A stretch of DNA of 64,000 nt from Mizuhopecten yessoensis (lineage: Eukaryota): the NCBI RefSeq assembly GCF_002113885.1, contig NW_018406415.1, positions 1,007,735 through 1,071,734 on the forward strand. Direction: 5' to 3'. Of this stretch, positions 1-64,000 are shown in pieces (the first letter of the stretch is position 1; every line of letters begins with the position of its first letter). The notes under the pieces are model-generated. The model made no database searches. It was not told the DNA's origin and was given only the letters and a program-made list of their open reading frames with translations. The position numbers and the translations under genes were made by a program.

Positions 1-200
1 CCCCCAAATTTTACTATTTAAATGTGGTTAGTTTGTCTGTCCATGCATCTATCTGTCTGTAGACAAAATGAATATGAATAAGAACAGTAAAGAACAAATT
101 AAGAAGGATACATATGAAATATAAAATGTACCAAGTAATGAGAAATGTATGGAGGAGTTCTATATAATTAGTTGTTTACATAATTTCAAGTTGTGCTATT

Positions 201-273
201 ATTTCCACCAGGATTTGAACCTGGGTCTCCCACCACAGAGTGGCTAGTGTGATGACCACTACACTATAGAAAT
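201..273 (-). pseudogene. tRNA-Val-like pseudogene / SINE head
   Basis: The minus strand reads ATTTCTATAGTGTAGTGGTCATCAC...GGTTCAAATCCTGGTGGAAAT, resembling tRNA-Val ends with A and B boxes. The anticodon arm is non-canonical. Confidence 0.55.
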
Positions 274-407
274 ATCTTTAGCACAACTGACCTTTTCTTT
301 CAAGTTTTATTCCCATTTTTGTCTTTATTTTTTTACATGTTTTTGCCATGCACTTATATTTACATTCTCCTCTGCTTTTCTTATCAAATTGGAAATTGAT
401 ATATCCA

Positions 408-528
408 TGTAGCAGAACTGGACTGGGTAGATTGTCGGCGAACAGATAGCTCAACAGTGTCCAGCTAGAGTTCGGAAGGTCCCAGGTTTGAATCCCGGTC
501 TGGCCGGGGATTTTTCCTCTCCCTTTAC
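408..528 (+). mobile_element. tRNA-derived short element (solo LTR-like copy of the family at 37.9-38.2 kb)
   Basis: TGT...ACA ends, TAGCTCA A-box, GGTTTGAATCCCGG B-box, and a 3' tail similar to 38150-38192. Confidence 0.5.
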
Positions 529-1481
529 ACCGGTATTAACCAAGTTTATACAATTTGCAATGTGCAAAAAATGATCAGGAGTTTTTTATTCTAAGAAGAT
601 CCTTATTAGTTTTCCATTATTATTAATTATGATTCTGCAGTATAATTGTCAAAAAACAATACTTGCATTATAAGATTGCACACATATACTGGTACATAAA
701 ATGCAATTCAAATCTGTACATAAGGTTATTCTTAAAAAGTAATCAAGATTCTCCCCAGTTGAATCTCTACATTTACTTGTAGTTGACAGGGGAAAACCCT
801 TTAATTCCCATAATAAGAACCCTCATAAAATGTATTTAAATTTTATCTCATATACCAGTATTTAGTCATCAAATGAAACCACATAGGCACAGGTGCAAGA
901 AATAAGTTATGTAATCAGAGTTTTTGCCAGGTATGTAACTAGTCTGTTACAGTGATCCGTTACAATATTTAGAATATGACCCTGTTTTTATTTTCCCAAT
1001 TGGATTTAAAAGCATATTCATACAAGTTTCCAGTCATTATATCATATGCACACTGTTCATTCAAAATATAAAAAAATGTACAGAAATAACAAGAATTTGA
1101 AATTGAATCAACAAAAAAACTGAAAATGATGTGTTTATTTATTGCTATACATTTTACTGTAAGAAACAGCTAGATGATTTTTTTTGCAAATCACATTGTA
1201 GGTTTTATTCTATCAAAAGTAAATTTTTCCCTTAACGGGGGACACTGATGAAATTTCCCATTTTTTGCCAAATGCCGATGTTATTTTTCCGAATTCCTGC
1301 TGACAGGGACCCTTTCCCAAAATAGCTGGCAAAAACCCTGGTAATAATGTTGACTTGCTTGTTATGTTTTGTTATATTTTCATTTAGAAAATCTTGAGGC
1401 TGCTTTTTTTTTTTTTTTTTATGTTGAAATATTTCAAAATTATAATGTATATATATATATATTTCCTAAATTTCTTAGACA

Positions 1482-2519
1482 TGTAATAGGGGGAGGTCCG
1501 GAGAGGGTTTTGCATCCGTTGTCACTCCGTTAAATCCGTTTCGTGATCGTATAGTTTTTAGCAATGGTAATGAGTCGACAACTTCCCCTGCAGTCCTCTC
1601 TAGACCTCGCCTCTTTCGTCAGGTTACAGACCTGTTTTCACTACAGGTTCGATCGCTGGATGTAGTGGTAATACCAGCAATTGATTCAATAACTCAACAA
1701 TGGGTATAAAATACAAGTAACTGTTTATTAACAAGACGGAATGAATATATATAACAAGTTTAACAACGGAAGATCATAACACTAGCGTCGAACAGTGACA
1801 GCTAATGTTAAGTAACTCAATTCCTATGTAAAACAATGGCCTATCCTGCCTAACAGTACTACCAATATCAGTAAACTACAACCAAGTACCCCTAGATACC
1901 TATAGATCTACAGCGAACCACTATGTATCGATGTCTAAGCCCGAAGCCCCTGACTATTCAGTCATACATATACGGTGGTCCCTATAGCACTCTATACTGT
2001 TAAATCCAAGGAAAGATAACTCCACATAGTAGTTAGGTATTGGTACTGTTAGCAGCACCTTGGCCTAGGTTGCACTGTTAACAGCGCATGAAGCGGTAAG
2101 GTTTACCTCACCTGAAGCTGTGGGTCGGTTCACCGACCCTGTCAAGACACTGAGCAACTCAAGAACATGATCTTTTATAGCCCCTTTCATTAGTTCCGCT
2201 TTTACGATTGGCCAAATCGTTAATGCAGAGTAAAGTAAGAGATGAAGCCGAACTTCCGGTCTCTACTTCCGTTTCCTGTCTCATTAGGCGTTGTGCCTAA
2301 CGAGACAGGAAACGGAAGTAGAGACCGGATAACTTGCTAGATATGGCTATGTAAACTAACAGACAGACAGAGAGTAGCGACTGATCCACAGGAAGCATAC
2401 GCTGTAGAAAAGCCCTACCCGACCCATACATATGAAACAGATATAAAAGATCAACGTCCTATTCCATGAGTAAAACTGCAGTGGTAATTAAGAATCAGTA
2501 TACAACTGAATCTCTTACA
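1482..2519 (-). mobile_element. Solo LTR (Gypsy-type), ~1.04 kb
   Basis: TGTAA...TTACA termini with a 4-bp TSD GACA (1478-1481, 2520-2523). The minus strand has CCAAT (~2208), TATAAAA (~2175) and AATAAA (~1725) in U3-R order. Confidence 0.8.
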
Positions 2520-4221
2520 GACAAGATTTCTCAAAATATTTACAGTGTAGGAAATCTTCTAGCATGGATGTTTAATTAATGAAGTTATAGCCTGGCTAGA
2601 AGCTATTAATTACTGTACATACAATGTGACACAGTTGATATTTAGGCTTGTCTTGCTAAAATTGACCATTTTCAGCCAATAAACTTATTTTGATTGAGTA
2701 TAAGACCTAATGGTTTCATCAGAAAGAACTCAAAAGATGATTGATGTACACTCAAGTGTTATTTTTACCTAGGGGCATAAACACGTGACATTTTTTTATG
2801 ATTATTTATGTTATCACGGAATTAGATTATCTAAGTCCGTGATGTTACGTTAGAAATTTCAAAAGGTTGGCAAATCTGCATTTGTGAAATTGTCATTACT
2901 GTAACGGATGCGTGCCTACAGTTCGTTACCAAGTTCTTTCTTGGACCCAGTAATTGTTGTAACAAACAAGTGCCGACAATATATACAAAATAACGGCCGT
3001 CTTTCTGACTCAAATAACTATTACCTAATCTACACCCGGTAGATATTTTATATTAATATACCTCTAACACTAATATAGTCAAAAAGAGCCAACTAAAACA
3101 ATTGTATCACAATATATCCGTCACCCTGTATCAACAGTAAATAGCCCCTTACTGCGACACCCGTGACTGTGTACACCCTTTACCGCGACACACCTTGACC
3201 ACGTCACCCTTTACCGCGACTGCCGTTTGACCAAGTCACCCTATAGCTAGCCACTATAAAACCTATGCCTTGGTAAACCCTGTGTCTTGGTACCTGACAC
3301 CCTGTATCAACAGTACGTCGCCCTGTACTGTGATACCCTGTGACTATGCACACTATACTGTAACACAATTTATTTTGACCATGTACTATAAAGGAATACA
3401 GTGGAACCCTAGCTTATGCAGCTAGGCCCAAACTTATACAGCTTGGTCACTGATTACCTTTTTAGAGTTGTTCCTTCTTCTTCGACCGCCAGAGCAAGAG
3501 NNNNNNNNNNNNNNNNNNNNNNNNNNNNNNNNNNNNNNNNNNNNNNNNNNNNNNNNNNNNNNNNNNNNNNNNNNNNNNNNNNNNNNNNNNNNNNNNNNNN
3601 NNNNNNNNNNNNNNNNNNNNNNNNNNNNNNNNNNNNNNNNNNNNNNNNNNNNNNNNNNNNNNNNNNNNNNNNNNNNNNNNNNNNNNNNNNNNNNNNNNNN
3701 NNNNNNNNNNNNNNNNNNNNNNNNNNNNNNNNNNNNNNNNNNNNNNNNNNNNATTATTTCAATCACCTTTAACCCACATAAAAGTACACATTTATGCACG
3801 TACATAGTAACATACCCCAGGCGGCACATCAGCATTGTCGTTGAGACTAGACTTGCACAGGCCTAGCTTTCGTGAAGCTGACGACTGTTTTCTTGATGAT
3901 AGAGTGACAGGCACATATTGAAATCAGTAGACCTTAGATTCAAACATAATACCTGTCTGTGAGAAGTCAATACTGGTAAAATTCGCTCAATAGCTACTCT
4001 TGTCGATCAGTAGGCCTTTACTCCCGTGTTCTTATTCCCGGCGAAGTTGATCTGTTCCGGTCTTTTCAACTAATCAAAATGTAGCAAATTTTGAAGCCCG
4101 CGACTTTCAGACCACAAATATTTTTATTGCCTAAACTGATTCGTCAAAAACATCGAAAACTTTAATTTTTAAACCCGTTTTAATGAAGAAACATTTCAAA
4201 CCATAACAAATACGTTTGCAA

Positions 4222-4308
4222 AGGGTGTGTTTTTGGGTGTTTTTGGGTAGTTTTGGGTGTTTTGGGGTGTTTTTGGGTAGTTTTGGGTGTTTTTGGGTGT
4301 TTTTGGGT
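4222..4308. repeat. 10-bp tandem repeat (TTTTGGGTGT)n
   Basis: Directly visible. Confidence 0.9.
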
Positions 4309-5271
4309 AAATCGTCGTGCCGATATATATATATACCACGCATACGATACAAAAAGAGCTCGCTGCGGTCGCTATTAAGTCGCTTTTATTAAATACGTAT
4401 CATAAGTCAATGTGAAGTAAAAAAAATAATAGATTTGTTTTCGTCAACTTTAAAGCTCGAAACGATGTAGAAAGTTAGTTTGTGAGTAATGGTTCTGTCT
4501 ATAAACTAGTCGTAAGCTAACACACAATTTATGAGGATTGGGGTCATTTGGTATTAAGGTTATCCTAAGACTATGCCATCCATAAAAGTACGGCTTGTCC
4601 CTCCACATGTCCTAATAGATGGCTTACATAATAACAAATCTATGTAAGGGTTCCGGAGCGCGTTGCCAGTAGGTATATTTAAATTTGTGCTTTATCGTCA
4701 TGGAGTCTGTCCATATTGATCAAAAATAGCAAACGCTGACATGGAAGACTCTGTCTAATCTATTGATTTTTTCGACACGATTCCCGCTTTGGAAAGTCAG
4801 TACCTGTGAACTTTCCAATCCTACTGTCCCGAAGTGGCATTATAAATGTCTATCACTATGGCTATCTCACACGGTACACAGTTACTGTTATTAAGAGTTG
4901 CTGTGCCAACCTCTTTATATACATAATAATGTCGTGTTAAAGAAAAGCAAAAAAAGCACGAGCGAGTTCAAGAAGTGCATCGTACTTAACGAACGTTACT
5001 AAAATATGTCTAACATTACGGTCTTTAAAAAACGATCCTTTGATGTCACGTACACCTAATTTATTTAATTTACTTTCCTCTTTTATTGCTTTCCTTTAAA
5101 ACTTGTTATTCACCTGAGACATCCTCCATACCGACGTGAAATGTAGTAATAAAATTGTGTGTGTGTGGGGGGGGGGGGGGGGGGGGTATTACAAAATGTA
5201 CGACTCTTGGTACATGGGATGATAAAATGAATTTGGGTGAGACTCATAGGGATGAAAAGTGCTACGAACCT

Positions 5272-5494
5272 TAAAGACCATACAAGAGAATTGACCCGTC
5301 TAGTAAAATCCATGCGAGAGAATTGGTCCGTCTGTTAAAGACCATGCAAGACAATTGGTCCGTGTGCTAAAGACCGGGCGGGAGAATTGATCCGCCTGCT
5401 AAAGACCATGCGAGATAATTGATCCGCCTGCTAAAGACCATGCGGGATAATTGATCCGTCTGGTAAAGACCATGCGTGATAATTGATCCGTCTG
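5272..5494. repeat. ~32-bp tandem repeat (AAAGACCATGCGAGAGAATTGATCCGTCTGCT)
   Basis: About 7 degenerate units visible. Confidence 0.85.
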
Positions 5495-6682
5495 AGAAGA
5501 CATTTAGGAAGGGGAACCATCACAGAAGGAAGTTCTGTAATTGTCAAGAAGCCTAGAGCTACATCATAATGAACTAGGGCAAAATGAGATACCATTCAAG
5601 GTCAACAATAAGTGTTCCAAGCTGTTACGACGATTATCATTAGTGGCTCCTATATATTTTAGAGATCATAACGATAGATGGGGAAATTAGCCGACTTTTG
5701 TAAGAAGGTACCATAAAACGAGAACTCCATAAGAAATCGGATAATCCGAAAGATTTATCTAGGAGCATATCAAGAGGGTGATCGGTAGCTACTTGGCGAG
5801 TGCCCTAACAACCTCATGGTAGAAGGTAGAGCAAAGCATAGTTGTAGGTTGCACTTTATCAACAGTATCAAATCCAGCAGCAAGAGAAAGAGAGACACAA
5901 AAGCCAGGGTCGATTATCTGACAGTCATTTATAGATTAGCTCTCTTTCCCAACAAGAATCGTAAGCACGTTCGGTGCTGAGAGCCCTTCATGAGAGGGAG
6001 TAACATAGGCAAGGATGCCGTTCAAGCCGATGAAGTCGATGTGCCTTTTCATAAGGAAGAGGAAGGTNNNNNNNNNNNNNNNNNNNNNNNNNNNNNNNNN
6101 NNNNNNNNNNNNNNNNNNNNNNNNNNNNNNNNNNNNNNNNNNNNNNNNNNNNNNNNNNNNNNNNNNNNNNNNNNNNNNNNNNNNNNNNNGGGGGGCAATT
6201 CCATCGCTAGTGTGTGATATATTCATGTGACTACCTTATTAATGGTACGACTACAGAACCAGCGGCAAGCGACTGGAGCAGCGGAGACGGAGAGGAATGT
6301 AATGAAGTTCAAGCCCACTCTCATCACATTTGTGAAGGGGCAGAACTTGGCAGAAAAGTGGGTGATGGAATTGTACCTGTACAGAAACGACTCTACGTCT
6401 CGACATTTTACTAAATACTAAAAAAACAAAAACATATTTAAAGGTGTTGTCGGAAGACTTTAATTCTAGATGCTTTTTTACCGTAACAATGGACGAATGT
6501 AACTTCTCAAATGCCTCTTTTATAATTAGAACTGAACCGTACTGTACCGTTATTGTCAAATAAAGTGTACATGTTAAAATTAAAAAAAAAATCCAATCAA
6601 CTCAATGTGTTACATGTTGTATTTTTGGTGAATGAAATACAAAATTCTAAGCAATTGTCTTAATGACCGTGATCGATGAACT

Positions 6683-6795
6683 TAGCTGCGGGAACCGTAG
6701 CTTCTAGGCCCGATCTTTAAATATGTTTTTTTTTTATCTATGGTCCGATAACAATAAAAAAAAGACCGGGCCTAGAAGCTACGGTTCTGCAGCTA
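6683..6795. mobile_element. MITE with 9-bp TSD (Mutator-like)
   Basis: TIRs TAGCTGCGGGAACCGTAGCTTCTAGGCCCG / CGGGCCTAGAAGCTACGGTTCTGCAGCTA, with perfect TSD CGATGAACT at 6674-6682 and 6796-6804. Confidence 0.85.
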
Positions 6796-7134
6796 CGATG
6801 AACTATGCTACGGAAAGTACGTCACCATTAAATTGCATATACATGAATATATATTCAAATATTGAAATTTACATTCCTACTAAAATGTTTGGGGTTTTTT
6901 TGTTTGCATTAATGTAAAAATAGTTTTGCATACCATCAAAAACTCGTAAATTTATTTTGCATTTTTAAAGATATTTTGCATGCTAAATAGATATATCCGC
7001 CTATGTCGAATTTTGCATGCAAAATTTTGTTCTGTTTTTTTGAGTGTATGGTAAAGTCAGTATAAATTTCCGTTCAAAGGGAGATAATGCATGCGATAGG
7101 TCTTACAGTTACTTCCCCTAGATTCACAACAAGC

Positions 7135-7280
7135 GATTCGATTGGTCAATTGAAACAGGAAGCGCCGACTTCAAAGTGTGATTTCACAAACAACAACCTA
7201 TTTTGATCTGAACGCAAATTTTCAGCAGATAGCGAGACTGTCTACGCTCACAATTGGCTTCCAGAAAAGTCAATATACAG
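7135..7280 (+). promoter_or_regulatory. Putative securin promoter / non-coding exon 1
   Basis: CpG-enriched stretch with inverted CCAAT (ATTGG ~7141), CAGGAAG, TTCAAA (reverse CHR-like, 7170-7175) and a splice donor at 7281. Confidence 0.45.
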
Positions 7281-7770
7281 GTTTGTAGCATGTTATTTCC
7301 ATAAAGTGAAAGGAATCCATCGATAATAGTTGATAAACCGCCCTAATTGTTATTATCTACTCACGACCCCTATGCCGTGCCACTCGTGGGATCATGCCAA
7401 TGCTGGTGATGAAAACTGGAAAATTGCATTATATTGGAGGATTTAAATGATTATATTTCTAATAAATAACCCCTCTTTCCTCAAACGTTAGTTCGTAAGT
7501 TCTGCATGCATATGTTTCTGTTGTTGTTTTTTAGGGGGGGGGGGGTGAATTCAGTCTCAATGAAAATTTAAAGATAAGTGTGTTTTCCGACATACATGTG
7601 TGCAGTATATATTTCAATTTATAAACAATTGTTAGCTTATTTGTTTAAATGATGTAAAGAAAATGAATATACATTTGTATGTAGTATTATGCATTTTAAA
7701 CTTTAAAGATAAATCATATAGGGGAACTATTTTGAAGAAATACTGTTGTTTTCTTGTTCAAATAAGGGAA

Positions 7771-8379
7771 TTTAAACAGGTTTGGCACAACGGTGCATAT
7801 ATATTATCCTGCATTTGTGTAACAGTTACCCTGGCATTTGCAGTAACAATTTTATTACTTAGACAGGGAATAAAATAAATTAAAAACAAAGTTATTTTAA
7901 ACACCAAAAAGGGTGTCATTCTTTCAACATAATCCCCCCCAAAAATACAATGAGGTACAATTGTGCACAAAAATAATAGTTAATTCAGTTGTCTAAATGT
8001 TTGTGAAAATGACAAATTGTATCACCTCCATTGCTTGTAGTGTTAAATTAAATAGCACACAGAAAAAAATCATGCTCACCTGTCTTATTTCCACAGGATG
8101 ATCCCATTGCATTGACTACATACAGAAGTGTGTTTTGTCATTTTTACAAAATGTTAGACATCAGAATTGATAACTTTTTGTGAACAAATGTACTTCATTG
8201 TGTTACATATTGAATTTAGTTAAAGGAATAATGCCCTTTTTTTACTCCCAAGTGTATAAAAGAACTTTATGTGTTTTTATTTCACTTGATTCCACATCTC
8301 AGTAGCAAAAATGTTACTGCAAATGGGTAACTGTTACCCGAATGCGGGATAAATACCCGATGTGCCAAACCTGTTTAAA
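7771..8379. mobile_element. Non-autonomous DNA transposon with ~60-70 bp TIRs in securin intron 1
   Basis: TTTAAACAGGTTTGGCACA...GTAACAGTTACCC is inverted at GGGTAACTGTTAC...TGTGCCAAACCTGTTTAAA. Confidence 0.75.
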
Positions 8380-8616
8380 GCACATGAGGGAATTCTATAG
8401 AACAGAGTTTTTTTCTGAATGGGAAACTATAGCTACCCATCAACGGAAGTGTACAGTACTATACTACTAAACCTGCCCAAGTTTCCTCTGGCAATGACAC
8501 TTATTTATGTTTTTATTGATTTCAAGTTCTGTGTTCAAATTTCAGGTGCAAGCACACATGTCAGTAAAGGTGGAAATATTTGACCTGTTGTAAAGTGAGC
8601 TCTTAAGTGAAAGACC

Positions 8617-11600
8617 ATGGCTTCTATGACTTTTATGCCTTATGTCGACAAGGAGAATGCTGGATCGTTAGGAATTCACCCAGGCAAGGGGCAACAACGA
8701 GCATCATCTGGACTGGGAGGTTTGTTTTAAGACAAAATAATGTATAAATTTGTTATACATGTACCTAGTCCACTTGCATAACACATCGATCATTACTTGT
8801 GTGCCATTAACATTTTTTTTTGGACTAAATTTGAAAATTATGAAATGCTATTATAAAACATTTGTAAGATTATTTAAACAAAATGAGAAGTTTTGTCTAC
8901 CTATCTAAATATATGTACACTATTTTTTGTGAAAGAGCCGACACCCCTGCAGTTCGGGGATCGCGAAAAGAATACACCTGCTGTTACTCACTGCATGTAT
9001 CATCGGAGGCGACTCGTGAGGGAACCCCCTGCATAATTGGGGATTTGCTTTGGTTCATGATTAGGGGGCACAAAAGCGACCAAACTTAATCTTCTGCACC
9101 CATTGCAATATTTTGGATCTTTATCTTTCTTTCTACCTCTAACTACCTTTATTTCCTTGCGTCTTGCTTTGCAACACCTCACTTTTGGCCTTAATGTTGA
9201 GCATTCGCCCATATGAGGAAGGCTATGGGTTTCTGTCCCCAGGCCAGGACATGCCAAAGTCCTTAAAATTGTAGTTGTAGTGTTATCTCTGCTTAACGTT
9301 CACCATTTATGAAAATGGCAACAACTGGTTCACCTATTGTCAATATGATATGACTAGGCGGAATGCTGTGCTGGGTGCGTTTGGCATGGCATTTCAGTGA
9401 GATAGCACTATAAAGCCAGCATCAAATCTGCGCTATCTCAAGGAGGCAAGAACATCAACATACCCTGTCTCCTATGGAGACACGTCCTTAAATGACCTTT
9501 GCTGTTGATAAGACATTGAAAAAAAAAAAAAAAACAAATTGTGAAAGAGCATTTTTTGGTTTACCCACATCATTGCATTTTTTATCTATTCTGGGTTGAT
9601 ATCTTGAATGCCTGAACAGTTTTTTAAACGTAAAGTGTAAAGATGATAAGGAACATGCGGCCAAGTGAAATATTAATTCAGTTGAAATTTTTTAGTTTAA
9701 ACCTTTTTACACTGACCAATCAGAACAGCATTTATTTTGAGAAAAAAACAATCATCAAAGATTTATGATTTGATGATGAAAATTGTGTGGCCTGACATAA
9801 ATTGAAGCCCCAAATTATAAAAGAACATTCAATATATAAGTTTTGTCATTTCGGTAACATAACATTCTGCAGCCAAAGTACATGTACCAGACAATTTAAA
9901 AAACAATTTTTAGGTTTGAATGTTTTTAATTTTAATTGATATGTACAATTTACAGGTATCAAAAATGTTCTTCAGATCATCTGAGGAAAACCAATACATA
10001 AAATGTGTATGAACTATTTATATTTAACAGGTGGCAAAGTTTTCGGAAGTTCTGCACAAAAAAAGTTGGTGACACCCCGGAGAGCTCTAGGTGATGTCAG
10101 CAACCGTGGTCTGAGCTTAAACTCCAACTCACAGGGCCTCAAACAACAGAAGCCAGCTTTCAAACCACCATCATCACAACAGAAAAAGGGTTTGAAGCTT
10201 CAAGGAAACAAACAGAGTAATGTTTTACAGGTCAGAACATCATCATTGGAACATTTTTCTTCTGGGAATTTGTCGGCGCTATTAAAACAATTCCAAATGA
10301 TATATTTTTTTGGTCAGTTTGCTTACAATTTGATACAAAAAATATCCAAACAATATCATATTTTTCTGTAAAGAACACAATTACTTTTGTGAAGCTTTGA
10401 CCTACGTTATCCTCAGAAGATGAAACTTGCTCAGTATTGGCGACTGCTTAGTGTAGAAGACATGAAAATCTCAACCCAGGGAGATATTTACTGTCATAAT
10501 CAAATCTTTAATTTTTCAAAACTTGGTTGGTTTAGATTTTCCTGTCATCATTAATCGTCTCGCTCTTACATGAAATATTTAGTTAAGTTCTTGTTCAAGA
10601 TAATCGCCTTGCCAGAAAAAGTATTGTCAACTTATGAAAAAACTGGTAAAGATGTTAGACAGGGTTGTTGTGTTTCTCCAAGTTTATTTACTCTTATTTT
10701 ACAGACAAAGACTGTGACCAAGGAGAAAGCCGTCCCCATCGAACCTCACTATGACGAGATTGAACACATGCATATTCCAAAGAAAATTGAAGGTAAAGTG
10801 TTGATATACTTCCCCTCACCAAGATAAACTGGTTGTGGGTATATAGGAATCTGTCTGCACATACTCGTCCATAATAGCATCACTTCTCTACAGATTTTGT
10901 TGCATTGTATATATATCTGATTGTCATGAACCTTCATAACGTTTACAAATATGACCTCTTGCCCAAGTTCACTTCTTGACAATTATGGGTCAAACCAAGG
11001 TCACTGTTGCTATGAATTTATTTAAATGAATATGATGATCGAACATTCCTTACGTAGAAAAAAGTGGAAGCGTTCTTGAGCGGATCCGTTGGTGGATTCG
11101 CCAGAGCTCCTGACTATAAAAAAAACAATGAAAATAAAGGATACTCAACACCATAAGACTGGTTTGTGATCTCTTCTTCATGTCTACGTGTTTAGGCCTG
11201 ATATATACATGTGGCCATTATCAGAACAACAATTTGTAATTAGACGAGAAGTAAAGATTACAAACTGCTATTGTGGTGTTGAATATCCTTTATTTTTCAT
11301 ATAAATTATATATATATTTCTGTTGTCATTAATGCAGACTTCATTTCTCATCTGATTGTCATGAAGCTTTGCATGCATGTTCACAAACATCACCCCTTTC
11401 CTGAGTAAAGTTTTGATCTTGGGTTAAAAAAAAAGTTTATCTAACTAGAAATAGATTTTTTTGATGTCACTGCTTTAAACACTTCATTTCTTATAAAAAA
11501 ATTGTCATGAAATCTAAATTACCAGTTTGTCACTGGCCAACCCTTCATGATCTTACCCTAGAGGCATGTTGAATCTCTGATATTTGTAACATGAATATTA

Positions 11601-14044
11601 TATTGAACATAATTATAACTGCATGAACAGATGACGATTTTGAGGACATTTGGCCAAAGTCCGAGAGGATCAGCACATACATTTCACAGCTGATCAGCTG
11701 GCGCCCTCCATGTCCATTCAGCCATCTGCCAGAGTCAGGTGACGAAACTGATGAAGAGGAGGAACGAAAGAAACGAATGGAGGATTTATACAATGTCTTG
11801 GATAACATGCCAAAACCTCTACCCTCTGTCTGTGAGTAATTCATCCATGTCACTCTAACCAGCATCATATTTATATTTGGAAAATCCAGTGTCATTATGA
11901 AAATATCCCAGACAAAACATTATATACATAACAAATTTAACACAGCTAATGCAAACTCCAATAATATGTATAAAATCAGGAATTTTCTTTTTCAAATTGA
12001 GAAGACAAAAGTGTGATATATGAAGAATAATTCATATTATATTTTTAATGCCCAACATTGAATGGGCAGAGAAGAGTTCCTGTCCCGATTCAGTGTCATC
12101 CTTCCAAAATTCTTCATTTCTTCAGAGATTTTTAAGTCACCGGAGACAAAGTCTCAAGTGACCTATTGCGATCGCCTTTTGTCCGTCGTCGTGCATCCGT
12201 AAACAATTTACATTTTCGACTTCTTCTCCAAAACCTCTGAACCAATTTCAATGAAATTTTGCAGAAACCTTCCATGGCCAAAGGTCAACAAAAACAGTTG
12301 CCGGTTTGGTCCCCGGCCTCCAGGGGCCTGAGGGGCGGGGCCAAAAAGGGTCAAATTGACTAAAATTTCAAAATTCTTCTCAAGGCCCAGATATGGTAAA
12401 ATCAAATACTCTTAATAGATGGAAGGGTCTTAAGGTGCTCTACCAAAATTGTGAATTTCATGACCCTTGGGTATCACGTTTCCCACTGGGGAGGGGGTAA
12501 ACTTTACTATAGTTTATATAGGGAAATCTCATTTTGGACCAACATTTGTTTAATTTCCATTGGAAGTAATTAAATTTAGGTTAGCATTATCAGTATTGGG
12601 TAGCAGTTTGATGGTATGCACATATGAGCCCTGACTGACCCCCCGGGGCTGATGGGAGGGGCCAAAAAGGGTCGAATTGACTTAAATTTCAAAAAATTTC
12701 TTCTCAAGACCCAGATATGGTAGAATCAAACAGGTGCTCTACCAAAATTGTGAATTTTATGACCCTGGGGTCTCACGTGAACCCCTGGGGAGGGGGTAAA
12801 CTTTTACTATAGTTTATATAGGGAAATCACATTTTGGACCAACATTTGTTTAATTTTCATTAGAAGTAATTCAATTTGGGTTAGCATTATCAGTATTGGA
12901 TAGCAGTTTGATGGTATGCACATATAAGCCCTGACTGACCCCCCGGGGCTGATGGGTGGGGTCAAAAAGGGTTGAATTGACTGAAATTTAAAAAAAAATC
13001 TTCTCAAATACCCAGATATGGTAGAATGCAACACTCTTTATAGATGGAAGGGTCTTAAGGTTTATGACCCTTGGGTCTCATGTTTCTAACCCCCTGTGTA
13101 AGGAGGGGGGGACCCCCCGGGGCTGATGGGTGGGGTCCAAATGATACTTTGAATACATATTACATGTTAATAACTTGATTGGAATTATAACCCTGAGTTG
13201 ACAGTTTGATACTTTGAAAATTTTGAGCCAGCCCTACCGCTAAGGGCTGTAGGGTGGGGCCCAAAGGAGTCAGTGTGCTAAAATTTCTTCATTTTCCTTG
13301 TTTAGAATCAGAGGTGCTAGTTTCAAATACTTTTTAGTCTTAAATCTGTATGCTAGATATTGAATAAGGTGGTTTTATTGTTTTTCTGTCACTGAATAAT
13401 ATTTCTGTTCGTGTTAAAAACAAAATCAACAGGTGACCGTTAATAAGGCCCATGGGCCTCTTGTTACTTAAACAGGGGTAGAATTAAAAAAAAGGTTACT
13501 GGCCCAAAGGTTCAGTTGAACTAACATTTCACTGGTCCTGTTTAAATGCACTCGTCCAGAAAACAAGGGCCTGAGCGAGCATCAAAGTAGTTCGGGGGGG
13601 GGGGGGGGGGGGGATAGTGAAATTTATGAGCTCTGTGGTGCATTCTGGGCTTAAAACAAAGCTTTTTAAATCTGCTGAAATTTTTGATCATTTACAACAC
13701 ATCTATAGCTACTGGCCTGGCAGGATAGCTTGTTGAAAAACCTTCTTGTCTGCCCGGAAAAACCAGCAGTTAATTCCGCCCCTGCTTAAACTTAATACAT
13801 TGTTCAACTATGAGAACAGTTGGGATGAGTGTGTTATTCAGGGTTTCACCAGTAATTTCTCCAACATATGTTTTTGATAGGTGATTTACCAGACCTGGAT
13901 GACGACAACATTTGGGTGCCTGAACCTGTGGAAGCTGTTTCATTCCCGTCTAGTGTGGACTTTTGTGAAATATCTTTACCTTTGGACGATTCCTTGGACA
14001 TTCTTCCTTATGTTGGAGAGCTCAGATTACATGAGACACCTTGA
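8617..14044 (+). CDS. PTTG1: Securin (PTTG1-like separase inhibitor), 5 coding exons, ~251 aa
   Basis: Exons 8617-8719, 10031-10230, 10705-10792, 11631-11831 and 13881-14044 join with GT-AG and consistent phases (756 nt). The protein starts MASMTFMPYVDKENAG (KEN box), has TPRRALGDVSN (D-box), a basic N-half, HYDEIEHM (cf. vertebrate securin YPEIEKF) and an acidic C-half. A likely non-coding exon 1 ends at 7280 and exon 2 has an acceptor at 8545. Confidence 0.82.
9185..9535 (+). mobile_element. tRNA-headed SINE with poly(A) tail
   Basis: Degenerate tRNA-like head, a central domain, and the 3' end AAATGACCTTTGCTGTTGATAAGAC followed by an A-tail. Confidence 0.6.
12130..13465 (+). mobile_element. 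Helentron-associated non-autonomous element (HINE/pearl-like) with internal tandem units
   Basis: 5' GTCACC...GTGAC subterminal palindrome, GTCCGTC microsatellite, repeated ~300-bp internal blocks and 3' CAGGTGAC...AGGCCCATGGGCCTCTTGTT hairpin end. Confidence 0.75.
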
Positions 14045-15282
14045 GTTAGCATCAATTTGATGCGGTTGGTGTTGACTTTAAAACATTTGTTGTGAATCTC
14101 TAAGTCAAAGTTTCAGAAGCTAGATTTTTTTTTTTAATTCATCTCATTTAATTTACTGGAATTTGAATGTGAGTGCAAATTTCAAACCAGATTTCACAGA
14201 TTATATCTCATTTCATCAAGATTCCATTGTCAGAACAAGGTGTTCTATACTACACAAAGTTAAAGTTTGATACTATATATACATAATCATAATGCAAATC
14301 ATGTACTCCATGCCACAGCAGGACAGCTGCTCAAAATTGAAAGAACCCAAAGGACATACATGTACTCATGAATGTTTTACATAAGAAAATAATTTGATGT
14401 ACTCTGACTAGCATTATGCATTAAACCCACATATCACTGCAGCACCTCTGTACACAGCAGTTATAAAAAGGTAACTATTACATTGGATTCATTAGCCAAT
14501 GTTAATATTCTATAATACACTGAATGAAAATAGTTCTAATGTTCTAAAGTTAAAAAAAAAAAGTAAATCTCCCAAAATTGGGGATTATGCAGTTAGATGT
14601 AAGAAAAACACACCGAAAAACACACCGAAAACCAAAAGATTTGTAGTAGGTTGTGCAGAAAGTGTGATCTGAGTATACTACTGTCAGTAATGCTTTAAAA
14701 ATGTTTACTGGGCTTCACAGAAACTTTAATACAAAAGCAGCTACCTATGTACCTTAATGTATTACAAGCTTAGTGTCAGTTACATTTCATTATACTACCT
14801 GGTAGGTGTTTACAACAATACTGAATTGTGTTTTCTGATATGGAAACTAGTCTGCATGAAATCCCACTTCACATCAGTAGTGTTGTATACTGTTTTCATT
14901 TTTATTTGAAAAAGTTTTTGACTAAAACTTTTCCCATGACTAAATACTGTTTGACAATTATTGATTGTTGAATTGTCAATGAATTTGAATGTACATGTAT
15001 TTGAAACACTTCTTTCTGTGGAGCAAATTTCTAATAATGCTTTGCGATATCTGCACTATTTTGACCATTGAGAATACATCACATGTTTCAGTTTCCCAGT
15101 TTCTTTGATGCAAATTCAGAATTCCATAACAACAAGAAAAGAAATATCTCCAAGGTCAGTTTAAATCGGAATTTTAACACAAGAACATGAGAAAGGTTTA
15201 AACGGTGTGGAGTAAAATTGCAAATTTTTTAATAGAGACAAAAGTATAATTGTATAAATTGTGTTGTTTTTTTTCCAATTAT

Positions 15283-15325
15283 TTTCTCTCTCTTTCTCTC
15301 TCTTTCTCTCTCTCTTTCGCTCTCT
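15283..15325. repeat. (TC)n-type microsatellite in securin 3' region
   Basis: Directly visible. Confidence 0.85.
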
Positions 15326-16599
15326 TTTATTCACTTTATTTATACAAAATATTATGAAAAATATAATATAAAAAAACTTTAAAAACAAAACTTTACCATT
15401 ACATGTACCTGGTAAATAATTCTGTAAGCAGTCTTGAAATATTTACATCTATTTAATGTGATTTCAGTGCATTTTATTTTTATTTTTAAGCATTGTTATC
15501 CTGATTTTCATTTAAGGGATTGATAATGGATAAACAAATTAGGGGATGAATATACAATGTAGGATAAGCGGATTGAATTTTGATATGCTCTAAAATCCCA
15601 TCTCCTTAGAGTAGACAGTTTTTCCAGTTGTAATGTGAATAGGACATATTTTTGTTGCATTCAGGCACTTATGATTTGAATTTTATATTTTCTGGTTAGC
15701 ATGTTTAAAATTTTGTATATAGCACAGCTTTTATAGAAAGTTAAAAACTAAAACTTCAATGATTCTGGAAAGATATTCATAAGTGGAGTACAAATTAAAT
15801 GTACTAACTGAAAATTGCAAGACTCTGTCTGTATAGGATAACCTATATTATAGGAACAAACAAAATAAGCTATTAAGATATATGTATATCAAAAAGTTCG
15901 TTACAAATGAAGAGGTAATAAAAAAAAACACGCCTTAAAATGGTCCTTTCATCTCTTCTGGGAATTTTTTTTAACGTCTTCTCATTCTGGACATGTAATT
16001 CGAAATGCCTTCAGTATCATAGGTATTGGATTAAACATGATGCAGTTAATTTTGTAATACTTATGTACCCTCGGTTGCTTTGGGCATTATTTACAGAGTT
16101 ATATTTTTTCGAGTGAGAGAGGAAGAGGAAGTAGTCCGTGTGTAGTGAAATAGGTAGAATGTTATGCTGGCTTGTTTGTTTGTTTGAATACCAATCTGTT
16201 TGTGAAATTGTTCAACCTGTTATTTTAAATCAGTTGTGTGCATGTCATTTTGTTTTAGTACAGATATTATGTTTATTGTAGTCATATTTTTAAAAGATTT
16301 AAATCTGTAAATAAAACTATTGAAAACATTTAGATTGTGGATTACATTTTGTTTCATTTACAATCACGACATATACTAAATACCAGCACATAATAAATGT
16401 AGTTCACTTTGGGGTACAAAGGTCAATATCATTTTTCTGGCGTTACTAAGCTTTGATAAACCATTTCTGATAAAAGTAGACCTTCAGGACTTCAAAGAAA
16501 AATGATAGATGAAATGAACAAAAAACAATCAACAACAGTGTTTTGATTGTAAAATTATTATCAAATTTAATAGACCAGGATTTGGACCCTGAACCTCAA

Positions 16600-16779
16600 A
16601 TTGTTATACTATTGTTATACTGTATAACACTATTGTTATACTGTATAATCCTATTGTTATACTATTGTTATACTGTATAATCCTATTGTTATACTGTATA
16701 ACACTATTGTTATACTTTTGTTATACTGTATAACACTATTGTTATACTATTGTTATACTGTATAACACTATTGTTATAA
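16600..16779. repeat. Tandem repeat (ACTATTGTTATACTGTATAAC)n
   Basis: Directly visible, lying inside a decayed SINE-like sequence between the securin and SFR1 3' ends. Confidence 0.85.
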
Positions 16780-17496
16780 CCAACTGATCTAGCTAGTCAA
16801 TGAAAGTGTCTTTGCCCAACTATGCTAGTTATATATATATCAAACAAAATTAGGGTGACATGATATATATGAAACTAGAGTGCAGTGGGACAGGGATCCT
16901 CAAACAATGTATTCTGGACTTGAGCTGCGAAATATTTTGACTGCACTTTAAAAAATCCTTTACCATGTAATGGCCTTGGGTTGAAAAATGTTGGGGTAAG
17001 TCCGTTCGTCACAGGTGTGTAGCACCTGGTATTCATCTGACAATGAATATCGTAAAGAGCACAGAAAAAAATTCTGTAATGAAGTAATAAAACTTTAATA
17101 AATAGAAACAGATTTTACAGGATGTAAACAAGCTAACAAAACAAAAAAGTATGTAAAGAAGAACTCCTTTTCAAACACTCTTGGTCATTTTTCAATACCA
17201 AAATATTTTTTAATGTTTTTTACTTTAATGTTTATAAACAAATCTGAAAAATAAATATTGTATTTTATAGCAGAACATGATATTTTCTTCAAGTTTACAA
17301 AAATGTATATCTGGAGATTGCTTTTGCTTTGGTTATTCTAGAGAATTTTTGTCAACACCTTAAGTGAGTGACCAGCAAAACAAATTCAACACAATATGAT
17401 TGTGTGCTCAAATACACAAAATATCAATTTAGATTAGTGTATTCAAATTTTTTCATCCCGAAGAATATATCATTAATCATTACTAAATAGTTAAAC

Positions 17497-20400
17497 TTAT
17501 GATTCAACTAGGAAAGTTTCATCCTCTGGGTTGAAATGGACAAGAGAATGCTCAATCTGTAGATGGTCAATGAGTTGTGTGAGAGAGGGTTTAGGATCCT
17601 GAAGTTTGTTGTGTAGGACAATCAAAGCTTGTTGACTGGTCATCCGCCATTTACTGACCAACACACCCAGGCTGTCCAGGTCATTCTGTATTGAATGAAA
17701 AAAAATACATACTTTTTTTACAAGAATATTTTTTAAAGATAGCTGTATGTGATGGGTAATACAACAAGAGGCCCATTGGCCTTAACGGTCACCTAATATA
17801 TTTATACAGAGAGTTGATTTTTGTTTTAACATGAACAGAAATATTATTCAAAGTAGCAATAAAACCACCTTATTCAATATCTAGCATGCAGATTTAAGAC
17901 TGAAAAGTATTTGAAACTAGCACCTCTGATTCTAAACAAGGAAAATGAAGAAATTGTATTTTAGCACACAGACTCCATTGGGCCCCACCCTACAGCCCTT
18001 GGGGGAAGGGATGGCTCAAAATTTTCAAAGTATCAACTTAGGGTTATAATTCCAATCAAGTTATCAACATGTAATATTCAAAGTATCATTTGCCATTGTT
18101 TAATAAACCATAACAAATTTTGCCCCCCTCCTTCCCCAGGGGTAAATGTGAGACCCTAGGGTCATAAAATTCACAATTTTGGTAAAACACCTAAAAACCC
18201 TTCCATCTATGAAGAGTATTTGATTCTACCATATCTGGTCTTGAGAAGAAAGTTTTGAAATTTCAGTCAATTCAACCCTTTTTTGCCCCAACCATCAGCC
18301 CCGGGGGGTCAGTCAGGGCTGATATGTGCATACCATTAATCTGCTATCCAATACTGATAATGCTAACCCAAATTGAATTACTTCCAATGGCAATTAAACA
18401 AATGTTGGTCCAAAATGTGATTTCCCTATATAAACTATAGTAAAGTTTACCCCCTCCCCAGGGTCATGAAATTCACAATTTTGGTAGGGCACCTTAAGAC
18501 CCTTTCATCTATGAAGAGTATTTGATTCTACCATATCTGCATCTTGAGAAGAAGATTTTTGAAATTTTGGCCATTTTTACCCTTTTTGGCCCCGCCCCTC
18601 AGGCCCCTGAGGGCTGGGGACCATATAATTCACAATTTTAGTTGAGCTTTGGCCATGGAAGGTTTCTGCAAAATTTCATTGAAATTGGTTCAGGGGTTTT
18701 GGAGAAAAAGTTGAAAATGTAAATTGTTTACGGATGGACGACGGACGCCGCCGGACAAAAGGCGATCGCATAGGTCACTTGAGACTTTGTCTCAGGTGAC
18801 CTAAAAATATACATAAACATATAAAAAACAAGCTGAAGCCATTGGATACTTTTAGATAACACATAAGTAAATAAAGTCAGCCAAATTTATTGTGCCTACA
18901 AAATTTTACTTTTTAGAAACCATTTAGTTACTGTTTTACGGGGTAAAACCTGATGGTCTGGGTTTTTCAGGTTGGAACAATACCAAAAATATGGACAGCA
19001 ACCTCATAATTTTATTAATTAACAAGTCATTCGGGTGACCTATTGCGATCACTTTTCCATAAACAGTCACATTTTCAACTCAGAAACTGGCAGTCATATG
19101 TTGATGAAACTTAGTGGGAACATCAGCCTGAGGTGCAGATCAGAAACTATACTCAAGATTGGACTGACACCCCCAGGGATCTGAGGGGATGGGGCTAAAA
19201 GGTCACTTAGACTAGTGCAAAAACCTACAGAAGACTTCCTAGATGGGAAACTCATATGTGGATTTTCACCAAGTTTTCATAAAATAATGCTCAGATGTTC
19301 AGGATCAGAATGTATACCCAAGAAGGGGCTGACCCCAAGGTTGGCTCATATGGGGTCGCTTAGTTCAAAACCAGAAACAATCGCTAACAATTACATTTTT
19401 GACTTCTCTGGTTCCAGCATGCAGACTTCAATAAAATTTGGTGATATAAAACCATCAGAATAAATATAAGGTGGGGGATTAAAATGTATACTTCAGATGG
19501 AGGCTGACCCACCAGGAACATGGCCATAAGGGGTGATGAACTTAAACTCAAGAAGGAGCTGACACCCCATGGGAGATAACTAGGGGTCACTTGGTGCAAA
19601 AAATGGAAACAATCATAGTTTTTTACATCTCTTCAAAAAGTCTCTTTTTAATTTCAATAAAACATAACCACAAGGTGGCATACCATATACATCAGTGACA
19701 AATTGACATTATGTGTCATTATTCATCATTGACTGATACTTAATTATGTTTCAACATTATTTCAATGATTAAAAAATTACAGCGTGAACTAGCATTTAAT
19801 TTGCAGAAATCTAATATGTGACCCCATGTCGTGACCTTGACCTTGAGGTTACAGACCTGTGCAATATGAAACACATTTTCTTGTCCAAATACAAATCTCT
19901 GAAGATTCACAACACAATACGAAATCATAAGTTACAGCAGTCGACAAACATTTTAGTAATTTGACAGATTTCATCGTCCAGACAAATGGACAAATTTAAA
20001 GTTGCCACTGTACAATAGTAACATGTATATATCTACCTTGTTTGCTATAAGAAAAAATGCCAACCTGGGTGTCATAAACTTGATTTTAAGGTCTTTTGGC
20101 TCAGATTAACACTATACTTGTGTCGCGATTGATGAAAGATAATCCAATTACCAATAGTTTCAAGCTTAAATTCTCACCTTAGTTCTGTACATTTTGACCA
20201 TGTTTAATTTCCGCAGTTCTTCTTCCTTCTCTGTCAATGTATTTTTCAGTCTATCATATTTTTCCTGAAGCATTTCTGTATCATCAGTAGAAATAGACTT
20301 GGCTCTACTATTTGTCTCTTTTGCAGATGTGATTTGGAATCCAACTTGCTCTGTCGGTTTACAAGCAGCTGAAGAACCCTCGGTATCATTGTCTATATAA

Positions 20401-22242
20401 CTGCTATCAGACATACCAGAGAAATGTAACCTGCTTGGTTTACATGATGACACATTTCTAGACCGGATAGGCGTCCTTTCATATCTTTGTTCAGATATTA
20501 TTTTATGTCCGCTTACATCTTTTGTGATGTTTTTCTGTACAAGATGTGTTGTATCCGGTGTTAACGAACAGAGTTCTACTTGCCTGACTCCCTGCGATTG
20601 TCTTTTATTATAGCTGTTGATCCCATCAGATGCAATTGGGCTAGCTATTATAGAAATTGTTCTACTTATCTCATTACTTGTTGTGTCTCTAGTCTCTGGT
20701 GACAAGCTTGAATCTACAGTAGGTGTTTTAAGAGCATGTTTTCTATAGGTTGCTTTGGAAATATTCACCATGTTTGAACATTCAGATGGAGATGTAAATG
20801 CGCTGATGTTTTCGCTTTTTGCAGAGGTTGTAGAATCAATTTTCAATTTTTCTGACCTCAGTGGTGTAGAACTTGGGCCATAACTTGTTCCCATTGCCTC
20901 ATCAGTAAACCCTGCAGCCAACCTTACTGGAGATAAAAGATTGTCTTGACGATTGTCTCCCTTTGCGTTGGTTTCTGTTGATACAGGTGTTTGTGGTAAG
21001 GTGCTATCTGGGTAATAGATGCGTTTCTTTGTCGGAGGACCAATGGGAGAAGAATGGTAACGCCCACATCTCTTTAGCCTCTCTTTCAGACTGGAACTTA
21101 GCTTCTGTGAATAAAAAAGAATAACTGGTTTATTGTTGCATAGCACATACATCATGCAGACATAAGTTTGCTATATATAGACAAAAGACCTAGATGCATT
21201 ACATATTGATATTAAATGATATATTGCTAGTATACCGTATAATACGTCTCTGCTATAGATGATTGATAATGTTTCATGAGAATATCAACACATAAATGAC
21301 TTCTTTATATATTAGCAGGAATTTGCTAAAAGTCATATTCATACTGAGCTAAATTAACGTGTTTTAACGTAAAAATATTTATTTAAATTATAATTTATTA
21401 ATTTCTTATATTTACAGTTTGAAAATGATAATTAAAATCTTTTCTCAGCTTGAACTGACTATTGGGTAAATATTTTTCCATTACATTTAACTTTGTAGGA
21501 TAGTATATAAGCCCGAGTTTCCTGTGGCCGTAACACCAGACTTGGACATATAGATGTCTAGCTGCTAGTGTTAGGGCCAGAGGAAACTCGGGCTAGATTA
21601 CTTCATGTATTACAATTGTTATTGATTTATATTATTTGTCTCTATAATAACACCTTTGTTAATGTTTGACTTCGGTCAGAAAAATGAACTATACCAGTAG
21701 ACTACAGGGGTTTTAACCCCTGTTAATAGACTGTACATATATATATATGTGAACTGGATTGCCAACTGCTGAACTAGACAAACTTCACAACTGCTTTAGA
21801 CGTGAAACAATAAACAAAAACAACTATCGATACTATTTCTTTAATGTTATGTAACTGCTGAAGTATGGACAGACACGGGGAACTGTCAAATACATAGACC
21901 CAGAAGAAGCAGAATCGTATGTTGCAGTGCCCAGATTGCCCCAACCACAGGTCCCCATTTTTGCCGAAAATGATAAAAATTAAACAAAAGTGCCGAACTG
22001 ACGACCGAAAAGATGAGAACGCTTGTACTTCTACTTCGAACGAAAAAGTCATACAAATAAAGTAGACGCTTTGAGAAATGCAGACTTATCCGTCAAAACG
22101 GGTGATGTTGACCAAACACAATGATGTTGTTTACTGTTATGTGCATCGCATACTGGCACTTAATTACCTAGTTCCAGACCAACCATACATACTTGGGTGC
22201 ACTTCTACCAACCTTTTGTGCCGAGCTAGCACATGAAGACAT
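17497..22242 (-). CDS. SFR1: Swi5-dependent recombination DNA repair protein 1 homolog (SFR1/Mei5), ~381 aa
   Basis: Exons 22242-22213 (tentative), 21104-20178 and 17685-17497, all phase 0. N-terminal LSSSLKERLKR resembles human MSATLRERLRK. C-terminal EKEEELRKLNMVKMYRTK|NDLDSLGVLVSKWRMTSQQAL...LTQLIDHLQIEHSLVHFNPEDETF is the Mei5/SFR1 domain. Confidence 0.88.
17765..18806 (-). mobile_element. HINE of the same family as 12130-13465, inverted, in SFR1 intron 2
   Basis: Reverse complement of the same termini (AACAAGAGGCCCATTGGCCT... and ...GAGACTTTGTCTCAGGTGACC) and a highly similar body. Confidence 0.8.
21510..21594. mobile_element. Small hairpin MITE; partial second copy at 22941-23010
   Basis: TIRs AGCCCGAGTTTCCT.TGGCC.TAACAC / GTGTTAGGGCCAGAGGAAACTCGGGCT. 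Confidence 0.7.
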
Positions 22243-22279
22243 TCTATTCCGTTTTCACAACTTTTTCTCCTCCGACATC

Positions 22280-22421
22280 ATTTTGTATTCCCCGCTAATA
22301 TGGTCAGCGTAGTTTGAACGCTTGTGTTATAATCCCATCCAAAGAATGCGTTTTGGTGATCGAATAATTCGAAACTACTATTCAGGACGAAACCGGACTG
22401 TAAAAGTTACACAACAAACAG
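22280..22421. promoter_or_regulatory. Bidirectional promoter SFR1 / SDR
   Basis: The SFR1 first exon (-) and the putative SDR non-coding first exon (+) diverge within <200 bp. The stretch is CpG-rich and has TTTGAA at 22313-22318. Confidence 0.55.
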
Positions 22422-22591
22422 GTTTGTAAGATATTTCCCATGAAGGAATCCAAGTTATTCTTTAACTTTGTTGCGTATCTTGTATACAAGATTCCTACAT
22501 CAGTCATTTCAAATACTGCTAATACAGTCGTCAGCAACAGATGAAGCGTATACAGACTAGGGTCTACAGAACCCATTTTCGTTGTAGCTGG

Positions 22592-22715
22592 CACAGGGGC
22601 ATGGATGGCTTTACTTGTAATATTTAAAAAAAAGGGTCTCCTATACTAATATGTATATATTAGTATAGGAGACCCTTTTTTTAATATTACAAGTAAAGCG
22701 ATCCATGCCCCTGTG
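22592..22715. mobile_element. Fold-back MITE with 8-bp TSD (hAT/P-like)
   Basis: Near-perfect 124-bp palindrome CACAGGGGCATGGAT...ATCCATGCCCCTGTG with TSD GTAGCTGG at 22584-22591 and 22716-22723. Confidence 0.85.
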
Positions 22716-23131
22716 GTAGCTGGCATTTTATATTGATCTGGTAAGACCCCCAACCCCTCCAAAAAGAGAAGAAAACATGTATGTTACAGGTAACATGAAT
22801 GACAAAAAAATAGGGTAGATAGTCCGCATTTTTTAAAAACTTTTTTTATGGTTTGGGGCTTATTTGAGAAATTACATAAATCACCAAGCATACATTTTTT
22901 AGTTCATTAAAATAATAATATTGGATTGTTAAGATCGGAGTAGCCCGAGTTTCCTCTGGCCCTGACACGTACCAGACTTTAAAGACATTTTGACAGATAG
23001 ATGTCTGGTTAATCATATACATCTCTTTGAAATCGAGTGCCTCTTATTTAAATACAAATGTTTAATTATATTTCAAATATAAATTTATGTAATTATACAA
23101 GAAATAGACTATCCCCAATATTTTGTGAAAG

Positions 23132-23591
23132 TGTAACATGCGGGCGATCACCAATCCAACTACTGACCATGCTCCACGTTGCTGAACTAGTGAGAGGGTC
23201 CTTGGGTTATACTGAAGCAAAAAGCTTACCCGGGGACCCACTCACTAGGTTATTAACGCTGAGCATGATCAGTTGTTGGATGGGTTACCACCTGCACGTT
23301 ACATTTGGTGGCAGCGGTGGGATTCTGTGTGATCATGTAAGGCCAGTTCCCGGTGGTTAGGGAATGTGCATTGATACACAGGGAGCACTTGCGGGATTCC
23401 CCAGACCAAGTCTCTGGACGAGACTTCTCGGAGGGGGGGAATATTGTAAAAGCTTACATATATAAGGGGTAAAAATACTGCCTTACTGGCAAGTTAGCTT
23501 TTCCAGTGATGCCCTATATTACCCAAGGACCTGCTCACTAGTTCAGCAACATCTAGCGTGGTCAGTAGTTGGATGGGTGATCACTGTTACA
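23132..23591. mobile_element. 460-bp TGT...ACA element with 5S rRNA-derived TIRs and 4-bp TSD
   Basis: TGTAAC...GTTACA ends, TSD AAAG (23128-23131, 23592-23595), and ~75-bp imperfect TIRs containing 5S internal control region-like sequence. Confidence 0.8.
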
Positions 23592-23847
23592 AAAGCTAGG
23601 CCACATTGAGTGGACAGTCTCTGGACTTTAGCATCAGGTTAATACTTTTAATGAGTAATGAATTGTATAAAGATGCATTACAAATGGAAATACATGTCAA
23701 TATTACTTGAAAATACAGAAAAACAGCAGGAACCTTTCTGTGATATTGACCATACACAATGTACCTCCATTGTTTCAGATTTGCAGCTGAGATTCAGATA
23801 TTTATGTGATCTTTTGTAAAAGCAAGATTGCATGTTTGCCTGGAAGT

Positions 23848-26800
23848 ATGGCTCCGGTTGTATCTCTTGTCCAGGGAGCTAGTCGAGGAATAGGGCTTCA
23901 GTTTTGTAAGACCATACTTCAGCGTCACCCAAGCAGTGTTGTCATAGCAACATGTCGTCAACCAAACAATTCCTCAGGACTTCAGGAACTGAAAGCCCAG
24001 AATCCAGACAGATTAGATCTGTGTGTGCTAGATGTCACCAAAGATGAACAAATCGAAAATGTGGCAAAGTTCACCAAAGAAAAATATGGAATGTTAGACT
24101 TGCTCATCAACAATGCTGGGATGCTTCATACTTCTGGTAAAGGGGAAACAAGTTTAAGGGACGTCTCCCGGAAGGTAATTATATATTCCACCACAGATAT
24201 CGATACTACCATTGGTTTAATTTGCGCTTCGTCAGTCCTCACACAGTCAGAATGTATCCCTCTGTATAGGACATTATCTTATTATCAGATCTAGAGTGAG
24301 TGGCTATTTAGACATGTTGTCAAGTCTGAATAAATATGATAAACTGAATTGTGTTGAAAGTAATATATTATGAATATCGTGTACTGTAATGCCCCTTATG
24401 AATTATTTGGAAAATTCCTAAATAAATGGCTTTCATATGGTTTTTTACGTCTGTACATGTAGAAATAAAACTAACTTCATTGATCCTTTTTTTTGTAGAA
24501 AGTAGAAATAAAACTAACTTCATTGATCCTTTTTGTTGTAGAAATTTAATATTTAAAAAAAACCACGTCAGCTACCCGGAGACAAGTAAAAAAAATATAT
24601 GTATAAATCATAGTAGTAACATCACAATCATGATCAGTGTTCTCATTAACTTGGAACCAGCTATTTTTTCACAATGTGTATAGGTCAACTTATAGCATGT
24701 GAACAACATTCAACCACCTGTTTCAAAAGTTAGTTTGATAAATTTTGTACTGAAGCAGAATTGTATCTACTTGAAATGCCTTGAAACAGACTGTATCACA
24801 AATTTCTGAGTTAACAAAATCATCTGTAGCTATAGTAAATCCTGCAGGTACTATATATATATTGATATTGTACAATGTTATTTTAAAATAAAAATTGCTT
24901 TTAATCCCTAGAGAAATTGTTTTCATAACAGTACATGTAAAGTAATTATTATATTCAGGGTCTCCTGGAAACCTTTGATGCAAATACCGTTGGGCCACTA
25001 TTGATGGCAAAAAGTTTTGGCCCACTCCTCAAATCTGGGACAGGTTATTTTGGAATGAAGTCAGCCGATTCTAAGAAGCAGCACGCCTCAATTCTAGTCA
25101 ACATGTCTGCCAAAGTTGGATCCATCACTGACAATCGTAAGTAATTCCACAAAGTTAGAATGTTGGATAACAGACACGACTTATATGTTACATTCATTCG
25201 GTCAACAAGAATCCTTTACCATATTCATGAAACTGTTCTCATGCTCAAGTATGGATTCTGTGCTCAAACCGGCCCCAGCTTTCTTGTAAACCCCTTAAAT
25301 CATGTCAAACAATCAAAAGGTCAAATGTAAACATTGAAAACAGTATTCAGCTTTATTAAAAGTATCTTCAATTTTTTTTCCAAATCATTGACAAAATAGA
25401 GTTTTTATTAATTTATAACCGAAACAAGAAAATTAAAAAAACAATGCTTGAGCATGAGGACTGTTTAATGAATACGGGCCAAGGATTTGTTTTTTAGCCT
25501 GCTACAGGAAAGCTGCAAGAAACCTATCGTATGAGGCGACTAATTTGAGATGCCCTGGAAAATCTGAGGCTTTCTTCTGTTTACTTTGATTAGGGGAGAT
25601 ATCAGAGAGATCACAATCTGATTATAACTTATCATCAGGTTTTTGTTTCAATTATTTCCAGTCACATGATGAGTATCATGTGTCAACAATTTTTAGCCAC
25701 AGGTTGTACATGACTTGATGTATTAAATATCCAGAAAGTCATAATTTCTGCTTACATTTTATTAGCTCACCTGGCCCGAAGGGCCAAGTGAGCTTATGGC
25801 ATGGTGTGGCGTCTGTCCGGCGTCCGTCCGGCGTCAACTTTTTACTTTAAACAACTTCTTCTGAATAACCAAGAGGCCTACGATGATATTTGGCCAGTAG
25901 CATACTTGGATGAAGGGCCACCAAGTTTGTTCAAATAAATGACCTTGCCTTATATTCAAGGTCACAGGGGTCAAATATGTTAAAATCTTTTAAACAACTT
26001 CTTCTGAATAACCGAGAGGCCTAGGGTGATGATATTTGTTCAGTAACATGCTGGGATGAAGGGCTACCAAGTTTGTTGAAATAAATGACCTTGACTTATA
26101 TTCAAGATTACAGGGGTCAAATATGTTAAAAACATTTAAACAATTTCTTCTGAATAACCAAGAGGCCTAGGGTGATGATAGTTGGCCAGTAACATGCTGG
26201 GATGAATGGCTAACAAGTTTGTTCAAATAAATGACCTTGACCCACTTTCAAGGTCACATGGGTCAAATATGTTAAAACCTTTAAACAACTTTTTCTGAAT
26301 AACCGGATTAACCGAGAGGCCTAGGGTGATGATAGTTGGGCAGTAATATGCTGGGATGAAGGGCTACAAAGTTTGTTCAAATAAATGAACTTGACCCACT
26401 TTCAAGGTCACAGGGGTCAAATATGTTAAAACCTTTAAACAACTTCTTCTGAATAACAATTGGCCTAGGGTGATGATATTTGGCTAGTAGCATGCTGGGA
26501 TGAAGGGCTATAAAGTTTGTTTATATGAATGACCTTCATCTTTTTTCAAGGTCACAGGGTCAAATATGTTCTAAACCTTTAAACAACTTCTTCTGAATAA
26601 CCAAGAGGCCTAGGATAATGCCAGTAACATGCTGGGATGAAGGACTACCAAGTGAATGACCTTCGCCCATCTTCAAGGTCACAGTGGTCAATATATGTTT
26701 AAATGTTTAAGTGATTTGTTCTGTATAACCAAAAGGTCCAGTGTAAATATATTTTTCCAGAAGCATGCTGGGTTGGAAGACTATAAACTCTGTTCAACCT

Positions 26801-27396
26801 AATATCATAATGTCCTTGTTCGACATTCAAGGTCACAGGTGTCATATGTTTAAATCTTTTAATAGTTTGTTATGAATGAAACACTGATATTTTGCCTGTG
26901 GCTGTATTTTAGTCCACTTTTAAGATTACAAGTGTGAGATTAATACCAGGTGAGCGATGCAGGCCCATTGGGCCTCTTGTTTTAACAATTAAATAAGAAT
27001 GGACTTGGATGATTTGAAGTACTTTTCGACACTTCAGATAAGTTCTGGTTAAAGTGCTGATTAAGTATTAATTTAAATCAGAATTTCAACACAATTATTT
27101 TTCAAAACTTTTCAGAGCTTGGTGGATGGTACAGTTATCGCTTGTCCAAAGCGGCCCTGAACATGTGCAGTAAGAACCTCAGTCTAGAACTAGGTCGTGG
27201 CAGTAAACCTGTGTTATGTGTTTCGTTACATCCTGGGACTGTTGACACGGATCTGTCACGACCTTACCACAAAAACGTGCCGAAACTGTTCACCACAGAG
27301 TACAGCGTCGACTGTCTGCTGGACGTTGTGGAAAGTCTAACAATTTCAGACACTGGAAAGTTTTTCCTCTATGATAGAACTGTCTTTCCTTTTTAG
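23848..27396 (+). CDS. C-factor/CsgA-like classical short-chain dehydrogenase/reductase
   Basis: Exons 23848-24174, 24959-25136 and 27116-27396. Motifs: GASRGIG (Rossmann), LLINNAG, SAKVGSITDN|QLGGWYSYRLSK (catalytic YxxxK), LHPGTVDTDLS. A likely non-coding first exon ends near 22421, and the exon containing the ATG has an acceptor at ~23778. Confidence 0.9.
25761..26981 (+). mobile_element. HINE carrying a tandem array of ~140-bp satellite-like units, in an SDR intron
   Basis: ATTAGCTCACCTGGCCCGAAGGGCCAAGTGAGC start, GTCC microsatellite, ~7 tandem units (AAACAACTTCTTCTGAATAACC...TCAAGGTCACAGGGGTCAAATATG), and CAGGTGAGCGATGCAGGCCCATTGGGCCTCTTGTT end. Confidence 0.85.
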
Positions 27397-28479
27397 GTTG
27401 AAAATATTGCCTAATCCGATACCCTGTCGAACACAATATAAAAGTCAATGAATTAGGCAGGATACCAGAATACACAGGTCTTTCATTTGGTAGTGCTCAA
27501 TAGACATTACAGAATTATGTTGGATTACACATGGTGTTGTTATACTCAGGGGTCAGATTAGACAGATGTCAGTGTGTAAAAGTAAAATTTAATTATGCGG
27601 GCATGGTTAATCCTGTGTGGTAGAAGTGTGTTATTAGACTAGTAATAAAGCACTTGTTGGGTTAATTACTGTTAAGCATGAATGTGTTATTTATGTATTT
27701 ATTCCGTAGTGATATTTGGTGATTTTGGTGCATTGATTTCATTATGGAAAATAAATTGTAAATTGAAATATTTTTTGCTTAGATTTTTATACAATATATA
27801 TTGGAATGGTCATTATTTAGTGTACCTTTCATACATAACATCAAGATATATGTACTATGATAAACCAGCAATAACTATTACTGCCAACTGAAGGACTCGC
27901 ATGTACAGTGGTCAATATTGAGATGATGGAAGGAATGGAACTAAGGCCAATTATAAACTGTTCATCTTGATCTTTCTATCAAAATTTTAACTCACCTGGA
28001 ACAAAGGACAAGCTAGGCGAATGCTGTAGCCAATCGTCTGTCATCCATCAGTCAACTTCTCAGTTAAAATGCTACTTTTCCAGAACAGCAGAGTGAATGT
28101 TGAGTACTTTATTCTGGAGCATTGTAGAGCCAAGGGGGACTCAATGTTGTATTAACAAAGAATGTGCCTCCCTCTGACTGGCTTTGGCATTTGTTACTTT
28201 TTCTGAAGAACTACTGAAGCAACAAGGCAATCCATAGTCCCCCACCGGTAGTGATTTCTATATTCAACAAACAGTACACTTATGTCAGGATGTACCTACT
28301 GTTAGGAAAGTATCCCAATACCTAATGCAACATTAAAGGCATATCGTTGTAATGGTAAAATTAATTTTTGCCAACAAAAGAAATTTGCAGTATGGTTGTA
28401 TAAAGAATCAAGAGCGATACATTCTGATGGCTTAGTTTGGGAAATGAAAAAGAAAAAGTGAAGAAAATTGTTTTAAATC

Positions 28480-29135
28480 AATGATATTTCCACCAAATCT
28501 GGTTACAGCCGGTGAAATAGTATAAAAGATATGCCCAGACAAACTTTTCAAAAGGTAAGGTCAAAGGTCAAAGCATAGGTCACAGTGAGGTCATAGTGAC
28601 CTACTTCTTGCACTCCGCCATCCCAAGATGTCCTTGTACACCAAATCTGATTATCCCAGGTGAAATAGTTTAGAAGATATGCCCCAGACTAATTTTTGAA
28701 AAGTCAAAGGTCAAGTCATATGTCACAGCGACCTTCTTGTGCTCTGCACTACGTCATCCCAAAATGTCCTTGTACACCAAAGCTGCTTACTCCGGGTGAA
28801 AAAGTATAGAAAATATGCACAGGACAAACCTTTTCAAAAGTGAAGGTCAAAGGTTAAGTCATAGATCACAGTGACCTAATTATTGCACTTTGCACTCCGC
28901 CATCCCAAGATGTCCTTGTACACCAATCTGATTATTCCAGGTGAAATAGAATAGTATCTGCCCCAGACAAACCTTTTCAAAAGTTAGGGCCAAAGGTCAA
29001 AGAATAGGTCACAGTGAGCTTCTTATTGCACTCTGCAATCCCAAGATGTCCTTGTACACCAAATCTGGTTACTCCAGGTGAAATAGTATAGATCATATGT
29101 CCAAGACAAACTTCTGGGAAGGATGGACGGAGTGC
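28480..29135 (-). mobile_element. HINE-like element with ~125-bp tandem units
   Basis: About 5 repeats of CCATCCCAAGATGTCCTTGTACACCAAATCTG...AAGGTCAA ending at a GGATGGACGGA microsatellite. Confidence 0.65.
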
Positions 29136-32100
29136 AAACTGGAATCTGTGGGGGACTAATTAACTTTAAGTTGATACAAGTATTCCTCAAGAGATCCTGA
29201 CCAAGTGTTATATTAGCGGTACATTTTGTGCCTATGTATAAATCCAAGATGACTGCCCTTATGAAGCTTAGTCTTTGTATATTGTGCATGCTTATCATGT
29301 TTTATCAAAACTGAATGATAGCAACGCAAGTTATAATAATCTAGCAGAAATCAAAGTATGGACAGAACAGCTGACGGGCATTCCTCAATTCATCTCCTGT
29401 CAAAAGTTTGAGAGTCGTACAATGTATAAAAATACAAAATCGTATAATTCTTTTACCTTTTTTATTCAAACAAAGCTGTCAGCATTCAACAGCTCATGAG
29501 CAATGCAATAGATATTTATAATGACATTATACTATGAGTAATATGCAGTCCAACACCATGGAGTAACAATAATAAAGACTAAGTACTGTTTGTACTCAAA
29601 ACCTACGAATTTGTAAACAAATGAAAATAGAAATGATGAGCAACAACGCCACTGAATCCAGTACAAAATGTATTTGGGCCAAAGGGAGGCCGTCTTCAGA
29701 GCACAGTTACATGATGTTTGCAACTGATGTGTAAACAAATGAAGGTATCTTTGATGCATGAGTTTTCAAAGACTCTTGACATATTTTTCTCTTGCTAAAA
29801 ATTGAGTTCTGATTTATTTATAATGAGGTTTATAGATTATAGACCTATAAGAATGTTAAGAAACTCTCGCAGAATGTCGCAATTGCTAGATGTTTTTTGG
29901 AAATAGACAAAAGGTGCTTACATGTCACAACTGATTATACATTTTCATATCAAAATGAATCGTGCCACAAGGATTGGACAAGACTCTGCTTATTTGATTT
30001 ACATAATTTCTTGTCACATAGTTTGATAATCGATGAGACTTTCTCTTTTAAAAAAATACAGGTTTTGGTCACGAGTTCCAGTACATGTATACAGTTTGTC
30101 ATGGAATGTTACTGAAGTACACATAAATCACATTTTAAATGGTACCAAGATGTTTCATACTTAAAAATAAACAATATACTTGATTACTAATCCTGGTCAT
30201 CTTAATTCAACATATTAGAGAAAGAAAAAGTATAATTTTAGTAGAAAACCTTTAATAAAGACAACTTTAGGAACAAAAAATGAAAATCATCCGAGTGTTG
30301 AGGAACATGATCAATATATCCAAAATTGGTAAATCTCCAATAAGAATTGCCCACAAAATTCAATCTGAAAAAGGAATGTACAGTAAAAAAAATTTATATT
30401 GCCACCATTTGTCAAAAGAAATATTGGCATTATAAAGAGGTTTGGCAATAAATTGAAGGAAATGTACACAGAGAAAGAAAAAAAACATACACTGAAAAAG
30501 AGATAAACGAACGTTGAAATATGTTGGCAGCAAGCCAGATCGCCATATGCAGCAAGAGGGGAAATATATCCACGTTTAACTTTAATAAGGAGAAAGTTTT
30601 CAATTATGCATGTACAGTATTTCAAACTAAATGTAATTTTTCGAAGAGAAACCAAAAACACTTGGTAGATTGTCCCAATGTCTTAAAACCCAATTCATAG
30701 AATGAGAGAAGATTCATCTACAAATATTTGATGGAGCAGAGCAGCAGAAATGGAATGTGTGTTCAATATTTAATACAAAAAACTTGTATCACTACATGAT
30801 TTGTAATTGTCTTATGCAATAGCAGCGTTGCTTTCAAGGGTTTGATTTTTTGTTTAAAACAGGTCGATAACAATGATTGAAAATTAAAAAGTAATGTTTC
30901 AAATATTAATTACAAGGCTGAAGCAGTGTTTATGTAAATTAAGGGTATATGTTACCTTCTAGTTGTGATTGTGTTAGATTTATCTCCCTTCACTTATAAT
31001 TACCATTATCTAATGATTCAGTCTTACATTGGTATAACCATTGTCAACTTTGTCATTAATTCATTAAACCTGTCCAATTCACCATCTATAAAAGATGCTT
31101 CAATTTAAAAAACAATTTTAAAGGTTTTCTGAAATACGGAGCTCTTTTGAAATAGAGGTAGCGTGTAAAGAATAAGATAGTATATATCCTTAAAGCAGTA
31201 AAATAATGAAGCTATGAGGAATATTCAAATACATTGTGTTGCATACAAATGTATATATATATACACACATAGCGTAAATACTTTGAGTACATTTAAATTG
31301 CCGATACAGGGCAATTGATTTTGACAATATAGGTACATGTATATGAAAAGTTCTGGTAAAAACTTTGAGGTGTTGATGGGTTAAAATGTTGTGCTAATTA
31401 TTGATATATTTATTATTATTACCGATTATATTCCTTATGTACATGTTTATATACGAATACTTTTACTAGTTAAGATTTTCATCAGCATTTTCTTGGGAAA
31501 AAATAAGGGCTGCCATTGATAAAATAACTTTTATTCTGTATCAACTGAAATATCTGGGACACAATTATATTGATTATCAAGGGATATAATGTACTAAAAA
31601 ATATCAATATGTTGCACAACCATCACAATATTTGGTTATCTATTGTGAACAATAAGTTCATAGTAAATGATTAAACGCTATAAATATCACAAGATGTTTT
31701 GTTTTTAACATGTACTGGTTAAATGGCTAATGATCTAGAAATTTATCTTAAAAAATGTCAGCGGGTATCAATAGTTGAAAATTTGAAGAAGAATATGTGT
31801 ATGATCAAAACTTGTATATTGGTGGTACACTGATCCCATGGCGAGGTAGATATGTAGTGATGAATGCTGTGGCAGGTTATGAGACAATGAACTAAAACAC
31901 AGGGTATGATAAAGCTGTTTTAATAGGATGCACTTAATAGCAATGAAATATACAAAGAAAAACCAGGAAAAAGCAGAAAAATAACATCAATTTAAATATA
32001 ATATATTTCTCAATTTATTAAAAGTAATTTTAAAATAATATATTTTTCATTGTACTGTACATGTATGTGCATTATCATTGTCTCAGCTTGAAAGTATATA

Positions 32101-32915
32101 GTGTCTGTGACGCAGAGCATGATAGGGAATGATTTAAAGTATTTATCCAACAACCTAATTATTTTTATCAAAAACAAACAGGCTACTTATATTAATGGGC
32201 GATTTTAGAAACTCCAAACTCCATAAGTTTTGACACGAGTTTGTGATATTTGCAGTTTTTATTGAAATTTGTCATGTTCAAACTTCTTCAAAATTACAGA
32301 GACCAATTTTAAAATATCCTTCTTTCTTACAAAGGCCCTCAACCTATAATTGCTTCTGTATGACTAGAGATTTTAACAAATTCAAGAAGGAAATCACTTT
32401 TCAAGGCTGCATGAAGCAGAGCTAGATTGCATTGTTAATCTCGCTTAAAAAGAAAGAACGAAGTGAAATGTTGTGCCAGAAGATTTGATTCAGATGGTCC
32501 AATAAAAACATGCTTTGTTAGCATTTCACCATCAAAGCTCATTTATACAGGTAAAAGTGAAATAACTATGTTCACATACATAGCAAAACAAATACATTTA
32601 TATTCTCATAAATTGATTAAATAAAATGTTTATACAATGTACAGTAAAATAAAATTATTGTGAAGGAGGCAAGATTTATGGTTTTATACAAAGTGGTTTA
32701 ACTTAATAAAAAAAATTGCAGCTGAGGCAAGAAATACCCAAAGAAAAACAAAGATAAGGAAAATAACAAGGGGAGGTAATCTGATGGTACAAATAATTGG
32801 GTATTCATGTTAGATGCTGTAAGTATGCCAGATTGATCATAACAGATGTTATCAGCCGAAATGAACTTGACATTTAGGATAATATAAACATGGAGTGTCA
32901 GATGTTATTGAAAAA

Positions 32916-33241
32916 ACAAGAGGCCCAAATGGGCCTGCATCGCTCACCTGGTATAAATCTCACTTGTAACCTTAAAAGTGATATAAAATGAAGCTACAGG
33001 CAGTATTTATGATTAAAAGTCATTCAAAAGAACCTGTTGAAAGATTCAAAAACGTTTCACCCCTGTGACCTTGAAAATCGAACAATGTCATTATGCTAAA
33101 CAAATTTTATAGCCCTTCATGATCATCTCAGGATGCAACTCGCAAAATATCACCACCCTATCCTTTTGTTTATCATAATTAGGTAATTTAAATGTTTATA
33201 CATAGTTGACGAAATGTGACCCTTCGGCCAGGTGAGCTAAA
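32916..33241 (-). mobile_element. Short HINE of the 25761-26981 family
   Basis: Same termini reverse-complemented (AACAAGAGGCCCAAATGGGCCTGCATCGCTCACCTGG ... TTCGGCCAGGTGAGCTAA) with about one internal unit. Confidence 0.8.
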
Positions 33242-33750
33242 AATTACAACAAAAATACTCCCTTTATCCATAAATATGATGTGTAAAAAGAATGATCTAT
33301 AGCAAAGAAAAAATCTTTAAAATGGAAAAAAAAACTAGAACACACTTCTTGAACTATGAGCCCACAATTATCACATTTTTATGCCAAATAATCACTAACA
33401 CTGAACAAAATCCATATATTTATAGAATTACTCATCAGAACATCAAGTACCACCCCGAAATAAGTAACAGTAGCAAAATTTAAATTCCTACTTTTCCAAA
33501 CTATGCCTGATGAACGAACACGAGTATTCGTCATATGAAGTTGTGTGAATTCTGTCACTGAAACAAGAATTCCCCTGAACCATAGAAGATAAATAAATAT
33601 GAAGATGAATATATACATCTGTGCCATTAAATGTCTTCATTATAAAACTACAATGATATTTTCATGATAATCATTTATATCAAAAACACAAGGCAACTTC
33701 ACATCATTAACATTCTTTACCAATTAACTTACTTGTAATAAAATTCCAAT

Positions 33751-33840
33751 TTACCCTTTCACCACTGAAGACCATAATGGAATCATCCATATCAATGTGT
33801 GGTATAGTCTACTGAAGTTACATAGGGGTGAAAGGGTTAA
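33751..33840. mobile_element. piggyBac-like micro-MITE (copies also at 46101-46192 and 46375-46457)
   Basis: CCCTTTCACC...GGTGAAAGGG TIRs flanked by TTAA-like sites, ~88 bp, three copies in the window. Confidence 0.75.
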
Positions 33841-34104
33841 GAACAAGCTTAAGCTGCATAATAAAAAAAACAAATAAAAAAAAAACCACATGTGGGAATG
33901 AATTATATTTCATGTCTTTACTTGCTAAAATGTGCGAGGAAAAGACTGTCCATGCTAAATTAGCAGGACTTGGAATGATGATTGTATAATGTGGGCTTTT
34001 TTTCAGACCAAATTGAAAATCTTAAATCTGTGATATTGCTCCTTAAATATAAGACTAGACAGACACTTATTAAATGTATAATTTTAGTATAGAGTGAACC
34101 TCCC

Positions 34105-34400
34105 TTTAAGACCACTTACATAAATAATCTGTTTATATAGACCACTCATCTATAGAGATCATCTGTGTATAAAAGTCATCCATCTCAATCACCTGCCTAT
34201 AAAGACCACCTGTCTATAATGAACACATGCTAACAAAGATCATACCTTTATAAAGATCACCTGTGTAAATGGAATACATGCCTAGAAAGATCACAACTGT
34301 ATATAGATCACCTGTCTATAACGACCACCTGTGTATATTGAATACATGCCTAGAAAGATCACAACTTTATATAGATCACCTGTCTATAAAGACCACCCTA
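34105..34400. repeat. Degenerate ~19-bp tandem (AAAGACCACCTGTCTATA) downstream of the ERGIC1 stop
   Basis: Directly visible. Confidence 0.7.
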
Positions 34401-34815
34401 TGTTCCTATTAATACAATTCATGTTATAAATCACCTGTGCACAAATCAACCTACAAGTCTGTTTGAGATTCAAAATGTTAGAAATAATTCTACCCTGTCT
34501 ATGTCTAGGTGAGGAGTGAATTAAACCTGTGCAATCTGAACACCAGTTACCCAGTAAATGAGGTAACTAGTGTATCTGGATAATGATGGTTGGTTTAGAC
34601 AGTTTTTCACTGTATTAACACAAGAAAATGTCTTTCCAGTTGTCTCAAATGAATTTTATAGAAATATAAAAAAAGATGTATCCCTCTTTAAAAACTAAAA
34701 TAAAGGAACTTTAAAAAAATGCTGAAAAAACTGGAATGTATTTTTGAACAATGTAGTAACTCCCAACTACAGAACAAGGATTGATTGTGAAATAAATTCC
34801 TAATAATTTCTAAAA

Positions 34816-37800
34816 TCAGCTCTGCTTCCCGATTTCAAATTTTCTAATGAGTTCTGATGCTGTAAAGATGCAGGAGTCTAAAATACCAGCTACAGTGAAG
34901 GTTCCACCTACGATTGCACAAATCTACAAAAAATAATAAGAAAATTAAAAAAAATGATCACAAAATAATTCATTTGATCTAAATCAGAACATAATAATGC
35001 ATTTTTCTTACAATTTCAAAAAATTCTAAAAATAAATATGTGGAATTTAATATTGTTGAAAATGTGTTTTTATGCTTTGATACTTTGTATCTTGCAATAA
35101 ATCTTTCAGGCCTTGATGTTGAGTCTGAGTTATCTCCCTTATTTGAGCTAGATATGCATTAATAACATGAATCTCCTTTCACAAAAATGTTGCTTTTGGA
35201 AATGAGATTTAGGTATTTCACAATAAGGTAAGGTATTTCCTTCACATCAATGGTTTATTTATCAAAAACATTGGTTTAAAAAGATTCAATCTAAACAAAT
35301 TAATTTTCTTAATGCATTGGAGTCAGTTATCTAATCTAAGATACCTTATATGAAATACAACGTATACTTACAGTGGTAAGGAAAGTGTAGAAAGGTTTCC
35401 TTTTCTCCTTGTAACGTACTGTGATTGGACTGAGATCATATCGGAACCAAATAGCTGGCATCACTCTACCACCATGTCCGTATTGTAACATGTCCTGTAA
35501 ACATAGAAACAGGCAGTGAACTACATGTGTAGCCGTAGAGCATCCCTCTAACAGGCAGTGAACTACATGTGTAGCGGTAGAGCATCCGTCTAACAGGCAG
35601 TGAACTACATGTGGAGCTGTAGAGCATCCGTCTAACAGGCAGTGAACTACATGTGTAGCAGTAGAGCATCCGTCTAAACAGGCAGTGAACTATATGTGTA
35701 GCGGTAGAGCATCCGTCTAACAGGCAGTGAACTACATGTGTAGAGGTAGAGCATCCGTCTAACAGGCAGAGAACTACATGTGTAGCAGTAGAGCATCCGT
35801 CTAAACAGGCAATGAACTATATGTGTAGCGGTAGAGCATCCGTCTAACAGGCAGTAAACTACATGTGTAGCTGTAGAGCATCCGTCTAACGGGCAGTGAA
35901 CTACATGTGTAGCTGTAGAGCATCTGTCCAAACAGGCAGTGAACTACATGTGTAGAGGTAGAGCATCCGTCTAACAGGCATTGAACTACATGTGTAGCTG
36001 TAGAGCATCTGTCTACACAGGCAGTGAACTACATGTGTAGCGGTAGAGAATCCGTCTAACAGGCAGTGAACTACATGTGTAGATGTAGAGCATCCGTCTA
36101 ACAGGCAGTGAACTACATGTGTAGAGGGAGAGCATCTGCCTAACCGGCAGTGAACTACATGTGTAGCTGTAGAGCATCTGTCTACACAGGCAGTGAACTA
36201 CATGTGTAGCGGTAGAGAATCCGTCTAACAGGCAGTGAACTACATGTGTAGAGGGAGAGCATCCGTCTAACAGGCAGTGAACTACATGCGTAGCGGTAAA
36301 GCATCCGTCTACAGGCAGTGAACTACATGTGTAGCGGTAGAGCACCTGTCTAACAGGCAGTGAACTACATGCGTAGAGGTAGAGCATCCGTCTAACAGGC
36401 AGTGAACTACAAGTGTAGCGGTAAAGCATCCGTCTACAGGCAGTGAACTACATGTGTAGCAATAGAGCAACCGTCTAAACAGGCAGTGAACTACATGTGT
36501 AGCTGTAGAGCATCTGTCCAAACAGGCAGTGAACTACATGTGTAGAGGTAGAGCACCCGTCCAACAGGCAGTGAACTACATGCGTAGAGGTAGAGCATCC
36601 CTCTAACAGGCGGTGAACTACATGTGTAGCGGTAGAGCATCTGTCTAACAGAGAGTGAACTACATGTGTAGCGGTAGAGCATCTGTCTAACAGACAGTGA
36701 ACTACATGTGTAGCGGTAGAGCATCTGTCTAACAGGCAGTGAACTACATGTGTAACTGTACAGCATCTGTCTAAACAGGCAGTTAACTACATGTGTAGAG
36801 GTAGAGCATCCGTCTAACAGGCAGTGAACTACATGTGTAGCGGTAGAGCACCTGTCTAACAGGCAGTGAACCACATGTGTAGCGGTAGAGCATCTGTCTT
36901 ACAGGCCATGAACTACACATGTATTAGTAGAGCATCTGTCTAAACAGACAGTGAACTACATGTGTAGCGGTAAAGCATCCTTCTACAGGCAGTGACCTAC
37001 ATGTGTAGCGGTAGAGCATCCGTCTAACAGGGAGTGAACTACATGTGTAGCGGTAGGGCACCTGTCTAACAGGCAGTGAACCACATGTGTAGCGGTAGAG
37101 CATCTGTCTAACAGAGAGTGAACTACATGTGTAGCGGTAAAGCATCCTTCTACAGGCAGTGACCTACATGTGTAGCTGTAGAGCATCTGTCTAAACAGGC
37201 AGTGGACTACATGTGTAGCGGTAGAGCATCCCTCTAACAGGCAGTGAACTACATGTGTAACCGTACAGCATCTGTCTAAACAGGCAGTTAACTACATGTG
37301 TAGCGGTAGAGCATCTGTCGAAACAGGCAGTGAACTATATGTGTAGCTGTAGAGCATCCATCTAACAGGCAGTGAACTACATGTGTAGCGGTAGAGCATC
37401 CGTCTAACAGGCAGTGAACTACATGTGTAGCTGTAGAGCATCCGTCTTACAGGCAGTGAACTACATGTGTAGCTGTAGAGCATCCGTCTTACAGGCAGTG
37501 AACTACATGTGTAGCTGTAGAGCATCTGTCGAAACAGGCAGTGAACTACATGTGGAGCGGTAGAGCATCTGTCGAAACAGGCAGTGAACTACATGTGTAG
37601 CGGTAGAGCATCCGTCTACACAGGCAGTGAACTACATGTGTAGAGGTAGAGCATCCGCCAAACAGACAGTGAACTACATGTGTAGCGGTAGAGCATCTGT
37701 CTTACAGGCCATGAACTACACATGTATTAGTAGAGCATCTGTCTAAACAGACAGTGAACTACATGTGTAGCGGTAGAGCATCTGTCTAACAGGCAGTGAA

Positions 37801-40800
37801 CTACATGTGTAGCGGTAGAGCATCTGTCTTACAGGCCATGAACTACACATGTATTAGAAGAGCATCTGTCTAAACAGACAGTGAACTACATGTGTAGCGG
37901 TAGAGCATCTGTCGAAACAGGCAGTGAACTACATGTGTAGCGGTAGAGCATCTGTCTAAGAGTTAGAACCCCGGTTTGGCCATGCATTTACCCGCTCCTA
38001 CTACATTTGGTGCCGGACCAACCTTTGTTTCAAGTACTAGGTGAATGCTTGACAAGGGGGAACCCAAACTTGGTTGTAAGTAGTGTTGTCTTCGTACATG
38101 TAGCTCAATTGGTAGAGAGTCCATCTAGAGCTACTTGGAGGGCCCCAGGTTCAAACCCTGGTCTAGCCTTGCATTTTTCAACTCCTACTATACAGGTAGT
38201 AGAACAATGTATGAAAAGACCTAGGCAAGATGTTAGTAAAATATGAGCTTCAGATAGGAATGAATTATCCAACATTACACTGTAAACATAAATACTTCTT
38301 CTCTGCGTTGATTTCATAACTTCAATTACTGTACTCTTTTTATCAATAAGCATTTTATAATTATCTGCCGCCATTTTCTTCCAAATATGAACTTAGTACG
38401 GTAAAATTTGATACGATTCTTCGATTGGAGTTTCAGTATCAATGTTGTGATAACTAATGCTTTGTTAATTTTCACATCATACGTGTAATTATACTTACTC
38501 TATGTGAATACGTATACTGGTAGGGAAAATGAACATTTCCTGAGATGTCTTCATACACAGTGGGAACAATCTTCACAATGTAGTCATGGGTGTGAATGGC
38601 TGTAAAATCAACATTGATTAATTCAACCATAGTCCATCAACACAAACAAAATCCAATTATTTGCCATATTAAGTATCCTGGAACAGCGGATGCTTTAAAA
38701 TTTAGGTTAAGTGGCAAAGATGAAAAAGGTGTTATATACCACACAAAATGACATCATCTTTCACATTTGTCAACAAAGAATCGAAGGTACTGAACATTTG
38801 AACTCAAAAAATGTGTTTCTATGTACCGTTACTTCCTAGTAAGGATTCATGAAAAATATTATGTTCTTTCAAAACTGGAGGTTATCATGTGTGGGAATAA
38901 GAGTACATGTCTTTCTCCTTTGGGGCAAGACATGTTTGGGGGATCTTAACCGAAGGTGGGAAACTCTTCAGATGTCAAACAGGAGGCCTAGGTTTGCGAA
39001 ATGTTTGACAACCTCTACATTTTTCCTAAGGTTGAGATCCTCTTTAAGATCCCAAGTGGAGAAACGACCTTTTCCTTATTCTGTTGGCCCAGTCATATAA
39101 TATACTATGTTGACAATTTTTTCATGATCGCTGTCCGACTGCAATATTGCAGTTTTTCGTAAATATAGTTACCTCCCCTTAACTTCATTTAAGATATCCA
39201 GGTATAGCAATAGCATAACAACCTGAACTCCAGCTTTCAAATCTTGGTTTATGAATGGTGAATATTTACACTCAGAACTGTTGTTGATTATTTGTTGTTT
39301 ATTTCAATTTTCATCATAGTCCTGTCCTGCAAGGCATGTTTTTTTTTTAAGAAATGATTTTTCAAAGTTACAATATATTCCATTCCAGAAAAATCTGTTT
39401 TCAATCTGTACTTACAATTTTTTGTCAGTAGAACAGGAATCTTTAATGCATATTTAATGTGACATCATATTACATTTTTTTTTATGACAGGAAAAATCCC
39501 CTTGTCTCAACCTAATTAGGGTAAGGGAAATATATTTCTGGTAAAAGTGAAGATACACCTGTCAGGTTTCAGAAAAGGATTTATTAGACATGGACTTCAC
39601 ACACAGTACATGTGTATTCTGCATAGTAAGTCATCTATGCGTGTGCTTGGTAAATTACTCACCGTTGGCTTCTCGTCTGTCAACATCTTCTAGAGGGTTA
39701 AAAGAACCCCTCACAGCCTGTCAAAGAAACAAAAACAAAAATAGAATAGAAATTGAATATGTTTATACAAATGGGAAGTGATATTAAGCGAAATCTACTG
39801 TAGAACTGAAATAAATCGTTTTCATTTTTTTATGAAAAAAAATCTGCCAACCACATTAATCTCAATTAAAAAAAAATCTGCACATCCTTTTTTACTATTT
39901 TTCTAATCATCAATGCCTATTTGAGTAAGTCTTTTGAATGTCATCGGCCCAAGAAATACCAAAGATCTTTTTACTTATATTTATATGTAAATTGGTTCTC
40001 CTTTATGGAGAGAATCTGTATTTCCCATTCTCTTGAAGGCGGCCATGGTAATTTTTATCAATGATCAAGGACACAAAAAACGATCAAAGTCGTGTGACTT
40101 TTTAATATTTTCACGATGAACCCCATATAGCTACATACAACTGGCTGACAAGTAACAATTGACTGAAATCTCCTGCCATCAAGTCACTTCACCCTTACTA
40201 TGCTCAACCAACAAATGTGTGTCTGGATATTAAAAATTCTACTTGAGACAACTATCTTTTCAAATTTTCAAGATAGGTGAATTACTAGCACCCATGTTTT
40301 GCTACAAGACCTTATATAGGCTCAATTTACATGTGGGTCTAAAACTTTATTCATTTTACAACAATTATGAAACAAGTTCTTTCAACTTATATTAATCAGT
40401 CTTGTTGGCCCGGATGTTAGCGCGCGGGGGGGTCTTAGTGTGGGGGGGGAAACCGGAGAAAACCCACGTGATCGGGCAGGTGACCCTAAACCTTTTCGTG
40501 TCTGATCGGGGAATCGAACCTGTGGGTTACTAGCTATAGGCTAGAGATTTACTTTTTAACTTTGTGACTAGGATGTGTGCGAACCTACCTTGTCCGCCTC
40601 AATGTCAATGTCCATCCCGAATCGGACCTTTTGGATGATGTGTGTCATATCTGGGTTCTGAGGTTGAACTTTGGCTGAATGTGTCGACACATGAAAGTTT
40701 CCAGGAATCTGAATTAGAGTTGAAAAAATTATCAAACTACATTAAAGGAGTGAATATTTTGTGAGTTATACATAATTTTATGAACCTATTTATCCCAGCA

Positions 40801-43800
40801 ACATACAGATATGACATTACAAAAATGTATTTCCACTTTGCTAAATTTCACAGTAAAATGTACTTGTCTTAACTGATTGGAAATGTTCTATCCTTAAACG
40901 AATATTTATTTATAGATAATACAGATTATAGATATAAGGATAAATAGATTTTAGAACTATTGCCAATGTGAAAAAATGTCCACGTTGCAAAATGATTTTA
41001 AAGGGTCACGATGCAAACATTTCCACAAGTGAAAATTTTCGCTTTCAAAGTACTTTAAGATAGATATCATATTACCATAAATAGATAATGACAGTTTGGA
41101 CATGTAAAGCAATACAATTTTGCTTTTTAAAAGATATCTTGTCGCAAGCTTTTTCCTACTGACCAACAGATGCACACATGCATCCAAAAAGGCACTAACA
41201 AAGTGATAGCTATAAACCCTCTCCACTAAGGGGGGGGTATAACAATATAATGCAATAACTGTCTCTTCAATTTTAGGCTATCTGAAAGCTGTTGGTCTTT
41301 TTAATAAAATTTAAGTCACCATAGCCACAATGCATGTTCAATTTTACATTTCAGTTTGGTTTGATGTTTTTATTTAGCATTTGTTTTTGTCGACCATTTG
41401 TTGGCCCTAATGACATATATATCCTGTGTTGATGGGCCATTAAGCATTGTTAATGATATATCGTATTGTTTTGTTCAGATATTAATTAAACTGAAAATCA
41501 AATGTAAATGTGAATCAACCTCTCGTTACAATAAATTTCAAATACCACTGATACAATCTATTATAATTTATATGAAGCATTAAAGGTGACGATGGGGACA
41601 CATTAATTGTCAAGTTATCAGAGTGACCTGCTCATTTATCCACACAACACTAATACTACAGATATAAACAAGGGGAGGACAAAGTTTACCTTATTGACAA
41701 GAAAATGGGATTCCATCCGACAGCCTTCACCACTTTCCGTCACCAATTCAAATTTCTGTGTGTTGTCCTGGAAACCCACCTCGTGTCTCCCCATGTCATC
41801 CTGAATATCTAGTCCAAGATCTGGAACAAAGTCAGCGTTCGTTTGTCAGCAATGTCTAGTAAATTGAACGGCAACTTAGTAAACAGCATGACTTAAGAGA
41901 CAAAAAAAAATAATTTAGTTACTACCATTTCTCAATACTGAAATTTATAACAAATAGATAAATAATTTACATGAGTTTTTACAGCATTCATATTCAAACT
42001 AAACTTTTTTCATATTCACATTTACATTTTCACATTTACATTTTGTATTCACATTTACATTTTGTATTCACATTCACATTTTGTATTCACATTTTGCACT
42101 CTCACACATTTTGCTTTTAACATTATAACATTGTGTATTCTCACACTAACATATTGAATTTATATATTTTGTATTCACATTTACTATTTGTATTCAAATT
42201 TTGTAATCACATTCAAATTTTACCATAATCACATTCACTTTTGACTGTACTTACATTCACATTTTAGGTTGGGGAGAGTAATGTTGAGAAATACAGGAAT
42301 CTTCTCTGAGTGTTTTACTGGATCTTCTACTGTCAACTCACTTGTCCTAAGATATAAATATGGCAGAGGTTTGCAGGACAATCTATATAATCCCAACGGT
42401 AAAATGGGCAAAAATGTTATTTTTTGCATCAATCCTCATAGCAGACAATAACAAAATATACTTGCATACCATATTATTTTAATAGCTTCAGGTGAAATAA
42501 TATACATACAAGAGGTCAAAATATAGGTCACTGTGACCTACTCTTAGTGTGCGACACCCTGCTATCCCTTGATGTATCAGTATCATAATAAGTACATGTT
42601 AAACAGTACAGATAGCAGATACTAGCTGTGAGAACTGTAGCCCAAGGTCTAATCAATTTTTTATTATTTTGAAATTTTCCAATAATCTGAAATTCTCAAA
42701 ATATCTAAAATTTAAAAAAAAATGATTGGACCTTGAGCTTGAGTTTCCGCAGCTAAAGAGATACTGACTGCATGAATACAAATATTACCTACAGGTGTCA
42801 CATGTGTTGGACTGCTACCTACCAAACCACAAGTCTCATTTGTCTATAGTGACATGCACCTGTAATAATAGATCTAGACTGTCTTACAGGTGAGCAGACA
42901 GACAAGGCTAGTGCCTGTGATCAGGAATTCAGGAATCAACAAGAATAAAGTTTATCCTGTATATGAGTTAGTAAAGGCAAAGTTTAATCTATTTGACAGC
43001 TAACTATGAAATTTGTCCAGTTTAATGATAATTAATGAAGGTTTGTTTGAACGTGACTGTGTACTGGGATTGTAGAGACTAGTTGCAGAAACACATGATA
43101 ATATTCCTGGGGACATGCATGTCTCTCGATAAATTGACTGTAACCACACACTGCTGTAGAGTTTAATATATATGCAGACCCCCCCTCTTATTTGGCATCA
43201 TTTCCAAAGCTACATATGTATATTCAGAGTTGACTTGATGAATTCATCATTGGAGCAACAAAAAAGCGAAACTTCTCTAATCTGACCTTTAAATATTCCC
43301 ACATCAAGCCTAATATGAACCCCTGAGTATTCTGAACTACTGTTATATATATATAACCCAGTACATTCTAACATCCTGTCTAATCTAGCACCAGAGTATT
43401 TTGACATCCTGTATAATCTGACCCCTGGATACTATCCTAAATATTGAAATCATGATTCCTGTCTAATATGACACCGGAGTAATCTGACATGTCTTATCAC
43501 ACTCCCAAGTATTCTGTCTAATCTGGAACCTGAATATTCTGACATGTATTTTAATCCAACAAAATGAAGTAATCTAGTCTCTGATAAAAAGTATTATAAA
43601 AGACTTGTCTTATCAGACATCCTGCATAATCTGACCTATATAGACATTGACCGATATGGTGTCATATTAGACAAGTTTCACTGCATACAGAGTAAAAGCT
43701 CTCCTTTCATGGTATCAATTCAGATATCTTAGACAGGTGGTTTTTTGTTGGCTTAGGTATATTTAATTTTGTGAGCATATGAAAGTATTTAAAACCATTT

Positions 43801-46800
43801 TTCTTCATTTTTTATCCTGTGTTTTCAAAGGTTTCATAATATCTAATGTTAATCTAAGTCATCTTGTTATAAAACATCTTTGAGGTATAAAAGAAATGAG
43901 TTGGTTTCCTGCAAGGGTCAAAATCACCAAAAAAGATTATTTATAGATTTTAGAGTATGTTATTCTTTCTGTTGGGAGAAGATACTCTAATCATCAGAAT
44001 GTCTGCCTGAAATATAAAAGGCAGGAAAAACCCTGCCATGCAGACCCATTTTGAGAAATTATTTTTCCTTCAAAGCAAAACATATAGTTTACTTGAACTG
44101 AACTTTATGCAAATATATCTTGTCTTAATGAATATTTCAGCATTTTGTTGCCTTAAAAAGCAAACCAGCAATAGAATACATCAATGGACAAATAATACTT
44201 TTCTCGCACCTCAGACAGAGATATCCCATGTCATACCCCATGCTAGATTTTTCTATCTCGTCCGATCTGTCTTGTACCTTTACGTGACATTTCGCGGAAT
44301 TTTTACACTGCGATGTATTCATCCACACATTAACTGCTTGATATTGACAATTTGCATTACAAATGTCCTGTTTTGTCGTTATATGTATAGTTTTGATGTT
44401 GTTAGATATTTGATTTTGTAGAAAAATATAATCTACACTGTGAAATACGTTGTAATCTATGTAAGGGCGGCCTACATTTTTACGCGGTAGCATTCAAATG
44501 TAGTGTTAGTAGTGAAGAGGTCATTATCATTTGAGGCCCAAGGCGGGATACTTACAGTTTTAAGCAAAATTGAATACATGTAGTTCTTTTCAAACTAATA
44601 GGTGCGAGAAAAAAAATCAATTACCTGTAACTGAGCAAGATCGGGTTTTCTCAGTCTCGGGCTAAGATTCTGTAACATCTCAACCTCGGCTATCGTCTCG
44701 GTTGGGATTTTGTTACAGAATCTTAACCCTCGACTGAGATAACCCGATATCGCTCAATTACAGGTAAAAGGTTTTATTAGTCCAGTTCAACAATATATAC
44801 TTCAAACGAGTGTCTAAACACCTGTCCAGTATACTTCACAACAGCAAGGGAGTACATACTACATACCCGGTAACTGATTTTAGTATTTTGCATGCATTAT
44901 ACTCACGTTTCCACGCTTATAAACAGTGACAGTTCCGATAGAAAGAGAAAACATATAAATAGAACGCTGCTGATGGAAATACAGGCTCCTGTTAAGGTCG
45001 GCTGGGTCAAGTCCTTTGGAACCTTCCGATAGATGTCAAACCTAGAAACAAAACAGAAGGAAATCTGTCAGTCTCATCCCATTACATCAATACAAATATA
45101 AGCATACATTAGTATGTTCTTTTGGGCAAAACAATTTTCATAAGAAGTATGGGTGGGGGGAGGAGGTGGAGGAAGAAACACTTTCTATCCGTCACCTCTG
45201 GTCTTTTGAAAAGCTATAATACATGTATTTAGGTTGATATTATGAACCCTGTTACTAGAATACTTACCTGGAGGTAAATATATTAATTACTAGAATCTCC
45301 CCCTAATTTGAGGGTATGACACATAGAAACTTCCAACTAGAGGTGTGATTATGTTTGGTTGTCTCTCAGAAGGTAAGACAACCTGTTACCATATAATCAC
45401 CCTGTGGTAAAGTTCTGCATGTTAACTCTGTAAAATTTCCTCCATATCTCGGAAAATGGTGAAGACACTTTAAAACATATAACGGTCATAGAAATAGCAT
45501 AATGTACTCCAAAAGGAATTATTTACATTTTGCTATATTTGTAATTTGCCAGCTAGCTAGTACCTGCGTAGTGGTCAAGGTTAATTACTGATGTTTCGAG
45601 ATACATGTTCTGTATAGGACACATGCCATTCGGCACACCTCGGCAGATCTACATCTAACGATGAAGGGTTCCGAGGTTAGCCGAATGGGGCACATGCAAC
45701 ATTTATTCTGGAACTTCTTCTAAATTAAATGGACCCGATTCCAAAAATCTCAGCATGAAAAGGTTTGATTTTACACAGTACACCGACATTAAAATTAAAA
45801 TATGTTGACATCAATTGTTCCACAGATTATAATATCTGACAATAATGCTGAAATAGTGAGTCAATATAATTCTTCTATGCATTTATTTTCAGGGTTTTTT
45901 CAATGACAAGAAACTCCACAATGACAAGATTTAACTTAGTTTTTATTTTGATGATTGACAGCTAACATGAAATGTGTATGTAATTATAAATGATACTGGT
46001 CATTTATTGCAAATCATGAATCATAAATAATGGAAGCCAAGTTTTGAGCGAGTTTCATGTAGGTGTGTTTGGGGGATGTTAATCAAACTACACATTTTAA
46101 TTAACCCTTTCACCCCTATGTAACTTTAGTAGACTCTACCATGCATTGATATGGAGGGGTCCATTATGGTCTACAGTGGTGAAAGGGTTTTAAACCAGCT
46201 AGTGGCTACACCACGGAAAGGTGCGTTCAATTTCTATGCAGGGCTCTGACCACAATTAATTTCCCCATATGTTCTTTCAAAAAAAAAACCCTTTAAATAA
46301 TGTTATATAATTTTGCTCATATCAATGTCATATTGTTAATAGCATCTTCCAGTTTATATATAATGTTTGACCATTTTACCCCTCGGTAACTTAAGTAGAC
46401 TTTAACATACATTCATCTGGATGAGTCCATTATGGTCTACAGTGGTGAAAGGGTTAACGATGGTGGCTAATTTGTGCCATTTCATTGTTTTGTATTTATG
46501 CCCCCAAAAAACATGATTTGATAACTTTTAATCTTGTTGCTTTGTCTTTTTGGGGTTAAAAGAGGAAAGAACAAAAAAAAGAATTGTTCATTCTCGTCTT
46601 TTTGGGAAGAAAAGATGAAAGAACGAGAATCAAGGTTTGTTAATTATAGTCTGTTTGGGAAAAAACAGACAAAAGTACAAGAATCAAGGTTTCTTAGTTA
46701 ATTTTTCGTCTTCTTGGAAATCACTCAAATCAGCCACCATATTTATCAAAAACATGTTTTCTCAATAAACATCTATGAACATATGTATGTATAAATATTG

Positions 46801-49800
46801 GTAGTATGTTTAACAGCAATTTCTTTTTTAAAACATCAGAATTCCTAGTACATGTATTAATATTTAAGCAGGACCTGGAGAACATAAACAAATGATCTAA
46901 TGGGAAAATGGCATAACAAGAAAGACTGTTGGCAAGTCACTGTATATCAAACATGTCACACGTTTTACATTTAAGGCACAATCTAGTTATGTTACATTCA
47001 TCAGTGAACTTAAGGTGTTGACATCTTCCAACAATGATTAATTTTGAAGTTTTACTGACCTTTTCAACATGGTGTTCAATCTCCCCTGGCTTAGACTATT
47101 GCAACTAGATAATACTCTTCACATCTGTTCAGACACTGGGATAACTAAGATCCAAGTATGACTGCCCTAGCCTATAGCACTTACACTTCTTGAGAAGTAT
47201 ATCCTATAAAAACTATAACTTCATGTTAGATCTCAATGTGAATGTTTGACATCAACGCCAGACAAACAACATTTAATATAGTCTCATCAAGTTCTTCTCC
47301 TATGTCAAGGCCAAACAAAAAATACCTGTTCAGGTTTATTAAACTATGTAAACTACAAACAATTCTCTTGTAATGACTCTGAGGGTCCTTTTTCACACGT
47401 GAGCTTGGTGTTAAATAAAGGCAATTATCTGAACAAATGTTGAAGAGGTTTCTTCAGTGAGCTTCATTAGTATGTAGCTTTAGTACATGTTCATATGAAG
47501 TGGTGATTTATAGGTCAAATTTAAAACCAATCTCTTAAAATACAACACATATGAAAATACACAGTGTTTCTATCAATATCATGCTTTGCTTTACATTTTT
47601 AGGCAAAAACAAGTTCCATGTAACAGGACTGAAAAAGGGTATGATGGTAATGTTTTATTTTTATTTATTATTTGCTTATTAAAGAAAATTATTACAAAAA
47701 TGATTAATCATAATTCTTCAGACCAACTTGTATTATTTTCTAATTGTATTTGTAAGTCTTTTAAATAATAATACGGGATTTAAATTAAAACTAGGGCCGG
47801 TTGGGGTACGTTAAACATGTTTTTTTGCCCTTATCACATTTTCTTCTTACACATAACATTAAGTAGAATCTGCTTTATGTTGTTTTGTTTTATTTATTTT
47901 TTTACCAGTGTAGTATTGTGTATTTGAGTTTATCACAGGTGCTTATATCAAATCTGCACTCTTCACTAAAACATCCTGGACATGACAAGTCAATAGCAGC
48001 TTGTAGAAGTACCAATAGTTGTATGGGTATCTTTGAGAATATGTTTGTGTTTCGTACCATTATAAATTTTAAAAAGATCCATTTCAATCCATAGTTTTAC
48101 ATTCAAAACGGCAAAGACAATACTATGTCGTCATTCTTTGAAGTCATATTCATTTCAAAATACATTTCAAAGAAACTGTTTTACCTATTTTGTAGAACAC
48201 ATTTTTTGCAGAAACAAGATTAATAGAATCTCTCAACCCCTTGGGGGTGACATAGGGGAATTTCAACCAGAGGGAGAAGCTTCTTAAGTTGAGAACTTAA
48301 CTTAAGAATCTTTTCCCCGAGGGTTGAGATTCCCTTTTCTCACCCACAAGGGGTGAATGATTCTTTTTCTCTTACCCTGTTCACCCATTGTGTATCATAT
48401 ACAAAATGTAATGATAACGCTACATGCTAAATTCAGGGTTGACGTGACGTTGATGGATTTTTGATTTGACGTCATTGTATTGTTGAAGTGACGTCATACC
48501 ATTGTTATGAATAGGGTGATCCCCCCGTCTCGACCCTAGGGTGAGACAAGGAAATCTCACACCGGTAAAAGTGTGGATACACCTATCCAGGGTAAGAGAA
48601 CATGTTTTCTCGCACCTCAGACAGGGATATCCCATGTCATACCCGGTGTACTAGATTTTCTATCTCGTCCAATCTGTCTGGTACCTTTAAGTGAAATATT
48701 TTGGAATTTTTACACAGCGATATATTCATCCACACGTTAACATGCTAAAAAAGATCTGTAACACCCCAACCTCGGCTTACACGACCATTGGGATTGTGTC
48801 ACAGAATTTTAGCCCTCACCTGAGAGAACCTGATCTTGATCATTTACTAGTTATTAGATTTTATTATTCTTAAATTGTTACCAGTTCCGTCAAGAGGCCA
48901 ATGTCAAATGAAAACCATTCGTGAATTTTTGTCAAAAAGTTGAATTAATTATCACATCATGATTGGTCCCAAATTGCAGTGTTGCAAAGACCTGAACAGT
49001 TTCTGATCGGCAAAATATTCACATGTTATAGTTCATGTTGCTATAAGGTTATATCATTAACATTTTTGGTTGGTAGGTTTATAATATTTAAGTACTGCAC
49101 AAAGAAAATATAAATATTATTTATGAACTGATTGAGCAAAGTATAAACAATTGATAATCATGCATGTTTTAATAAGGGGAAAAAAACACAGTATCTAAAG
49201 TCAGATTATCCCCAATCTTATTCAAATCAGCTAAATTTTCCCATCAAAAGAAATGATAATTTTTAAATAAGCTTTGAAGTTAATTTTCTTCAAAATCTGG
49301 ATCACTCTAGATCTGTCGCAGATATGGAGAGATCAGGAACGATTCAAAGTGAGGCAGTCTTACATTGGCCTTTCAGGGTCACACTATTGTTCATGATGTC
49401 ATCAAAAATCAATTCCATGAGGTGTCAGGGTCATGCAGGGTCACTGACGTCATTAACAATTCTGGGCTTCATATGCAAATGAGAAACTGGCAGACAGTAT
49501 ATTTTGGTTATATCATTGCAGATTATTTTGCTTGAAGAATCAAATGTGGTATTACATATCACAGGTACATTAACAGATGTAAAACTGATTATTTTACTAG
49601 GATGCAAATTTATCGATTGTCAAGAATAATTTCTATTTTGATAATCTATTCTAATGATGAGTATCTGATAATAACACAGTTTTGTAAATTTTCTGCTTTA
49701 GCTACAGTCCGTTTTAATACAGTTCCACTGATCATGAGCATGTCATGATAATACGGTTTACAAGATTTGCGTGGCATATATATTCAGTTTTGTAGGCTTC

Positions 49801-50396
49801 AATTTCTTCCTTTTATTACTTATGTTCTTGTTTCCACTCTACCATTGGAGAGAAAAAAATACGAATTGAAATGCAATTTGTTATGAATTTTTTTTTATTC
49901 TTTAAAGTAATTTTTAAATGTAGTCCTGTAGGCTTTATGCAGAGACGTTAATAGGTCTCTGCTTTATGATGTGCAATCTAAGATTATCTGCCATTGATCA
50001 ACATAATTCATTAATTGAAATTATTAATGTCGCCATATGATATAGATGATTTATTAAACAAAATCAAAAACAAATAGGCCTAAACGAGAGACATGATGAT
50101 GGAAACGTGAGTTATAAAGAAAATTTGATTCCCGGGTCGTTATAAATATTAGCATAAATCTATATAGATGCATCAACAAAAAAAAGTCTGTCGTATATTG
50201 TCGCATTACATGTAGCTATAGCCAGTCGGTAAGTAACACGTATGCAGTACGAGAGCGAGACATATTCTTGTCAACTTGCTGTGACAGTTCAAGACAGTTC
50301 CGGGGTCTCAGCTTCAATCTCGATCATTTACACGTATATCAGCAACGGCACATGTGGAATTTCCTGTAATACATACCTCCGAATGTCGAACTGCAT
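34816..50396 (-). CDS. ERGIC1: Endoplasmic reticulum-Golgi intermediate compartment protein 1 (ERGIC-32), 9 exons, 294 aa
   Basis: Exons 50396-50377, 45041-44907, 42346-42255, 41820-41690, 40708-40589, 39717-39663, 38599-38499, 35494-35372 and 34923-34816 (885 nt, GT-AG, in frame). Translation MQFDIRRFDIYRKVPKDLTQPT...LDIQDDMGRHEVG...PGNFHVSTHS...PAIWFRYDLSPITV...ICAIVGGTFTVAGILDSCIFTASE is colinear with vertebrate ERGIC1. Confidence 0.95.
35508..37958. repeat. 41-43 bp minisatellite (AACAGGCAGTGAACTACATGTGTAGCGGTAGAGCATCCGTCT), ~58 units, ERGIC1 intron 7
   Basis: Directly visible head-to-tail array without unique spacers. Confidence 0.97.
37920..38194 (+). mobile_element. TRIM-like element: tRNA-derived LTR - PBS - short internal region - PPT - tRNA-derived LTR
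   Basis: Two related repeats end in CTCCTACTACA (38005) and CTCCTACTATA (38192). TGGTGCCG follows the first, AAGGGGGAA precedes the second (starting TGTAAG at 38075), and the second has TAGCTCAATTGG and GGTTCAAACCC boxes. Confidence 0.6.
42005..42240. repeat. Low-complexity (TTCACATTTACATTTTGTA)n
   Basis: Directly visible. Confidence 0.8.
42623..42755. mobile_element. Older MITE related to 6683-6795
   Basis: TAGCTG...CAGCTA TIRs with degenerate 9-bp TSD AGCAGATAC/AAGAGATAC. Confidence 0.6.
44197..44780. mobile_element. Non-autonomous DNA element with long internal palindrome; related copy at 48225-48870
   Basis: Shared block TTTCTCGCACCTCAGACAG.GATATCCCATGTCATACCC...ATTCATCCACAC in both copies, and a ~145-bp hairpin at 44621-44767. 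Confidence 0.7.
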
Positions 50397-51109
50397 CTTG
50401 TACGTCAATTTTATGTTTACAGCTGGCAAGTGAAAATGTGCCAACCGGTAGACGTAAAGCGGAAGTTACGTAGTTGTCTGGCGAATTCGATTGGCTTACA
50501 TATAGAAAACGAAAGTAAGAGTGAGATTTTGACATACAAATGAATATGCATCTACTGTATTGTTAAAATATCGATATAGCCTATCTATATGTTTAAAGTA
50601 GTCGAGCTTACCGACAAGAAGCCAAATATCAAACCGATACAAATACAAAAATGTATTAGCAGGTTCGCGTTTATTTATTTTTGTTTTGTAAGAGTTGTCC
50701 CCCTTTGTTCTCCTGTATTCTTTCACAATCGCTTTTACCGGTTAAGCGGATTAGGAAGCTTAAAGGCCAAGGACGACCTAGTTTTAAATCCGTACGGATT
50801 CTTATCAGTAAGAGACGGAGTCGAGCAGCTCTTAACAGCAAACTCCCTAGCAGCAGCAAATTGTAAACACATACACGTGGGCATACATGTGCCAGGCCAC
50901 TAGCTCATAACACGTCTTGGAGATCGCATGCTAAAATAAGGTCTACTTACTATATGGTGTGACATAAATCCCAAAATCATATTAATTTAGTTCTACAAAC
51001 ACAGAGTGATAACTCATAAATAAGACACAATCTTCATCATTCTGTTCCATATGTTTGATATGTAAGTATAGCTCAATGCACTATACACTTTTCCCCCTTT
51101 TGCTGTTCT

Positions 51110-51857
51110 TCATGCATTGGGAATGTTTTTCCGATCGAGAGATGTGTATTTACGGTCTACATTGGTGTTCCAGTGACACACTGCAATAACAGATCGTGTT
51201 TCATATTGTTTGTCACTAAATGAAATCCGTTTATCATGAAAAATGTTCATCACGTTGTTAAAACTTTCAACATAAAATGTGTCTCGTGCAAGGACAAAAT
51301 CATGTGGACTCTTATACAACACATAACTTGTTAGCACTTTGAATAGGAGTTTTATGGCGACTGCATCTGAAAGAATTTGTCTAGATGGTTCATCATTTTT
51401 ATCTTTCCTGCATCTACTCTCAGCATAACACCCCGCGTGATTTCCTTTGTAATGCTCAATGATGTTGAGAAGGTTCCGTTTCAGGATCTCAGGGTTCCCA
51501 TTACAATTTTTCATACACCAGAACGCATGTGTGAGTGTCGTTTCAACTTTGTCCTGAAGAAGAGGTGACCAAGTTTCCCTTTTTGATATAGCGGCCCTGT
51601 TGACACATTGTGCAATGCCTTTTTTCATGTTCTTTGTTGCATGCCAGCTATCGTTTTTGGTTTGTTGAGTGTCCTGTTTCTCTGACATATTTGTTGATTG
51701 CCATGTTTCTGTCGTGTGTGTGTACATTGATGGTGACAACAATTTCATTCATTTCTTCATAAAATTTCACAGTGCCAAAATTTTTCGTGTCGCTGGGATA
51801 CTGGGTCATTTGCTTTTCTAACACAAATTTGCAACAGGTTTTGAGAACACTTTGCAT
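51110..51857 (-). mobile_element. Frameshifted Mutator-like (DDE) transposase remnant
   Basis: Two overlapping frames give HTHDRNMAINKYVRE...NDSWH (DxxH)...THAFWCMKNC...YVESFNNVMNIFHDKRISF...HWNTN, typical of eukaryotic Mutator-like transposases. Confidence 0.65.
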
Positions 51858-52349
51858 TATTTATTACATAGAAATATGGTATTTCAAGAAAATCGTTACA
51901 AAGCTGATAAAAAACATGGTCAATGAAAAAAAAATCAAATAAATATATACCAATTCAACCTGACTGAATTTTAAGTTTGCAAAGTATTAGACATACAAGT
52001 AACATATATACATTATATCTGTTACTTTAAATATACTCAATGGATTCACAAGACATTCCTTATTTTACGCCCGCTGAATCACCAAAGGAAAAGAGTAATC
52101 TCTATATAAGATAAGCCCGAAACTGTACGTCACGACGAAGACAATAATCGTATAGTAAAACCTCGTTATACTACTGCCGACATTTGTCCAAAGAAATGTT
52201 GGCGCTATAAAGGGGTTTTGCGATAAAATTAGGTAAATGTATAAGAATAGTCTAACAAGATGAGAAAAAGGGGACGTTGAAATAGGTCGGCGGTAGGTGA
52301 GGTGGACAGTTAAACGAGGGGCATTATATCGAGGTTTTACTGTGTTAAG

Positions 52350-53495
52350 TAATCAAACATAAACTCGCGAAATAAGTATTGGTAGAAAATGTTCCTCTCG
52401 GATCAAACTCTTGCTTTGTAGGGAAAAAAAGAGTTGTCACGAATGGAGAAAATTCCGGTAATTAGTGGTATTCCGCAAGGCTCAGTGCTAGGACCACTTC
52501 TTTTTCGTAATATATATATAAATGATGTGCCACCTGTAACAAGCATGGGAACGGATACTGATCTTTTCACTGACGACACGAAAGCGTTTAAAGTAATAAA
52601 AAAATAAAAAGACTGTGCAGAGCTCCAACAGGATATACTTTCACTATAAAAATTGTCGGAAATCTGCTAACTACGTACGTTTCCACCCCGACAAATGCGA
52701 AATGATGCGTGTGGGAAATATTCAAATATACTCTGGATGAACGTTTGCCGTCATTACTTTTTGTGAATTAGGAAAGGGATATTGGAGTCACCATAGATGA
52801 TAAACTAGCATTTGACAAACATTTATGCGAAAATCTTAATAAAGCAAAATCTAGTATGTGAGTATTGCGGAGAAAACTGGAATATATCAACATTCATTTT
52901 TTTTTATATATATAAACATCCTTAGTAAGACCTTATATTGATTACGCAAACCAAGTCTGGTGTCTTGATTAAAACACCCTTTTAATAGGAATTGAAAATG
53001 TTCAACGTCTAGCGACGGAACAAGTACAGAACAGCTTAAGAAATAAAGATTACCAACATTAACGTATTCCGTCTTTGCGTATTGCAGAGTTATCTTCTCT
53101 TGAGAGCAGGTATTGATTGTTAAGTCATTTGTTTGTGAGAGTACACATCCCTGCACGAACCAATGGCGTAACAATCAATACCTGCTCTCACGAGAAGATA
53201 ACTCTGCAATACGCAAAGACGGAATAGAAGATCACGTGGTGATATGAAAGAGGTGTATAAACTAATTTCCGGAAAATATGACACAGAAGTCGCAAACTTA
53301 TTTACAATTAAAGAAACCTCAAATACAGGAGGTCATAACCTAAAAATAGATATAAAGAGTATACGAGGTTAAATATTAAGTACTCGTTTACACAAACAAC
53401 TGATGACAACTTGAACAACCTCCCGCCAGTGGTAGTAAAACAGTTAAACATTTGAGTACGATATAGATGAACATTGGAAAAATCAACCACAAAAG
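52350..53495 (+). mobile_element. Decayed CR1/L2-clade LINE 3' half (reverse transcriptase)
   Basis: SGIPQGSVLGPLLF, LFTDDTKAF, FHPDKC, DIGVTIDDKLAF, LVRPYIDYANQVW, RGDMKEVYK, GGHNLK, with stops and frameshifts. Confidence 0.85.
53065..53226. mobile_element. TA-flanked MITE with ~57-bp TIRs inserted in the LINE
   Basis: TATTCCGTCTTTGCGTATTGCAGAGTTATCTTC...GAAGATAACTCTGCAATACGCAAAGACGGAATA splits the LINE reading LRLPTLTY/RRSRGD. Confidence 0.85.
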
Positions 53496-53524
53496 AATCG
53501 TTTTAAAGTAAAAAGAAATAGTTT

Positions 53525-54690
53525 AATTTATTAATTGAAATAGTTAATGATATAATAACGGGTAAAATATTCCGCAAGATTATCTAAGCAGGAATGTACA
53601 AGGGTGATCAGACCAAAGTTTGTTGAGTCTGTGTTTACCACCTAATTTGACAGACTATTCCAGGCCTCCACAACCCTGTTGCTGGAGCTGTTACTGCTGA
53701 TTTGTCTGTGAGTCCCCCTTTTGAACAGTTTCTTGTCATTCCCTCTTGGCCTGGTATCATGGCTATGGGTCATTGTAAACATTTTGCTATTGTCTATATT
53801 GTCTTTCCTTCTAGGATGTTGTATGTTTGTATCATATCTGCTCGTCGTCTTCTATATTCTAGAGTCAACAAACCTAGATGGCGCAGTCGCTCTGGATATG
53901 AATTATATAATTATGTCGGGACTAGACGTGTTGCCCTTCTTTTTACGTTTTCCAACGTTTTTATACCTTTATTGGGAGTGTAGACCAAACCACACCGGCA
54001 AAGTCAAGGTGAGGGCGGACTAGTGATTTTTATAGTGTATGTGCTCATATATTATCCACTTATTAAAACGTTCTGAAGATGAGGCCTACAGGTTATTTTT
54101 TTGCTTTGGCTACTGATGTTGATATGTGGTTTTCAAACTTCTCACTGTTCTGTCCATAATAACCCCCCAAATTCCTTCATAGTCTACAGATTGAATGGTG
54201 TATAGCTGACCTACCTGTTTGAAAATGTATTGACGATGGTACTTTATATGTCCGATCCTGAGGTGTTTACATGTATCTACATTGAGTTTCATAAGACATG
54301 TTGCTGTCCAGTCACAGATCGCGTTGAGATCTATCGGAATATATTCTACGTCTTCTGTTTCTCCATTGTTGATTGTTTTGTAGATTTTTGAGTCACCCGC
54401 AAAAAAAGTTTTGAGGTACTGGATAATGTGTCGGGGAAGTCATTTATGTAGATAAAAACGTACCGGTCCTAGTACGCTCCCCTGGGGGACCCCACTTGTG
54501 ATATGTACATGTACTATATTGGACGCTGAACCATTCATGACCACCATTTGATCTAATTATGGGTTTCTCTTTGTTCACCAAATCTTGAGAGTTTGTGTAG
54601 CAGCCTTCTGTGTGACACTTTATCAAAAGCCTTGCTGTAGTCTAGATAAATAGCATCAGTTATCTCCCCTTTATCACTTCTAGTAATTTA
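53525..54690 (-). mobile_element. Second decayed CR1-like LINE, opposite orientation
   Basis: The minus strand has IYLDYSKAFDKVSH (~54620-54655), GVPQGSVLGPVRF (~54465-54492), AGDSKIY and a 3' A-rich end near 53525. Confidence 0.8.
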
Positions 54691-54879
54691 GTAGTGCAGG
54701 TTTATATGTAAAGACGGAAAAAGTAACGCACTTTTTGTGGTAAATTTCGCAAAAATCATCGGAGATATTTCATTCGAGTTAAGTTTAACAGTTAACTGCA
54801 CCTCTTTTATATGAAACAGTTTATGAGAAAAAATGACATTGAAACACTAGACGGCGGCGGTGTCTGGAATGACGTCACC

Positions 54880-55720
54880 CATCCCCTATTCTAGTGTCTA
54901 TTCTTGACCGCGTGTGTCCTTCGTGGGTGAAGATCATTGCCCTTACTCTTCTCACCATATAAAGCTCATCAACCTATTTATTCTTTGAACCAGGATGCCA
55001 TTCTTTTCCACCAAAAATGCCGTGTCAGTTTGGTGACGTTTTTTTGGGCGTCGGCGTGTTTTCTAACCCGCCTGTTTTAAGTCCGTCCCACAAATTCCCA
55101 ATGGTGAGAAATATATGTACTGTATGGTGACCAATCAAGTACTGGAACATTGTTTTGTGGTAAAAAAAAAAAAAAAGCACGACACCCCCCTGCTAAATGT
55201 AGCCTGGCATTGTCTTGCCATGAGGTTATATGATTCCGCTGCATGACGGATAGGGGGAATGGCGATCGGCTGGAGGACCTGATCCGCGGTATGTAACGGC
55301 TATGAGATTGACATGAATGACAACGAAGTGAGATTTAACACCAGTAGAAATTCCTCCCCAAACCAAAACAGGCCTTCAAATCGTTCACCGCGACGTCAGT
55401 AGACACGTTGGCGGCCATCGGATTGGAAAAGCGTAAACCGAGACTCGTCAGTAAACAGGTCACGACTCTAAACGGAAAACGGTCCCTGGGGTGAGGCATG
55501 CGTATTGTTCCGTCTTGACGTTACGACGTTACGCTAATATATCCACGTTTGGGACGGTCCGTTAATCGTCCAGTGTGCATAAGACGACTGACAAAACGGG
55601 CAGTAGTTCGTGCATGAACACGTAACTGCTGGACGACGTGACGTTGTGATGGAGCTTGTACATTAGAGCAATACCCCAACCTCTCTCAGCGCCATACGTT
55701 GGAACATTTTGGTTTTTACT
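54880..55720 (-). mobile_element. Decayed Tc1/mariner transposase
   Basis: The minus strand has LFTDESRF (~55435-55458), VWGGIS and QDNA (~55205-55220). Confidence 0.75.
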
Positions 55721-56418
55721 GGTTTTGGATCGTCAGAAAACGTGAACGTTATTTACACGTTGACTCGTACAAAATATCACCAATACCCATATGCATTATG
55801 CTGCAGCTGTCACAACTTTAAAACAGAAAGGGATTTAAGGACACGTGAAGTTACACGAAGAAATATGACTACCGTGCAAAGACAATACAAACCTTTTGTT
55901 GAATCATCTGCACCAAACTGACGTCTGTCTGTCTGCAAAACGGCAGACCGCGGTAACGACCGCTCGGAAAAACCGCCATGTACGGTTATTTCACAGGTGT
56001 ATTTTCATTGTTCCTGGAGAGAGACCGCGAGGACTTCACTTTGTCGTCCTGCATTTTCCCAAACTATCAAAAACCGCATAAAGTATCCCAATTAAATATG
56101 TAGAGCTCTAACAAAGTCCCATCCTGACACAACGTCATCGTAACAACCCTTTGTTAAAAGGACGATAAACATAATCAAACCAAAACCAAACTGTAAACCA
56201 GATTCTATATTTTTTTTTAAAGGTGACGGGATGCTTTGAGTCTGAAGACGTTGGTGCGAACGCTTTGGGAACTGCTGCGTAATTGACGGGACCGTTTTGT
56301 TAGCGGAAGTCTGATGGTACGAGATGGTCTTCGTGGTGTAGTGGAACTGGACTAATTCGATGATTGGCGACCAGGTAGTTGCGTTCGGAGGGTCCCGGGT
56401 ATTCCCGCTCCTGTTACA

Positions 56419-56800
56419 GTGGATTTTACCATTCATGATGTTCTAGTGACTAGGAATTTGAATGAGCTGCGTTATCGAGACGAAATTTTGACGACGGTGG
56501 TATTCCTGTTGTTACAGCGTCATCGCGCTGGAGCTAATTTTCAACAAGATTATGCACCAGCGCATTCCAGTCGCGCCTGCATGAAAAACAATGTTCATGA
56601 TTTGCCATCTAACACGACATGTCACCCAAAGGGCACGCTTTAGATAATCAAAATAAGGCATCTATAATACTATATAACCGAATCGTTGACCGAGGAAGGT
56701 AACATGTTCTCCGCTCAACTTCTCAATCGACTGACAATTTCAATGCAACGACGCTGCAACACTGATTTCGGCACAAGCTTAGGTCATACACTGGACTGAA
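56419..56800 (+). mobile_element. Decayed Tc1/mariner transposase C-terminal fragment
   Basis: NLNELRYRDEIL...FQQDYAPAHSSR, followed by ISMQRRC...GHT. Confidence 0.75.
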
Positions 56801-59800
56801 TTTGTGACTTAGGAAACTCGACTAACTCTTGGTTTATGTATAAGAAAACTATAGCAGCCATTAAGTAAAGACTGTAAGGAAGGACTTGTACCGGCGAACT
56901 AGAAATGTTGCACTGCACGAAGAGAGATTTCAACAAAGACAAGACACCAGATTAAGACTCTGTTGCTGTCGAAAGGAATACTCAAGTTTTCTTTATCTCG
57001 ATATCTGCCAAACGACAATGTGGAGAACAACGTCGTCCAAACCTCAAGCATTATCAGCCAATTGATTAGAGAAGCTAAAGAGAATAAATACTACTGCATT
57101 GAAACATATTTTATTGACACTGAATAGTCGAAGGGGTTGGGCACAAGTTCTTACAACTTACTAGGCCCTATCCCATACAACTTGACAGTGGCATGATCAG
57201 ACAGTACAGACGCTTGTGGATCCGTACCATAAAAATTGAACGAGGTATAGTAGCTCTGGAATATTACCACAATACACATCACACCCTGAAGATAGCAATG
57301 AGTTAATTCGGACGCATAATTTTGCGGTTCAAAGTTTTGGAGAGCTCTACAATATGAAAAGTCTTTGAAAAAGGGAGCGACAGAGTAAACAATTCAACAA
57401 TAATTTCGTCCAGGGAATGAGTATCACCATCAAGGAAGTAGCCAGAGAAACATGAAGACCTCGAATTGAGTATTTCATCTATCAACAAGACAGCAATGGC
57501 GTCATGGACAACATGACAATCACTACAACGACGCATGTCCAGGCGGATGTCGTCACGCTGGGGGAGGTTGTGATATGGGCGTAGATGCAATTCAAACATC
57601 GCACATCACGATGTAAATTTTTACAGAATGGTAGGCTAACTCGGCAGTACATGTCCAGCATGGAGAAATACCATTCATCCCTGGAAATTACATCAAGTGT
57701 CCACAGGAAAGATTTTATAACGAAATCGGCGACAACTAACATGGACTAATGTACTAGTATGACTTATGATATGAATATATGGACAATGATCTGAATATAG
57801 AGGCAACTATGTATGCGTTCAGAATGAATAAAGAAGCTAAACTAAGTTAGAACCAATGAAAACACAGAACTAAGTGTACCCGTGGATGGATAGGTTTCAC
57901 AAGCCAATACGTCCAGGGAAGTACACGATATCGGTATACCAAAATGGCATTCTGGTAGGGCTAACATGGCTGCTGCGGTTGTATAAGATATCAATGTAAA
58001 CAGTGGGAAGCCTCATGGAGCGGTAAATGGGTACATGAGGAAGTGACCTGAGGTGCTATCAAGCTTCATATCGGTCCTCGTGATCGGTAGAACTACAACT
58101 ACGGTGGAGATCAGTAGTTGAGTAGTTTTTAGTAGCGGAATGATGTTGATGTCGCTAGGGGATTCCAAAGTTATAAAGTTCAGCAAAACATGACACATCC
58201 AAGAAGTGTTCAGGGAGTATTGTGGTGGGGAAAGGTTATAATATAGTGGAGTTGAGGGATTTCATCGGGAATACATGTGTCACACGTCAAGGAATGCGCT
58301 CTCTCCATTTTCGGCACCGTGAGAAGGCCGTGGACGGCAAAGAAAAATAAATCAGAAGAGTTGATGAGGAAAGAGGAAGAGAAACTCTGTGAAACTCGGC
58401 AAGCAGTAAGCTGGGACCAAGTGGAACCTCCCGGAGAGGAATATGACATGGGCTTCAGCCTTTAATAGTTCTATTAGGTCTGGCAGTAGATCCCTGCTGT
58501 AAACTATGTGGATTAGGGTAGACCTAGACAGGAAGATTCTGGCCCAAAGCCTGATATTGTATTATAGTGAGAACAAGCCAGACCGTCATCACCAAAATCT
58601 AATTATAATCGTACTGGGAGAAGAAAGACTGCGAGAGTAATCTCAGCTAAGTATGATAATGTTGTTTGAAAAACGCACGTTTCCATTGGAGGTTGGTTGA
58701 ACATGTTTCCCTGTACAATCGCTTTTGCAAATGGTTCCCGTTGACTGTGGTATCTTTAAATTCAAAACTATAGCTATCAAACGATCGGGAGCAGTTGTTA
58801 AAGCGCGTCATGCCGACTATGACGCCGACGAAAAGAACCGTTATTTAATGCTGATATAGACGAGTATTAGTGTGGCCACCACTACTAGCCCACCAGCCGC
58901 AGGATGTTGCAAATTAGTCTCAAAACACCAGAAGTGGGCTGGTTACCAACTGATGACGTGATAGGAGGTTTGTGTCCAGACTAATGTAGTATACAGCGTA
59001 TATTGACTTAAACCTCTGCAAATCATATACTAAGCATAAACTTGCACCTCTTGCACGTATTAATATGTCACAATGATGAACCATGGGATCGTTTCCTTCT
59101 GACGTTGCGGGGGAAATGTTCCCTTTAACATACATTGTAGGTAGAGAGCTGGACTACTAGCAACAATTCACAGTCTCTGATGTCAAACTCCTAACGTGGG
59201 TACTTCTAAAAACTATTCTGGGTTACGAACAAACTGACAAACACTTCAATATAATTTGACTTGCATTGTTCAGTAAAAAAAATAAAAAAATGAAGAAGGT
59301 GGGATGCAACTTGTACTTTAACAATATTTAAAATAGTCCGGCATGTCAGCATACATATGTACGTAGGACTTGGTCAGCCATTCAGCGCATTCATTATACG
59401 ACCATATCATTTCGACAAAATACGTAGAATCAGGAAGTATTTCCTTTTTTGGTGAAATATTCTATCATAATTATCTATCATTTAAGTACCTTGATAACAG
59501 ACGGAGTATCTTTCTTACTCATGAAAAACAAAGTCCATGGTATGTAGTCGTAGATTATCTAGGCCAAGGTCAGGGGTCGTACCAGCTGACACTGGATATA
59601 GTGGCGACCCAACGACAATTTGTTAAATTTTATGAAAACCCGTTACACAAAATCTAAACTTGGACGTGACTTACACTTCAGGGGAGTACGTGTCCTTAAT
59701 GGACCCCGTACGTTACCTGGCACACCTACGACATTCCTTGATTTACCCGAATGATCTGCATTTTACGCGGGTCACAAACTGTGCCAAATGAAGTTGTCAT

Positions 59801-61315
59801 GAAGCTAGCTAGTTTTACTGGGTTTCTAGCACTGTTACATCTACTTGGATAATAATGTTTGGCATAGAAACTGCACGGTATCATTAGGTTGGTATCAATC
59901 TATAATGTTAATTTATGAACTGAATCTGTAGTTACTACTGCTTGTCAGATTAATCTACATACTTTAGTTGTCTGGTTTCGAATACGTCAATATATGTTTT
60001 TCCTCGTTTTTGAACGTTATGTAACGAAATGCCTTTGTGCAGGAGGAAATTTCATTTAAAACCTCTCATATAACTCAAACAACACTTATGCAAGCAAAAA
60101 GGATAATAAAGGTAACACAGGTAAATTAAATGTCAAAAAGGAACAACCGGAAAAGGTGCGATAAAACTAAAACCCTGTCTCGAGGTAACAAATCAGTACT
60201 TCCGCAGTGATTCCTTTGAAACGAATTTTCATATTGTTTATGTGGTAAAAAGACAGATGGAATGTCGACACATTCAATCACGGAGCTTTATGCTTTGAAC
60301 GGGTTGTCCCTTACAATGTCATGTTATCAGCTTTCACGTGTAAGCAAATTGTTACGGTGTGAAGTTATGAAAAATAAAGACAAATACAAACAGAACTTTT
60401 TATTAACTTTTTGAACATTTTAAACGATATGTATTTTCATTTTAACTGTTTCAATATATTTTATAGACCACTTGGTTCAAAGAAAGTATAATTGATTTTA
60501 ACTGATAACTAATGTCTACATGTGATACGCCTCAGTGACAATATTTCGTTCTGGTCAAATCTGAACCATATCAATAGTGTTTGATATTTTTTATTACCTT
60601 ATAATAATATCCTCCTGCTGACCTTAAGCTAGTGACATAAATACATGTACAAGTAACTTTGAATAGAAGGTCAACTTTAAATGCTAAGGCCCATGATCAT
60701 GATATTTGGCCAGTAGGTACCTAGGATGGTATCTTCAGAACCGTTTAAGTGATGTTAAAATGTTTTGTGTTCTAGTTACCAAATTTGGTCCTAAGTTACC
60801 TATATGTCAGTTTCATGTAACATTGATGTATAAGCTTTAAGTTATCTGTCATCTTACAATGGTACATATTTATGTAATATTTGATAATTAATGACACTTG
60901 CTACACCCAGCAAAACCTTTCATAGATATAAATTGAAATATGAATAGTTAGAAAATAGATTCGGCCGAGTCAGGTCTCTGACACGAGAAGTTACGCTCGG
61001 ACTACCGGTGTACTCCTCTAAGATATTATATATACTATCTGTATAACATTTTGTTATATTGTACTTAATCTGTGGAATTCCTGAATACAAATTAATCAAT
61101 TGGAACAACAACAAGCATCTCTGGGTCATTCATTCGACCATCCGACAACCCAGACGATTTTATTAACATTTTTCAAAACAATCGTCGTTACAAAATGAAC
61201 TCATTGCATGTAACTTTCCGTTGAAAATGTACATAGCCTACATGAGAATGGATCAATAAATAATACGAAGAAAATGAATATCAAACATATTTTTTTATGA
61301 AAAATTAAAAAGAAA

Positions 61316-62458
61316 CTATTTAAAAACCGTATTCAAACCATTATTTTTCAAAAGAATATGACATTTCCAAGCATTCCTTAAATCTGCTGGACGGGAATAC
61401 CCATGAGCCGTAAGGGTATTCCAGAATTGTCGATTCCAATATTCCACCTTCCCCGTATAAAATAATTTGTTGTTTACTGGGACCACACCCATTTTATTGG
61501 CAACAATAGCCAAGAATACGTCATCAAAAACAATATGTTTCGTAAACTGACTTGCAAACATAAAATCCCGAACGAAATTAATTGACATCACTATACTTCC
61601 GGCGCTGACGAATGGTGGGTAAATGTCATACGGGTAATCTGTTGATGATATATACCACTTACTACTTTTAGATCTAAACGGAAACGACCGCGGATTTACC
61701 CATCCCATGTATAGAGATTCATTACTGTTTCCGGTCATCTCTAGTTGCTGTAGTAACAGATCTGTGGCTACGTAATAATCGTCATCAACCAACATGACGT
61801 AATCACATTCTGTACACGAGTTCCCGGCCCAGATTAAAGCACCACGTAACTTCCACGTGTTCATGTAGTAGCTATCCTCGTAGTCTATAAGTAGTATATC
61901 CTTGTGTGTCTTTATTTCTTGTTCAACATCATTATGATACACCTTTGTCCTTCCCAATACAAACACTCGTTTTATCCCGAATACACTCTCCTCATTTGCC
62001 CACGTGTCACGAATAGCTTGTCGAGCTCTTTTGTTTTTTGGTGCTGATTTGATAACAAACAACAATTTTGTACTGTTTGTACACGTCACTTCCGGTTTTG
62101 TGATAAACATATATGGATACACATTGATCATTTTGGGCGTTGTATACTGCGATCCTTCTCGATGATTCCTCACAAATTTCCTCATGTCGATATTCAGTGG
62201 ATATGAAGTATAGTTTGGGTTATTATAAAATGGTATCGCCACTTTCACCTGTTGCTCGATCTGTAGTTCCGATCGCCATCTTGGGTTTTCTAACGAGTAC
62301 AAGGTCGAATTGAACCCTGATAACGCCTCTGCGGCTATACATCCATTTGGCTGAACACTTGGTCCAATATTTAAATAAAACATCGTTAAAATGAGAACAG
62401 ATACAACGGAAAGTAACGACAATGCCATTAGAATTTGCTTCGGAAAACTCATCATCAT
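61316..62458 (-). CDS. GT31 beta-1,3-galactosyltransferase / brainiac-like glycosyltransferase, single coding exon, 380 aa
   Basis: Type II membrane anchor at the N-terminus. GT31 motifs: IKSAPKNKRARQAIRDTW, DYEDSYYMNTWK, VDDDYY (DxD), YPPFVSAGS, FDDVFL. Confidence 0.92.
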   Translation of the reverse strand: MMMSFPKQILMALSLLSVVSVLILTMFYLNIGPSVQPNGCIAAEALSGFNSTLYSLENPRWRSELQIEQQVKVAIPFYNNPNYTSYPLNIDMRKFVRNHREGSQYTTPKMINVYPYMFITKPEVTCTNSTKLLFVIKSAPKNKRARQAIRDTWANEESVFGIKRVFVLGRTKVYHNDVEQEIKTHKDILLIDYEDSYYMNTWKLRGALIWAGNSCTECDYVMLVDDDYYVATDLLLQQLEMTGNSNESLYMGWVNPRSFPFRSKSSKWYISSTDYPYDIYPPFVSAGSIVMSINFVRDFMFASQFTKHIVFDDVFLAIVANKMGVVPVNNKLFYTGKVEYWNRQFWNTLTAHGYSRPADLRNAWKCHILLKNNGLNTVFK

Positions 62459-63164
62459 GTGGTCAAAAGGCCTAGGTCTGCCTGAAAACGCCCCTCCCTG
62501 CCAACATGGCGTTCGGTCAAAGATCTGTTAACAGGGAGCTGATAATGATAACCGATGGCCCTGGTAAGCCACACTGGAGATAAGTGACTGATAAGACTCG
62601 AGGTCGTTAGTATCGCTTGCTAAAGCACGGTTCTTGCAAATTATAAATCCCTATATTTATCTATCGTTCAGTTTATCGTACTGGCTCGTGACAAATGTGA
62701 GTTTGAATGAATAGTTTATAACGTTAAGGAATTTATTTGCATATTTTTTTTTTCATCATACTTCTAGCAGGTGTTTCGATACATGTGCTAACCATGCTTT
62801 GAATGTGATAATGTTATGTTACAATCTTAACAGGAGGGGGCAAATATACAGCGAGCCAATCTCCCAAAACTAACAAGGCGTACACATTCATGCATCTGCT
62901 CTTTATCATAAACGCATGGGTCGTACAATATTACGTCCTATCTTCATTAACGCTGTATGTATTGGAAACACATTTTATTTTTGAAAATCCATTTTGCTCT
63001 GACTCGTGTCACTTACTTTGTGGATTAACGCTGTGCATACCAGATTTTCGTTTTATATTCATGTGGGTAACCCGACAAAAAATTGTTATAAATATAAAGC
63101 TAATAATAGGCAAACGTATATTAAATGTACATATTGCATCTCTTGCACCAAAACTAACATTTTA

Positions 63165-63390
63165 TATCAATATGAGGACGTCGGTGACTCGGGAAATTAC
63201 CAGGAAGAATCGCAGCATACCATCAAAACCGGAAGTTAAATGTACAAACAGTCGAACCAAACAACAAGATAATTCTGTCAAATATATTGTTTTGATGGCG
63301 TGTTTTTTGGCCATTGTTTCCAAAAAGCTGGCCATTGCGACGATAAACAACACATTGTTTGATATAGGGCCGTGGCTAACGCGTATTTGT
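63165..63390 (+). pseudogene. Inverted, internally deleted duplicate of the adjacent GT31 gene
   Basis: NMR...KPEVKCTNS matches DMR...KPEVTCTNS of the neighbour and is then joined almost directly to YIVLMACFLAIVSKKLAIATINNTLF, matching HIVFDDVFLAIVANKMGVVPVNNKLF. The catalytic middle is missing. Confidence 0.7.
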
Positions 63391-64000
63391 TTAACGAACA
63401 TATTTTCCCAGTAATATTTTGTAGATTTGTGAGAGAACCGGAAATGAGATTTTGTCTGTGGATATAAAGGCAAAATCGGATCATGAAACCATGAATGAGA
63501 CTTTCTGCACACAGTTCAACACAGCGTGGAATATGTTTGAACGGAACTTTGTTATATATCTTAAAACATATTAAAAAGATGCATTTCAATCCTTATTTTT
63601 GCGTTTAAAACAACTAAGAACATTCTATTTTATCTTGCGGTGAGTTGTTTTTTCTAAATTGTGGAAACACCGTTTTCGTGAGAACGAGGTTTTTAGTTCA
63701 ATGGTACAAGTTCCGTCGGGTATTAAACATCGTGCGGATTCCACTCGGGAATGTCCGTCAGAATGAAACGTCATGATTGATTCCCGATCAATCTAACAGT
63801 ATGACGGAAAGACTTGAAAAGTTACCGACTGGAAAGAATTCACGTGCAATAGTGAAAATTATGTCATTTTTAGATAAGTCATTGGCACAGCTATTCAACC
63901 GTAAAATCGTTTTCATTTTAATTACTGACCTGTTGGATCATGAAAGTTGTTTTGTTTAGGACATCTCTTTTGATGGCCATGAAAGTCATTGTAAACTGAT

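What the first reader, a model, noticed from the sequence alone, without database searches (positions are those of the whole stretch)
23132..23591. Mobile element whose terminal inverted repeats are built from the 5S rRNA Pol III promoter
Seen: TGTAAC...GTTACA ends, an exact 4-bp TSD (AAAG), and ~75-bp imperfect TIRs. Each TIR contains a stretch like AGTTCAGCAACATCTAGCGTGGTCAGTAGTTGGATGGGTGATCAC (23540-23584; inverted at ~23144-23189), and a third, diverged copy lies inside at ~23247-23292. Known: this aligns by eye with the 5S rRNA internal control region (AGCTAAGCAGGGTCGGGCCTGGTTAGTACTTGGATGGGAGACCGC; box A, IE, box C). 5S-derived promoters occur in SINE3 and in plant Cassandra TRIM LTRs, while TGT ends with a 4-bp TSD typify Gypsy LTRs and Ginger DNA transposons. 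Inference: a non-autonomous Ginger-like or LTR-derived element carrying outward-facing TFIIIA/Pol III promoters at both ends, an architecture I do not recognise from animals. It lies under 1 kb from the SFR1/SDR bidirectional promoter and could act as a portable Pol III/TFIIIC module.
Basis: partly seen in the sequence, partly recalled or inferred. Interest (0 to 1): 0.85.

Follow-up and report, generated by a model that had tools for sequence, protein, structure and literature searches.

The report
Rearranged 5S-promoter mini-LTR retroelement in scallop
The supposed inverted-repeat transposon is one old, rearranged copy of a small LTR retroelement family (a TRIM of the Cassandra/Ajax type) whose LTRs carry the promoter part of 5S rRNA; this kind was described in 2024 in ribbon worms and is shown here in a scallop.

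Summary
The ends are TGTAAC...GTTACA, an exact AAAG repeat flanks them, the inverted arms are 66-79 nt long, and there are three 5S-like stretches. The transposon-with-inverted-repeats reading is wrong.

The locus belongs to a family with about 283 LTRs in this genome. The host is a pectinid scallop, closest to Mizuhopecten yessoensis. Normal copies are LTR (~150 nt), primer site, ~135 nt, purine tract, LTR. They total about 430 bp and have variable 4-bp target duplications, so they are TRIMs.

The primer site pairs 20/20 with host tRNA-Leu(AAG/TAG) plus CCA. LTR positions ~95-140 match 5S rRNA positions ~50-95 (box A, IE, box C). In this match 55 of 61 LTRs beat every shuffle, although Rfam's 5S model finds nothing.

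This is the Ajax/Cassandra kind (TRIMp3, Kojima 2024), so far reported only in nemerteans and plants. Here the target duplication is 4 bp rather than 5 bp, the non-5S sequence differs, and a decayed Gypsy-order element shares the LTR end and primer site.

Only this copy has the inverted left arm, and independent DNA runs confirm it. The arm is an inverted duplicate of the LTR's last 81-98 nt, produced by aberrant reverse transcription or by template switching.

The family is old: the two LTRs of one element are about 81% identical. First readers of this scan noted the same family elsewhere in this genome.

The parts
23128..23131 (.). Left copy of the 4-bp direct repeat AAAG (target-site duplication of the composite)
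   Evidence: Other family copies have different perfect 4-bp duplications: ACAC, CTTT, TTTC, GTAT and GTAC.
23132..23229 (-). Inverted arm, the reverse complement of the last part of the LTR. The secure part is 23132-23212 (LTR positions ~68-147). 23213-23229 is ambiguous: either the arm continues to LTR position 49, or this is the start of the direct 5' LTR.
   Evidence: Most family BLAST hits stop at 23211-23214 and a few run on to 23226-23229. The two readings are set out in notebook entry 4.
23143..23195 (-). 5S-like module of the inverted arm (5S positions ~43-95), facing left and out of the element
   Evidence: 40/53 identical to host 5S L031, z = 12.3.
23226..23303 (+). Remnant of the 5' LTR in direct orientation (LTR positions ~74-147). 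It holds the diverged third 5S-like module at ~23255-23294 and ends in GTTACA at 23298-23303.
   Evidence: T>A at 23227 in two other individuals.
23306..23325 (+). Primer-binding site TGGTGGCAGCGGTGGGATTC, complementary 20/20 to the 3' end of host tRNA-Leu(AAG/TAG) plus CCA. A TT spacer lies at 23304-23305.
   Evidence: There are 25 exact genomic sites of the tRNA 3' 22-mer. In the four loci fetched, ARAGORN calls tRNA-Leu aag or tag genes, and in L047 the 22-mer lies at the gene's 3' end. The human tRNA-Leu-AAG end is quoted in PMC10886601 Fig. S3.
23304..23444 (+). Internal domain of the TRIM with no long ORF. It is 78-91% identical to the internal domains of other copies.
23430..23441 (+). 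Polypurine tract GGAGGGGGGGAA, 3 nt upstream of the 3' LTR
   Evidence: The same position in other copies reads ...GGGGAATAG|TGTAAC.
23445..23591 (+). Complete 3' LTR (147 nt, TGTAAAAGC...CTGTTACA). It has a private 5-nt deletion near its end. Its 5S-like module lies at ~23540-23580 and faces right.
23493..23502 (+). GTTAGCTTTT in the 3' LTR, LTR positions 49-58. This is the most conserved LTR stretch. It lies ~47 nt upstream of box A, where a 5S-type promoter would start transcription, and it holds the only T4 run of the sense strand (23499-23502).
   Evidence: Its function is inferred only.
23592..23595 (.). Right copy of the 4-bp direct repeat AAAG
   Evidence: The flank beyond it is not LTR-derived.

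Best explanation
Window 23132-23591 is one old, immobile and rearranged copy of a non-autonomous LTR retroelement family. The family is a terminal-repeat retrotransposon in miniature (TRIM) of the 5S-promoter type, TRIMp3, like Ajax and Cassandra. A normal copy has two ~150-nt LTRs that begin TGTAAC and end GTTACA, a primer site for tRNA-Leu, a ~135-nt non-coding core and a purine tract. A Gypsy-type integrase inserts it and makes a 4-bp duplication. The last third of each LTR derives from 5S rRNA positions ~40-97 (box A, intermediate element, box C). By analogy with Cassandra, this most likely let RNA polymerase III transcribe the element from inside the LTR; that step is inferred. Reverse transcription primed by tRNA-Leu, using the enzymes of a Gypsy-order partner, then copied the RNA; that step is also inferred. 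In this copy the start of the 5' LTR is replaced or preceded by an inverted duplicate of the last 81-98 nt of the LTR. The LTR's two end hexamers are reverse complements of each other, so the composite still reads TGTAAC...GTTACA and mimics a transposon with terminal inverted repeats. The inverted arm arose in one of two ways: aberrant reverse transcription before integration (fold-back of strong-stop DNA), or template switching at the TGTAAC/GTTACA and TTAC microhomologies after integration. The data do not decide between them.
For: Family structure. A BLAST of the parts against 29 loci gives LTR-internal-LTR in nearly all, and L005 is LTR-int-LTR-int-LTR. Perfect 4-bp duplications that differ between copies were found in five loci.

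Copy number. A conserved 30-mer of the LTR has 283 hits with up to 3 mismatches, against 0 for the control. The 20-nt primer site has 112 hits.

Primer site. It pairs 20/20 with host tRNA-Leu genes plus CCA.

5S origin. 55 of 61 LTRs score above all 1220 shuffles (mean 19.8 against 8.1 +/- 1.3). The reverse-complement control gives 7.7. The match is always 5S 50-95 to LTR 95-140, at 74-86% identity to three host 5S-type sequences.

Sister subfamilies with the same primer site and 5S-like LTR end exist.

Candidate partner. A decayed element has gag zinc knuckle, RVT_1, and Integrase_H2C2 plus rve, in Gypsy order. Its LTR ends ...CCTGCACGTTACA and it carries the identical 20-nt primer site. Its LTR has 19 genomic hits.

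Uniqueness of the inverted arm. No scored copy spans the junction.

Reality of the structure. Contigs of two independent DNA runs span it.

Age. LTR identity within an element is 81% (n = 26), the same as between elements (80.5%). The 77% complementarity of the arms therefore fits arms that were identical when they formed.

Known kind. Kojima 2024, PMC10886601.
Against: Rfam's 5S model does not recognise any copy, so the 5S origin rests on primary-sequence statistics. Pol III transcription is not shown. The runs laid here are assembled contigs and cannot show RNA starts. The lack of T4 runs in the sense strand (3 against 16.9 expected) comes from copies that share one ancestor, so it amounts to little more than one observation. 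The genome search scores only 40 candidates per call, so other inverted copies cannot be excluded.
Confidence: 0.85

Rival explanations
1. One reading: a non-autonomous DNA transposon (Ginger-like or similar) that moves as a unit by means of ~75-bp terminal inverted repeats built from the 5S promoter.
For: TGTAAC/GTTACA ends, the exact AAAG duplication and 66-79-nt inverted arms are present.
Against: Every other family member examined has direct LTRs, a tRNA primer site and a purine tract. No scored copy shares the inverted junction, and a pattern search for head-to-head arms found none, though with low power. The interior of this copy is itself a standard TRIM core with primer site and purine tract.
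Confidence: 0.03
2. Aberrant reverse transcription. Minus-strand strong-stop DNA folded back on itself at a 4-nt microhomology (TAAC/TTAC) and copied itself. The product, an inverted R-U5 followed by a direct R-U5 and the primer site, then served in place of plus-strand strong-stop DNA. The finished cDNA was integrated as a unit, because its left end still reads TGTAAC.
For: This explains four things in one event: the exact LTR terminus at the left edge, the missing U3 on the left, the direct arm ending exactly at the primer site, and the AAAG duplication. Under one reading of the junction, the inner end of the arm maps to LTR position 49. That is position +3 of the 5S frame when box A at 23540 is set to +50. 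Self-priming of strong-stop DNA is a known side reaction of retroviral reverse transcription (cited in PMC3098202). The arm divergence of 77% equals normal LTR-LTR divergence within an element.
Against: 23213-23229 reads equally well as the start of a direct 5' LTR (12/13 to this element's own 3' LTR start), followed by a deletion of LTR 14-73 between TTAC repeats. Under that reading the inverted arm ends at about LTR position 68 and the model loses its support (note). Shared derived bases do not pair the two arms: 3'LTR+inverted 3, 3'LTR+direct 2, inverted+direct 1. No second example was found.
Confidence: 0.22
3. Rearrangement after integration. A normally inserted TRIM suffered replication template switching: out at the TGTAAC/GTTACA hexamers and back at a short microhomology. 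This inserted an inverted duplicate of an LTR end at the start of the 5' LTR, and a slippage deletion between TTAC repeats accompanied or followed it.
For: The original AAAG duplication is kept without any coincidence. Microhomologies sit at both junctions (TGTAAC 6 nt, TTAC/TAAC 4 nt). AAAAGCTTAC at 23220-23229 is identical to the private variant at the start of this element's own 3' LTR, 23448-23457. The inverted arm is closest to the 3' LTR of the same element (88% against 77% and 74%).
Against: It needs two or three separate steps. The three LTR pieces are about equally diverged, so the event would have had to follow insertion closely.
Confidence: 0.4
4. Chance juxtaposition: two independent family insertions, one inverted, lying head to head and trimmed by deletion. 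A variant has a TRIM nested in an inverted solo LTR.
For: LTR elements often nest. The family has about 280 LTRs.
Against: The identical AAAG on both outer sides would then be a coincidence of about 1 in 256. The right flank 23592-23650 shows no LTR similarity beyond chance, since 37 of 200 shuffles reach its mean score, so no remainder of a host LTR is present. The 4 nt before the possible direct LTR start (ATAC) do not match the right flank.
Confidence: 0.1

Closest known systems
Ajax (Ajax-1_NGe, Ajax-1_LiLo), 5S-promoter TRIMs of nemerteans; Kojima 2024, PMC10886601
   Same: Both are TRIMs of about 420-435 bp with LTRs of about 150-160 nt. Only the promoter part of 5S (box A, IE, box C) is present, in sense orientation at the 3' end of the LTR. 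Both have a purine tract and a primer site assigned to tRNA-Leu-AAG.
   Different: The host is a scallop (Mollusca), not a nemertean. The target duplication is 4 bp, not 5 bp. The primer site pairs over 20 nt including CCA, against 6 nt in Ajax. By eye, LTR sequence outside the 5S part and the internal domain show no likeness to the published consensus sequences.
Cassandra, 5S-bearing TRIMs of plants (Kalendar et al. 2008, as cited in PMC10886601 and PMC10946416)
   Same: A 5S-derived Pol III promoter sits in both LTRs of a non-autonomous LTR element. Tandem LTR-int-LTR-int arrays occur (L005).
   Different: Cassandra is a plant element of 565-860 bp. In this report's reading, its LTRs carry a 5S-like unit that folds like 5S RNA. 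Here only about 55 nt of 5S remain and Rfam's 5S model fails. The origin is almost certainly independent.
SINE3 and other 5S-headed SINEs
   Same: The 5S internal promoter has been recruited by a non-autonomous retroelement.
   Different: SINE3 elements have no LTRs, primer site or purine tract and are moved by LINEs. This family has all three LTR hallmarks.
Helenus, tRNA-bearing TRIMs of bivalves and other taxa (same paper)
   Same: Same class (TRIMp3), 4-bp duplications in animals, and reported in Mizuhopecten yessoensis.
   Different: Helenus carries a tRNA-derived promoter rather than a 5S-derived one. A Helenus-like element at 37920-38194 of this window shows no obvious likeness to this LTR.
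Ginger and other TIR DNA transposons, MITEs
   Same: TGT...ACA ends, a 4-bp duplication and inverted arms in this single copy.
   Different: There is no family of copies with inverted ends and no transposase partner. The interior has a tRNA primer site and a purine tract.

Membership tests
TRIM (terminal-repeat retrotransposon in miniature) | Two direct terminal repeats of about 100-250 bp, total length under 1 kb, no coding capacity | tested here: met
   Family copies are LTR ~150, internal ~135, LTR ~150. The window copy has a full 3' LTR and a truncated 5' LTR.
TRIM (terminal-repeat retrotransposon in miniature) | A primer-binding site complementary to a tRNA 3' end just after the 5' LTR, and a purine tract just before the 3' LTR | tested here: met
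   The primer site at 23306-23325 pairs 20/20 with host tRNA-Leu plus CCA. The purine tract is at 23430-23441. Both are conserved in other copies.
TRIM (terminal-repeat retrotransposon in miniature) | Copies flanked by short target duplications that differ between loci | tested here: met
   Perfect 4-bp duplications in L015, L017, L020, L023 and L025, plus 3/4 matches in seven more.
Ajax / TRIMp3 with 5S promoter (Kojima 2024) | LTR contains a partial 5S rRNA sequence covering box A, IE and box C | tested here: met
   5S 50-95 aligns to LTR 95-140. 55 of 61 LTRs score above all shuffles, at 74-86% identity.
Ajax / TRIMp3 with 5S promoter (Kojima 2024) | 5-bp target-site duplication | tested here: not met
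   The duplication is 4 bp here. Five-base readings fail in L015, L023 and L025 and in the window.
Ajax / TRIMp3 with 5S promoter (Kojima 2024) | Sequence relatedness to Ajax-1 consensus outside the 5S part (common descent) | not tested
   Compared only by eye with the consensus printed, and no likeness was seen.
Ajax / TRIMp3 with 5S promoter (Kojima 2024) | Transcription by RNA polymerase III from the LTR | not testable with these tools
   Only assembled contigs were available. According to the paper, this is also unproven for Ajax itself.
5S rRNA gene or pseudogene (Rfam RF00001) | Match to the 5S covariance model | tested here: not met
   No hit at E <= 10 in the window or in 20 family loci. 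True host 5S-type loci score 47-111 bits.
TIR DNA transposon or MITE (Ginger-like) | Many copies that share the same terminal inverted repeats | tested here: not met
   All hits to the left arm are ordinary LTR ends read on the other strand. None spans the junction.
SINE3 | 5S head, LINE-related body or tail, no LTRs | tested here: not met
   LTRs, a primer site and a purine tract are present.

The most novel reading that the evidence does not exclude
The copy is a fossil of a self-primed minus-strand strong-stop DNA. The inner end of its inverted arm (23229, equivalent to 23493 in the 3' LTR, LTR position 49) would then record the 5' end of the template RNA. That point lies 47 nt upstream of box A, which is position +3 in 5S numbering, and 6 nt before the only sense-strand T4 run. 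This would be natural evidence that these animal TRIMs were copied from Pol III transcripts that start and stop within about 10 nt inside the LTR, giving a very short R region.
Probability: 0.2. Interest if true: 0.6.

Novelty: new member of a known kind. Interest (0 to 1): 0.35.

Why it matters
This extends 5S-promoter TRIMs from plants (Cassandra) and two nemerteans (Ajax) to a bivalve mollusc. The scallop carries several diverged subfamilies, a clear 20-nt tRNA-Leu primer site and a candidate Gypsy-order partner. That supports the view that LTR elements have captured Pol III promoters repeatedly or anciently in lophotrochozoans. For annotation, these LTRs can pass for 5S fragments or for MITEs. 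This copy shows how the complementary end hexamers of an LTR let a rearranged copy imitate a TIR transposon. The copy also lies in the 5' region of an SDR gene and is contained in spliced RNA-like contigs of that gene, so it may contribute to the gene's 5' UTR or promoter.

Tried and rejected
**Rfam.** The 5S model was run at E <= 10 on the window, on the 521-nt locus and on 20 family loci. It found nothing. It returned only hairpin-type miRNA look-alikes, which reflect the palindrome.

**Nested insertion into an inverted solo LTR.** A by-eye match of the right flank (AAAGCTAG...) to the LTR did not hold up. 37 of 200 shuffles reach the observed mean score and 13 of 200 reach the maximum.

**Search for other fold-back copies.** A BLAST of the junction gave none among 40 scored of 216 candidates. 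A gapped pattern search gave 0 hits, but its power is only about 20% per copy.

**Sister-pair test of the three LTR pieces by shared derived bases.** It did not resolve a pair: 3, 2 and 1.

**Depletion of T4 runs as a Pol III signature.** The figures are 3 observed against 16.9 expected. I set this aside as weak, because the copies descend from one sequence and a single 290-nt sequence lacks T4 about half the time.

**biv-TRIM (PMC6934838).** This is a different element without a canonical primer site.

**Empty-site allele.** None was seen in two DNA runs, and contigs cannot show absence.

- A Repbase/Dfam lookup, because no tool offers it.

**Consensus.** No consensus of the element was printed, saved or used as a query. 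Column majorities of the LTR alignment served inside scripts only as an outgroup for counting differences.
Full report
**1. The observation**

- TGTAAC is at 23132-23137 and GTTACA at 23586-23591.
- AAAG is at 23128-23131 and again at 23592-23595.
- The repeat finder reports an inverted pair 23146-23211 / 23517-23582 (66 nt, 88% complementary).
- It reports a second inverted pair 23129-23207 / 23228-23306 (79 nt, 77%).
- It also reports a direct repeat 23226-23291 / 23519-23584 (74%).

The locus therefore holds three copies of one ~70-80-nt unit: one inverted at the left, one direct next to it, and one direct at the right end. A 21-nt core of the unit occurs three times in the 64-kb window, only here, against 0 expected by chance. 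Contigs from two unrelated DNA studies cover 22941-23320 without a break. They differ at one base, T>A at 23227. The arrangement is therefore real and present in several individuals.

**2. What the family is**

A search of the window's own genome (987.6 Mb in 82,659 contigs) with the 460-nt stretch gave 147 matches from 40 scored candidates, out of 530 first-look candidates. The long hits almost all cover query positions 97-449, not 1-460. I laid the separate parts on 29 fetched loci. The usual member has this layout:
- an LTR of about 150 nt
- an internal domain of about 135 nt
- a second LTR of about 150 nt

The total is about 430 bp, and L005 is LTR-int-LTR-int-LTR. LTRs begin TGTAACAGCTAAGG and end ...CCGCCCGCACGTTACA.

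Flanks show 4-bp duplications that differ between loci. Perfect ones are ACAC (L015), CTTT (L023), TTTC (L025), GTAT (L020) and GTAC (L017), and seven more loci match at 3 of 4 positions. Five-base readings fail.

Directly after the 5' LTR comes TT and then TGGTGGCAGCGGTGGGATTC. This is the exact complement of the last 17 nt of host tRNA-Leu plus CCA.
- The tRNA 3' 22-mer occurs 25 times in the genome.
- In the four loci fetched, ARAGORN calls tRNA-Leu(aag) or tRNA-Leu(tag) genes, and in L047 the 22-mer lies at the gene's 3' end.

Directly before the 3' LTR lies a purine tract, GGAGGGGGGGAA in the window. These are the defining parts of a TRIM, a non-autonomous LTR retrotransposon. They are not the parts of a DNA transposon.

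A conserved 30-mer of the LTR has 283 genomic hits at up to 3 mismatches, and its control has none. The primer site has 112 hits at up to 1 mismatch.

Many of the primer-site hits belong to diverged sister subfamilies with the same layout and a recognisable 5S-like LTR end.

**3. The 5S part**

Rfam's 5S_rRNA model finds nothing in the window or in 20 family loci at E <= 10. It does find true 5S-type loci elsewhere in the genome at 47-111 bits. Direct comparison is nevertheless clear.
- 61 LTR copies scored a mean of 19.8 against the host 5S (L031).
- Shuffled LTRs scored 8.1 +/- 1.3, with a maximum of 15.
- The reverse-complement control scored 7.7.
- 55 of the 61 copies exceeded every one of 1220 shuffles.
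- The aligned ranges are constant: 5S 50-95 to LTR 95-140.
- Identity is 74% to L031 over 44 nt, 79% to L034 over 35 nt and 86% to L032 over 22 nt.

By established knowledge of 5S genes, that range holds box A (+50-64), the intermediate element (+67-72) and box C (+80-97). Upstream of about 5S position 40 no likeness remains. The LTR therefore carries the promoter part of 5S and not a 5S RNA.

Across diverged subfamilies, the best-kept LTR stretches are these:
- the three boxes
- the LTR end
- a block AAATACTGCCTTACTGGCAAGCTAGCTTTTCCAGTG, which lies where a 5S-type promoter would place the start site

**4. Host and literature**

A single-exon galactosyltransferase ORF of the window is 97% identical to a Mizuhopecten yessoensis protein, over the 63% of the query that this 264-aa protein covers. 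It is 71-75% identical to proteins of other scallops. The host is therefore a pectinid scallop, most likely that species.

Kojima (2024, PMC10886601) described exactly this kind of element under the name Ajax. His description:
- TRIMs of 421-434 bp
- only the 5S promoter part, placed near the 3' end of the LTR
- a primer site assigned to tRNA-Leu-AAG
- 5-bp duplications
- found only in two nemerteans, by routine screening of one genome

He grouped Ajax with Cassandra (plants) and Helenus (tRNA-type; also in scallops) as TRIMp3. A 2024 review lists Ajax for nemerteans only. I found no paper reporting a 5S-type TRIM in molluscs. The bivalve 'biv-TRIM' is a different element without a canonical primer site.

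The scallop family shares the design, the position of the 5S part and the primer tRNA with Ajax. It differs in three ways:
- The duplication is 4 bp.
- The primer site pairs over 20 nt rather than 6 nt.
- By eye, all sequence outside the 5S part differs.

It is a new member of a known kind. Whether it shares descent with Ajax is open.

**5. A candidate partner**

Among the primer-site hits, two loci (L051/L081 and L074/L082) are not TRIMs.
- Downstream of the identical 20-nt primer site lie broken ORFs with a gag zinc knuckle, RVT_1, and Integrase_H2C2 plus rve, in that order. That is Ty3/Gypsy order.
- The ~390-nt LTR begins TGTATACAGACAACTGCTAAGG and ends CCTGCACGTTACA. The TRIM LTR begins TGTAACAGCTAAGG and ends CCCGCACGTTACA.
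- This LTR has 19 genomic hits at about 91% identity.

Shared LTR ends and a shared primer site are what a TRIM needs in order to use another element's integrase and reverse transcriptase. I therefore take this lineage as the likely helper; this is an inference. Both copies read are decayed, with RT and integrase in separate short frames and no 3' LTR within 9.9 kb. I did not repair or reconstruct anything.

**6. Age**

The two LTRs of one element are 81% identical on average (range 71-87%, n = 26). LTRs of different elements are 80.5% identical. This points to one old burst followed by neutral decay. The Jukes-Cantor distance is 0.216. That corresponds to about 20-110 million years for assumed rates of 5e-9 to 1e-9 per site per year; the rate is an assumption, not a measurement. 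The family is very probably dead.

**7. Why this copy looks like a TIR element**

The right 60% of the locus is a normal TRIM:

| Feature | Coordinates |
|---|---|
| End of 5' LTR | 23303 |
| Primer site | 23306-23325 |
| Internal domain | to 23444 |
| Purine tract | 23430-23441 |
| Full 3' LTR | 23445-23591 |

The left part is abnormal.
- 23132-23212 is the reverse complement of LTR positions ~68-147.
- The direct 5' LTR is present only from position ~74 onward (23226-23303).
- The LTR's first and last hexamers are reverse complements of each other, so an inverted LTR end still presents TGTAAC at the outer edge.

No other scored copy spans this junction, and a low-power pattern search found none. 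The 'TIR architecture' is therefore a property of one copy and not of a mobile family.

**8. How the inverted arm arose**

The 17 nt at 23213-23229 can be read in two ways, and the evidence does not separate them.

Reading I. The inverted arm continues to LTR position 49. The match is 19/24 identical over 23206-23229 with one 4-nt gap, which is the usual family identity. It meets the direct arm at a 4-nt overlap, TTAC, which is TAAC in the other individuals.

Reading D. The stretch is the start of the direct 5' LTR. It matches this element's own 3' LTR start at 12/13, including the private variant AAAAGCTTAC at 10/10. A deletion of positions 14-73 between TTAC repeats follows.

In this element, LTR 4-13 and LTR 49-58 are themselves inverted repeats, so the 10-mer cannot decide between the readings.

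[quoted passage not shown] Self-priming of that DNA is a known side reaction of retroviral reverse transcription (references in PMC3098202). The product would be an inverted R-U5, a direct R-U5 and the primer site, and it could stand in for plus-strand strong-stop DNA. That would give exactly the observed order and a left end that integrase accepts. The inner end would then mark the RNA 5' end. It falls at 23493-equivalent, 47 nt before box A (5S frame +3) and 6 nt before the only sense-strand T4 run.

Both readings also fit template switching during DNA replication after a normal insertion: out at the 6-nt hexamer complementarity and back at a 4-nt microhomology.

Several further tests bear on this.
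- The three LTR pieces are about equally diverged.
- Shared derived bases give no sister pair: 3, 2 and 1.
- The 77% complementarity of the arms equals ordinary LTR-LTR decay. The event therefore happened at or soon after insertion.
- A head-to-head pair of separate insertions needs a 1/256 coincidence of flanks.
- The right flank is not LTR-derived, which removes the nested-insertion variant.

My odds are:

| Explanation | Odds |
|---|---|
| Template switching after integration | about 0.4 |
| Strong-stop fold-back | about 0.2 |
| Two insertions plus deletion | about 0.1 |
| Other | the rest |

**9. Surroundings**

- The + strand ORF 23806-24175 matches short-chain dehydrogenase (adh_short, 7.5e-17) and ends at a canonical donor, AAG|GTAAT, at 24175/24176.
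- Contigs from two runs that are probably RNA end exactly at 24175 and continue elsewhere. One of them reaches back to 23331, inside the TRIM. The TRIM's core and 3' LTR therefore appear to be part of the 5' end of SDR transcripts. This rests on contigs of runs whose RNA nature is a guess.
- The ORF 20166-21155 (-) has a weak Mei5 (SFR1-family) match, E = 7e-5, below the curated cut-off.

**10. Verdict**

The locus is a rearranged, ancient copy of a scallop TRIM family with a 5S-derived promoter module in its LTRs. That makes it a new member (new phylum, 4-bp duplication, different sequence) of the Ajax/Cassandra kind. First readers of this scan noted the same family on other pieces of this genome, and my tests agree with them. 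Pol III transcription, the helper relationship and the origin of the inverted arm are inferences.

Noticed in passing
window 23331-24175; exon 23806-24175 (+): Probable RNA contigs of two runs end at the donor site 24175/24176 of the first SDR (adh_short) exon. One reaches back into the TRIM core and 3' LTR. The retroelement seems to be part of the gene's 5' UTR or promoter region.
   Followed up: partly
window 22590-22717: A near-perfect ~128-nt palindrome that scores against several plant and animal miRNA hairpin models (66 bits to MIR9563, below its cut-off). It has very high contig depth (~6000) in DNA runs, so it is probably a high-copy MITE-like hairpin repeat.
   Followed up: no
window 22911-23011: A short stretch with extreme summed contig depth (20,000-25,000) in two DNA runs, which marks a very abundant repeat just left of the TRIM. 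The 100 nt between it and the TRIM are single-copy.
   Followed up: no
L081 (G000:C13:386500-396400) and L082 (G000:C5106:597000-606900), minus strand: A decayed Gypsy-order LTR retrotransposon (gag zinc knuckle, RVT_1, Integrase_H2C2 plus rve). It has the identical 20-nt tRNA-Leu primer site and the same LTR end (CACGTTACA) as the TRIM, so it is a candidate helper. Two of its LTR hits lie 5.2 kb apart on contig C61.
   Followed up: partly
L052-L080 (primer-site loci): At least a dozen diverged sister TRIM subfamilies share the tRNA-Leu primer site, a related internal domain and a 5S-like LTR end. The 5S-TRIM group in this genome is therefore much larger and older than the one family studied here.
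   Followed up: partly
L032 (G000:C5589:2980715-2980810) and L033 (G000:C2985:626378-626473): Two 96-nt 5S-like units keep 5S positions 1-66 and then switch to an unrelated ~30-nt tail. They may be a truncated 5S variant or the head of a 5S-derived SINE. They lack box C, so they are not the source of the TRIM module.
   Followed up: no
L005 / L022 (G000:C76668:~83950-84700): A tandem array LTR-int-LTR-int-LTR of the family, as described for Cassandra and other TRIMs.
   Followed up: no
L019 (G000:C2271), 5' LTR: A copy whose 5' LTR homology begins abruptly at LTR position ~45, within 4 nt of the putative start site. This is a single case and may be chance.
   Followed up: no
window 23227: T in the reference but A in contigs of two other individuals. 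The A allele makes the junction read AAAAGCTAAC, which is closer to the family sequence under either reading of the junction.
   Followed up: partly
window 51110-51748 (-) and 61316-62458 (-): A weak Mutator-like transposase fragment (E = 0.002), and an intact single-exon beta-1,3-galactosyltransferase (Galactosyl_T, 1.8e-38). The second was used to identify the host.
   Followed up: no
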